Source of the DNA: a virus
DNA: 31,138 nucleotides
Direction: 5' to 3' (one strand)
UHGV virus genome: UHGV-0171672
Shown here: positions 1 through 31,138 of the stretch, piece after piece
Numbering within the stretch: position 1 is the first letter of the stretch
How the letters are laid out: each line of letters begins with the position of its first letter
Translations under genes and position numbers: made by a program
The notes under the pieces: model-generated
Told to the model about the DNA's origin: nothing
Database searches by the model: none
The model's input: only the letters and a program-made list of their open reading frames with translations

Positions 1-85
1 CTGGCAGCCTGAGTTCACAGATAAAACACTCTCCAGGAAACCCGGGGCGGTTCAAGGAGTAATTATTGTTCGGTATCAAAGGGAG

Positions 86-112
86 ACAAAAAAGCGCCCG
101 CAGGAGATTTAA
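86..112. other. Candidate attL core (integrase-distal flank)
   Basis: acaaaaaagcgcccgcaggagatttaa lies just 3' of the int stop; it resembles my memory of the P2 att core (A-run ... GGGAGATT). Not verified. Confidence 0.2.
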
Positions 113-193
113 CACACCTTACTCCCCTTGATGATTTACTTATTTTTCAATGACTAAATCAAAAAAAGGGGAGCAAATTAACGCAAATTACAA

Positions 194-1186
194 CTAGTCA
201 ATGGACAGTTTATGGACACTATCAGCCAGCGGATTAAAGCTAATCGCATCCTGTAAAAAGTCCGGTGAAAAATGCGCATACGTCATCGTTTGTTGAATCG
301 TGGCGTGCCCAAGGATTCGCTGTAACGTAACGATATTTCCGCCGTTCATCATGAAATGCGTGGCGAACGTGTGACGCATAACGTGAGTCGCCTGACCTTT
401 GGGTAAATCCGGTTTCACCTCCTGAAGGATATCCCGAAAACGGATGTAATCAGCCTGGTACAATAGCCCGGTTTTTCGGGTTTTTATCAACGAAAGCACC
501 GTATCAGAAACAGGAACCGCGCGGGATTTTCCATTCTTTGTGTTAAAGAACATTACGCGGTTACCAACGATATGCTCACCACGTAAGCCAGCTGCTTCCC
601 CCCACCTTGCGCCAGTGGAAAGACACAGAACAGCAACACGACGCGCATCCCCCTCGAGTCGTTCAAGCAGCCGATCAATCTCATCATCTGAAAGAAAGGC
701 CATTTCTGTATTCCTGACCTTGAGCTTACGTATTCCACGCACCGGGTTTTCGTTATGAAAAACCTCCGCATCAATCAGCGAGGTAAACATTGCAGACAAG
801 GCGCACAAATCACGATTAACACTGGAGGGCATTAATCCGGCCTGTAATTTGTCTGAACGATACCCGAGCATAAACTTTCGCGTCATCTCACTGGCGCGGG
901 GGTCCCTCATCTCACGGTTTATTTTTTCCAGCCTGACCCTGTAAGTATCCCCGTAAGGCTGATTCCGGCCATCAAGCACCCACCAGGCATCTATCAGTTC
1001 GGATAACCGACGCTGATCAGCTGGCTTGGCCTGCCACGGTTTATCGTGGAAATTCTGCAAAACATACCTTTCAAACTCCTGTGCCTTTGACTTCAGGGTA
1101 AAAATCTTACGGATCCGCTTTCCTTCCGTCCCTTGCGGTCTTACATCAACCTTATAACGCCCGTCTTTGAGTTGCTTAATCGACAT
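194..1186 (-). CDS. int: Tyrosine recombinase / phage integrase (P2 Int-like)
   Basis: ORF 194..1201; likely true start is ATG at 1186 (MSIKQLKDGRYKVDV...) preceded by GGAGGGG. N-terminus resembles P2 Int; C-terminal HxxR and H...Y catalytic motifs present. Confidence 0.9.
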   Translation of the reverse strand: MSIKQLKDGRYKVDVRPQGTEGKRIRKIFTLKSKAQEFERYVLQNFHDKPWQAKPADQRRLSELIDAWWVLDGRNQPYGDTYRVRLEKINREMRDPRASEMTRKFMLGYRSDKLQAGLMPSSVNRDLCALSAMFTSLIDAEVFHNENPVRGIRKLKVRNTEMAFLSDDEIDRLLERLEGDARRVAVLCLSTGARWGEAAGLRGEHIVGNRVMFFNTKNGKSRAVPVSDTVLSLIKTRKTGLLYQADYIRFRDILQEVKPDLPKGQATHVMRHTFATHFMMNGGNIVTLQRILGHATIQQTMTYAHFSPDFLQDAISFNPLADSVHKLSID

Positions 1187-1255
1187 GATTAGCCCCTCCA
1201 ACGGATAAATCAGCCGTACACTCTCTACGGAATGAAACCCGCTCGATGTACAGCG

Positions 1256-1597
1256 TTAGCCAGCATTGCGACGAGATCGGGGTGATTTTTGGGTGGCTGG
1301 GATTGAATCCTGATCGTCCTCCGACTGAATGGAGCCATCAAGAGAGAGAGCCGGAGCTATCTGACCGGCAGCAGGCATTGTCTTATCTTTTATTAGCCAC
1401 ATCATGTATTTTTCAAACCGATCAACTTGGAGAACCATCTCAACAATTTTGGCTCTGGCGCTTTTTTGCCCTGATTCATAGTTCCTTATGGCAGCTAAAG
1501 ACAACCCCGTAATATCCGCAAATTCCTTTTGCGTTAGCCCTTCAGCCTTGCGTATTTGACGTAGCTTTTTTGCATAGTCTATTGACAAGATAACCAT
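1256..1597 (-). CDS. C: Immunity repressor, P2 C-like HTH protein
   Basis: HTH segment LTQKEFADITGLSLAAIRNYESGQ and the motif GQIAPAL shared with P2 C; divergent from the cox-like gene. ATG at 1597 chosen over the upstream TTG of the ORF track. Confidence 0.8.
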   Translation of the reverse strand: MVILSIDYAKKLRQIRKAEGLTQKEFADITGLSLAAIRNYESGQKSARAKIVEMVLQVDRFEKYMMWLIKDKTMPAAGQIAPALSLDGSIQSEDDQDSIPATQKSPRSRRNAG

Positions 1598-1616
1598 TTG
1601 AGTATTAACCTCTCGC

Positions 1617-1642
1617 AAAAGATACTCGTACGAGTATCTTTT
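1617..1642. promoter_or_regulatory. 26-bp perfect palindrome in the C/cox switch region (candidate operator)
   Basis: AAAAGATACTCGT|ACGAGTATCTTTT read directly from the sequence, lying between the divergent C and cox-like starts. Confidence 0.5.
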
Positions 1643-1701
1643 ATAAACCTAAACAAACCTTCATGAGGCGCGACAAGCGCACCAACGCAAGAGGATAGCA
1701 A

Positions 1702-2226
1702 ATGCGGAAGTCAATTGCCGATAAAGAGTTATCTGACACACAAGCCCTTCAGGAAAACGACAGCATCACCGAATCCGTTGGCGCGGCAAACGACGATGAA
1801 CACCAAGAGGAAAAGAAAAAACGCACCTACAAAAAAGGGGCAACCTTGCGACTGGATGGCCCGGTAGCCGGACTTTGCTCACTTGAAAAAGGGGCAGCCT
1901 ATATCGGGTTGACAAAAGCTGCATTGCGCGTGGCGCTTCAGCGAAATCAGATGCCTGGACACAAGACCCGTTCAAACCCTGAAGATGAAAATTCGGATGG
2001 CGTGTGGTGGTTTAACGCCAGAGAGTGGGACAAGCTGGCTGACGAACTACCAGAATGCGAGCCGCCAGAATGGCACAACTGGAAAAGCTACTGGACATAC
2101 GACCGACAGAAAAGAAAGTTTTCCCCGGCAAACAAAGAAGACTGCCAGACCATCAATGGAAAGCGGGTTTACACAGGAAGAAAGTCAAAACTGGAGCAAC
2201 ACCAATACAGTGGAGGCAACCAGTGA
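1702..2226 (+). CDS. Cox/Apl-like excisionase-regulator with N-terminal extension
   Basis: First gene of the rightward operon, SD AGAGGA. HTH-like GAAYIGLTKAALRVALQRNQMP followed by VWWFNAREW, parallel to the P2 Cox pattern. 174 aa is about twice P2 Cox; an internal TTG start after AAGGGG is possible. Confidence 0.6.
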   Translation: MRKSIADKELSDTQALQENDSITESVGAANDDEHQEEKKKRTYKKGATLRLDGPVAGLCSLEKGAAYIGLTKAALRVALQRNQMPGHKTRSNPEDENSDGVWWFNAREWDKLADELPECEPPEWHNWKSYWTYDRQKRKFSPANKEDCQTINGKRVYTGRKSKLEQHQYSGGNQ

Positions 2227-2310
2227 CATCAAAACAAACCGGCAACAGCGAAATCCCAGGAATGAGATTTCGCCGCAGATGCTGTGGAAAATGGTTGTTA
2301 TGCAAGCAGC

Positions 2311-2766
2311 CTACCAGGCTGATGGATGATCATCATCAATATCAAACACATTTCTGTAAAAACGAGAATGTTGCAAGGGATGAATAAGCGACCCCCAACA
2401 ATCATAAATATCAGCCAGTTCGAACACATCGTATGAGAGATGTTGAGCAAACGATTCGGCACCTTCAAAAGACTCAAACACCTCATCATACAAGTGAATG
2501 TTTTCAGGATACGAAAGTGACAAGCAAAAACCAGACGTAGATTCCGTAACCAAGAAGACAAGGTGATATTTATCATTCACCAGTGACTGAGCACATTTTT
2601 TTACAGAGCGAAGAATCACAGGGGAACGCGCGCCAATACGAAAGAGTTCTGCATGAGCACGGGCATCAACAAAACTGTGAAACCCCTCACTTCTTGCAAG
2701 CTCACGTTCGGCAGCACGCAAAACCCAAAACCACCGCCCAGATTCGGATGTAAGGATAATTTTCAT
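2311..2766 (-). CDS. Hypothetical protein, antisense to early operon, low-GC patch
   Basis: 151-aa ORF with a single Met and weak RBS; region looks AT-richer than its flanks. No motif recognised. Confidence 0.4.
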   Translation of the reverse strand: MKIILTSESGRWFWVLRAAERELARSEGFHSFVDARAHAELFRIGARSPVILRSVKKCAQSLVNDKYHLVFLVTESTSGFCLSLSYPENIHLYDEVFESFEGAESFAQHLSYDVFELADIYDCWGSLIHPLQHSRFYRNVFDIDDDHPSAW

Positions 2767-3030
2767 ATGAATAAAGAGAAATCTCCGGATTATTTTGTGA
2801 AACGATTACAGGATGCAACAGAGTCAATGTTGATTGCCCTGAATAATTACTCTTACGAAGAGGCCGTAACGGTACTTGAGTGGATAAAGGAAAAAATAAC
2901 GGAAGACAGCATCGTCAAGATGCAGAGTATCAACATCTCCCGTGACAAAACATTTCCACTGCGAATACCGCCAAAACGACGACTGGTTTACTCGATACCA
3001 GTCTCAATGCAGTGCAAATTGCCGAAATAG
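2767..3030 (+). CDS. Hypothetical protein
   Basis: ATG at 2767 (MNKEKSPDYF...), 87 aa, helical-looking; starts immediately adjacent to the minus-strand ORF start at 2766. Confidence 0.45.
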   Translation: MNKEKSPDYFVKRLQDATESMLIALNNYSYEEAVTVLEWIKEKITEDSIVKMQSINISRDKTFPLRIPPKRRLVYSIPVSMQCKLPK

Positions 3031-3182
3031 TTTATGAGAAAACATAAATACTCCTTTGTGTGGTTGGTTATCGTTACAACAGTTCGGGCAAGAATTGCAA
3101 GGCGTAACGAAATTACCACAAAACCATGCGCCGGGCATGGCTAAAAACCCGGCACAAATTCACAGCAGCAGTAGGGATTTTT

Positions 3183-3527
3183 ATGAAGAAACCGGGAAAT
3201 TTTTCACAGCAGAATTTTCGAACAAGTGCCGAACGCCACGTTGCACGCCAGCACTTCCGCAAAAATAGTGCGACCACAACCACTGAAATCCATGCCACAC
3301 CAGACGGTCACCCGGTAAAACAAACCGGCAAGCACACCTGGACGATTGGCGACACTGGCATCGTTATTCACAAAAGTTTTCGCAGCCCTGTTACTGGCAG
3401 ATTTAATTTCACCCTGACTCGCGGGGATGATTACTTCGGACAGGACTTCACATTTTTTGAAGCCTTAAGAACGGCAGACAGATTAATCAGCGGCCTGCGT
3501 TTTCAATATCCGGGAAGCAAGCACTGA
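3183..3527 (+). CDS. Hypothetical protein
   Basis: ATG at 3183 preceded by AGGGA; an alternative ATG at 3126 lacks an SD. Confidence 0.5.
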   Translation: MKKPGNFSQQNFRTSAERHVARQHFRKNSATTTTEIHATPDGHPVKQTGKHTWTIGDTGIVIHKSFRSPVTGRFNFTLTRGDDYFGQDFTFFEALRTADRLISGLRFQYPGSKH

Positions 3528-3545
3528 TAAATAAAGGATTCAGCC

Positions 3546-3788
3546 ATGATCGAAGCCTACAAAATACTTATTAATAACGCGTTGCAGCGTTACCACTTCG
3601 AACTTGCAAACCGGGGCGTAACTAAGGATGAAAGCCTTCGTAACTCACTGCGCGGCGCAATTATGGGGCTATACAACTGCGCACTGGGCAGCGATGACCG
3701 TGAAGCGCTGGAAGAATTAAAGTCGATTATGACAGAACTGTTTGAAGGTGAAATTGTTGAGCCTTACTTCACAGGGGTAGCCGCATGA
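3546..3788 (+). CDS. Hypothetical protein
   Basis: 80-aa ORF, SD AAAGGA 7 nt upstream; ATGA overlap with the next small ORF. Confidence 0.6.
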   Translation: MIEAYKILINNALQRYHFELANRGVTKDESLRNSLRGAIMGLYNCALGSDDREALEELKSIMTELFEGEIVEPYFTGVAA

Positions 3789-3910
3789 GCATATTTCTTT
3801 CATGGGTAATTCTGATTATCTCCGTGCTTATGGCAATCGGCATTATGCGAATTATCCACACACTGAAGGATATCGAATTATTCTTTACCGGCGATAAACG
3901 CCGTAAATAA
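3785..3910 (+). CDS. Small hydrophobic peptide (41 aa, one predicted TM helix)
   Basis: MSIFLSWVILIISVLMAIGIMRIIHTLKDIELFFTGDKRRK; ATGA-coupled to the upstream ORF; below the 60-aa ORF-track cutoff. Confidence 0.35.
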   Translation: MSIFLSWVILIISVLMAIGIMRIIHTLKDIELFFTGDKRRK

Positions 3911-3922
3911 AGCGAAAACCTT

Positions 3923-4018
3923 ATGAAGAATGTAAAAGCAATACACACCATCGCCACTGTATGGGTGATATTTCAGGTGAGTGCGCTTATCTGGTTAGCC
4001 CTGAAGATCTGGGAATAA
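3923..4018 (+). CDS. Small hydrophobic peptide (31 aa)
   Basis: MKNVKAIHTIATVWVIFQVSALIWLALKIWE; weak RBS. Confidence 0.2.
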   Translation: MKNVKAIHTIATVWVIFQVSALIWLALKIWE

Positions 4019-4123
4019 CCTGAAGCCGAAAGCAGGCGCGGAATAACACCAGAAAACACACGAGCAATTAATTAAGGCATTCATGCCTTCGGGTTCCCTT
4101 TGTCTTTTTTCAGGAGTCAACAA

Positions 4124-4354
4124 ATGAGAACAGCCGAATCACCCGGCAGAGAAATAACCGCCAGACCAGCTAACCATCATGCGCATATCAGCATGGCCGC
4201 AAGAAAAGCCGAGCGTGCACATATCTGCGAATTACTGCGCGAGCTGACTGAGACAGCGAAAGAGACACACACCTGTCCACAGGAAACCTGCGCAGCCATT
4301 GAACGACTGATTGCAATACTCGCCAACCCAGACGAACTGAAGGGGTGCGCATAA
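4124..4354 (+). CDS. Hypothetical protein
   Basis: ATG at 4124 with AGGAG 6 nt upstream; stop overlaps the exonuclease start (TAATG). Confidence 0.55.
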   Translation: MRTAESPGREITARPANHHAHISMAARKAERAHICELLRELTETAKETHTCPQETCAAIERLIAILANPDELKGCA

Positions 4355-4935
4355 TGAACCATCTCATGATTGACACCGAAACACTGGGTAACGGACCGGA
4401 CGCAGCCATATTCGCGATTGGGGCGGTGTTTTTCGACCCGTTCACCGGAAAGCTGGGCAAGCAGTTTGAGAAATTCATCGACCCGGTGGATTCAGAACGC
4501 AACGGCGGAACCGTCAATGCAGCCACCGCTGTATGGTGGGCCGGACAATCCGTGGAAGCCAGAGCCTGCCTGCGCAACGCAGATGGAACAGAGCTGGCAG
4601 CAGTGACCGAATTTCTGGCGTTCATTTCACGCAATATGCATGACGAAAGCCCGGGCAATTCACTGAACATATGGTGTAAGGGCGCATCCTTCGATTTCCC
4701 GATCCTGAAATCCGCCATAACACGCACAGCCGGAGAAAAAAGCATCCCCTGGTGCTACTGGAACGAGCGCTGTATGCGCCCGCTTATCGCCATGGCTGAA
4801 TCAACTGGATGGAAAATGCCAGGCAGATCAGGCAAAGAGACCATTGCTCACACCGCGCTGGGCGACGCCGTTTACCAGGCAAAGGTCGTGTCAGAAATCT
4901 GGCAGCGCTTCACAACACCATTCCTGAACATATGA
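4354..4935 (+). CDS. DEDDh-type 3'-5' exonuclease (DnaQ-like fold)
   Basis: N-terminal MIDTETLG motif and later H...GDA-like motif typical of DEDD exonucleases. Confidence 0.75.
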   Translation: MNHLMIDTETLGNGPDAAIFAIGAVFFDPFTGKLGKQFEKFIDPVDSERNGGTVNAATAVWWAGQSVEARACLRNADGTELAAVTEFLAFISRNMHDESPGNSLNIWCKGASFDFPILKSAITRTAGEKSIPWCYWNERCMRPLIAMAESTGWKMPGRSGKETIAHTALGDAVYQAKVVSEIWQRFTTPFLNI

Positions 4936-4944
4936 GGTGAAGCC

Positions 4945-5172
4945 ATGGTCGCCATCCTGAATGTGTGTTGCTGCCCCCCCCTGAACGTGGAAAGAAAAGC
5001 CCGCGCATCGCTGCGTTTATTCCGCGACGGCGTGCGGAATTTTTCACGCATAAAACCCCACGACTACCTGGTAATAAGAATCGGTTTTCGCTGGCGATTG
5101 CTGAGCAAAAACAACGGGGCGTCATGGGATTTATTAACGCACGAAACCTATAACAAAGAGGCCGCGTTATGA
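4945..5172 (+). CDS. Small hypothetical ORF containing a C8 homopolymer, coupled to dam
   Basis: Strong SD GAGGTGA before ATG 4945; ATGA overlap with dam start; C8 run at 4974-4981. Protein sequence is not obviously globular. Confidence 0.3.
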   Translation: MVAILNVCCCPPLNVERKARASLRLFRDGVRNFSRIKPHDYLVIRIGFRWRLLSKNNGASWDLLTHETYNKEAAL

Positions 5173-6113
5173 GCAAAGAACTGTTATCCGGCACGCCGCT
5201 TAAATGGGTGGGCGGAAAAAGTCGCATCATGAACACACTGAAGGCGCATCTGCCAGAAGCAGACTGCCTGGTTGAGCCGTTTGTGGGTGGCGCATCGGTA
5301 TTCATGAACACCAGTTACAAGCGTTACATCCTGGGTGATTCCAATGGTGCGCTGATTAATTTCTACCGGCAAGCCAGGGACAACACCGACAGCCTGATCG
5401 ACGAGGCGAAAACCCTGTTCCTGAACCACAACAACAGGGGTGACTATCTCATCATTCGCGAAACCTTTAACGCAGAGAATCATGCCTTCCTGAACAGCAG
5501 AACGGGAATAAGCGACCGCCGTGAACTGCGACTGGCCGCCATGTTTTTGTACCTGAACCGACACAGCTTTAACGGTTTGTTCCGCGTGAACGGAAAAGGC
5601 GATTTTAACGTGCCTTTCGGCTGCTACCGCAAGCCCTACTTCCCTGAGCGGGAAATCCGCGCATTTGCAGACAAGGCAAACAGCACCCGAACGCTGCTTA
5701 TCCACGCAGATTTTAAGGATACGCTGAACTCTGCCAGTCACCTGTTCGGCATGGGCAACACGCTTTGCGTGTACTGCGATCCCCCTTACCTGCGATTCAG
5801 TGGCCGGGACAATTTCACCGCCTACGGAAAACCATTCGATGAAGACGAGCACGTTCGTCTGAGGGCAGCGCTTGACCGCCTTTCACAGGAAACGGGCGGC
5901 ATGACCAGCATCACCATATCCAATTCCGACACACCGGAAACCAGACGCATTTATCAGGGTTACCGGATGAACGCCATCCAGGCACCACGAAGCGTTGGCG
6001 CAAGAACCCGGGAATCAGCACCGGAGGTTATCGCCACCCTGAGATGCATCACATCCGCCTTATCAACGGTTCGCACTTCTGCGCCACGAACATGGAAGAA
6101 GTACGCGTGCTGA
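5169..6113 (+). CDS. dam: DNA adenine methyltransferase (Dam-like N6-adenine MTase)
   Basis: KWVGGK AdoMet-binding motif near the N-terminus and catalytic DPPY motif. Confidence 0.9.
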   Translation: MSKELLSGTPLKWVGGKSRIMNTLKAHLPEADCLVEPFVGGASVFMNTSYKRYILGDSNGALINFYRQARDNTDSLIDEAKTLFLNHNNRGDYLIIRETFNAENHAFLNSRTGISDRRELRLAAMFLYLNRHSFNGLFRVNGKGDFNVPFGCYRKPYFPEREIRAFADKANSTRTLLIHADFKDTLNSASHLFGMGNTLCVYCDPPYLRFSGRDNFTAYGKPFDEDEHVRLRAALDRLSQETGGMTSITISNSDTPETRRIYQGYRMNAIQAPRSVGARTRESAPEVIATLRCITSALSTVRTSAPRTWKKYAC

Positions 6114-6141
6114 CAGCAACACGCAATACGGGAGGTAAAGC

Positions 6142-6492
6142 ATGGCAGTGATTTATATCGCCGGTCCCATGACCGGATGCAAAGACCACAACAGGACGGC
6201 ATTTTGCGTGGAGGACCTGAAACTTCGGTGCGCCGGAAACATCGTTCTTAATCCTGCCGTACTGCCTGACGGATTAAGCCAGCAGCAGTACATGAGTATT
6301 TGTATTCCGATGCCCATGTGTGCCGATGCCATTTACTTACTGGATGGATGGGAAGAGTCCGCTGGCGCACGGGCTGAGTACGCAATGGCGCTCAAACTGA
6401 ACATGCCAGTGTCATTCCCGGAAAACCGGGCAGCCGGCGAAACCGTCGCGCAGCTGCTTCACAAATCAAAAGCCGCACAGGCGACTGAGTAA
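6142..6492 (+). CDS. DUF4406-like protein (nucleoside 2-deoxyribosyltransferase-like fold)
   Basis: VIYIAGPMTG ... IVLNPAVLPDGLSQQQYM ... YLLDGWEESAGARAEY pattern matches DUF4406 as I remember it; SD GGAGGT. Confidence 0.7.
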   Translation: MAVIYIAGPMTGCKDHNRTAFCVEDLKLRCAGNIVLNPAVLPDGLSQQQYMSICIPMPMCADAIYLLDGWEESAGARAEYAMALKLNMPVSFPENRAAGETVAQLLHKSKAAQATE

Positions 6493-6930
6493 CCGACCGG
6501 AGATCGAAACATGATTGCGCGCAGAGCTACCAACCGTCTCACAGGCTTTATTCCAGGCAAGGTTGATCATGCACTCCATCACGGGGCTGTCACTTTCCTC
6601 AACAAAGGAGAGGCGCGCAATCATGCATTCCGGGGTGAGCACGTGGCGCTGGCTAATCAGTCTTTGATAGCTAAGCGCCTGCCATTCAGCCTTTTCAGCT
6701 CTGATAGAAAGAGAGGCAGCCATGACCTGCCACACCAGAAAGAGCACCACACTGGCGAAAACAAACGTTGCGCTGTCGCAAAAAATGAATGCGGCAACAA
6801 TCGCAAGGAAAGCGCTAATCCTCAGAACCAAGGAAGCGCGACGGTGGAGAAGGCTTGTCATGTGTTCAAGCCAGTAGCTGTACCACAGGTCAAAAAGAAT
6901 TTCGTAATCAGAAGGGAGCTTATCACTCAT
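6466..6930 (-). CDS. Hypothetical membrane protein, antisense orientation
   Basis: ATG at 6930 (MSDKLPSDYEILF...), two hydrophobic helices; the only plausible coding content in 6.5-7.3 kb. Confidence 0.35.
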   Translation of the reverse strand: MSDKLPSDYEILFDLWYSYWLEHMTSLLHRRASLVLRISAFLAIVAAFIFCDSATFVFASVVLFLVWQVMAASLSIRAEKAEWQALSYQRLISQRHVLTPECMIARLSFVEESDSPVMECMINLAWNKACETVGSSARNHVSISGRLLSRLCGF

Positions 6931-7188
6931 CAGAAACACCCCGCGTATGCAGACAATCACCAGTTGCCAGGTGATATTAATTCGCAACATTCTAACCACA
7001 TCAGCACGCAACACAAAAACCGCTTGCCAGCGCTCGTCGTGTCGGGTTACATTTCCGCTGCACCTCATAAAACGGGTGCCGGGATTTCCACCCCGCTGAC
7101 AAACGAAGCGCACAGCCGCGCCAGCGGTTTTTTTGTGCGTACTGTATCGCCACGTCTTTTTCGCGTCAGAATTATGGCGGGGCGTACA

Positions 7189-7222
7189 GGGCCGACTTCG
7201 GTCGGGCCGGTTTCTTCGTTTG
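7189..7222 (+). terminator. Stem-loop with UUCG-type loop followed by T-rich tract
   Basis: GGGCCGAC-TTCG-GTCGGGCC then GGTTTCTTCGTTT. Confidence 0.3.
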
Positions 7223-7313
7223 CCGGTTGTGGAAACCCTGTACGTCTCGCCACCCTGAGTTTTCCACCTCTGGTTGGTGAGTTTTCAAAATTCACAAACG
7301 AAGAGGCCACACC

Positions 7314-7535
7314 ATGGCAAACCGCAAGCAACAGCGCGCCCGCGCTGAGCGTCTTCACATCCGCAGCGAAATCAACCGCAGACTTTTCCGCGCAACACGC
7401 GTCGCGCAAATCATGCATATCAACATGCTGCATGAGCGCACGCACGCACTATCAAACCGTTACTGCGCTGCTGTCTTCAGCTATCTCGCCGAAGATCTGG
7501 CAGAACTGCAAAGCCTCATCAACCAGCACCGATAA
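7314..7535 (+). CDS. Hypothetical basic protein
   Basis: 73 aa, SD AAGAGG; preceded by a 19-bp near-palindrome at 7277-7295. Confidence 0.55.
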   Translation: MANRKQQRARAERLHIRSEINRRLFRATRVAQIMHINMLHERTHALSNRYCAAVFSYLAEDLAELQSLINQHR

Positions 7536-7603
7536 ACCACATCCGGAAGCTATCCCACACCTGCACGCGGGAGGCTTCCGCACGTCTGTTACCGGAGGTT
7601 CTC

Positions 7604-8020
7604 ATGAAGAGCGTTAAGGGACTTTCAGATATTCAGGACTTCTTTAACTGGATGTGGGCGGTGGATCCCCTGCTGGCTTCCCGCCTGAACAACTGGCACG
7701 ACTATTACCGCCGCGCCTGTAAACAGGCTGCCCGCAGCGTCACCACATACGGGGATTTCTCCTTCACCGTGGACGGTCGTTACCGCGTGGACGTGAAAGG
7801 TGACGGTGATGGCTTTGGTTTATTTCACATCAACGGCACCGACAGTACCGCCATCAGCTGGTCATCGTCAGAGATGGCACTGGTTCTGGAAATGACAACC
7901 CACAGCGTGGCCGTGAAAGGCATATACACCGCAGAAGACTTTATCGGTGAATACCAGCGCCTTCTCGTGCTGTACCGCGCGGCGTTTCAGGAGGTCACTG
8001 GCGGGGAGTACGACGCATGA
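7604..8020 (+). CDS. Hypothetical protein upstream of A
   Basis: 138 aa, SD GGAGG; ATGA overlap with A. Confidence 0.6.
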   Translation: MKSVKGLSDIQDFFNWMWAVDPLLASRLNNWHDYYRRACKQAARSVTTYGDFSFTVDGRYRVDVKGDGDGFGLFHINGTDSTAISWSSSEMALVLEMTTHSVAVKGIYTAEDFIGEYQRLLVLYRAAFQEVTGGEYDA

Positions 8021-10530
8021 GTGACCGCAATGCACAGCTGGCGTACCCGTGGAACGCACCGCTACCGGTTATCGATCCTGAAACGTTCGGCAGAGCACAA
8101 CCAACCGCATTACGCCAGGCCATTCAGAGCTACATCAACGAGGACATTCGCATTGATGCCAGACTGGATGAAGAAACCGTCTCCTTCCTGACAAACACAG
8201 ACGAAGGCAAGCGAATTAATTCGCATCTTCACCACGACGAAGAGCGTCGGGTCAGACTGGAAAAACTGGCGAAGCACAAACGCGAGAATCCGCCCACGGT
8301 GGTATCGGAAGCCATGGCAGAACTTCGCGCCCTGCCCTCGTTTCTTGGCAACGTGCTCATTCGTGATCTGGCGCGTTTAAACCGCAAACAACAAAGCGCC
8401 CGCAATGAAGGCGTGAAAAACAACAACACTCACGTGGCCGATAACTTCGTTCGCCGTGGACTGCGCACACGCCTGAAACGCATCGAACAGGTGAATGAAT
8501 GCTTCGCCACGACGGCATTCAAAGCCACCGCAGCGCGTCATCGCCTTGATGAATTACTCATGCTGCCACAACTCAACCGTGATCAAATTCAGCGCCTTGC
8601 CACACTAACGGCGGCGGCATTTTCCACCGAACTGGAACGCATATGTGATGAAGTTACTGAGCGGACAGGAAAAGGCGACGATAACCTGTTTACCTGGTTG
8701 CTGACTTACCAGCAGCTGGCGCGCATGGCAATAAAACTGGGCGTGAACCCACCATACTGGCCGTCACTCGAGATCAGACGTGACCGCCGCACGGCACCAG
8801 ACCCTGAACTGGTACCGGGTGCGGTAATGCGTATCACCTGCGCCACCTGGTGGAACAACCAGCTGCGCCACCTCGCTGATCTCTGGCGGGAGGAATTACT
8901 GCGTGCCGCCGGAAGAGTATCGCGCAAGGCATCCCCCTACATCAGCCATGAGTCACTCCAGGAATTCCGGGAGAAACGCCAGCGCACCCGTGATTTTCTC
9001 AAAAGCTGGGACATTGAAAACGAAGACGGTGAACGCTTGAGTCTGGAGGACGTGTACTGGTCAGGGCTGGGGAATCCGCGCAACCGCCGCAACGAGATGA
9101 TGGCCTGCGTCAGAGGGATGGAACAGGTCGCCGAATCGCGTGGTGACTCCGCGTTCTTCGTGACAGTAACCTGCCCTTCCCGCTTTCACAGCGTGAACGA
9201 GGACGGCAGCCTGAACCCGAAATACAACGGTGCCACCGTGCGCGATGCCAGTGATTATCTGGTTTACGACGTCTTTGCAGCTGCAAGAAAAAAACTCAAC
9301 AAAGAAGGCCTGAGCTGGTACGGGGTGCGCACCGTTGAGCCACACCATGACGGCACACCGCACTGGCACATGCTGGTATTCACCGCCCCGGACAATGAAG
9401 AACGCATCATTGAAATCATGCGTGACGCAGCAATCAAATCAGATCGCGCAGAACTGGGGAATGATATTTCTCCGCGCTTCAAGTGCGAAAAAATCGACCC
9501 GGCAAAAGGCACACCGGCAAGCTACATCGCAACCTATATTGGCAAGAACCTGGACGCCAGCACCTTTCACGACAATGACCCGAAAACCGGCAAACCTTAC
9601 GCCGATAAAGAATCGGGAAAAACCATGGCGGAAACCGTGGAAAACGCCATTGCCTGGGCGAGTCTCCACCGCATCCGGCAGTTCCAGTTCTTCGGTATCC
9701 CGCCCCGACAGGTATGGCGTGAACTCCGCCGCCTTGCCGGACAAATGGAGCGTAACCCCGCATCACCGAAGCGCCTGGACCATGACGACATTGACGCCAT
9801 TCTGGCCGCCGCTGACGTGGGGTGTTTTGCCACCTACATCAACCGTCAGGGCGGCGTGCTCATTCCACGCAACCTGTACCTGATCCGCACCGCATACGAA
9901 ACCGCAGATGAGGCCAACGACTACGGCGAATTCCCGCAGCGCATCTACGGAATTTGTGCCCCGTCGCTCGGCGAGCGCTACACCATCTGTACCCATCCGG
10001 ACGAATGGAAACTGGTCAGAAAAGAAGCGAAATCCGACAACAGCACGGACGAGGGTTTTGACGTTGGGGGCGGCTTCGCCGCACCTTGGACTCGTGGCAA
10101 TAACTGTCCCCATGATGAAAAAACAGACACCGGAGAGGGTAAAAACCCACCACCGGAAACCAGGAAAGAACAAAAACTGGTCGTCCCGGGAGGTGATTTG
10201 GGTGAGTGGTTAAGGTCACTGACCCCCACAAAGCGAAAACAACTCACCAGGCAGCTGAAAGATGCGCCATCTGACACAAAAACCGTGAAAACCGGCGGCC
10301 CCACCACGCCCGATGACGTCATACATGTGCGTACAGCATTGCCGCTGACTGACGTCACCACCACCGTAATCAAGTCGGCACTGAGCGCGACGGGCGAGGA
10401 GCTACACAGTGGCGCAGCACTTTCCGTACACAGAGGTGCACGCGTTCGCCTGCCTGACGGGCGGATTGTGCACTGGGATGAGAAATCACGAAGCCTGGTG
10501 GCAGCAGATCAACCGGAGGTGAACCCATGA
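8017..10530 (+). CDS. A: Rolling-circle replication initiation endonuclease (P2 gpA-like)
   Basis: HUH motif TPHWHMLVF and paired tyrosines YIATYIGK; 837 aa. Confidence 0.9.
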   Translation: MSDRNAQLAYPWNAPLPVIDPETFGRAQPTALRQAIQSYINEDIRIDARLDEETVSFLTNTDEGKRINSHLHHDEERRVRLEKLAKHKRENPPTVVSEAMAELRALPSFLGNVLIRDLARLNRKQQSARNEGVKNNNTHVADNFVRRGLRTRLKRIEQVNECFATTAFKATAARHRLDELLMLPQLNRDQIQRLATLTAAAFSTELERICDEVTERTGKGDDNLFTWLLTYQQLARMAIKLGVNPPYWPSLEIRRDRRTAPDPELVPGAVMRITCATWWNNQLRHLADLWREELLRAAGRVSRKASPYISHESLQEFREKRQRTRDFLKSWDIENEDGERLSLEDVYWSGLGNPRNRRNEMMACVRGMEQVAESRGDSAFFVTVTCPSRFHSVNEDGSLNPKYNGATVRDASDYLVYDVFAAARKKLNKEGLSWYGVRTVEPHHDGTPHWHMLVFTAPDNEERIIEIMRDAAIKSDRAELGNDISPRFKCEKIDPAKGTPASYIATYIGKNLDASTFHDNDPKTGKPYADKESGKTMAETVENAIAWASLHRIRQFQFFGIPPRQVWRELRRLAGQMERNPASPKRLDHDDIDAILAAADVGCFATYINRQGGVLIPRNLYLIRTAYETADEANDYGEFPQRIYGICAPSLGERYTICTHPDEWKLVRKEAKSDNSTDEGFDVGGGFAAPWTRGNNCPHDEKTDTGEGKNPPPETRKEQKLVVPGGDLGEWLRSLTPTKRKQLTRQLKDAPSDTKTVKTGGPTTPDDVIHVRTALPLTDVTTTVIKSALSATGEELHSGAALSVHRGARVRLPDGRIVHWDEKSRSLVAADQPEVNP

Positions 10531-10931
10531 CACGATTCCATTGTGTACTCCAGCACCATGATTTCAGCGCCATCATGAGTGGACGCATTCCGGCACTGAC
10601 GCTGAGCGGCGTCAGTGTTCGACCACAGCCAGGCGACGAACTGGAGATCACGATCGCAAACCCCGATCGCAGCACAGATACCGTCATGACCGACATCCTG
10701 ACTGCAAGAACCAACACCGACAGAAGCGCATTCATCGTTGCCGTGCGCCCTCGTCGCGCCATATCAGAGCCTGAACCACTGACTCCCGTAGGAAAAATCA
10801 TGCAGGCATACCACGAAAAACAGAACAGAAAACTCAACGAAGAACTGGCAAGAACGCTGGCCGTCGTTAACCGAAAAGCGGCAATTGTCAGCTATGTGCA
10901 TTCGGCCGCCAGCAGGCAATCACGCAGGTAA
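10527..10931 (+). CDS. Hypothetical protein
   Basis: ATGA overlap with A, SD GGAGGT. Confidence 0.6.
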   Translation: MTRFHCVLQHHDFSAIMSGRIPALTLSGVSVRPQPGDELEITIANPDRSTDTVMTDILTARTNTDRSAFIVAVRPRRAISEPEPLTPVGKIMQAYHEKQNRKLNEELARTLAVVNRKAAIVSYVHSAASRQSRR

Positions 10932-10979
10932 CAAAAGACCATGAACATGACCAGAAACAGCAAACCGAAGGAGCACACC

Positions 10980-11150
10980 ATGAACGACATCAGGAGGATC
11001 AGCGACAAAGAGCTTACGAAAATGATTGAGTCGGCGCAGCAGCTGCTTTCACGACGAAATCCGGTTGTGGAAGAAACATGGTGGGAAAATTTACTGGCAG
11101 CACTGACCGAACTCCGCGAACGCCGGAACAACGAAGGAGCCGCCAAATGA
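10980..11150 (+). CDS. Small hypothetical protein
   Basis: ATG at 10980 with GAAGGAG 6 nt upstream; in-frame ATG at 10941 lacks an SD. Confidence 0.45.
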   Translation: MNDIRRISDKELTKMIESAQQLLSRRNPVVEETWWENLLAALTELRERRNNEGAAK

Positions 11151-11485
11151 AGACACCCAGAATGACCGGAAAGGTAATCATTTTACGCTACCTGGAAACG
11201 CACGCACGCTTCAGCGCACCAGAGCTGGTTGAAAAACTGGGCGTGAAAAGGACCATCATTAATCAGGCCGCCGGAAAGATGGTACGCGAAGGGCTGCTGG
11301 TTGTGGACGGGTACACGGACAAGATAACGCATTACCGGAAGCCAACGGAAAAGGAACGACTGGAGCTGGCGCAACGGGCAGAATGGCAACAAGAGCCGTC
11401 CGTAATTGAAGCCTGCAAGCGCAGCGAAATCATGAAGAGAATTCTATTTATCTACGGCGCTGGCGAAGAGCTGCCAGTCATCTAA
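11147..11485 (+). CDS. Putative winged-helix DNA-binding protein
   Basis: ATGA overlap with the previous ORF, SD GAAGGAG; KVIILRYLETHARFSAPELVEKLGVKRTIINQAAGKMVREGLLVV looks like a wHTH. Confidence 0.55.
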   Translation: MKTPRMTGKVIILRYLETHARFSAPELVEKLGVKRTIINQAAGKMVREGLLVVDGYTDKITHYRKPTEKERLELAQRAEWQQEPSVIEACKRSEIMKRILFIYGAGEELPVI

Positions 11486-11517
11486 CCCCAACAATAAAAC
11501 CAACACGGGAGACAAAT

Positions 11518-11835
11518 ATGCCAACACAGGTTGCAACAGAGGGACGACTGGCAGCAGACCCGAACACAAGGAGAACAACCAAAGGAACCAACGTCACAAC
11601 GGCACAACTGGCGGTATCACTACCCTGCCATGGCGCAGAACAGCCAACCACAATGTGGCTTTACCTTATTTCATTCGGGAAGCAGCACGAAGAACTGGCA
11701 AAACACAGAAAAGGCGATCTGATTCTGGTGCACGGAAACTTGCAGGTAAACAGGTATCAGGACAAGTACGGGCAACAGAAAGAGGGCTGGCAGTTGCTGG
11801 CGCAAAGCATTATCAGCTCAAGAACCGGGCGATGA
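11518..11835 (+). CDS. SSB-like OB-fold protein, truncated (no acidic C-tail)
   Basis: GRLAADPNTRRTTKGTNVTTAQLAV ... WLYLISFGKQHEELAKHRKGDLILVHGNLQVNRYQDKYG parallels the E. coli SSB OB-fold core. Confidence 0.6.
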   Translation: MPTQVATEGRLAADPNTRRTTKGTNVTTAQLAVSLPCHGAEQPTTMWLYLISFGKQHEELAKHRKGDLILVHGNLQVNRYQDKYGQQKEGWQLLAQSIISSRTGR

Positions 11836-11845
11836 CTTCACGCAT

Positions 11846-11886
11846 GTTACCCTTAGCAGCGAGGGTAACACAGGATTTCTTTTTTC
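11846..11886 (+). terminator. Rho-independent terminator ending the rightward early operon
   Basis: GTTACCC-N10-GGGTAAC stem followed by ACAGGATTTCTTTTTTC. Confidence 0.6.
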
Positions 11887-12592
11887 AGTCAAACCGAAAT
11901 CGGCCGCTTGTCGCGTATGCATAGGTGACCACCGCACCCAGCGCATTCACACGCTTCTTCACATAAATCACATTACCATCCTGATAGTCACCGTATGGGT
12001 AGCAAATAAAGATTGTTTTTTGCAAATCAGGATCATCAACAAATGCCCCTGAACAACTTTTTGAGCTACCGCGACTGTACTCATAGGGAGCGGAATAGAA
12101 TGAATCTTCACCCGGAAGAAAATATATCAGCGTAACCAGGAGGGTAAACAGAATCATCCAGGTAAGAAGGCACATACCCGAAAAAAACTTAAGATACGAT
12201 GTAACCCCGGTAAATTTAGACCGATCAACCAGGTTCTTTTTCAACAGGCACAGTGAGACAAAAACCGAAAGCACCACAGACACTGAAACAAGGCAGTTTG
12301 TCGTGAACGAATAAAGGTAGGTAATTCTGTAAACATCGTTTCGCCACCAAATAAAAAGAAAAATCCCCCCCAAAACAGAAAGCGTGACAAAAGTTAAATA
12401 AGGATATGAGTAATTTTTCACAGTTCTCACCCGGCAGTCTCCCACTGACTCAGACAGATGAATATCATCACCACCTGCCACAAAAAATCGCAAGATCAAA
12501 ACTACACAAAAGCGCACGAAATTGCACAATTTTTCTAATGTACTTTTTCCCCATTCCGCCCGGTAACGGCGCTGGCTGAGGCCGGTTTGCAC
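11885..12592 (-). CDS. Multi-TM membrane protein (cargo island, module 2); start uncertain
   Basis: At least three hydrophobic helices plus a ~80-aa C-terminal soluble region. The first ~25 codons of the track ORF overlap promoter-like repeat copy A, so a downstream GTG (12421 or 12430, after GGGTGAG) is the more likely start. Confidence 0.5.
   Translation of the reverse strand: MQTGLSQRRYRAEWGKSTLEKLCNFVRFCVVLILRFFVAGGDDIHLSESVGDCRVRTVKNYSYPYLTFVTLSVLGGIFLFIWWRNDVYRITYLYSFTTNCLVSVSVVLSVFVSLCLLKKNLVDRSKFTGVTSYLKFFSGMCLLTWMILFTLLVTLIYFLPGEDSFYSAPYEYSRGSSKSCSGAFVDDPDLQKTIFICYPYGDYQDGNVIYVKKRVNALGAVVTYAYATSGRFRFD
12511..12576. repeat. Promoter-like direct repeat, copy A
   Basis: agcgcacgaaattgcacaatttttctaatgtactttttcccc... 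aligns at ~75% identity (hand alignment) with 15438-15501. Confidence 0.5.
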
Positions 12593-12759
12593 GGTGCACG
12601 AAAAACGAGGCGAGTAGTGGATGAGTAAAAATTAATAATAAGTATAAGCAATGTCGATAAACCAAGACACAACAAGTATTCAACACAATTAATCATGCAC
12701 GTGCAAATAGCAATAACATTAACACATTATTTATATAAAAACAATCTGATATTATTTCG

Positions 12760-12790
12760 GTTGTGGGCTTGGTATTTTCAAACCCACAAC
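12760..12790 (-). terminator. Perfect 8-bp stem hairpin downstream of the three-gene module (non-canonical terminator candidate)
   Basis: GTTGTGGG-N15-CCCACAAC, 35 nt past the stop of the 263-aa gene in an AT-rich spacer; no clean U-tract. Confidence 0.25.
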
Positions 12791-12824
12791 AATAATATTA
12801 TTTCGAGATATTAAACATAGACAA

Positions 12825-13616
12825 TCACCCTATTTTTCTATGCATTTTCATGAGTTCCCTTATTAAGCTAGCATGAAAGATTGATACATCAGAAATCCTT
12901 GTATCAATAGATGAATCAATATTATCAGAAACCTTTTGCTCAAATAAATCGCAGATACCATCAAGTGACTCAATATCTTTTTCCAACTTAGAAAAACCCT
13001 TAAATAGATATAATGAATCCCTTAACTCCCCAAGCTTTGAAAATAGTTGGCTATCTAGTAATGATATAAATTCATCAGAGGGAAGCCCCATCGCATCCTT
13101 AAAATCTTCCGTAACTTCAAAAGCTAATCCATTAATTTTAGGGAGAATAACTTCTCGTAACCAATACCCTTCGTTTATAGCTTCATTTCTTCCTTTATAA
13201 TGCTGCCACAAAGGAACCCCTACAGATGCAATTAGCGCAATAATTGAAATTGCTATAGAGTACCATTCAGGTCCTGATTCAGGAACTCTAACGATATTAT
13301 AGAGATTCCCCGATGAGGTTGAGGGGTAATATCCATTCAGAACATAATTATCAGGTTTATCATAAAGAAGGTGCGGTGTAAACTTCCTTTCATAACTATT
13401 GCATAATTTTAGATCGCTATTTTTTCCAATGCATATATCAGCATTAAAAATGTTTCCACTCTTTGGTTCTATTACGTGAGACTCTGAATTTTGCGAATCC
13501 ATGTTAGACGCGGTTCTTTCTAGATATGTCGCAGAGCAAGCGGATATATTAACAAAAAAAATGACAGGCAATGCTGTCATTTTAAAAACAGAACACAAAT
13601 CAGAAGAACGGAACAT
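12825..13616 (-). CDS. Lipoprotein-like membrane protein with internal TM helix (cargo island)
   Basis: N-terminus MFRSSDLCSVFKMTALPVIFFVNISAC has a lipobox-like ISAC; internal helix WYSIAISIIALIASVGVPLW; 17-nt overlap with the upstream gene. Confidence 0.6.
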   Translation of the reverse strand: MFRSSDLCSVFKMTALPVIFFVNISACSATYLERTASNMDSQNSESHVIEPKSGNIFNADICIGKNSDLKLCNSYERKFTPHLLYDKPDNYVLNGYYPSTSSGNLYNIVRVPESGPEWYSIAISIIALIASVGVPLWQHYKGRNEAINEGYWLREVILPKINGLAFEVTEDFKDAMGLPSDEFISLLDSQLFSKLGELRDSLYLFKGFSKLEKDIESLDGICDLFEQKVSDNIDSSIDTRISDVSIFHASLIRELMKMHRKIG

Positions 13617-13944
13617 TTCGATGTAATCCTCTTCTCACAGCCCTATCCAGCTCAGAAAGCATTCCTTCTTTATAATTCACTCCATCTAAAGATGTTCTGC
13701 TATAAAATTCATTCGGAGATGAAAAAAGAGGCAATATATTCTCTAGCATACCCAAAAAGTATGAGCTTGACACAACCACACCATTCGGAATTGATAGAAA
13801 AATCCTATCATTGTTATCAAAAGTAAAGCGATCTATGCCAAAGAAACTATATGCCTTGCGACCATTATCACGCCCAGCAAATAATTTCTTGCCGCCATCT
13901 TTAACTAATTTATTGAAATCTATATAAATATTTGCCATTTTCAT
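13600..13944 (-). CDS. Small STAS-like (DUF4325-like) protein, partner of the GHKL ATPase
   Basis: 114 aa; segment IFLSIPNGVVVSSSYFLGMLENIL resembles the SSSF-type motif of DUF4325/STAS proteins; SD GAGGAA; 11 nt after the ATPase stop. Confidence 0.55.
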   Translation of the reverse strand: MKMANIYIDFNKLVKDGGKKLFAGRDNGRKAYSFFGIDRFTFDNNDRIFLSIPNGVVVSSSYFLGMLENILPLFSSPNEFYSRTSLDGVNYKEGMLSELDRAVRRGLHRNVPFF

Positions 13945-13955
13945 TTACCTATTCC

Positions 13956-15332
13956 TCAGGTTCTTTGAGTTGCATTTTCCGGTAAAGGAAAACGTATATT
14001 AATCATAACTCCCGGAAAACGGGCTTTCTGCATACACTTAAGATAGGTACGATCTGGTTCAGATTCAAGCCCTGTATTATTAAATGGATAAGTGAATTTG
14101 TCACTTTGGTTATCTAACGTTTGCTTTTTCAACTTATAAGAACCATCAAAGTTTATATGTGTGCATCCAGAAATTAAAGACATTCTGATGTTTCCACTTA
14201 GTTCTTTGGATAGTTCTTTTAAACTATCATGCATATCCTGGAAAAACTTCAATAGCTCAATGGTTCCCGTACCAGAACTATCTGTCTCCGTTTCATTTTT
14301 ACAACTAACCCGCCCCTGCAAAGCAGCGACTGTAATCAAACCTTCTCTAAACATCCCTTTTTTATTTATGTGTTTTTCCACATAAGGGATTATGTGATTG
14401 TTATATGAATAATGTTCTAAAGAAAGTCCTGAAAAAGTTTCATCAATAGTTTTTCCAAAGTTAAAAACAGCTATTTCACATGTTGGCTGTTTTAAGCCAT
14501 TATTTACAAACCCCCTCAAATACCAACGCGGACGCTGCTCAAGCCCACAATGTCTCTCTGCATTATCAAGTAATTCGCCCATGCAAGATGTTAGATGGTT
14601 TTCTGCCTTGCTAACTAATTTTAATTGATGATCACTTAGACACTCGTTTATATAATTAGTGAATTTCTCAGACATTCTATTTTTGGTATCTTGTGCAAAT
14701 GCAGACGCATTTTCCTTGCCGATACTATCAGCAGAGAATATTCTTTTCTTAGGGTTATCTTTTTTCGATTTTTCTGTTTCATCATGCACCTTCCCTGGCG
14801 TCACTTTATTTATTTCTTTAACCAACCCGATGTCACGAATAATTTCTAAATATTTTTCATCCTTCGGATAAATGCCATTAAGTTGTACTTGAGCATCTTT
14901 TAAATTTATATTGTGACGTTTGGCTGAGCTCAGTGCAACACCAAGGAGACATTCCGCACCTAAACAATGCTTTTTATTTTTAGTATAATCAAGCAAATAT
15001 GATTTACGTTTACCCCTGGCAATCAATCTAGTTACACCATGAATAAACAAAAGAGATTTTTCTGGATGATCAAACAAATCGAAATATTTAGGTATTATTA
15101 TTCTATCTTCTTTGCGACGAAGAGTTGCAGTATCATATTTCTTTACGGATGAAATACTTTCAATAAAAGTAGCCACCTGACTTTTCACTGGTGTTACTTC
15201 GTCAGAAAAATGTAACCTTTCATAGGCTTTATATTTAATTCTTCTTTTATTTTTTCTCTCAACGCCTTTTAAAAAGCGAATCCAACCACGTAAAAAGCGT
15301 TTTCTTGCATCCTTTTTATCTATTTTTTTCAC
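13956..15332 (-). CDS. GHKL-type (histidine-kinase-like) ATPase with basic N-terminal domain
   Basis: N-box ELLDNAERH (encoded around 14551-14577) and Gly-rich DSSGTGTIELL; GTG start at 15332 after AAGGTGA; K/R-rich ~240-aa N-terminal region. Confidence 0.7.
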   Translation of the reverse strand: MKKIDKKDARKRFLRGWIRFLKGVERKNKRRIKYKAYERLHFSDEVTPVKSQVATFIESISSVKKYDTATLRRKEDRIIIPKYFDLFDHPEKSLLFIHGVTRLIARGKRKSYLLDYTKNKKHCLGAECLLGVALSSAKRHNINLKDAQVQLNGIYPKDEKYLEIIRDIGLVKEINKVTPGKVHDETEKSKKDNPKKRIFSADSIGKENASAFAQDTKNRMSEKFTNYINECLSDHQLKLVSKAENHLTSCMGELLDNAERHCGLEQRPRWYLRGFVNNGLKQPTCEIAVFNFGKTIDETFSGLSLEHYSYNNHIIPYVEKHINKKGMFREGLITVAALQGRVSCKNETETDSSGTGTIELLKFFQDMHDSLKELSKELSGNIRMSLISGCTHINFDGSYKLKKQTLDNQSDKFTYPFNNTGLESEPDRTYLKCMQKARFPGVMINIRFPLPENATQRT

Positions 15333-15429
15333 TATTCACCTTACTTAACAAACATCTATACTACTTCGTTGCAAAGTATACATATCACTTGCTAATACAC
15401 AATATGGCTTCGAGATAATCCGCAGCATC

Positions 15430-15456
15430 TGCACAATAGTGCACAAATTTGCATAA
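15430..15456. promoter_or_regulatory. Three TGCA(C/T)AA heptamers at 10-bp spacing (candidate regulator binding array)
   Basis: TGCACAAtagTGCACAAattTGCATAA; two related copies in repeat A (GCGCACG at 12512, TGCACAA at 12523). Confidence 0.35.
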
Positions 15457-15501
15457 TTTTTTTGAACGACTTTTTGCCCTTCCGGCCCGCGTGGCGGCTG
15501 G
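15438..15501. repeat. Promoter-like direct repeat, copy B (upstream of the GHKL ATPase operon)
   Basis: agtgcacaaatttgcataatttttttgaacgactttttgccc...; see copy A at 12511-12576. Confidence 0.5.
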
Positions 15502-15700
15502 ATCCGTCAAGGATCCGTGCGTGCACAAAAAAACACGCTTTTTCTGCGCGCAGGCGACGAGGGAAGGGCGCCCGAATTGAGGGGTGGAAGGCAGGTTGCT
15601 TTATTTGGGGTCGTATTGCGCGTGATACGCCAGCAGTGAAGCCTGTTTTAAAAAACCACATCAAAACATGGTCAGGGAAACAGGCCGTCAGAATGCGTCT

Positions 15701-15732
15701 GGCGAGGTCGGAGATCGGGAGGGAAACGGACG
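15701..15732. other. Candidate cos region
   Basis: GGCGAGGTCGGAGATCGGGAGGGAAACGGACG begins like the P2 cohesive end as I recall it (GGCGAGGCGGGGAAAGCAC) and sits ~70-100 bp beyond the 3' end of Q, as in P2. Memory-based. Confidence 0.25.
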
Positions 15733-15748
15733 TCAGGAGCTGGAGAGT

Positions 15749-15773
15749 CGGGGCATAAATTTTTTATGCCCCG
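15749..15773. other. Perfect 11-bp inverted repeat (hairpin) between cos-like region and Q
   Basis: CGGGGCATAAA-TTT-TTTATGCCCCG; no adjoining U-tract on either strand. Confidence 0.4.
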
Positions 15774-15799
15774 GCGAAGCAGCCGACAAGCGAAGCGCG

Positions 15800-16843
15800 T
15801 CAGCTGGCACCATCCTGAAGCAGCGAATAGGGATTAAAGCGCATCACTTCAACCCCAAGCCATTCATTGACATGCTTCATCGCTTCCATGACCGGTTGCA
15901 ACTCGTTGATGAAAAATACCCTCGCCGCCTTCTCAACGTCACCGAACGCCGCGTTCCCGTCAGGCATTGCCCCCATCAGCTGAGGCGGTACACGGTGAGC
16001 CGCAAGGATATCGTCGCGGGTACCCCCCTTGATGTTAAGGAATTCGTCCTTCGCGGTGATTTGCTGGAACGGCAGTATTTGCACACCATCCTTGCCGCCA
16101 CCTGGCGCGTGCAGAAGGATATTGCGGAACGCCCCCTTGCCACGGGATTCCGTGAGTGTTTTCTTGATGGCTTCCACGCTTTCAGCGTTTGCCTGGGCGG
16201 CACCAACATAGACAATGCACCCGGCATGTGAACCGTTGTCATAGTAGAGCTTGCGGAACGTATCCGCTGAGTTCGACAGACTCACCGACAGCAACCCACC
16301 GATATACTCCGGCATCCCGTAGATTTCCTGGTTGATATCGGGGTTCAGAACGTGGCACACAGCCCCCTTACGGAAAGCAAATTCAGAACCATCATCATTG
16401 AGGTACCAGTACGTATCGAGATCACTGCCCCGCCGCGTGTATTTCGCCAGCGCAGGACGAAGCGCAATGGGTTCACCGAACTTGTTGCGGCGGACTTCAA
16501 GATAGGCATTACCGAACACGAACCAGTCCAGCGCAAACGCGGAAAACGCCTGGCGGGACAGTAGCGGATGAGGAACAAAGCAGCCGTTCAGGGCATTACG
16601 CTTAAAATACAGGGCCGACTGGTGCCATGATGCACGACGCGAGGCGCGAGCAATGGCATTCCAGTCCATGGGGGTGTCATAGTAGCGGCCATTATCGGCG
16701 CACGACATGTTATCAAGCAGATCAAGACGGCTTGCTTCATAAGGACCGTCAAACGTGAAAGCACTGAGTGACGGCGCTGATTTCAGTGCATCAGCCAGTG
16801 AGCCCGTGCCGCGCTTTCCGGTGTATTTTTTACGTTTACTCAT
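15800..16843 (-). CDS. Q: Portal protein (P2 gpQ-like)
   Basis: 347 aa at the P2 Q position; sequence recognisable as P2-family portal; 5-nt gap after P. Confidence 0.9.
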   Translation of the reverse strand: MSKRKKYTGKRGTGSLADALKSAPSLSAFTFDGPYEASRLDLLDNMSCADNGRYYDTPMDWNAIARASRRASWHQSALYFKRNALNGCFVPHPLLSRQAFSAFALDWFVFGNAYLEVRRNKFGEPIALRPALAKYTRRGSDLDTYWYLNDDGSEFAFRKGAVCHVLNPDINQEIYGMPEYIGGLLSVSLSNSADTFRKLYYDNGSHAGCIVYVGAAQANAESVEAIKKTLTESRGKGAFRNILLHAPGGGKDGVQILPFQQITAKDEFLNIKGGTRDDILAAHRVPPQLMGAMPDGNAAFGDVEKAARVFFINELQPVMEAMKHVNEWLGVEVMRFNPYSLLQDGAS

Positions 16844-16848
16844 TGTGT

Positions 16849-18582
16849 TCAGAACTCCATTGCAAAGCCACGATTATCCTCACGCTCTGCGCCGATTGGC
16901 TCATTGATAACAGCAAGCATGGTTGCCCAGGCGAGATCACCATGACTGACACCGCGTGAGCGGTCAGTGTCATAGGTGATATAGCCGCCGGGCGTCTGTA
17001 TTTTTCGCACCGATGCAAAGGCCTGTACCAGGTCGCGCTCGCTGCGGTCATACTCCCAGCGTCCGGCACGGACCACCTGAAGCATCTTCATGACCAGCGC
17101 CCGCTTTGAAGCGATATTAAAGTTATACGGAACAGCCAGGGGGAAGAATTTTTTCACTATCTGATAAACCCCTTCCCCGTTCCCGCCGGTGACATCAATC
17201 CCGATATGCTTCACATTGTATTTTTGGGTGTACTCCTCAATCAGGGCCGCCTGCTGTTCAAACTCCATGCCCTGAACCCTGACGGTTTCCACCGTACGAA
17301 AACGCCCACCGGCAACAAGGGGTGGCACGCACACCGACAGCGCCCCGCAGTCCCCCTTCCCGCTGCTGCCGTTGGCGTCATACCCGAGCCAGACTTCCCT
17401 CACCCCCATAGGGCGGACAGCAAAAGGCTTCCAGTCCGGCCATTCGTCATAGCCATCAACACCGCACCCGACGAGCGTATTCAGACTGAAGGCTGCCTCA
17501 CCATCACGGACAAATTCGCACATGTACAGATTGCGAAATTCACTTTCTGTATTTTCGCCGCGAATATCATCAATACTGGTGAACTGCCATCCGTTAGCGA
17601 CAGCATCCTCAATGGTGACAATCTGCCGCCACGTTTTGTCGGGAAAGAGCACGCCCCTCTTCAGGTGAGCATGTGAAACATCAAACTCACTGCGTTTTGA
17701 GCGTGGCTGTTCGCTGTTCCAGCGGTCCCCCGTCCAGAACTGATACGCCTCATGCATTTCCCCCGACGGCGTCGAGAAGTAAGTGCGCGTAAGCCCTTCC
17801 AGGGTCGCCATTGCCCCGGCAACCTTCCTGAGGTTCACAAAGTTACTGACCCAGAAAAATTCGTCGAATTTAAGATGACCGGTATAGGACTGCGCGGTGG
17901 CAGCTGACGTACCGAGGAAGTGCAGCTCCGCGCCGTTGGACAGCACGATCTTGTCGCCCCCTTTCAGCTCAACATCCACTTCCAGCGCCGCCTGCTGAAT
18001 AAAATGCTTGAACTGATACGCCTGACGACGGGAGGCGGACAAAAATATCTGGTTGCGCTGATACCCGGCGGAGACGTCATCACGCAGTGCATCAAGGAGC
18101 GCCTCGCGCGCAAAATACCAGGTCGCACCAATCTGACGCGACTTCAGGATCATACGGTTGCGGTGGTGACGGTTTTCGTACCATTCACGTTGATGCCACG
18201 CCAGCGTCGGGAGGATTTTTTCACGAAGCGCGACAATCTGTTCTTCGGTGAAGTGATTTTTCAGTCTGCGTTTACGGGGCTTTTTACCGGAAACGGCCTG
18301 TTCTCCCTGACCGTCATTCAGTTTTTTCAGCTGGCGCGTGAGAAGGTCAATTTCCTTAAAATCGCTGCCGCTTTTCTCTGTTTTTGTGGTGAGCTGGATC
18401 AGGCGCGCATCAATGGACTGGGTGACCCGCTGGATCGGAGGTGTGGCATCCCACTCATCGCGTTTTTTCCATGAGTAAATCGTGTTCTGGCTGATCCCCA
18501 TCAGTTGCGAGATTTCCGCAGGTGTGTACCCTTGCCAGTAAAGTTGTCTTGCCCTTATGCGGACAAATGCATCCTGAATCAT
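16849..18582 (-). CDS. P: Terminase large (ATPase) subunit (P2 gpP-like)
   Basis: ATG at 18582 (MIQDAFVRIRARQLYWQGYTPAEIS...) preceded by AAGGGGG; the track start at 18627 is an upstream alternative. Confidence 0.9.
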   Translation of the reverse strand: MIQDAFVRIRARQLYWQGYTPAEISQLMGISQNTIYSWKKRDEWDATPPIQRVTQSIDARLIQLTTKTEKSGSDFKEIDLLTRQLKKLNDGQGEQAVSGKKPRKRRLKNHFTEEQIVALREKILPTLAWHQREWYENRHHRNRMILKSRQIGATWYFAREALLDALRDDVSAGYQRNQIFLSASRRQAYQFKHFIQQAALEVDVELKGGDKIVLSNGAELHFLGTSAATAQSYTGHLKFDEFFWVSNFVNLRKVAGAMATLEGLTRTYFSTPSGEMHEAYQFWTGDRWNSEQPRSKRSEFDVSHAHLKRGVLFPDKTWRQIVTIEDAVANGWQFTSIDDIRGENTESEFRNLYMCEFVRDGEAAFSLNTLVGCGVDGYDEWPDWKPFAVRPMGVREVWLGYDANGSSGKGDCGALSVCVPPLVAGGRFRTVETVRVQGMEFEQQAALIEEYTQKYNVKHIGIDVTGGNGEGVYQIVKKFFPLAVPYNFNIASKRALVMKMLQVVRAGRWEYDRSERDLVQAFASVRKIQTPGGYITYDTDRSRGVSHGDLAWATMLAVINEPIGAEREDNRGFAMEF

Positions 18583-18649
18583 TGACGCCCCCTTGCTGTT
18601 TGATCTCAAGAGTAAACGCCCGCGCATTCATCCAGGTATCCGGTGCCAT

Positions 18650-18667
18650 TGTCGCCACGCTCTTACA
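18650..18667. promoter_or_regulatory. TGT-N12-ACA dyad (Ogr/Delta-type late activator site) in the P/O divergent promoter region
   Basis: TGTcgccacgctcttACA, centred ~57 bp upstream of a plausible O transcription start. Confidence 0.5.
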
Positions 18668-18739
18668 ACATCGCCGCCTTGAGGCGCAGCCATCCCCTTA
18701 TCATCATGAAGAAAAGCAACCCACAGAAAGGGGATTTAC

Positions 18740-19576
18740 ATGGCAAGTAAAAACGCGCCAGTACGGAAAAAATTCCGCGTCGCCGTCTCGGGCACCACCA
18801 TCGACGGGCGTGAGATTTCGGGGCTGATGTTGCGTCAGGCCGCTGAGAATTACGACCCGGAAGTGTGGGGGTCACGGGTGAACGTGGAGCACATGCTTTC
18901 ACGTATGCCATCCAGTGAATTCAGTGCCGTGGGCGATGTGATTTCACTGTCCACCGAAGAAATCAGGGAAGGCAAACTGGCCGGCCGCACCGCACTGTAT
19001 GCCGAAATTGAGCCCACCGACCGCATGACGCAGATGCTGAATGATGGCAAGAAAATCTACTCAAGCATTGAGCTTGAACCCAACATTGATGCCGTTGGCG
19101 GCCCTTACGTAATTGGCCTGGCAATGACCGATACCCCGGCAAGTCTCGGCACTGAACGACTGAAGTTTGCCGCCCAGCAGCGCGCCAGCATCATGCAGTT
19201 CAACAGCCGCAGCGGTGAGCCAGTCATGTTCACCGAATGTATGGAAGCGGAACTCGCGGCCTCCGTACAGGACAGCACCGAAGAAAGCCAGAAATGGTTT
19301 TCGCGCGTCATGGCGCTCATCAGCAAAACCCGTGACACGGACAGCGAGCAGTTCGCTCACGTGCGCGAAGCCGTCGAGAGCATTGCCACGGAACAGGCCG
19401 GCCTTCTGGATCGCTTCCATGCGATGGAAGAGCAACAGCGCAGTGATAAGGCATCAATGGAAGCCCTGACCCGCGAACTGACTGAACTGAAGGCGCAGCT
19501 GAAAACCGAAGACGCAGACAAGGAACAGCGCTTTGCTTCAACCGGTGGCAACAGCCACGCCCTGGCTGATTTTTAA
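18740..19576 (+). CDS. O: Capsid scaffolding protein (P2 gpO-like)
   Basis: N-terminal KFRVAVSGTTIDGREIS resembles P2 O; SD AAAGGGGA. Confidence 0.85.
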   Translation: MASKNAPVRKKFRVAVSGTTIDGREISGLMLRQAAENYDPEVWGSRVNVEHMLSRMPSSEFSAVGDVISLSTEEIREGKLAGRTALYAEIEPTDRMTQMLNDGKKIYSSIELEPNIDAVGGPYVIGLAMTDTPASLGTERLKFAAQQRASIMQFNSRSGEPVMFTECMEAELAASVQDSTEESQKWFSRVMALISKTRDTDSEQFAHVREAVESIATEQAGLLDRFHAMEEQQRSDKASMEALTRELTELKAQLKTEDADKEQRFASTGGNSHALADF

Positions 19577-19591
19577 CAGAGGAACAAAATC

Positions 19592-20686
19592 ATGGGAAAC
19601 CGCTTAACGCTTTCTCGCGAAGGCCGCAGCAATCTTGAGGCCTATCTTGCACGCCAGGCAGAACTGGCCGAAACCACCGTAGAACGACTGGGGAAAACCT
19701 TCAGCGTTGATCCGGCTGTTCATCAGAAGATGGAAAACGCCATCAAAGAGAGCGACGAGCTGCTGAAAAGAATCAACAGCATCGGCGTTGACGATCAGGA
19801 GGGTGAAAAAGTCCTGGTGAATACCAGCGGCCCCATCGCCAGCACCAACTCAACCAGTGACGGCGTGAAGCGACGCAATCCCGCTGACGTCTCTGATCTG
19901 GCATCGCGTCGTTATCGCTGCGAACAGGTGAACTACGACACTTTCATCAGCTACGCACAGATTGACGCGTGGAGCAACCAGAAAAACTTCCAGCAACTGC
20001 TGAGTGCACAAATCACCCGACAGATTGCACTGGACCGTATCATGATTGGCTTTAACGGTGAGTCGCACGCCATCATCTCCGATCGTTCTGCCAACCCGAA
20101 ACTTCAGGACGTTAACACCGGGTGGCTGAAACACATCCGTGAACACGCCACGACGCGTGTCGTGAAGGCAATGACGCTGACCCGTCGCGATCATGAAAAC
20201 AAACTGGTTGCAAAAGGTGACTACGGCAACGCTGACGCGATGGTTAACGACATTCGTTCTTCCGTACTGGATGAGTGGCACAAGGACGCCCCGGATCTGG
20301 TTGTTGTCATGGGCCGCAACCTGTTCAACACGCTGCGTCTGCCTATGATTAACGCCATCAGCACCACCAACCCGAACACGGAGCTGGTCGCCGGACAGCT
20401 GATTACAGCCTCCCGCACCATTGGCGCGCTGCCGACCTTCTTTGCGCCGTACTTCCCGGACGATGCCATGCTGATCACGTCGTTCAGCAACCTTTCGGTG
20501 TACTTCCAGAAAGGGTCACTGCGTCGCTTCATCCGTGAAGAGCCGGAGTACAACCGTATCGCCACCTACCAGTCCATGAACGACTGCTACGTGGTGGAAG
20601 ACTACGGCAAGTGCGCACTGATTGAGGGCATTTCTTTCGCCGGTGAAGATCCGGAAGACAAGAAAGAGGCAGAAGCACAGGCGTAA
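19592..20686 (+). CDS. N: Major capsid protein (P2 gpN-like)
   Basis: Conserved blocks such as IMIGFNGESHAIISDRSANPKLQDV and PDLVVVMGRNL match P2 N. Confidence 0.9.
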   Translation: MGNRLTLSREGRSNLEAYLARQAELAETTVERLGKTFSVDPAVHQKMENAIKESDELLKRINSIGVDDQEGEKVLVNTSGPIASTNSTSDGVKRRNPADVSDLASRRYRCEQVNYDTFISYAQIDAWSNQKNFQQLLSAQITRQIALDRIMIGFNGESHAIISDRSANPKLQDVNTGWLKHIREHATTRVVKAMTLTRRDHENKLVAKGDYGNADAMVNDIRSSVLDEWHKDAPDLVVVMGRNLFNTLRLPMINAISTTNPNTELVAGQLITASRTIGALPTFFAPYFPDDAMLITSFSNLSVYFQKGSLRRFIREEPEYNRIATYQSMNDCYVVEDYGKCALIEGISFAGEDPEDKKEAEAQA

Positions 20687-20694
20687 CGCATCAT

Positions 20695-20714
20695 GGCGGG
20701 CACATGTGCCCGCC
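20695..20714. other. 20-bp perfect palindrome between N and M
   Basis: GGCGGGCACATGTGCCCGCC immediately after the N stop. Confidence 0.5.
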
Positions 20715-20735
20715 GGTTAATCAGGAGTCGAATAC

Positions 20736-21545
20736 ATGCTGACACCGGCACAACGATACCTTCAGCGCGCGATGGCGCATCATCGGGCTGATCCATTCAA
20801 TCGCGAAGAGCAGCGAACACGAACGGCACATGAACAGGTTCTTCACCAGTTACGCCTCGCACAGTTGCAGCTGAATGGCGTGCAGTCAAACATCGCGAAA
20901 GCGGAGCTGAAGAAGCACCTGATACCGAATTTTGAAGGCTGGATCGACGGCACACTGGCAGGCGACAGCGGACGCCAGGACGAAGTCATTACCACCATGA
21001 TGGTGTGGGCAATTGACTGCCGGGATTATCCGCTGGCACTGCGTATCGGTGAGTACGTCATTCGTCACCGGCTGGCACTGCCGGACAACTTCGGGCGCGA
21101 TTCGGCGACCGTGCTCACCGAAGAAATTGCCGAAGTTGTGCTGACAGAAGCCGCCACCAACAGCGAAACCGACTTATCCGGCTATATCCGTATGCTGGAC
21201 GAGCTGGATGCACTGGTTCACGACCAGGACATGCCGGATCAGGTTCGTGCAAAACTACATAAGGCGCGGGCATTTTCACGGCGCGCATCAGGCAGTACGG
21301 AAGACATGACTGTGTCACTTGGTCTGCTGCGTGAAGCCATGCGCATCAATCCGGCAGCGGGCGTGAAGCGTGAAATCGCCACGCTGGCCAGAAAGGTATC
21401 AAAGGTTCAGCCGGAACCGGAAAAACCGGCAGAAGAGAAAAGTAAATCGAAAGCAACATCAGGGCGCAAAAAGCCGACTACAAAAGCGACGGCCAGAAAA
21501 GCCACGAAAAAAACCGCCGCAAAACCGGCGCGCAAGGCGACCTGA
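20736..21545 (+). CDS. M: Terminase small subunit / endonuclease (P2 gpM-like)
   Basis: Matches the P2 M pattern, including the Lys/Arg/Ala/Thr-rich C-terminal tail. Confidence 0.85.
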   Translation: MLTPAQRYLQRAMAHHRADPFNREEQRTRTAHEQVLHQLRLAQLQLNGVQSNIAKAELKKHLIPNFEGWIDGTLAGDSGRQDEVITTMMVWAIDCRDYPLALRIGEYVIRHRLALPDNFGRDSATVLTEEIAEVVLTEAATNSETDLSGYIRMLDELDALVHDQDMPDQVRAKLHKARAFSRRASGSTEDMTVSLGLLREAMRINPAAGVKREIATLARKVSKVQPEPEKPAEEKSKSKATSGRKKPTTKATARKATKKTAAKPARKAT

Positions 21546-21577
21546 TAACACCGGACCCGACCTCGTCGGCAGGCGGC

Positions 21578-21624
21578 GCGACCGGTGATCTGATCGCTGA
21601 CTCCCGGTCATTTTCACCGGTCGC
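21578..21624. other. 11-bp inverted repeat pair in the M-L intergenic region
   Basis: GCGACCGGTGA (21578-21588) and TCACCGGTCGC (21614-21624). Confidence 0.35.
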
Positions 21625-21653
21625 CCACCGCCTGATCTACAGGAGAAGACATC

Positions 21654-22148
21654 ATGAGCATGGTAGCCAGACCCCGTGTGAACGACGCCACGGATGACAC
21701 GACAGACACCGACGACGGAGAAGCGCGCATCAGTACAGACGCGTTCTGGCCGGATATCGTGCTGAAAGAGCTGCGCCTTGCCATGCGCATTCCCGGGCGC
21801 ACCACCACCTCACGTCTGCTGCATTCGGCCACCGAAGCTGTGGCACATGTAACGGCAGAGCTTGACGCCTGGAAACAGAAACAGGAGGCGGCGGGACGGT
21901 CGACACTGGCGGACGTTCCGGCAGCACACATCAACGGTGAGAGCGTGAACGTGCACCGGTATCGACGCGCGGTGTATGCACTGACCCGCGCGGGCGTTCT
22001 TGAGCGTTCGCGGGATGTGGACACCACCGACAAAGGTGATCGCCGGGCCGATGCGCTGGACATGCAGATTGAAGATATGTGGCGCGATGCACGCTGGGCA
22101 ATATCCGATATTCGCGGCGTCAGACGGATTTATGCGGAGCTGATTTAA
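21654..22148 (+). CDS. L: Head completion/stabilisation protein (P2 gpL-like)
   Basis: Position after M; SD AGGAG; 164 aa. Confidence 0.85.
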   Translation: MSMVARPRVNDATDDTTDTDDGEARISTDAFWPDIVLKELRLAMRIPGRTTTSRLLHSATEAVAHVTAELDAWKQKQEAAGRSTLADVPAAHINGESVNVHRYRRAVYALTRAGVLERSRDVDTTDKGDRRADALDMQIEDMWRDARWAISDIRGVRRIYAELI

Positions 22149-22348
22149 TGAAGGTAACCGCGCATGACGGCGACACCGTTGACTTACTCTGCCAGCGTCA
22201 TTACGGCATGACAAAGGGCGTGACAGAGCACGTTCTGGCTGCCAATCCGGGGCTGAGTAACACGGTATTCCTCACTGCCGGGCAGGAAGTTGAATTACCG
22301 GAAATCACACAGGAAAAACAGCGCGAAACCGTTCAGTTGTGGGATTGA
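22148..22348 (+). CDS. X: Tail protein X (P2 gpX-like)
   Basis: MKVTAHDGDTVDLLCQRHYGMTKGVTEHVLAANPGL...VELPE parallels P2 X; TAATG overlap with L. Confidence 0.8.
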   Translation: MKVTAHDGDTVDLLCQRHYGMTKGVTEHVLAANPGLSNTVFLTAGQEVELPEITQEKQRETVQLWD

Positions 22349-22350
22349 TT

Positions 22351-22641
22351 ATGTTTCAGAGAATTTACGACCACATTACGTTTTTCACATCCGTCATGGT
22401 CACCGGTATAGGGGTTATGACGCTGAGCGAGAAGATGGCGCTGGCAGGACTGATTCTGGGGGCGCTTTCACTGCTGCGCGGATGGATGCACAGAACACGT
22501 ATGGAGCAGGCACAGGAGCGGCGCAATGAGCTTATTGCACGCATTGCCGACCAGATGCAGCACCGACCACTAAAAGGCAGCGAGAAGCGCGCTCTGGAAG
22601 CCCTGAATGCAGACGGGGAATCACATGCCAGGACAGATTAA
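22351..22641 (+). CDS. Holin (two-TM, pinholin-like)
   Basis: ATG at 22351 right after the X stop; two hydrophobic helices; sits directly upstream of a SAR endolysin. Confidence 0.65.
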   Translation: MFQRIYDHITFFTSVMVTGIGVMTLSEKMALAGLILGALSLLRGWMHRTRMEQAQERRNELIARIADQMQHRPLKGSEKRALEALNADGESHARTD

Positions 22642-23164
22642 ACGCTATGCCGTTGCCGCCATCGTGGCGCTGGGTTTTTCGCTGGCCCCCGGGGAGCTGA
22701 GAACCTCACAGGAGGCACAGGAAAAAATTGCCACCTGGGAAGAGTGTCGGGCATTCCCGTACAGGGATATCGCTGGCGTGAAAACAGTGGGTTGTGGCTC
22801 AACGGGAAACGTCCCCGACCGCCACCATACCAAACAGGAAGTTGCCGGTCGATGGGTGAACGATTTACGACGGGCGGAGAACTGCATCAATCAGAATTTC
22901 AATGGCCGCAACATGCCACAGCGCCACTTTGAGGCAATGACGGATGCTGCCTTTAATCTGGGGTGCAAAGGCCTGATGTGGTTTAAGGGGCGTGACGGGA
23001 GGATGCACAGAACAACCATCTGGAAGTTCGCTCAGGGAAAGAACTGGAGCGCAATGTGCGGCAGGCTGACGGATTTTGTGAACAGCGGCGGACGCTATTC
23101 ACAGGGGCTGTTTAACCGGCGCAATGACTTCAGGAACTGGTGTATGAACGGAGTGAAGCAATGA
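22607..23164 (+). CDS. SAR endolysin, T4-lysozyme-like (GH24) muramidase
   Basis: N-terminal weakly hydrophobic Gly/Ala-rich YAVAAIVALGFSLAPG; catalytic E-8-D-5-T spacing in EECRAFPYRDIAGVKT. Alternative start ATG 22625. Confidence 0.85.
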   Translation: MQTGNHMPGQIKRYAVAAIVALGFSLAPGELRTSQEAQEKIATWEECRAFPYRDIAGVKTVGCGSTGNVPDRHHTKQEVAGRWVNDLRRAENCINQNFNGRNMPQRHFEAMTDAAFNLGCKGLMWFKGRDGRMHRTTIWKFAQGKNWSAMCGRLTDFVNSGGRYSQGLFNRRNDFRNWCMNGVKQ

Positions 23165-23595
23165 AAACACCTGCCGTGTTGCTCTGGTTTCTTGCCACCC
23201 TGTTGCTTTGTGGCCTGACAGGCTGGGAAGCATACCGCAAAGGGAAGGAAAGTCTCGGACGGGAACAGATGATGGACATCATAGAGGACAACCGCGCCGC
23301 CATGCAGGAAGTTCGCCATGCATACACAGACTTTTCCAGGGTGATAAACGTGATCCGCATTCTGGACCAGCAACGGATCACAGAAGGAGAGCAACGACGT
23401 GAAGAAATGCAAAAAGCCGTGCAGGGCGACACGTGTGCCAGCGCTTATCCTCCCGCTGCTGTTACTGAGCGGTTGCAGCAACACGCCGCACACGTTGAAA
23501 ACCAGACTCGTTTACGAGCCGGTGCCGACAGTTCTGACAAGGCAGACCCCGGTTCCGGCACTGGAAATACCCGTGACATGGTACAGGGTGACTGA
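23161..23595 (+). CDS. i-spanin (LysB/Rz-like)
   Basis: ATGA overlap with the endolysin; N-terminal TM helix then charged, coiled-coil-like periplasmic region. Confidence 0.7.
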   Translation: MKTPAVLLWFLATLLLCGLTGWEAYRKGKESLGREQMMDIIEDNRAAMQEVRHAYTDFSRVINVIRILDQQRITEGEQRREEMQKAVQGDTCASAYPPAAVTERLQQHAAHVENQTRLRAGADSSDKADPGSGTGNTRDMVQGD

Positions 23596-23710
23596 ATGGA
23601 GCGATCGGCTACTGGAAGCACTCGACACATGCAACGCAGACAAGGCTGCGATCGCCTGGCTGGATAAACAAAGAGCAGAACGGGCGCAAGATGCGCCCCA
23701 TCAGGAGTAA
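23399..23710 (+). CDS. o-spanin lipoprotein (LysC/Rz1-like), overlapped architecture
   Basis: GTG start after AAGGAGA; signal peptide with lipobox LLSGC; begins inside the i-spanin gene in another frame and extends beyond it. Confidence 0.7.
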   Translation: MKKCKKPCRATRVPALILPLLLLSGCSNTPHTLKTRLVYEPVPTVLTRQTPVPALEIPVTWYRVTEWSDRLLEALDTCNADKAAIAWLDKQRAERAQDAPHQE

Positions 23711-23713
23711 ACG

Positions 23714-25684
23714 ATGAGCAAAAAACACTTTGAACTGATTACTGCCACCAACCGCGCAGAATTCGCTGAAAAAGTTAACAAGCGGTTACAGGAGGGCTGG
23801 GAACTTCTCGGTAATGCCGGTATTGCATCAGAGCCGGGAGTCCCCTGGTATCTCATGCAGGCTATGGTTTCAGGCAGTGATGACCAGGGAGGCACCATTA
23901 TCACCCCGACATCCGACAGCGAACCGGAGTGGTATTACGTTGTGGTGAGCGCTGGCCAGTCCAACTCTATGGCATACGGTGAGGGGTTACCTCTCCCGGA
24001 AAGTTACGATAAACCCGATTCGCGCATTCGCCAGCTGGCACGCCGCAGCACCGTAACCCCGAGCGGAAAAGCTTGTGCCTATAACGACATCATTCTGGCG
24101 GATCACTGCCTGCATGACGTGCAGGATATGAGCCAGTACAACCACCCGAAAGCCGACCTGAACAAAGGTCAGTATGGCTGTGTGAGTCAGGGATTGCACA
24201 TTGCGAAGCGCCTGCTGCCATTTATCCCGGCAAATGCGGGGATCCTTCTGGTCCCATGCAGCCGTGGCGGTTCCGGCTTTACAACCGGTGATGCGGGGCA
24301 ATTCAGCGAGATCGGCGGCGCAACTGAAAAATCCTGCCGCTGGGGAACGAACACGCCGCTGTACAAGGATTTAATCAGCCGCACAAAAGCAGCGCTGGCG
24401 AAAAATCCGAAAAACGTCCTGCTGGCCGTCTGCTGGACACAGGGCGAGGCAGATCTTGAGAAAGAACAAAACGCCGCACAGCATAAAGATCTTTTCACAG
24501 CCATGGTGAAGCAGTTCCGGGCTGACCTGGCCGATGTTGCGAAGCAGTGCAACCAGGGCAACCCTGAAAGCGTGCCGTGGATTTGTGGAGATACCACCTA
24601 CCACTGGAAAAAAACCTACGAAGCACAGTACGCAACCGTGTATGGCGGATACAAAAACAGCACTGAGAAGAATATTGTTTTTGTGCCTTTTGTTACGGAT
24701 GAGTACGGGAAAAACACCCCAACAAACGAGCCGACAGAAGATCCGGATATTGCGGAAGCGGGTTATTACGGTGCCGCATCCCGCAGTAGCGGAAACTGGG
24801 TAAGCCATCTGCGTGGAACGCACTTCAGCTCATGGGCCCGCCGGGGCATTATTGCCGATCGCATGGCGTCAGCAATCCTGCTTAACGTCGGCCGCACGCT
24901 GCCATTTATTGCGGGTACAGAGCCGGAACGCGTGGCAAAACCATCACAGGATGCACCGGGCGGCATCAGTAAGCCATCTTCACCGGAAGCAGAACAACCG
25001 GCAGTCAGACCGGGGCCGGTCACGCTCATGAGTCTGCTGGCATCATCTCCTGAACTGGAAAGCCAGGGCTGGACGCTGAGCGAAGGCAAAAACGGGGCCA
25101 ACACACCAAAACAACTGAAAGACATGCTGATCGGTGATGAGGAAGCAACAGGGAAAAAAGCCCTGAAACTGACCAAACAGGAAGGCAATACCTGGTATCT
25201 GGAGCATAAGGCCGGTAATGGTGCTGACCTTCTGAAAAATGGCGGGACTGTAAGTTGCCGATTCAAAATCGAGGGTGAGCTGAAAAAAGACCAGTACGCA
25301 ATGGCGATGTACTGGAAAACATCAGCATTACCGCAGGATGTGAAATTACTGGGGGCAGATCCAAATAATTTATTGCTCTCATTCTTTCTTCAGACAGACA
25401 GCGCAAACCTGAATCTGATGTATCACAAAACGCCAAACGAACAACTGGGAACCTTTGGTCAGTTCAATAACAACTGGCACACCATAGCGTTTCGTTTTGC
25501 GGGAAACAACAGCACCCAGGTAACACCGGTTCTGGATGGCGTGGACGGAAAACCGTTCATGCTTTCCACATCAAAAGCCGATGTTACCAACGACACGTTA
25601 CGCGTGACCGATATCACGTATCGGCCGACCTATACCGTACTGATTGACAGCCTGAGCGTTGTCGTAAATCAGCCACCGGCATAA
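23714..25684 (+). CDS. SGNH/sialate-O-acetylesterase-like cargo protein (NanS-p-like, DUF1737-type N-terminus)
   Basis: N-terminus MSKKHFELITATNRAEFAEKVNKRLQEGWELLG; GQSN nucleophile motif in VVSAGQSNSMAYGEG; 656 aa inserted between lysis and tail genes. Confidence 0.7.
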   Translation: MSKKHFELITATNRAEFAEKVNKRLQEGWELLGNAGIASEPGVPWYLMQAMVSGSDDQGGTIITPTSDSEPEWYYVVVSAGQSNSMAYGEGLPLPESYDKPDSRIRQLARRSTVTPSGKACAYNDIILADHCLHDVQDMSQYNHPKADLNKGQYGCVSQGLHIAKRLLPFIPANAGILLVPCSRGGSGFTTGDAGQFSEIGGATEKSCRWGTNTPLYKDLISRTKAALAKNPKNVLLAVCWTQGEADLEKEQNAAQHKDLFTAMVKQFRADLADVAKQCNQGNPESVPWICGDTTYHWKKTYEAQYATVYGGYKNSTEKNIVFVPFVTDEYGKNTPTNEPTEDPDIAEAGYYGAASRSSGNWVSHLRGTHFSSWARRGIIADRMASAILLNVGRTLPFIAGTEPERVAKPSQDAPGGISKPSSPEAEQPAVRPGPVTLMSLLASSPELESQGWTLSEGKNGANTPKQLKDMLIGDEEATGKKALKLTKQEGNTWYLEHKAGNGADLLKNGGTVSCRFKIEGELKKDQYAMAMYWKTSALPQDVKLLGADPNNLLLSFFLQTDSANLNLMYHKTPNEQLGTFGQFNNNWHTIAFRFAGNNSTQVTPVLDGVDGKPFMLSTSKADVTNDTLRVTDITYRPTYTVLIDSLSVVVNQPPA

Positions 25685-25748
25685 CAATGCTTCCCAGCCA
25701 TCCGGCGGGGAAGCTCGCTGACAACCGGGAAAATAAAAGGAGCAAGCC

Positions 25749-25913
25749 ATGGGATTTATTCATCAGATAATGTTGTATTTCAGTACCGCCGTATCCCTTC
25801 TGTATCTGATCTCAGGGGGATATAAAGCCGTCCGCAATTTCTGGAACAAAAAGATAGATGAAGCAGCCGCCAGGAAATCAGCTGGCGGAGCGGTCAACGG
25901 GGTATTGCCATAA
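25749..25913 (+). CDS. Small membrane peptide (54 aa) downstream of the esterase
   Basis: MGFIHQIMLYFSTAVSLLYLISGGYKAVRNFWNKK...; SD AAAGGAG; below the ORF-track cutoff. Confidence 0.3.
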   Translation: MGFIHQIMLYFSTAVSLLYLISGGYKAVRNFWNKKIDEAAARKSAGGAVNGVLP

Positions 25914-25969
25914 CAACAGGCACAGCGCATCAGAACGGCACCACTGTCCACAGCAAAAGAAACAAAAAA

Positions 25970-25988
25970 CCCTCCGGTATACGGAGGG
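25970..25988 (-). terminator. Hairpin with flanking A-run (terminator-like on the minus strand)
   Basis: aacaaaaaa-CCCTCCG-GTATA-CGGAGGG; the U-tract would be on the minus strand. Confidence 0.3.
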
Positions 25989-26085
25989 TGCAAGAGGGGA
26001 AAGGTGAGCAAGAAAGAACCCGAATTAAAAGCCATTTAATTTTGAGATTTTTAATTGCCACACGCAACACGTTCTACGGTGTTTT

Positions 26086-26556
26086 ATGCTGAAACTGAAT
26101 TCATTACGCGAAGCTCTGACCAGCAACTGCCGGTGGTGTAAGGCCAGCCCGGAAAAATTCACGGTATTCATTGAATCGGGTGGCATTGAAACCACCGGTG
26201 AATCCCCCTCATTCCTGTACCGCTACAACCTGGTGTTGTTCGTCATGGACTTCACAGAAAGTATCGACAACATCATGCTGCCGGTCATGGCGTGGCTGTA
26301 CAGGAATCAGCCGGATCTTCTTCTCAATCCGGAGAAGAACAAAAGCATCAAATTTTCGACGGCCATCAACGATGACGACAGTGCCGATATCCTGCTGGAA
26401 ATCCCGGTATGGGAGCGCGTGATTGTGCGCCGTAATGACGACGGCACGGTGACGGCAGAGCACATCGGTGAGCCCCCGATAAGCCGGGCACTGGAAGCAT
26501 GGCGCGTAGTGTTTGAAGACATGACGTGGCGAACCGGAACGGAGACCAGCACATGA
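26086..26556 (+). CDS. R: Tail completion protein (P2 gpR-like)
   Basis: 156 aa directly upstream of and ATGA-coupled to S; assigned by position and size. Confidence 0.65.
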   Translation: MLKLNSLREALTSNCRWCKASPEKFTVFIESGGIETTGESPSFLYRYNLVLFVMDFTESIDNIMLPVMAWLYRNQPDLLLNPEKNKSIKFSTAINDDDSADILLEIPVWERVIVRRNDDGTVTAEHIGEPPISRALEAWRVVFEDMTWRTGTETST

Positions 26557-27188
26557 GAGCGGACCGCGAACTGGATGTCATCTTTCAGGATATTCTTTCC
26601 GGCCTGTCGGCAGCCGGAATTCAGCGCACGGCAATGAGCGTGGGTAAGGTCGTCCGACAGCTACAGACAAAACGCATCAGAAGCCAGGTATCCCCGGAAG
26701 GCCAGCCATGGGAGAAACGAAAACGCCGCATCATGCGCATACAAAAAGGCGTGAAGTTTATCTGGAAGGACGGCCAGGTAAGAAACCTGAAAAACTGGAG
26801 CACGTCACAGGGATGTTTCGGGCAGAAAATCACCGGCTACGATACAGACGCCGGGGGGATCAGGACGTTTTACAAGGCAGACATCGGGGACTACCTGGAA
26901 ATTAACACACAGCGCGTCGCAGCAAGAGCATCACGTCGCTCACCTATGTTCGAAAAGCTGAGAACAGCACGCTTTCTGAGAATCATCCCCGACACAAACG
27001 GCGTAAGTGTCGGCTTTCAGGGCCGGGCCGCGCGTATTGCCAGAGTGCACCAGTTCGGTGAGGTGGGCCTGGTATCACCCGGGAACGCCACGAAATACCC
27101 CGTGCGCGAGCTGCTGGGCCTGAACGAAAAAGACAAACAGCAAATCACAGAAACCGTGATTGCCGGACTGGGGAAAGCAGCGAAATGA
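26553..27188 (+). CDS. S: Tail completion / virion morphogenesis protein (P2 gpS-like)
   Basis: ATG at 26553 overlapping the R stop, SD GGAG; position before V. Confidence 0.7.
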   Translation: MRADRELDVIFQDILSGLSAAGIQRTAMSVGKVVRQLQTKRIRSQVSPEGQPWEKRKRRIMRIQKGVKFIWKDGQVRNLKNWSTSQGCFGQKITGYDTDAGGIRTFYKADIGDYLEINTQRVAARASRRSPMFEKLRTARFLRIIPDTNGVSVGFQGRAARIARVHQFGEVGLVSPGNATKYPVRELLGLNEKDKQQITETVIAGLGKAAK

Positions 27189-27766
27189 ACATCGAGCTTA
27201 TGCGTCTGCTGGAAAACATTGTGCGGATTGGTGTGGTTACGGAAATCAACACCGACACCTGGGAGGTGCGTGTGCAGACCGGCGGCCTGACCACAAACTG
27301 GATCCGATGGAACAGCGGGCGGGCCGGAAAATTTAAAATCTGGATCCCCCCATCACCGGACGAACAGGTGTTTCTCCTATGCCCGGGCGGCAATCCGGAA
27401 ACCGCAGTCAGCGCAGGAAGTCTGTACAGCAACGACAACCCGCCACCGGGATCGCTGGAAAACGAAATGGTCATTACCGCGCCGGACGGTGCGGAATTTC
27501 GCTATAACGCACAGGAAAGCAGCCTGACGGCCAGAGGTATAAAAACCGCAACCATTACGGCTGAAACCAGTATCACGCTGGACGCGCCAAAGGTGGAATG
27601 TACGCAGTTGCTGAAGACAAAGACATTCGAGCTGACCAGCGGCGGAACAATGAAAGGCAACGTGAAACACAGTGGCGGCAGCCTCGAATCAAACGGCATC
27701 ACCGTACACACCCACGTACACAGCGGAGTGAAGAGCGGTAGCGATACGAGCGGAGGCCCACAATGA
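27185..27766 (+). CDS. V: Baseplate spike protein (P2 gpV-like)
   Basis: 193 aa, ATGA-coupled to S; position and size match P2 V. Confidence 0.85.
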   Translation: MNIELMRLLENIVRIGVVTEINTDTWEVRVQTGGLTTNWIRWNSGRAGKFKIWIPPSPDEQVFLLCPGGNPETAVSAGSLYSNDNPPPGSLENEMVITAPDGAEFRYNAQESSLTARGIKTATITAETSITLDAPKVECTQLLKTKTFELTSGGTMKGNVKHSGGSLESNGITVHTHVHSGVKSGSDTSGGPQ

Positions 27767-28131
27767 GTACCGGCTACACAGGCATGAATCACGCAGGCTA
27801 CGGAACGCTGACAGACATCGACCATCTGAACCAGTCAATCACGGATATTATCCTGACACCGGAAGGTTCGCGTGTTATGCGGCGCGAGTATGGCAGCAAC
27901 CTGCCCGCTCTTCTTGACAGTCCGGCAAATGAAATAACCAGACTGCGCTGTATGAGTGCCGCCGTGATCGCCATTACACGATGGGAGCCACGCGTTGCCA
28001 TAAACAGCGTGGACCTGACGTGGAGAAACAATGGCAGCGCAGTGTTATCCATGAGCTATCTGATTGTAAGCACCATGCAGAGCGCCAGTATTTCCGTTGA
28101 TATACAGGGAGGGAAGGATGCCGACAATTGA
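27763..28131 (+). CDS. W: Baseplate wedge protein (P2 gpW / gp25-like)
   Basis: 122 aa, overlap with V; DIILTPEGSRVMRREYGSNL-type GPW/gp25 motif. Confidence 0.85.
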   Translation: MSTGYTGMNHAGYGTLTDIDHLNQSITDIILTPEGSRVMRREYGSNLPALLDSPANEITRLRCMSAAVIAITRWEPRVAINSVDLTWRNNGSAVLSMSYLIVSTMQSASISVDIQGGKDADN

Positions 28132-29014
28132 TTTATCCCAGCTGCCGCAACCGGCGATCATTGAATCGCTGGATTATGAAGTGATTCTGGCACAGACAAA
28201 GACATTCATGATTAGCGTCTTTCCGGAAGCCATGCGCGATGAAGTGGCGGCAGCCCTTGAACTGGAGTCCGAACCACTGAACATCATCGCTCAGGCTATG
28301 GCATGGCGGGAGCTGTTACTGCGGCAGCGTATCAATGATGGCGCAGCGGCCTGTATGCTGAGTCATTCATCAGGAAGCGATCTTGACAATCTGGGTGTAA
28401 ACATGAATGTGCAGCGCCTGGTTATCACCGAAGCAACGGAGACCACACCGGCGGTAATGGAAAGTGACGCCGCGTTCCGGATGCGCATACAGAGCGCCTT
28501 TGAAGGGATGAGTGTTGCCGGACCTTCCGGCTCATATGAGTATTTTGCACGCAGCGCAAGCGGAAAAGTGGCAGATGCCAGAGCAACCAGCCCGGCACCG
28601 GCGGAAGTTGTGGTTGCGCTCCTTTCAGCCGACGGAGACGGAACGGCGAACGAAGCACTGATTAACGAAGTGAAAGCCGTACTGAACGACGAAACAGTTC
28701 GCCCCGTGGCGGACAGACTGACGGTGAAAAGCGCGGAAATCATCAGCTACAAGATTGATGCGACACTCTATTTTTACCCGGGGCCGGAATCAGAACCCAT
28801 ACTTCAGGCCGCACGGGCACAACTGGAGGCGTGGCTGGCAGAGCAGCGAAGAATTGGTCGTGACGTTGCCCGTTCAGCCATCATGGCGGCCCTGCATGTG
28901 CCCGGAGTTCAGCGGGTGGAGTTAACACAACCAGCGAAGGATCTGGTGATCAGCGAAACACAGGCGGCGCGATGCTCCGCCACAGAGATTCGCGCCGGGG
29001 GGACCGATGAGTAA
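28118..29014 (+). CDS. J: Baseplate assembly protein (P2 gpJ-like)
   Basis: ATG at 28118 after GGGAGGGAAGG; 298 aa. Confidence 0.85.
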   Translation: MPTIDLSQLPQPAIIESLDYEVILAQTKTFMISVFPEAMRDEVAAALELESEPLNIIAQAMAWRELLLRQRINDGAAACMLSHSSGSDLDNLGVNMNVQRLVITEATETTPAVMESDAAFRMRIQSAFEGMSVAGPSGSYEYFARSASGKVADARATSPAPAEVVVALLSADGDGTANEALINEVKAVLNDETVRPVADRLTVKSAEIISYKIDATLYFYPGPESEPILQAARAQLEAWLAEQRRIGRDVARSAIMAALHVPGVQRVELTQPAKDLVISETQAARCSATEIRAGGTDE

Positions 29015-29726
29015 AACGGTGCTTCCGCCGTCTGCCAGTGTTTTTCTGAAAACCGTTGATCGCTCCGGGGAAAAAATCAGCCAGCTGCCGGTGAAACTTA
29101 ACACCCTGTGGAATGCGGACGAATGCCCTGAAGTACTGCTGCCATGGCTCGCATGGACGCTTTCAGTGGACAGATGGGATAAGGCATGGACGGAAGAGAC
29201 TCGCCGGGACGTTATACGCGAGTCGTGGATGGTTCACCGTCATAAGGGGACCATCAGCGCCATGAGAAGAGCTATTGCCCCGTTCGGCGCGCTGCTGAGC
29301 ATTACAGAGTGGTGGGAAAACGGCGACCCTCCAGGCAGTTTTCGTCTCAACATCGATGTTACACATGCAGCCCTGACAGAGGCGACCTATCAGGAAATGG
29401 AGCGCATGATTGCGCTGGCGAAGCCGGTAAGCCGTCACCTGAAAGCACTGAGGCTGACATACATTGCAAAAGGGGAAGTCTTTACCGGGGCAGTGAGTCA
29501 TAGCGGAGACATCATACAGGTATATCCGGACGCAACACTGCCGAACCCCTGCATTACCGGAGGAGAAATTTATTGTGCTGGCGCGATTTACGACAGTGAC
29601 ATAACCCGGGTTAAACCGGATACGGAGATACCGTCACCGTGCGCCGCACAAGCCGCTATCTGTATAGCCGGAACAACATACGACGGCACAACGACCATCG
29701 TAAAACCGGCACCGGAGGAACCATGA
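29007..29726 (+). CDS. I: Baseplate/tail protein (P2 gpI-like) with Cys-containing C-terminal repeats
   Basis: Position between J and H; longer than P2 I, with repeated ...CxxGxxYD... segments in the C-terminus. Confidence 0.7.
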
Positions 29727-31138
29727 CACAGAAATACAAAACCATTATCACCACTGAGGGCCGCCGGAAGCTGGCCGAAGCCCTGAAGCCCGGTGGAAAA
29801 AAAGTCACCCTGGCAAAGATGCAGGTGGGCGACGGCAACGGCCAGGAAGTGGAGCCATCAGAAGGGCAAAAACAACTGGTGAAAAAAGTCTGGGAAGGGA
29901 ATATCTCCAGCATCACACAGGATGCGGAGAATGAAAGCTTTGTCACCGCAGAGCTGGTTATTCCTGCTGACCAGGGCGGCTTCTGGGTGAGGGAGATTGG
30001 GTTATTCGATGATGAAGGTGCCCTGATTGCTGTTGGCAACGTAGCAGAAGGTTACAAACCGAAGCTGGAGGAAGGTTCAGGTCGGGAGCAGGTATTCAGG
30101 ATGGTTATTCTCCTGAGTAATATTTCTGCGCTGAATATTAAACTGGATCAGTCAGTTGTCATGGTCACAAAAGCCGCTCTGGATCAGGCCATCAAAGAAC
30201 ATGAAAAAAGCGGCACCCACCAGTCTGCATCCACAAGCACAAAGGGATTTGTGCAACTGAGCAGTGCCACCGACAGTGACAGCGAAGAAACAGCCGCAAC
30301 CTCTAAGGCCATCAAAACGCTGAAAGGAATGATTAATGAAAAATCTTCAGTCACTGACGCCACGACCAGCCAGAAAGGCATCGTCCGGCTGAGCAGCGAA
30401 ACGGGCAGCGCCGCCGAAAACGCCGCTGCAACACCAAAGGCAGTCCAGCTCACCATGCAGAAAGCCACTGAAGCCGAAAAACTGGCTGAACAGGCTAAAC
30501 AGAGTGCACAGGCAGCAAGTGAGAAAGCCTCAACACTGGAGCAACAAATCAATGCCACAAACCAGACCGTACAACAACTTCAACAGTCAACACAAAGCGG
30601 AGCACAGAAGGCGAAATATACCGCGCTGACCGTTGATCTCAATACACTGGGAAAACCAGAACACCACGGGGATTACTATCAGTCGGCCAATAAAGATGCA
30701 ACCACCGCCATGCACTACCCCGTTGAACAGGCGGGATACCTGTCCGTGAAAATGGGAGCCTGGGGTTTCTGTCAACAGGAATACACTACATGGAACCCCA
30801 TCAGGAAGTTTGTCAGGGCTGTCAACGGTAATTTCACCGGAAATGGTCCATGGACGGACTGGAAGGAACTGGGGGCCGAGGGGCCAGCGGGTCGACAAGG
30901 ACCTGCCGGGCCGACGGGGCCGACGGGACCGACGGGGCCGCAGGGGAACACCGGACCACGAGGTTTGCAGGGAGAAACAGGAAGACAGGGCCCGACAGGT
31001 GAAACCGGACCACAAGGGCCAACCGGAAGGCTGGTACCCGGGGAAATTTACAGCATTGGAACATACATTATTGCCGTACTAGGCCCGTATATAACCGACA
31101 TCGGCAGAACCTATCAGCCAGGAGAAACTGTATCGGGT
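29723..31138 (+). CDS. H: Tail fibre protein (P2 gpH-like), 5' partial; contains a collagen-like Gly-X-Y run
   Basis: N-terminal region [61 protein letters not shown] parallels P2 H; frame open to the last base of the window. Confidence 0.85.
30911..30946 (+). repeat. Four tandem 9-bp units (CCGACGGGR x3 + CCGCAGGGG) inside the collagen-like segment of H
   Basis: ccgacgggg ccgacggga ccgacgggg ccgcagggg encoding [12 protein letters not shown]. Confidence 0.6.

Follow-up and report, generated by a model that had tools for sequence, protein, structure and literature searches.

A repeat that occurs twice in the cargo hotspot of a P2-like prophage is probably a conserved segment beside cos, forming part of the packaging signal, and not a promoter shared by the cargo genes. 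The window analyzed here is a 31,138-nt stretch of viral DNA (UHGV-0171672). Judged by sequence comparison, the two copies of the repeat, A and B, are likely to be paralogous versions of a P2-like right-end cos flank: copy B (15430 to 15552) together with the cohesive end that follows it (15553 to 15571) would be the working packaging site of the prophage, and copy A a truncated leftover. Feature coordinates are collected in Table 1; negative positions are counted from the inferred 19-nt cohesive end.

Table 1. Features of the cargo hotspot and the cos region in the window
Feature	Position	Strand	Evidence
Parental cargo gene, hydrophobic protein of ~181 aa	11885..12430	-	
Copy A heptamer array (relic): TACACAA, CGCACGA, TGCACAA	12503..12529	+	
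Fourth repeat of copy A (TGCACGA), 72 bp past the third	12595..12601	+	
Left junction: parental -15 abutting GAGTAG, the final 6 nt of L002-type gpA	12611..12612	.	
Donor segment, complete hotspot from a P2-like phage of L002 type	12612..15545	.	99.3% identity to L002
Acquired three-gene operon (458, 114, and 263 aa)	12825..15332	-	ORFs and RefSeq annotation
Copy B heptamer array: TGCACAA, TGCACAA, TGCATAA	15430..15456	+	Sequence; homology start; motif positions; information step
Third-to-fourth repeat spacer: T7 run, then GC-rich segment with GGATCC-N5-GGATCC	15457..15521	+	
Fourth repeat, TGCACAA, at -31 from cos	15522..15528	+	Sequence; motif positions
Hairpin, then T7 run on the minus strand, adjoining cos	15533..15551	-	Consensus scan
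Right crossover interval GCGCGCAGG, 9 bp common to donor and parent, spanning the inferred nick	15546..15554	.	Direct sequence comparison
Inferred 19-nt cohesive end GGCGACGAGGGAAGGGCGC	15553..15571	+	Position and alignment with annotated P2 cos GGCGAGGCGGGGAAAGCAC
Portal gene (gpQ), backbone gene right of cos	15800..16843	-	
gpM-like small terminase subunit	20736..21545	+	Pfam PF05944, E = 3e-38; 34% identity to P2 gpM

The two copies of the repeat

Copies A and B lie on one strand and match over 61 ungapped nucleotides (12502 to 12562 versus 15429 to 15489; 75% identity in a repeat search). The duplicated, same-orientation repeat of ~75% identity described in the initial annotation is thereby borne out; its left edges required revision, the true starts at 12502 and 15429 lying 9 nt earlier. 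Gapped alignment prolongs the similarity to about 12611 and 15545. The pairwise alignment proposed as a check scored far above chance (local score of 54 versus 17.2 ± 2.5 in 2,000 dinucleotide-preserving shuffles; z = 15; 0/2,000 shuffles as high), and copy A was the sole place in the 31-kb window, besides copy B itself, that resembled copy B. Given this score, and given that each copy is >96% identical to the cos flank in another prophage lineage, chance likeness of AT-rich DNA can be virtually dismissed as the cause of the match.

The heptamers of copy B, TGCACAA-N3-TGCACAA-N3-TGCATAA, were as first reported (15430 to 15436, 15440 to 15446, and 15450 to 15456, exactly 10 bp apart). Copy A had been credited with two heptamers and has three (12503 to 12509, 12513 to 12519, and 12523 to 12529), the first of which carries a G>A change relative to the intact TGCACAA of the related loci L001 and L004. 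Both copies also contain a fourth repeat, 72 bp further on. The distance of ~90 to 105 bp previously given from each copy to a minus-strand start codon holds roughly for copy B (GTG 15332) and, for copy A, depends on the start that is chosen. PGAP places the start of the hydrophobic-protein gene at GTG 12592, such that the gene codes across copy A. This extension is probably an over-call, with GTG 12430 or 12421 being more plausible, and the practical result is a correction of the gene model.

Searches of Pfam and PADLOC returned no family for the hydrophobic protein, nor any match for the three proteins of the acquired operon, and PDB sequence searches were likewise negative for the cargo. 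A structured RNA was considered and rejected: in an Rfam search of 11800 to 16000 (E ≤ 1), no family was found except a spurious snoRNA match, and single-strand folds of the two copies were unremarkable (z = -2.7 and +1.5).

Position of the array beside cos

The three clustered heptamers of copy B start at -123, -113, and -103, and copy B ends at the inferred 19-mer, beyond which lies the portal gene. From the alignment with P2 cos, we infer a top-strand nick between 15552 and 15553. The spacer between the third and fourth repeats differs in sequence among lineages, but its length holds the repeats 72 bp apart. On inspection, it contained neither an IHF consensus nor an Ogr/delta activator site (TGT-N12-ACA). 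The fourth repeat is the counterpart of TGCATTAAAACC, which lies at one margin of the 55-bp cos core of P2 and P4, and the hairpin with its T7 run looks like an intrinsic terminator reading on the minus strand.

This arrangement is conserved in relatives. A survey of ~190 related P2-like loci showed one array per genome, invariably beside cos and the portal gene, in phages that differ in their cargo and regardless of the direction of the adjoining cargo gene. It was single in 76/85 loci; a second array was seen in no locus but the window and L004, its near-twin. In 109/119 array-bearing viral stretches, the portal gene lies ≤2.5 kb downstream; the other 10 stretches end <400 bp after the array. 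Homology to the window starts at the first heptamer (15429 to 15431) in 66 to 68 distinct related loci, and to the left of it the sequence differs from phage to phage. At -123, column information jumps from 0.12 to about 1 bit. To the right of the cargo hotspot, conserved backbone sequence begins with the array, whose start coincides with the exact end of the variable cargo DNA. The earlier suggestion that the repeat marks a cargo boundary thus stands, and the search of other P2-like hotspots proposed with it did recover the array, tied to cos.

Helpers and satellites carry a similar arrangement in a TGCAT form: at -123/-111/-101/-29 in P2, at -124/-111/-101/-29 in phage 186 and in P4-like elements (65 to 66 of 67), and at -120/-111/-101/-29 in PSP3. 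This form is thus shared between helpers (P2, 186, and PSP3) and satellites (66/67 P4-like elements); no satellite with a TGCACAA-form array was found among the 119 array-bearing stretches. The third-to-fourth spacing is 72 bp in 59/61 sequences of the window clade and in 65/66 P4-like sequences, and 71 to 73 bp in 48/62 P2-clade sequences. In the window, spacings of 10, 10, and 72 bp put the repeats in fixed helical phase. P4-like satellites are constant from psu through cos +26 and variable only past that point. Since the phage keeps everything from -123 onward and the satellites keep everything up to +26, the interval common to both is -123 to +26. This natural minimal interval could guide the design of cosmids or transducing particles. 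Heptamer type does not co-vary with the 19-mer: L066-type phages pair a P2-like 19-mer (GGCGAGGCGGGG...) with TGCACAA repeats.

These data suggest a packaging role, in which the four TGCACAA repeats (-123, -113, -103, and -31), all facing the same side of the helix, would dock the terminase through its small subunit, enabling the large subunit to cut at cos. The array is probably a docking site for gpM, and the gpM-like protein of the window is the candidate reader of the heptamers. If the cos flank is indispensable in this way, it would wall off the cargo hotspot on the right at a fixed point. It is unlikely that the heptamers instead bind another factor shared by helper and satellite, such as a host nucleoid protein or a late regulator, that bends or insulates DNA near cos. 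Phased repeats with a fixed 72-bp gap would suit any wrapped nucleoprotein complex, and the motif changes between TGCAC and TGCAT by clade. An unusual divergence of gpM between the clades was looked for and rejected: all head proteins are 34 to 46% identical to their P2 counterparts, a comparable divergence throughout, so that none of them stands out. However, a host factor leaves unexplained why the motif changes with phage clade inside the same host species, and the elements with the TGCAT form (P2, 186, PSP3, and P4) have their packaging specificity in common (PMC9122126).

The initial annotation read the repeat as a promoter or operator module duplicated before each leftward cargo unit, with heptamers that would bind RNA polymerase or a regulator co-controlling both units. 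Minus-strand genes do lie downstream of both copies, the heptamers read TTGTGCA (-35-like) on that strand, and the annotated P2 old-tin mRNA starts (33424/33426) lie 26 to 28 bp left of the first TGCAT repeat, outside the array, with the -35 element abutting it. Among the records, that of P2 alone has annotated starts. However, the array is single in each phage, and its place is set by cos and the portal gene and not by the cargo units. A sigma-70 promoter should have the neighboring gene reading away from it, yet the neighboring ORF was convergent on the array in 36 of 48 classifiable distinct flanks and divergent in 12 (crude ORF calls). In phage 186, the annotated terminator t95b lies 38 bp before the array, and in satellite P4 the array flanks cos on the side of psu, opposite to the satellite's hotspot. 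A promoter scan found a minus-strand sigma-70-like site in neither copy; it returned one weak plus-strand match (15430 to 15457) and an overall count no higher than in shuffles. The best promoter candidates read by hand lie beyond the repeat, within DNA specific to the cargo (TTGTGT-N16-TATACT at 15375 to 15402 and TTGCGA-N18-GATGAT at about 12463 to 12492). A sigma-54 promoter was also rejected by reading, since GTGCAC-N4-TTGCAT, compared with TGGCAC-N5-TTGCA, lacks the GG and is one base short in spacing. We consider a shared promoter quite unlikely and caution against reading the conserved block as a cargo promoter, although the array may have a transcriptional role in some phages, given the P2 old-tin starts.

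Copy A and the junctions of the acquired block

Copy A (12503 to 12611) corresponds to the L001-type cos flank from -123 to -15; L001-type prophages have it at 99.4% identity, running directly into cos. In the window, it is cut at -15, lacks the 19-mer, and so is not adjacent to cos. L002-type prophages have gpA, the operon immediately after it, then copy B and cos. The window changes from one type to the other at 12611|12612 and back again within 15546 to 15554, the DNA being donor specific through 15545 and parent specific from 15555. The 2.95-kb donor block reaches from the gpA stop of the L002-type lineage to its cos nick and brings with it the three-gene operon, the upstream region of that operon, and its own cos flank. 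The left junction has no microhomology; missing there are the parental 14 bp AATTGCAGCGCGCA and the cos that followed. The left breakpoint falls at the identical base in 33/33 E. coli genomes matching either half. The composite junction itself was present in 1 of 5,426 complete E. coli genomes, with only the left half in ~24 and only the right half in 8. A deletion between the two copies in the window was rejected as the origin of the L001 type, since L001 has AATTGCAGCGCGCA before cos and the window does not. Copy A is a datable recombination scar, and a second, independent relic, a mutated cos, was found in the hotspot of viral contig L074.

A site-specific exchange of cassettes, as the initial annotation also proposed, would make the repeat an attC- or dif-like site at which a recombinase swaps cassettes, the two copies being the ends of one cassette. 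The first heptamer coincides with the cargo boundary in all relatives, and in the window two direct copies flank an acquired block. Nevertheless, the edge is ragged by 1 to 2 bp according to cargo type (C|TGCACAA, T|TGCACAA, A|TGCACAA, and CC|GCACAA), and the junctions in the window lie outside the heptamers: one is where copy A breaks off at -15, the other falls at the cos nick. On the left, the donor block opens with a gpA stop codon and not with a repeat. The copies are just 75% identical and come from two lineages, and duplication is very rare, having occurred in 2 lineages among ~150 distinct contigs (the window with L004, and the decayed cos in L074). A dedicated recombination site is therefore very improbable.

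The packaging reading is consistent with the following history. In the parental phage, the membrane-protein gene would have lain directly beside cos, with copy A as the intact flank. A 2.95-kb piece from another P2-like lineage would then have been joined to this flank at -15, by an illegitimate join on the left and, on the right, by a join inside the shared GCGCGCAGG at the nick. The old flank, stripped of its cutting site, would persist as an inert scar separating the two cargo modules now stacked there. The comparisons directly show the homology relations, the two junctions, the conservation, and the spacing, whereas terminase binding and the manner in which the DNA ends came together are inferred. 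One conceivable scheme involves ends cut by terminase: the right end of a phage, resected by 14 nt, would be ligated to an internal break in co-resident phage DNA, and the donor right cohesive end would anneal to the left end of the recipient, giving a chimeric cos. The 9-bp identity could also be used by ordinary microhomology-mediated recombination, so the involvement of terminase-cut ends is offered as one possibility. The combined proposal, that the array is the long-sought cosB equivalent of the P2/P4 family, walling the defense hotspot, and that the window is a fossil of cargo gain at terminase-cut ends, is put forward tentatively and is more doubtful than the packaging role itself. If true, it would give the first sequence-level support for the idea of cohesive-end recombination raised previously (PMC9122126).

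Comparison with known packaging sites and hotspots

In P2 and P4, the 19-nt cohesive ends lie in a 55-bp core common to helper and satellite, as reported by Ziermann and Calendar (1990) and cited in later accounts (PMC9122126, PMC9594776, PMC5694545). The cos of the window occupies the same place, with the gpA-side hotspot on one side and portal gene Q on the other, and in both cases a GC hairpin adjoins the nick, followed in P2 and P4 by TTTTAAT. The 19-mers agree at 14/19 positions. The window clade differs in its 19-mer and in having TGCACAA in place of TGCAT. As cited (PMC9594776, PMC5694545), the 55-bp core takes in the fourth repeat but stops short of the other three, which lie upstream at about -100 to -125. 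For terminase sites in the cos flank of P2, the accessible literature yielded nothing beyond this core and no description of the upstream repeats.

The record of the P2-like phage phiCTX (NC_003278) annotates repeats R4 to R6 spanning cos, with GCAGAAAG-type repeats in the last 100 bp before it; their motif and spacing are unlike those in the window, and attP is nearby. The P2 old-tin promoter, which abuts the array and drives cargo transcription leftward, is part of the cargo and not of the conserved block.

In phage lambda, cosB contains the R3-I1-R2-R1 sites for the small terminase gpNu1 and lies beside cosN. The array resembles cosB in that several short phased repeats adjoin the nick, and by analogy it may likewise anchor terminase. 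It differs from cosB in consisting of direct heptamers in a 3 + 1 arrangement with 72 bp between. It also sits to the right-end side of the nick, the left-end side being that of cosB in lambda. Moreover, the spacer has no evident IHF-site consensus, and the family of the small terminase (PF05944) is unrelated.

The window is one of the known type of P2-like hotspot, here with two stacked cargo modules, and its relic copy is an example of the recombination remnants noted in earlier work. Previous work left open the mechanism by which cargo is exchanged at the hotspot (PMC9122126, PMC13586616). The window adds a base-resolved case of two stacked modules, in which both junctions lie ≤15 bp from a cos nick and the hotspot is bounded by the first member of a set of four phased repeats that phage and satellite have at matching positions.

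The repeat pair and its cargo

The window is a P2-like prophage whose head proteins are 34 to 46% identical to their P2 counterparts. Because the cargo lies between gene A and portal gene Q (see table), the repeat pair sits in the known gpA-to-gpQ hotspot adjoining cos (PMC9122126). A repeat search confirmed that the duplication proposed in the initial annotation is real (12502 to 12562 versus 15429 to 15489; 61 nt, 75% identity), and gapped alignment of the two copies extended over ~110 nt. The local alignment score of 54 exceeded chance similarity (17.2 ± 2.5 in 2,000 dinucleotide shuffles, none reaching 54), and copy A was the sole other match to copy B within the window. Copy B carries the heptamer string originally reported; in copy A, credited with two heptamers, we found three. 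A fourth repeat follows in both copies, at exactly 72 bp from the third.

The acquired three-gene operon had no match in Pfam, PADLOC, or PDB sequences, and the sole basis for its earlier label "GHKL" is an N-box-like ELLDNAERH motif in the 458-amino-acid protein. Given its location in a defense hotspot and its recurrence in at least eight further E. coli genomes, the operon is a candidate uncharacterized anti-phage system. Just downstream of its last gene, an inverted repeat may be a terminator dividing the acquired operon from copy A and the older cargo gene.

Features of the gpA-to-gpQ region in the window
Feature	Coordinates	Strand	Remarks
Gene A	8017-10530		replication endonuclease
Small genes after gene A		plus	include MarR-like protein and SSB
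Cargo		minus	between small plus-strand genes and gene Q
Membrane-protein ORF (RefSeq/PGAP)	11885-12592	minus	GTG start at 12592
Candidate promoter near copy A	~12463-12492	minus	TTGCGA-N18-GATGAT; weak, putative
Copy A, heptamers 1 to 3	12503-12529
Copy A, fourth repeat	12595-12601
Inverted repeat	12749-12801		23 nt, 78% complementary, 7 nt between arms
Acquired three-gene operon	12825-15332	minus	458 + 114 + 263 aa
Candidate promoter near copy B	15375-15402	minus	TTGTGT-N16-TATACT; weak, putative
Copy B, heptamers 1 to 3	15430-15456		TGCACAA-N3-TGCACAA-N3-TGCATAA
Copy B, fourth repeat	15522-15528
Terminator-like hairpin + T7 run	15533-15551	minus	between fourth repeat and cos
Working cos	15546-15571
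Portal gene Q	15800-16843		followed by large terminase gene P

Origin of the two copies

Among the complete E. coli genomes searched, the whole arrangement was found in one, and two simpler classes were found besides. In the L001-type (parental) class, copy A, present at 99.4% identity, and the membrane-protein gene before it lead directly into ...CGAAAAACGAGGC AATTGCAGCGCGCA GGCGACGAGGGAAGGGCGC, which aligns with the annotated P2 cos, GGCGAGGCGGGGAAAGCAC. In the L002-type (donor) class, the three-gene operon stands immediately after the gpA stop codon, with copy B and then cos on its far side. Through position 12611 the window matches the L001 type; 12612 to 15545 is L002-type, beginning with the final 6 nt of L002 gpA (GAGTAG), and the L001 type resumes at 15555. 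The right switch falls within nine shared bases, GCGCGCAGG, straddling the inferred nick (15552|15553), and the left join shows no microhomology. The left breakpoint lies at the identical base in all 33 genomes matching either side, and both sides of it occur together in only 1 of 5,426 genomes. E. coli S1-CAM-02-A harbors a prophage nearly identical to this one. This pattern indicates, from sequence comparison, that copy A corresponds to the stretch from -123 to -15 in the cos flank of the parent (counted from the inferred 19-mer cohesive end, 15553 to 15571), which was stranded when a 2.95-kb donor hotspot that brought its own cos flank became joined to it. Derivation of the L001 type from the window was rejected, because the window lacks the 14 bp that precede cos in L001.

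The working cos is chimeric, combining an L002-lineage flank with an L001-lineage 19-mer; this flank type is otherwise always paired with GGTGACGGGGGAACAGCCC (68 related sequences). The first heptamer of copy A reads TACACAA in the window, whereas L001, L009, and L004 (a near-identical prophage) have TGCACAA. We rejected this as a sign of decay, since at 0.6% overall divergence about one change is expected over 110 nt. The PGAP start of the membrane-protein ORF renders copy A coding; the PGAP-extended stretch is homologous to noncoding cos flank in all relatives, and the L001 region of this ORF (99.4% identical over the aligned 1,213 nt) has no annotated gene. A start at GTG 12430 (GGGAG ahead) or at 12421 is more plausible.

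Boundary, promoter, and joining readings

Across 80 loci retrieved via the portal protein, homology to the window begins at 15429 to 15431 and continues to cos in 66, and the sequence left of the array differs throughout (68 distinct sequences); column information rises at -123 from 0.12 bits to ~1 bit. One array per locus was present in 76 of 85 loci, the window and L004 being the sole cases with two. Scanning viral contigs for the exact pattern yielded 119 usable stretches, each with exactly one array; the portal gene lay ≤2.5 kb downstream in 109, and the remaining 10 are truncated. The idea that the repeat marks a cassette boundary was kept in a different sense, but not as a site-specific exchange site: the cargo boundary shifts by 1 to 2 bp among cargo types, the actual junctions lie at -15 and at the nick, outside the heptamers, and second copies are very rare. 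A second, smaller variable stretch was observed between cos and the portal gene (window, ~15660 to 15740; L002, 5457 to 5707; the related sequence L003, 3068 to 3571). L003 has an additional 504-bp plus-strand ORF there, and the L002 sequence is unrelated. A hotspot between cosL and Q has been noted in Ralstonia phages too (PMC5694545).

The initial reading of the repeats as cargo promoters has largely given way to this cos-flank interpretation. By crude ORF calls, the ORF closest to the array points toward it in 36 of 57 distinct left flanks and away from it in 12; many flanks end in plus-strand terminator hairpins, and phage 186 has an annotated terminator, t95b, 38 bp ahead of its array. 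A consensus scan detected no minus-strand promoter in copy A or copy B, and the best hand-read candidates both lie in cargo-specific DNA left of their copy. In favor of a promoter, the P2 record puts the old-tin mRNA starts 26 to 28 bp to the left of the first TGCAT, which brings the -35 element of that P2 promoter up against the array.

Both window junctions lie ≤15 bp from a cos nick, and terminase-cut ends have been suggested as recombination substrates (PMC9122126), compatible with a scheme in which the right end of the recipient would lose 14 nt by resection and be joined to a break at the donor gpA stop, after which the donor right cohesive end would pair with the recipient left end. An equally good fit is a left join by ordinary illegitimate recombination together with a crossover at the microhomology GCGCGCAGG, under selection for phage having one working cos. 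Viable left-junction positions span roughly 125 to 790 bp, and a junction 14 bp from the nick would arise by chance in roughly 2 to 11% of cases; because any point in this span would stay viable, its position is only mildly suggestive of cut-end joining. An internal cos must be inactive, because the genome would otherwise be cut there; it is truncated ahead of the nick in the window and mutated in viral contig L074 (the same contig as L290), from another P2-like phage. There, a complete but decayed cos unit of a different type (6510 to 6700) precedes the working array by ~130 bp on the left. Compared with the most similar intact unit, its changes include mutated heptamers and, in the 19-mer, substitutions and a 2-nt deletion. 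This unit is thus a further relic of duplication at cos, independent of the one in the window.

[quoted passage not shown] The clade-conserved hairpin beside cos could keep transcription of the portal/terminase operon from reading through leftward, or belong to a terminase recognition structure; in P2 and P4 the 55-bp core contains a comparable GC hairpin with TTTTAAT. The phiCTX record annotates repeats R4 to R6 across its cos, although the visible repeated motif differs. Four divergent P4-like satellites (L243-L248, ~1572 to 1614, minus strand) carry a second TGCAT-N-TGCA-N-TGCAT-like string with one mismatch, ~2 kb upstream of psu, which may reflect chance or a further binding site.

TGCAT repeats lie at about -123 (or -120/-124), -111, -101, and -29 in P2, 186, and PSP3, and at -124, -111, -101, and -29 in 65 to 66 of 67 distinct P4-like elements. 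P4 and its helpers have only packaging in common (PMC9122126). The P4 hotspot is on the opposite side of cos, where P4 conservation ends at +26; together with the phage wall at -123, this limit delineates -123 to +26 as the interval retained by phage and satellite alike. Repeats three and four are separated by a gap of 72 bp in 59/61 window-clade and 65/66 P4-like sequences and of 71 to 73 bp in 48/62 P2-clade sequences (most others are 10 or 20 bp longer), a length kept despite drift of the spacer sequence. These shared positions and the fixed gap point to a single phased nucleoprotein complex at cos, for which terminase, via its gpM-like small subunit (PF05944), would be the simplest candidate binder.

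Follow-up and report, generated by a model that had tools for sequence, protein, structure and literature searches.

We found that three adjacent genes on the minus strand of the window (the whole 31,138-nt stretch of viral DNA analysed, UHGV-0171672) are a conserved cassette, K-S-M, carried as cargo by a P2-like E. coli prophage in an anti-phage hotspot. K is a putative Ser kinase, S a small STAS-like protein and M a membrane protein (Table 1), and the cassette resembles the kinase-controlled anti-phage switches first reported in 2026, apparently in a new variant aimed at the membrane. The experimentally characterised system it most brings to mind is VapKSC, an anti-phage system of a kinase (VapK), a STAS antitoxin (VapS) and a PIN toxin (VapC) (Chambers et al., EMBO J 2026, PMC13373217), and we regard it as somewhat probable that K-S-M is a VapKSC-like kinase/STAS switch with a membrane effector, kept by P2 as anti-phage cargo.

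Eight E. coli genomes match the window by megablast over the whole insert, from an exact edge at 12612, and each has the three genes placed immediately between its replication endonuclease gene and its portal gene. The GC content of the insert is 33.9% versus ~55% in its flanks. The K and S ORFs lie where the preliminary description had placed them, 11 nt apart, and both are found with identical boundaries in RefSeq as “hypothetical protein” (WP_000717775 and WP_000781372). An S-family gene directly follows K at its 3′ side at 45 of 45 loci, and at every one of them the third gene encodes a membrane protein, which matches the M-family HMM in 37 cases and is an analogous TM-anchored helical protein in the remaining eight; it is a single gene, with no immune operon after the K-S pair. 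K-S-M travels as a self-contained unit through Gamma-, Beta- and Alphaproteobacteria and other phyla, and outside P2 it is found alongside R-M systems and integrases. The earlier suggestion that the membrane proteins of this island are effectors was retained for M, putatively, but a 235-aa membrane gene was dropped from the system because of its distribution in the E. coli genome comparison. A promoter scan gave 15 sites versus 12.3 expected in shuffled sequence, i.e., no better.

Table 1. Features of the K-S-M cassette, in coordinates of the window.
Feature	Position	Strand	Remarks
K-S-M cassette with AT-rich upstream leader	12612..15500	(-)	Horizontally acquired insert, P2 gpA-gpQ hotspot
K, 458-aa STAS-like + GHKL (SpoIIAB/VapK-like) putative Ser kinase	13956..15332	(-)	GTG start
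K residues 1-45, strongly basic N-terminal helix	15198..15332	(-)	Candidate nucleic-acid-binding/sensor element
K residues ~72-235, STAS-like alpha/beta domain	14628..15119	(-)	AF2 topology and hhalign to VapK
K residues 240-455, GHKL (Bergerat-fold) nucleotide-binding domain	13968..14615	(-)	
K residues 253-261, N-box ELLDNAERH	14550..14576	(-)	E253, N257, H261
K G1-like box VFNFGKTI	14445..14468	(-)	Asn291 replaces canonical adenine-contacting Asp
K residues 351-357, G2/lid DSSGTGT	14262..14282	(-)	G354, G356
S, 114-aa divergent DUF4325/STAS-like protein	13600..13944	(-)	Putative kinase substrate and switch (antitoxin-like)
S residues 56-68, VVVSSSYFLGMLE	13741..13779	(-)	S61 (or S60) candidate phospho-acceptor, N-terminus of helix alpha2
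10-bp hairpin followed by T-run	13558..13583	(-)	Terminator-like site; candidate attenuator limiting M
M, 263-aa membrane protein	12825..13616	(-)	Putative effector
M TM helix	13209-13265	(-)	
M residues 146-159, AINEGYWLREVILP	13140..13181	(-)	Conserved juxtamembrane motif just inside TM helix

Had this cassette been noticed before? It is catalogued in Table S5A of Rousset et al. (2022, PMC9122126), not among the tested systems, and its protein sequences are not in Table S2 of that study, which did validate another three-gene system of the P2 hotspot, Rst_3HP (“hp + hp + hp”). Both consist of three genes without recognised domains, listed as three hypothetical proteins, but we rejected their identity: the pFR109 proteins are of ~340, 345 and 225 aa, their sequences are unrelated and none is a TM protein. 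Literature searches by accession, DUF4325, STAS plus GHKL plus defence, and VapKSC returned no description of the cassette. None of the four island proteins had a match at E≤1 when scanned against Pfam, NCBIfam and PADLOC, although the silence of PADLOC is uninformative because PADLOC v2 also finds nothing meaningful in VapK and VapS (a weak DrmA match only for VapK).

With 1358 representatives at E≤0.001 among clusters at 50% identity, the K family is a large one, and its conservation was assessed in 189 representatives with ≤50% identity to each other. K has the Bergerat alpha/beta sandwich fold, with the anti-sigma factors SpoIIAB, RsbW and UsfX as its top structural matches, and we class it as a putative anti-sigma Ser kinase of the SpoIIAB type. 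The N-box and glycine-rich lid that had been read in its C-terminal half were borne out, as E253, N257, G293, G354 and G356 are invariant in all 189 relatives, H261 is conserved in 188 and T357 of the lid in 178. The N-box aligns with WEIYANSFEH of VapK and SELIGNVRDH of CapK (which contains N218), and the lid with RGLGL of VapK. Since the motifs of K, like those of S, are invariant or nearly so across diverse relatives, they are not chance. Recognition by the HATPase_c profile, in contrast, failed: neither HATPase_c nor HATPase_c_2 of Pfam matches the window protein at E≤1, and only two of 36 relatives touch the former (best E=0.041) and one the latter (E=0.052). The K family profile found only spurious V-ATPase matches among PDB sequences.

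One motif of K, the G1 box, departs from the canonical form. In place of DxGxG with its adenine-contacting Asp, K has N-F-G-x-T/S, and position 291 is N in 169 of the 189 relatives, S in 15 and D in only three, whereas Asp is retained in CapK (VISDSGLGI) and in VapK (VVDFGVGI, to which the K box aligns). Does this mean that K is not an ATP-dependent kinase? A G1 Asn might accommodate another nucleotide or none, in which case K would control S or M by binding alone, either as a partner switch without phosphorylation or as a pseudokinase scaffold, and proteins of the SpoIIAB type do act also through stoichiometric binding. We nevertheless consider this unlikely, because the invariance of the Mg-binding Asn257, of Glu253 and of both lid glycines indicates that a catalytic nucleotide site has been preserved, and because the invariant Ser at the acceptor position of S (see below) would be hard to explain without phosphotransfer.

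Upstream of the putative kinase domain, the “very basic ~240-aa N-terminal domain” of the preliminary description resolves into two parts. Its basic character belongs to an N-terminal helix (residues 6-36 in the AF2 model), with 19 K/R vs 6 D/E in residues 1-50; across the family the first 45 residues have a median net charge of +10, and at least +5 in 175 of 189 members. The rest is a separate STAS-like domain, of order beta-beta-alpha-beta-alpha-beta-alpha-beta-alpha in the AF2 model, which aligns collinearly with the STAS region of VapK (hhalign). K is homologous to VapK over the full length of VapK (hhalign E=8e-5, 276 columns, VapK residues 11-296 of 302) and like it fuses a STAS-like domain to GHKL, but at 458 aa vs 302 aa it has several insertions and ~70 extra N-terminal residues that include the basic helix. 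Sensing falls to the kinase in the characterised relatives, CapK and VapK being activated by ssDNA (PMC13373217), and the basic helix of K may bind nucleic acid or act as a sensor. The ssDNA-stacking aromatic of VapK (F54) and CapK (W68) was sought in the K family and is not conserved; F54 aligns to K121 of K, a position that is variable across the family (hhalign).

The second protein had been taken for a DUF4325/STAS-like fold, and this assignment stands as a likeness, below the threshold for membership. The AF2 model of S (pLDDT 89.8) has the topology beta-alpha-beta-alpha-beta-alpha. PF14213 is the only Pfam family matched by more than one S relative (8 of 26, best E=0.001), but all matches are sub-threshold, the best relatives scoring 15-17 bits (E=0.001-0.02) against a gathering threshold of 23 bits, and the window protein itself has no match to it. 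A diverse S profile matched the VapS family with E=0.022 over 90 collinear columns (hhalign), and the close S family gave no significant match to it; against CapS the diverse profile reached E=0.78, a comparison in which the positive control, the VapS family, was equally undetectable (E=0.5). Among PDB sequences the sole match of the close-family profile was the STAS protein TM1081 (E=0.24) and the diverse profile matched nothing, nor did a Foldseek search with the S model give a significant match in the PDB (entries to 8 April 2026, with 9Z7O possibly missing).

Only S61 and G28 of S are invariant among its 26 diverse relatives (15-64% identity), G65 being nearly so, and helix alpha2 begins at residue 60 in the AF2 model, so that the conserved Ser/Thr looked for at the phospho-acceptor position has a candidate in S61 (or S60). 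S61 lines up with the DSFSLG Ser of TM1081 and sits directly before an aromatic residue, like the proven phospho-Ser of CapS (SS54F), while S48 of VapS falls on S60 (hhalign).

How, then, does the cassette compare with known kinase/STAS systems? VapKSC has the same gene order, kinase, STAS protein of ~115 aa and effector. S resembles VapS in size, in secondary-structure order and in the conserved Ser where helix 2 begins, and VapS is itself a protein of the DUF4325 family that divergent S relatives touch. Neither operon has a phosphatase gene, and association with defence loci is common to both. The effector of VapKSC, however, is a PIN nuclease, whereas the putative effector of K-S-M has no PIN domain and spans the membrane once. 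CapK-CapS, a controller of adjacent immune operons in which CapS is a DNA-binding repressor phosphorylated at S54 (PMC13373217), shares with K-S-M a STAS+GHKL kinase (K family vs CapK, hhalign E=0.005) and a STAS substrate, putative in our case. CapK (368 aa) has an N-terminal HTH and CapS (182 aa) a C-terminal wHTH, whereas K begins with its basic helix, S has no extra domain and only M lies downstream. The partner-switching pairs SpoIIAB-SpoIIAA and RsbW-RsbV, to the second of which K and S had first been likened, control a developmental or stress regulon, whereas K-S-M is a mobile module that a prophage carries and that includes a membrane protein, and K has a STAS-like domain and basic helix of its own.

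The likeness to such pairs holds for the SpoIIAB-type putative kinase, and S61 of S is a candidate for the phosphorylatable Ser of a STAS antagonist. No sigma factor or other sequestered target is encoded with the K-S pair, whose only conserved third gene is that of the membrane protein, and no PP2C phosphatase is present in the cassette or the called neighbour genes. A classical partner switch on transcription, in which K would tie up a sigma factor or regulator of the host or of a phage with S as antagonist, and would control prophage or host expression and not defence, is consistent with the anti-sigma factors that head the structural matches and with the transcriptional role of CapK and CapS. 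We judge it very improbable for a cassette without sigma factor, PP2C phosphatase or HTH, whose S is just 114 aa long and whose obligatory third gene encodes a membrane protein.

M is a predicted single-pass inner-membrane protein: its N-terminus is signal/lipobox-like, a variable segment lies in the periplasm, and the TM helix leads to an acidic, helical domain on the cytoplasmic side. Its hydrophobic segments span residues 7-25 and 118-136, and the sequence ISAC is present. The juxtamembrane motif reads D/E-x-F/Y-W-x-R-x-V/I-I-x-P across loci, with W152 invariant and P159 nearly so among 16 diverse M proteins. No match to M was found in Pfam, PADLOC, NCBIfam, PHROG or the PDB, and the M family profile drew only coiled-coil noise from PDB sequences. 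The hairpin between S and M starts 17 nt past the S stop and overlaps an alternative M start (Met13), and six related cassettes have equivalent hairpins with compensatory changes; it may act as an attenuator of M expression.

Could the logic be reversed, with M as the sensor? M might perceive, for instance, the injection of phage DNA, stress on the envelope or a cue in the periplasm and signal to K and S, whose target in host or phage would then lie outside the cassette, or it might be a superinfection-exclusion protein tuned by K and S, a frequent role of prophage-encoded membrane proteins. Whereas its cytoplasmic part is conserved, M varies strongly in its periplasmic part or lacks it, as expected of a diversifying sensor surface. 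However, M forms at three loci are short and have no periplasmic segment at all, and outside sensing is therefore not the general mechanism of M; moreover, the self-contained spread of the cassette argues against an external target, and in characterised relatives it is the kinase that senses. We accordingly doubt that M is the sensor and keep to M as a putative effector.

The mechanism we propose is modelled on VapKSC, because that system is experimentally characterised. In the uninfected cell S would keep M inactive by binding its cytoplasmic domain, and the hairpin may hold M below S in amount. An infection cue, possibly phage nucleic acid bound by the basic helix and the STAS-GHKL groove, would activate K, which would phosphorylate S at Ser61 or Ser60; phospho-S would release M, and free M would damage or depolarise the membrane, so aborting infection. 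Such a switch would fire once, because no phosphatase is encoded. In this picture the order and linkage of the genes, the GHKL fold, the homology of K with VapK, the conserved nucleotide-site residues and Ser61, the topology features of M and the hotspot position are observed, and kinase activity, binding of M by S, toxicity of M, the trigger and the protection against phages are inferred. The same parts might serve an end other than defence, either as an addiction (toxin-antitoxin) module that keeps the prophage or in lysogenic conversion unrelated to phages, since toxin-antitoxin-like logic would stabilise the element too and about a quarter of P2 hotspot loci hold non-defence cargo such as partition systems and toxins (PMC9122126). 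Yet simple addiction needs no sensor kinase with a conserved active site, the cassette keeps company with R-M systems and integrases outside P2, and its close analogue VapKSC is anti-phage, all of which makes a non-defence role quite improbable in our view. More tentatively, K-S-M could possibly represent a widespread, unrecognised anti-phage family in which phosphorylating a STAS-like protein gates a membrane-disrupting effector, and in which, given the remodelled pocket of K (G1 Asn) and its basic sensor helix, the nucleotide and/or the trigger (phage RNA, DNA or protein) could differ from the ssDNA of CapK and VapK.

It was not until 2026 that modules of a GHKL kinase and a STAS substrate became known as immune controllers, in two forms, the CapKS transcriptional switch and the VapKSC nuclease toxin-antitoxin (PMC13373217). 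If our reading is true, K-S-M adds a third output, a membrane effector, and would be the first anti-sigma kinase/STAS switch coupled straight to the membrane, with the same phospho-switch serving as mobile cargo of the P2 defence hotspot. A concrete biochemical question is raised by the exchange of Asp for Asn across the family in the nucleotide pocket of K, and the predicted key residues N257 of K, S61 of S and W152 of M make the model directly testable. As current Pfam, NCBIfam and PADLOC models do not recognise the K family, a definition of it would give annotations to many genes now called “hypothetical” in the prophages and defence islands of proteobacteria.

The window holds a complete P2-like prophage of E. 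coli, with the integrase adjoining dmsA at one end and the tail genes at the other, and its genes run in the order integrase, early genes, gpA, portal, terminase and tail genes. Between gpA with its small accessory genes and the portal gene sits a low-GC, minus-strand island, whose genes for a 458-aa kinase-like protein (K), a 114-aa protein (S) and the next two products are all annotated "hypothetical protein" in RefSeq. When we compared window positions 11800-15500 by megablast with 5426 complete E. coli genomes, the matches broke at position 12612. The segment 12612-15500 was present in nine genomes, in eight of which the genes for K, S and the 263-aa membrane protein M stand directly between gpA and portal; the segment 11800-12611, with a 235-aa gene adjoining the phage SSB gene, occurred alone in about 200 others. 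We conclude from this break that the unit comprises three genes, not two or four; base composition points the same way, with a GC of 33.9% in the three-gene cassette, 44% in the 235-aa module and about 55% in the phage backbone.

Coordinates of the cassette and of other features in the window
Feature	Position	Strand	Remarks
Dam-like D12 N6-adenine methyltransferase, orphan	5169-6113	+	early region; Pfam E=1e-51, PADLOC orphan MTase E=5e-76
215-aa ORF	6466-7113	-	opposite strand within early operon; RefSeq hypothetical, WP_225390634
Replication endonuclease gpA	8017-10530	+	
235-aa ORF	11885-12592	-	four hydrophobic segments; adjoins K-S-M cassette
M, 263 aa	12825-13616	-	
10-bp hairpin and T-run	13558-13583	-	begins 17 nt past S stop; covers alternative M start codon
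S ORF, 114 aa	13600-13944	-	11 nt downstream of K
K ORF, 458 aa	13956-15332	-	GTG start
G1 box, K residue 291	14445-14468	-	Asp to Asn in most family members
Portal gene	15800-16843	-	terminase, then tail genes beyond
656-aa protein	23714-25684	+	between lysis and tail genes; GC ~0.50, lower stretch

The gpA-gpQ interval is a P2 hotspot of anti-phage systems (Rousset et al.; PMC9122126). Table S5A of that study gives WP_000717775 (K), WP_001761865 and WP_000781372 (S) as one "hypothetical + hypothetical + hypothetical" locus, which is absent from the systems cloned there (PMC9122126). Identity with the validated "hp+hp+hp" system of the same authors was rejected, the proteins being unrelated (PMC9122126). 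In a 2026 NAR study of P2/P4 hotspots all the loci tested were from P4; of eight randomly chosen loci of unknown function, six gave phage protection, which raises the prior for the cassette being anti-phage.

Two systems described by Chambers et al. (EMBO J 2026; PMC13373217), CapK-CapS and VapKSC, provide the closest comparison. CapK, an HTH-STAS-GHKL kinase, is activated by ssDNA and phosphorylates Ser54 of the STAS-wHTH repressor CapS; VapKSC is an anti-phage operon of three genes, for which the authors propose that VapK (STAS-GHKL) phosphorylates Ser48 of VapS, a STAS antitoxin of 116 aa, and thereby releases the PIN toxin VapC (PMC13373217). We took the VapK, VapS, CapK and CapS sequences from the source data of that paper; to represent the VapK family, we aligned 48 sequences drawn from 80 metagenomic vapKSC loci. 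VapS is a genuine member of DUF4325 (PF14213, E=2.7e-17), and a GHKL protein paired with a DUF4325 protein is therefore the arrangement of VapK/VapS. The K family matched the VapK family in hhalign at E=8e-5 over 276 columns and CapK alone at E=0.005, these values being those of single pairwise comparisons, not database searches; the VapK match spans K residues 76-456 and VapK residues 11-296 of 302, taking in the STAS-like domain, N-box, G1, G2 and C-terminal strand. Judged by these scores, K is a homolog of VapK and a kinase of the VapK/CapK type, from which it departs by several insertions and an extra basic helix; its fold is that of GHKL proteins. The aromatic residue required for ssDNA activation (F54 in VapK, W68 in CapK) aligns with a variable Lys in the K family.

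The preliminary description had proposed a GHKL ATPase with a STAS-like partner, and the two reading frames, 11 nt apart, are as it described, as are the N-box ELLDNAERH (K residues 253-261) and the Gly-rich lid (DSSGTGT, residues 351-357). Its very basic N-terminal domain of about 240 residues needs revision: only residues 1-45, a very basic helix (family median net charge +10, and at least +5 in 175 of 189 members), deserve the name, and residues 72-235 are a separate alpha/beta domain with a predicted STAS strand-helix order. Across 189 representatives E253, N257, G293, Q339, G354, G356, F364, G389 and N418 never vary, and 188 keep H261. The sole anomaly is the G1 box, where the adenine-contacting Asp position (residue 291), retained as Asp in VapK and CapK, is taken by Asn in 169 of the 189 and by Ser in 15, with Asp kept in only three. 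The other nucleotide-site residues are invariant. The replacement suggests altered nucleotide recognition. The Asn also speaks for the alternative that K acts by binding and not by phosphorylation, which we nevertheless consider unlikely.

The identity of S, which carries VVVSSSYFLGMLE at residues 56-68, is the weakest link of the case. No match was returned by a Pfam scan of S and 29 close relatives or by Foldseek of the S model against the PDB; the close-family profile did not match the VapS family significantly in hhalign, and a profile of diverse S proteins had zero matches among PDB sequences. Against 177,635 PDB sequences the close-family profile had a sole, weak match (E=0.24), the STAS anti-sigma antagonist TM1081, in an alignment that sets S61 on the Ser of the DSFSLG motif. 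PF14213 was matched by eight of 26 diverse S proteins from syntenic loci (best E=0.001) and was the only Pfam family matched by more than one of them, and their profile aligned with the VapS family at E=0.022 over 90 collinear columns, VapS Ser48 falling on S60. Weak scores are normal for so small a fold, since VapS and CapS, both validated substrates, do not detect each other by this comparison either (E=0.5). Of all positions, only G28 and S61 are unchanged in the 26 proteins. The S model, a confident one (pLDDT 89.8), predicts the beta-alpha-beta-alpha-beta-alpha order of VapS and places S61 at the N-terminus of helix 2 with an aromatic residue immediately after it, the same pre-aromatic setting as the experimentally proven Ser54 of CapS (SS54F). 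We regard S as probably a divergent DUF4325/STAS-like protein, and hold with good confidence that K and S are a kinase-substrate pair of the VapK/VapS type.

The N-terminus of M is hydrophobic and closes with the lipobox-like sequence ISAC; residues 118-136 are a single strong TM helix, beyond which come a basic segment and then a C-terminal domain that is acidic and helical. M had no match in Pfam, PHROGs, PADLOC or the PDB. Homologues from distant operons have the TM helix in common, directly after which stands D/E-x-F/Y-W-x-R-x-V/I-I-x-P (W152 invariant, P159 nearly so), with an acidic L-D-x-x-E-D/E motif further on; their periplasmic part is variable or absent. That M is a sensor or exclusion protein seems doubtful. 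Linkage is strict in the 45 loci that we examined, which come from isolate genomes, from viral contigs and from metagenomes (including Proteus, Yersinia, Idiomarina, Paraburkholderia, Undibacterium, Pseudoalteromonas, Ensifer, an Opitutaceae MAG and a Pseudobdellovibrionaceae MAG). In every one of them K is followed by an S-family gene. The gene after S belongs to the M family in 37; the remaining eight loci are those of the most divergent lineages, and there too the third gene encodes a TM-anchored helical protein (167-283 aa). This obligatory membrane gene, together with the lack of a sigma factor, phosphatase or HTH, makes a classical transcriptional partner switch highly improbable.

Among the neighbours of these loci are genes of type III R-M systems as well as integrase and phage genes. 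In three distant relatives (L004 1373-5823; L005 and L006 1-3397) a type III-like R-M pair (N6_N4_Mtase + ResIII) stands immediately upstream of the cassette, an arrangement that echoes the placement of capK-capS: of 443 such pairs, 88 have an R-M system directly upstream (PMC13373217). The hairpin between S and M has equivalents with compensatory base changes in related cassettes; it may attenuate the effector, limiting M expression relative to S, or may be a by-product of signal-peptide coding sequence.

The 235-aa ORF, a module separate from the cassette, matches phrog_1416 (unknown function) over its C-terminal 90 residues (E=1.5e-49) and may be another accessory gene, as may the 215-aa ORF, which had no match in Pfam or PADLOC. 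The 656-aa protein, with DUF1737, SASA sialate-O-acetylesterase-like (E=3e-13) and DUF6645 (E=1.5e-44) domains and no PADLOC match, is likely a second cargo gene, possibly encoding a surface-glycan esterase. The methyltransferase plausibly serves self-protection or anti-restriction.

How would K, S and M work together? Most likely, by analogy with VapKSC, S would hold M inactive until an infection cue switches K on; activated K would phosphorylate S on Ser61 or Ser60, and phospho-S would let M go to harm the membrane, aborting infection. Because a phosphatase is absent, the switch would be one-way. Our analysis shows the three-gene architecture with its strict linkage, the GHKL fold of K and its homology to VapK, the conservation of nucleotide-site residues in K and of the Ser in S, the membrane features of M and the position in the hotspot. 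The trigger, the transfer of phosphate, the interaction of S with M, the toxicity of M and the protection against phages are what we infer, and we lean slightly towards the model as a whole; a non-defence addiction or conversion function appears improbable.

GHKL+STAS immune modules are described in the searchable literature only by Chambers et al. and the preprint of that paper, none with a membrane effector. The cassette shares with VapKSC its proposed sensor-switch logic and a homologous kinase but differs in effector class, in a remodelled nucleotide pocket and in the additional basic helix of K. Since K matches phrog_3364 (E=2.7e-7; a 304-position profile, about VapK-sized) and S matches phrog_37359 (E=7.7e-4), both of unknown function, PHROGs already includes, without annotation, families of phage proteins of the kinase-STAS kind.

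Follow-up and report, generated by a model that had tools for sequence, protein, structure and literature searches.

The window analysed here, a 31,138-nt stretch of DNA from the virus genome UHGV-0171672, carries at positions 23714–25684 of its + strand a nanS-p-type sialate O-acetylesterase gene, assigned from the open reading frame, Pfam, a full-length match of the product to PHROG family 143 (phrog_143, E = 1.6e-296), the PDB entries 3PT5 and 6YP6, and hydropathy. The original prediction of a 656-aa frame on this strand was borne out: the product starts at an ATG, has a mass of 71.6 kDa and contains neither a signal peptide nor a transmembrane segment by hydropathy. Judged from homology E-values down to 1e-114, nanS-p is a real gene and not a chance ORF. 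Upstream lies the lysC frame (23399–23710, + strand) for an Rz1-like o-spanin, identified by Pfam (LysC, E = 1.1e-12) and by the RefSeq annotation of the near-identical NCTC9112 prophage. Its TAA stop codon (23708–23710) is separated by 3 bases from the nanS-p ATG at 23714, so that the start was correctly placed 4 nt after lysC, and the AGGAG Shine-Dalgarno sequence of nanS-p (23703–23707) lies within lysC.

The lysC–gpR junction and predicted late transcription

The element is a P2-like E. coli prophage (Peduoviridae), and nanS-p is part of its late operon, where the genes are ordered gpL-gpX-holin-like ORF-lysozyme-(lysB-position ORF)-lysC-nanS-p-DUF1378-gpR-gpS. The holin-like ORF matches Pfam only weakly (18.5 bits against a cut-off of 28.8), and the ORF at the lysB position has no Pfam match and is called 'hypothetical' in the NCTC9112 prophage. 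Downstream of nanS-p, a small membrane protein gene of the DUF1378 family (25749–25913, + strand; 54 aa, one transmembrane segment, Pfam E = 6e-21) is preceded by AAGGAG at 25737–25742; its product is 50–56% identical to the DUF1378 proteins of lambdoid phages, where they are the usual downstream neighbours of nanS-p. A 172-nt spacer (25914–26085), which is absent from the related loci L005 and L009, then precedes gpR and contains a strong hairpin (25969–25989) that follows an A6 run and is terminator-like for the minus strand only. The tail completion gene gpR (26086–26556, + strand; Pfam P2_Phage_GpR, E = 9.3e-41) forms the right edge of a variable block, DNA similarity to related prophages returning at about 26076–26100. 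This variable cassette, lysB-lysC-nanS-p-DUF1378 (23100–26080, + strand), was delimited by sliding identity, which against L004 and L002 is 60–84% from ~23100, ~50–60% at 24900–26000 and 86% from 26100, while the late operon is otherwise 85–100% conserved.

Within the late head/lysis region, the sole TGT-N12-ACA site lies upstream of gene O (18650–18667, + strand) and, with the operon structure of P2 (NC_001895) as the guide, is likely the Ogr-type late promoter that would drive the nanS-p operon; the pattern overall is not enriched over shuffles, and no such site occurs between lysC and R. Crude consensus scans found no + strand terminator-like site in the 23.7–26.1 kb region and a single sigma-70-like promoter match in the 21.5–27.3 kb region (25340–25369), which is inside the CDS and fewer than in shuffles, and Rfam gave no matches in or around nanS-p. 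These signals bear on whether nanS-p could be a classical moron, that is, an independently transcribed lysogenic-conversion gene active in the uninduced lysogen. The C-terminal part of nanS-p, the DUF1378 gene and the spacer have a low GC content (0.48–0.50 versus 0.55–0.56; 0.49 in the stretch of the C-terminal domain versus 0.55–0.56 in its flanks) and share no DNA similarity with sister prophages, which is consistent with a moron, as is the hairpin-containing spacer after the DUF1378 gene. However, the 3-nt junction with lysC and the Shine-Dalgarno sequence inside lysC, the sigma-70-like match confined to the CDS, the lack of a + strand terminator in the scans, the essential tail genes R and S, which follow on the same strand and depend on read-through, and the induction dependence of lambdoid nanS-p all argue against a moron, which we consider quite improbable. 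Translationally abutted to lysC and with neither a promoter nor a terminator to itself, nanS-p would be expressed only upon induction, together with the genes for head, lysis and tail.

The original prediction also held that P2 has no gene at this junction. This is right for P2 itself (NC_001895), in which lysC (8202–8492) overlaps R (8455–8922), and the Klebsiella phage ST16-OXA48phi5.4, whose Rz1-like gene abuts gpR, likewise has nothing between lysC/Rz1 and R. It does not extend to the P2-like prophages of E. coli, in which NanS-p is common between lysC and R: this junction is occupied by at least five diverged nanS-p alleles, including SCU-172 (WP_114476103.1), P0002, P0004 and the ST131 type (WP_000202148.1), and the ST131-type lysC-NanS-p-R arrangement is present in 375 of the 5426 complete E. 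coli genomes. The allele in the window is rare, being found in 14 complete genomes of commensal, probiotic or wastewater strains, and is at most ~63% identical to any other allele (51–63% overall to characterised or other NanS-p proteins). A recent donor of its C-terminal block was sought in the 5426 E. coli genomes, where no sequence exceeded 60–80% identity outside the 14 identical copies, and by megablast against 50,697 phage records, which returned nothing. Our literature search found no report linking NanS-p or a sialate O-acetylesterase to P2-like phages.

In the 14 genomes nanS-p is intact, annotated as a CDS and 99.7–99.9% identical. Its dN/dS is ~0.05–0.15 in the N-terminal and esterase domains, where dS is saturated, and purifying selection on the gene is evident. 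The nomenclature might suggest a decayed or inactive remnant without current function, as no NCBIfam model matches the product and RefSeq labels it merely 'DUF6645 domain-containing protein'. Yet the 656-aa frame is uninterrupted, the alignments show all catalytic and family-invariant residues to be retained, and together with the purifying selection and the conservation in 14 genomes this makes a remnant highly unlikely.

Esterase and lectin-like domains

The nanS-p product has a three-domain order consisting of DUF1737 (aa 3–52), a NanS-type SGNH esterase (aa 70–389) and a lectin-like C-terminal domain (aa 434–652). [quoted passage not shown] Pfam SASA matches aa 143–273 with 50.3 bits (cut-off 24.8), so that both SASA and DUF1737, the two domains named in the prediction, score above their Pfam thresholds. 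The predicted GQSN nucleophile motif is present at aa 81–84 (23954–23965, + strand) as block I, containing Gln82 of the oxyanion hole and the nucleophile Ser83, and the catalytic His370 (codon 24821–24823, + strand) lies in the motif THFSSW. In the alignment to 3PT5, Gln82, Ser83 and His370 fall on Gln18, Ser19 and His301 of NanS, and the three residues are invariant across 42–44 homologues (alignments A1–A3 for His370). The prediction had named a catalytic Ser/His/Asp set, of which Ser83 and His370 are retained; the Asp part is inapplicable because in the NanS family a Ser-His dyad works without any catalytic Asp (residue roles from PMC9063846). The AlphaFold2 (AF2) model of the product has a mediocre mean pLDDT of 61.6, so the active-site geometry is taken from sequence alignment. 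With Gln82 in the oxyanion hole, the Ser83/His370 dyad would cleave the 9-O-acetyl group of sialic acids, either free or on mucin O-glycans.

The esterase domain is followed by the Pro/Ser-rich linker 2 (aa 390–433; 24881–25012, + strand), whose KPSSPEA motif (SSP at aa 422, alignment A1) resembles RPSSPSG in the corresponding linker of gp84, the NanS-p of phage phi24B. SSP-containing motifs in both linkers of gp84, the left one named SISSP, are putative autoprocessing sites (bioRxiv 10.64898/2026.04.10.717836). The C-terminal domain (25013–25669, + strand) is a lectin-like jelly-roll and a putative carbohydrate-binding module, identified by Pfam (DUF6645, aa 507–620, 151 bits) and by its match to PDB 6YP6, the C-terminal domain of phi24B NanS-p (E = 1.3e-63; Foldseek TM 0.89). 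At about 220 aa it agrees with the ~250-aa C-terminal domain that had been expected. Foldseek also links it distantly to lectin modules that bind sialic acid (2W68 and tetanus toxin Hc), and the jelly-roll may bring the enzyme to glycans.

The variability of the lectin-like domain raises the question of which glycans are addressed. It is only 30–39% identical among this allele and those of SCU-172 and P0002, although the capsid protein gpN of these prophages is 98–99% identical, a hypervariability typical of receptor-binding modules, and a role in receptor modification has been raised for NanS-p (PMC8065619). The enzyme would then de-O-acetylate bacterial surface glycans, for example O-antigen or an O-acetylated capsule like K1 polysialic acid, and thereby aid adsorption or block re-adsorption to lysed cells. 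We regard this as unlikely, as the demonstrated substrates of characterised NanS-p proteins are Neu5,9Ac2 and mucin O-glycans (PMC8065619), not LPS or capsule, and the prophage has separate and complete tail fibre genes.

The DUF1737 domain and possible virion display

The predicted DUF1737-like N-terminus was confirmed at aa 3–52 (23720–23869, + strand) by Pfam PF08410 (34.7 bits, cut-off 24), and subtype alignment A4 and the per-domain identities assign it to a P2-like-specific subtype with the invariant loop/strand E40-P41-G42-x-P44-[WF]-Y46-L47-M48-Q49. AF2 models it as beta-alpha-beta-beta (strand 5–11, helix 14–26, strands 30–38 and 46–53) with a pLDDT of only ~56–83, falling below 50 in the loop, and no solved DUF1737 structure was among the Foldseek matches. 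The domain occupies the place of a signal peptide and has no hydrophobic N-terminus. Among the loci sampled, its subtype is found in 5/5 P2-like contexts and in 0/8 lambdoid ones, with 52–77% identity to other P2-like alleles and 26–32% to the lambdoid types. By sequence, the N-terminal domain appears to stay phage-family-specific, and the esterase and lectin domains appear to be swapped between P2-like and lambdoid alleles. Searches with the N-terminal domain alone (word-indexed, and HMMER against 1.84 billion representatives) returned almost solely contig-end fragments, and a species-level scan turned up full three-domain relatives in no genus but Escherichia (E. albertii and Escherichia sp.); the N-terminal domains of all of them are of lambdoid type. 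Homologues of 689 aa without DUF1737 (P0060, P0097), which resembled a third N-terminal module tied to a phage type, were rejected as evidence for modular anchors: at these loci a Mu-like prophage interrupts the nanS-p of a lambdoid element, DUF1378, DUF826 and a holin remnant lie downstream, and one phage record annotates the same Mu-like insertion into nanS-p.

What the subtype follows is relevant to a possible structural role. Phi24B gp84 is an abundant, capsid-decorating virion protein whose DUF1737 hexamer plugs hexon pores, a precedent for DUF1737 as a capsid anchor (bioRxiv 10.64898/2026.04.10.717836). By analogy, DUF1737 in the P2-like product could anchor the esterase and lectin domains outside the P2-type gpN capsid, where they would bind or modify mucus or sialoglycans; this is compatible with an enzyme released at lysis, and we regard it as possible but doubtful. 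It is consistent with the retention of DUF1737 under purifying selection in all five diverged P2-like alleles (chromosomal NanS lacks the domain), with the restriction of the subtype to P2-like contexts, with a tentative AF2 model, of low pLDDT, that would share the one helix and three antiparallel strands of the phi24B domain, and with the location of nanS-p among structural genes. Hexamers of gpN can take a decoration protein, as with Psu of P4, which also counts in favour of display.

Several observations stand against display. First, the anchor Tyr42 of phi24B and its loop are not conserved, EPGVPWY being found in place of TAGYGAE, with an aromatic pair (W45-Y46) near the position of the loop whose Tyr42 'tooth' enters the hexon pore in phi24B. 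Second, the heads of P2 have T=7 geometry, which lacks flat hexons at the face centres. Binding of gp84 has been ascribed to hexons of that kind in a T=9 shell (bioRxiv 10.64898/2026.04.10.717836). Third, the N-terminal domain does not track capsid sequence in lambdoid phages, where N-terminal domains that are 50–72% identical (BP-4795 with type A, phi24B with type B, and types C and D) accompany major capsid proteins without mutual BLASTP similarity; the two show no simple sequence co-variation. Co-divergence with gpN does not decide the matter, gpN being 98–99% identical in three prophages whose N-terminal domains are 75–92% identical. The identity drop among these P2-like prophages starts at lysB and not in the head genes, and the subtype partition would be explained equally well if nanS-p is linked through its 5' end with the lysB/lysC cassette of P2 type. 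The fuller proposal, in which a P2-specific DUF1737 anchors a swappable esterase-lectin unit on the T=7 gpN capsid as a modular display and as the first decoration protein that P2-family phages encode themselves, is speculative and rather unlikely. If true, the anchor would be specific to the phage backbone and the glycan-binding and glycan-modifying head interchangeable, and the hypervariable lectin of this head would tune the mucus or surface glycans bound by the virion.

Interpretation and comparison with known systems

The NanS-p reading of the original prediction is supported by the full architecture, the catalytic residues and the matches to 3PT5 and 6YP6. We consider it probable that 23714–25684 encodes an intact NanS-p enzyme that is expressed late, is released at lysis and aids the sialic-acid use of lysogens, and that the gene is a long-standing resident of the junction. 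As it has no signal peptide, the product would meet its extracellular substrate upon cell lysis, and by analogy with lambdoid NanS-p, de-O-acetylation may open mucus sialic acids to the surviving lysogen population. In several P2-like lineages the gene would be a long-standing, recombining occupant of lysC|R rather than a one-off insertion. Because the phi24B homologue is virion-bound, release as a free enzyme upon lysis may be only part of the picture, and 'cargo' may undersell the gene. Non-nutritional effects are also possible, since forced expression of a phage NanS homologue altered motility in E. coli EC958 (PMC5425062); the ST131-type WP_000202148.1 is probably one of the EC958 homologues.

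Earlier discussion has treated NanS-p almost exclusively as an accessory that Shiga-toxin and other lambdoid prophages confer on E. coli pathogens. The present analysis places it also as a fixed, recombining late-operon component of P2-family prophages in commensal, probiotic and ExPEC (ST131) strains, with esterase and lectin modules apparently traded between the two phage families and an N-terminal domain that seems to remain family-specific. Together with the report of DUF1737 as a capsid anchor, this poses the question of whether a mucus-glycan esterase rides P2-type capsids. The product itself belongs, as expected, to a family that has been characterised, its P2-type placement is solid but largely ordinary, and 'NanS-p family sialate O-acetylesterase' would be a more apt name than its RefSeq label.

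Compared with known systems, the product is similar and different as follows: First, the lambdoid NanS-p proteins (933W L0105/z1466; phi24B vb_24B_21 = gp84), which have been described as active esterases that support growth on Neu5,9Ac2 and whose expression depends on induction (PMC8065619, PMC10462455), have the same DUF1737-SASA-DUF6645 order and catalytic residues. They likewise lack a signal peptide, contain an SSP motif in linker 2, and are encoded in the prophage late region beside the lysis cassette and followed by DUF1378. However, they are only 51–59% identical overall to the product described here, and their genes lie upstream of holin S under Q antitermination, whereas the gene at 23714–25684 lies downstream of the lysis genes and is presumably Ogr-activated. 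The architecture expected from the prophages of pathogens was thus found, but in commensal hosts and not in Shiga-toxin pathogens (STEC). Second, chromosomal NanS (YjhS, 3PT5), a gene of the sialic-acid regulon, shares the SGNH type II fold, the Gln-Ser block, the catalytic His and the lack of a catalytic Asp, but it is a single-domain protein of ~326 aa without DUF1737 or a lectin domain, in contrast to the three-domain product. Third, T4 Hoc and phi24B gp84 are glycan-binding capsid decorations; the product has the DUF1737 domain that attaches gp84 to hexon centres, and a putative glycan-binding payload that would face outwards, while gp84 sits on a T=9 shell, the P2-family capsid is T=7, and the anchor loops differ. 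At last, the other P2-like NanS-p alleles have the same junction, N-terminal subtype and architecture, but their esterase and lectin domains are 66–79% and 36–56% identical, respectively, to those of the allele described here. DUF1378 is found solely at this locus and P0004 among the P2-like loci compared. The ST131 type encodes another endolysin, an M15 peptidase, and outnumbers this allele ~27-fold (375 versus 14 genomes).

The esterase gene and its genomic neighborhood

The open reading frame at 23714..25684 on the plus strand starts with ATG and encodes 656 aa, exactly as originally predicted. DUF1737 (aa 3-52), SASA (aa 143-273) and DUF6645 (aa 507-620) all score above the curated Pfam cut-offs, and PHROG family 143 matches the full-length protein (E=1.6e-296). 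In a search of solved structures, aa 70-389 matched E. coli NanS/YjhS (3PT5; E=8.6e-114, 56% identity over 315 aligned residues) and aa 434-652 matched the C-terminal domain of phage phi24B NanS-p (6YP6; E=1.3e-63). The AlphaFold model, of modest quality (mean pLDDT 61.6), superposes on 6YP6 (TM 0.89) and 3PT5 (TM 0.72), and its modeled C-terminal domain also remotely resembles sialic-acid-/ganglioside-binding lectin modules (2W68, tetanus toxin Hc). NanS catalysis employs Ser19 and His301, with an oxyanion hole formed by Gln18 and a Gly and without a catalytic Asp (PMC9063846). Ser19, His301 and Gln18 align to Ser83, His370 and Gln82 of the window protein, which are invariant across 42-44 homologues. 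Of the Ser/His/Asp set proposed for checking, Ser and His are therefore conserved, while the Asp requirement does not apply to the NanS family. The domains, the two structural matches and the catalytic residues support the NanS-p-type identification; by homology, the product is predicted to combine an SGNH type II esterase, acting through a Ser-His dyad, with a lectin-like module, and it adds a new, divergent protein to the known NanS-p family.

The stop codon of lysC (TAA) occupies 23708-23710, with AGGAG just before it at 23703-23707, so that nanS-p (ATG at 23714) abuts lysC with 3 bases between. Pfam places gpL (21654..22148), gpX, a holin-like ORF (its weak match falls short of the curated cut-off), a lysozyme (22607..23164) and LysC on the 5' side, with an ORF lacking a Pfam match in the lysB position between the last two, and a 54-aa DUF1378 protein (25749..25913), gpR (26086..26556) and gpS (26526..27188) on the 3' side. 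The claim that no gene normally lies here is true for P2, in which lysC overlaps R, and for Klebsiella phage ST16-OXA48phi5.4, in which an Rz1-like gene abuts gpR. The major capsid protein is of the P2 family, and an E. coli NCTC9112 prophage adjoining the tRNA-Leu/Cys/Gly-pgsA-uvrC locus matches the window at 98-99.6% identity; since this counterpart has the full P2-type gene set, the window is a P2-like (Peduoviridae) E. coli prophage.

Two other elements were observed. A block of about 3.1 kb (12612-15736) is absent from the otherwise near-identical NCTC9112 prophage. Its three co-oriented minus-strand ORFs of 263 aa (12825..13616), 114 aa (13600..13944) and 458 aa (13956..15332) had no match in Pfam or PADLOC, and a further minus-strand ORF listed with it lies at 11885..12592. 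With the replication/ssb genes on one side and portal gene Q on the other, the block occupies the classical P2 cargo hotspot (old/tin position) and may represent an uncharacterised defence or cargo operon. In the early region, isrK (7060-7134, plus strand; Rfam, 64 bits) and a C4 antisense RNA (7170-7257, plus strand; Rfam, 82 bits) lie side by side; the pair is a P1/P7-type immunity RNA module, to our knowledge unusual for a P2-type phage.

Distribution and predicted expression

Among 5426 complete E. coli genomes, the window allele, named 'DUF6645 domain-containing protein' in RefSeq, was found at ≥99.7% DNA identity in only 14, each time on the chromosome; its hosts are NCTC9112, Symbioflor G1/2, G6/7 and G8, UCPROB strains, and human and wastewater isolates. 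Its 90% protein cluster has 277 members, and identity to the next relatives does not exceed about 60-63%. Three-domain relatives are confined to Escherichia in a one-genome-per-species collection. The 347 hits among phage records come almost entirely from Stx or lambdoid phages and show 51-59% identity; megablast against 50,697 phage records gave no match. The nearest relatives, alleles P0002 and P0004, occupy the lysC|R junction of P2-like prophages as in the window, and so does the allele of SCU-172. The ST131 type, a further P2-like lineage with nanS-p at this junction, encodes an M15 endolysin; phage records vB_EcoM-569R5 and 'Entero_P88' are its representatives, and its lysis cassette/nanS-p junction occurs in 375 of the 5426 genomes. 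Phage NanS homologues were noted in a study of ST131 strain EC958 that did not discuss the phage type (PMC5425062). No paper linking NanS-p to P2-like phages was found; NanS-p at lysC|R is common in genomes and undescribed in the searchable literature.

Consensus scans found no plus-strand terminator-like site at 23.7-26.1 kb and a single sigma-70-like match in 21.5-27.3 kb, located inside the nanS-p coding sequence (25340-25369), fewer than shuffles give. When the window was scanned for TGT-N12-ACA, the P2 late-activator half-site pattern, the head/lysis late region held one site (18650-18667), upstream of gene O, and none lay between lysC and R; the pattern as a whole was not enriched over shuffles. 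With the essential tail genes R and S downstream on the same strand, nanS-p is thus embedded in the equivalent of the P2 O operon and should be made late, after induction. Expression of lambdoid nanS-p is induction-dependent (PMC10462455).

Two features of the downstream region were noted. The 172-nt spacer between DUF1378 and gpR (25914-26085) contains a strong hairpin, ACCCTCCGGTATACGGAGGGT (25969-25989), that is terminator-like on the minus strand only, because A6 precedes it. No gene is evident on that strand, and the spacer is absent from the related loci L005 and L009. At 27185-27188, gpS overlaps gpV (27185..27766), whereas at this junction P2 carries orf30, a terminator and the V promoter, suggesting that the O and V operons are fused in the window lineage.

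Modular exchange with lambdoid phages

The three domains differ in their relationships. N-terminal (DUF1737) identity is 52-92% among P2-like proteins and 50-96% among the lambdoid types, versus 22-47% between the two groups. For the esterase, P2-like proteins are 63-79% identical to one another and 66-89% to lambdoid ones (maximum, P0004 versus phi24B), and for the lectin domain 29-65% and 36-92% (maximum, P0004 versus a lambdoid allele). All P2-like versus lambdoid blastn alignments begin where the esterase domain starts (gene nt 192-250), whereas those of P2-like pairs run across the 5' end into lysC wherever blastn picks up that end. Over the P0004 esterase block (nt 192-1173), identity to phi24B and BP-4795 is 86-88%. 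Compared with sister prophages, the window is 85-100% identical in the flanks; identity drops from lysB (about 23100) to 60-80% across the N-domain and esterase and about 50-60% over the lectin domain and DUF1378, and is 86% again at gpR. The divergent 3' block has a GC content of 0.48-0.50 versus 0.55-0.56, and no close donor was found in the 5426 E. coli genomes. Three prophages with 98-99% identical gpN have lectin domains only 30-39% identical. The dN/dS of the N-domain and esterase is about 0.05-0.15, with dS saturated. In lambdoid contexts, verified for N-domain types A, C and D, the order is Q, methylase, nanS-p, DUF1378, DUF826, holin. DUF1378, the invariable lambdoid neighbor, also accompanies nanS-p in the window and the P0004 locus, suggesting that modules have been exchanged with lambdoid late regions.

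The 689-aa variants P0060 and P0097, considered as natural variants without DUF1737, were rejected as chimeric ORFs, with a Mu-like prophage inserted in the 5' end of a lambdoid nanS-p (L032, 10001-12070; L033; phage record LC727895, H48). Many E. coli draft contigs (L028-L030) stop inside nanS-p shortly after DUF1737; the resulting entries, for example P0123 (96 aa, 45 members), read 'partial DUF1737 protein'. The esterase domain is likely a multi-copy repeat over several prophages per genome that breaks short-read assemblies.

Predicted release by lysis and possible display on the capsid

The protein would be co-expressed late with the lysis and structural genes. As neither a signal peptide nor a membrane segment was found in it, lysis would give it access to extracellular 9-O-acetylated sialoglycans, and by analogy with lambdoid NanS-p the lysogen population may benefit (PMC8065619). 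A 2026 preprint alters this view of the family: the NanS-p homologue gp84 of phi24B is an abundant virion protein, with DUF1737 hexamers that plug into the face-centre hexons of a T=9 capsid and linkers that undergo autoprocessing (bioRxiv 10.64898/2026.04.10.717836). That DUF1737 of the window protein likewise displays NanS-p on P2-type heads is conceivable, though we consider it rather improbable. The P2-specific N-domain subtype would fit adaptation to a different capsid, but linkage of the 5' end of nanS-p to the P2-type lysB/lysC cassette explains it equally well, and among lambdoid phages N-domain types do not follow the sequence of the capsid protein either. P2-type heads are T=7 and lack face-centre hexons, the docking site of gp84. 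Compared with gp84 itself, the window protein keeps DUF1737 and an SSP motif in linker 2, and its AlphaFold model (pLDDT about 56-83 in this domain, below 50 in the loop) tentatively gives DUF1737 a helix plus three strands, whereas the Tyr42 anchor loop of phi24B is replaced, which argues against display.
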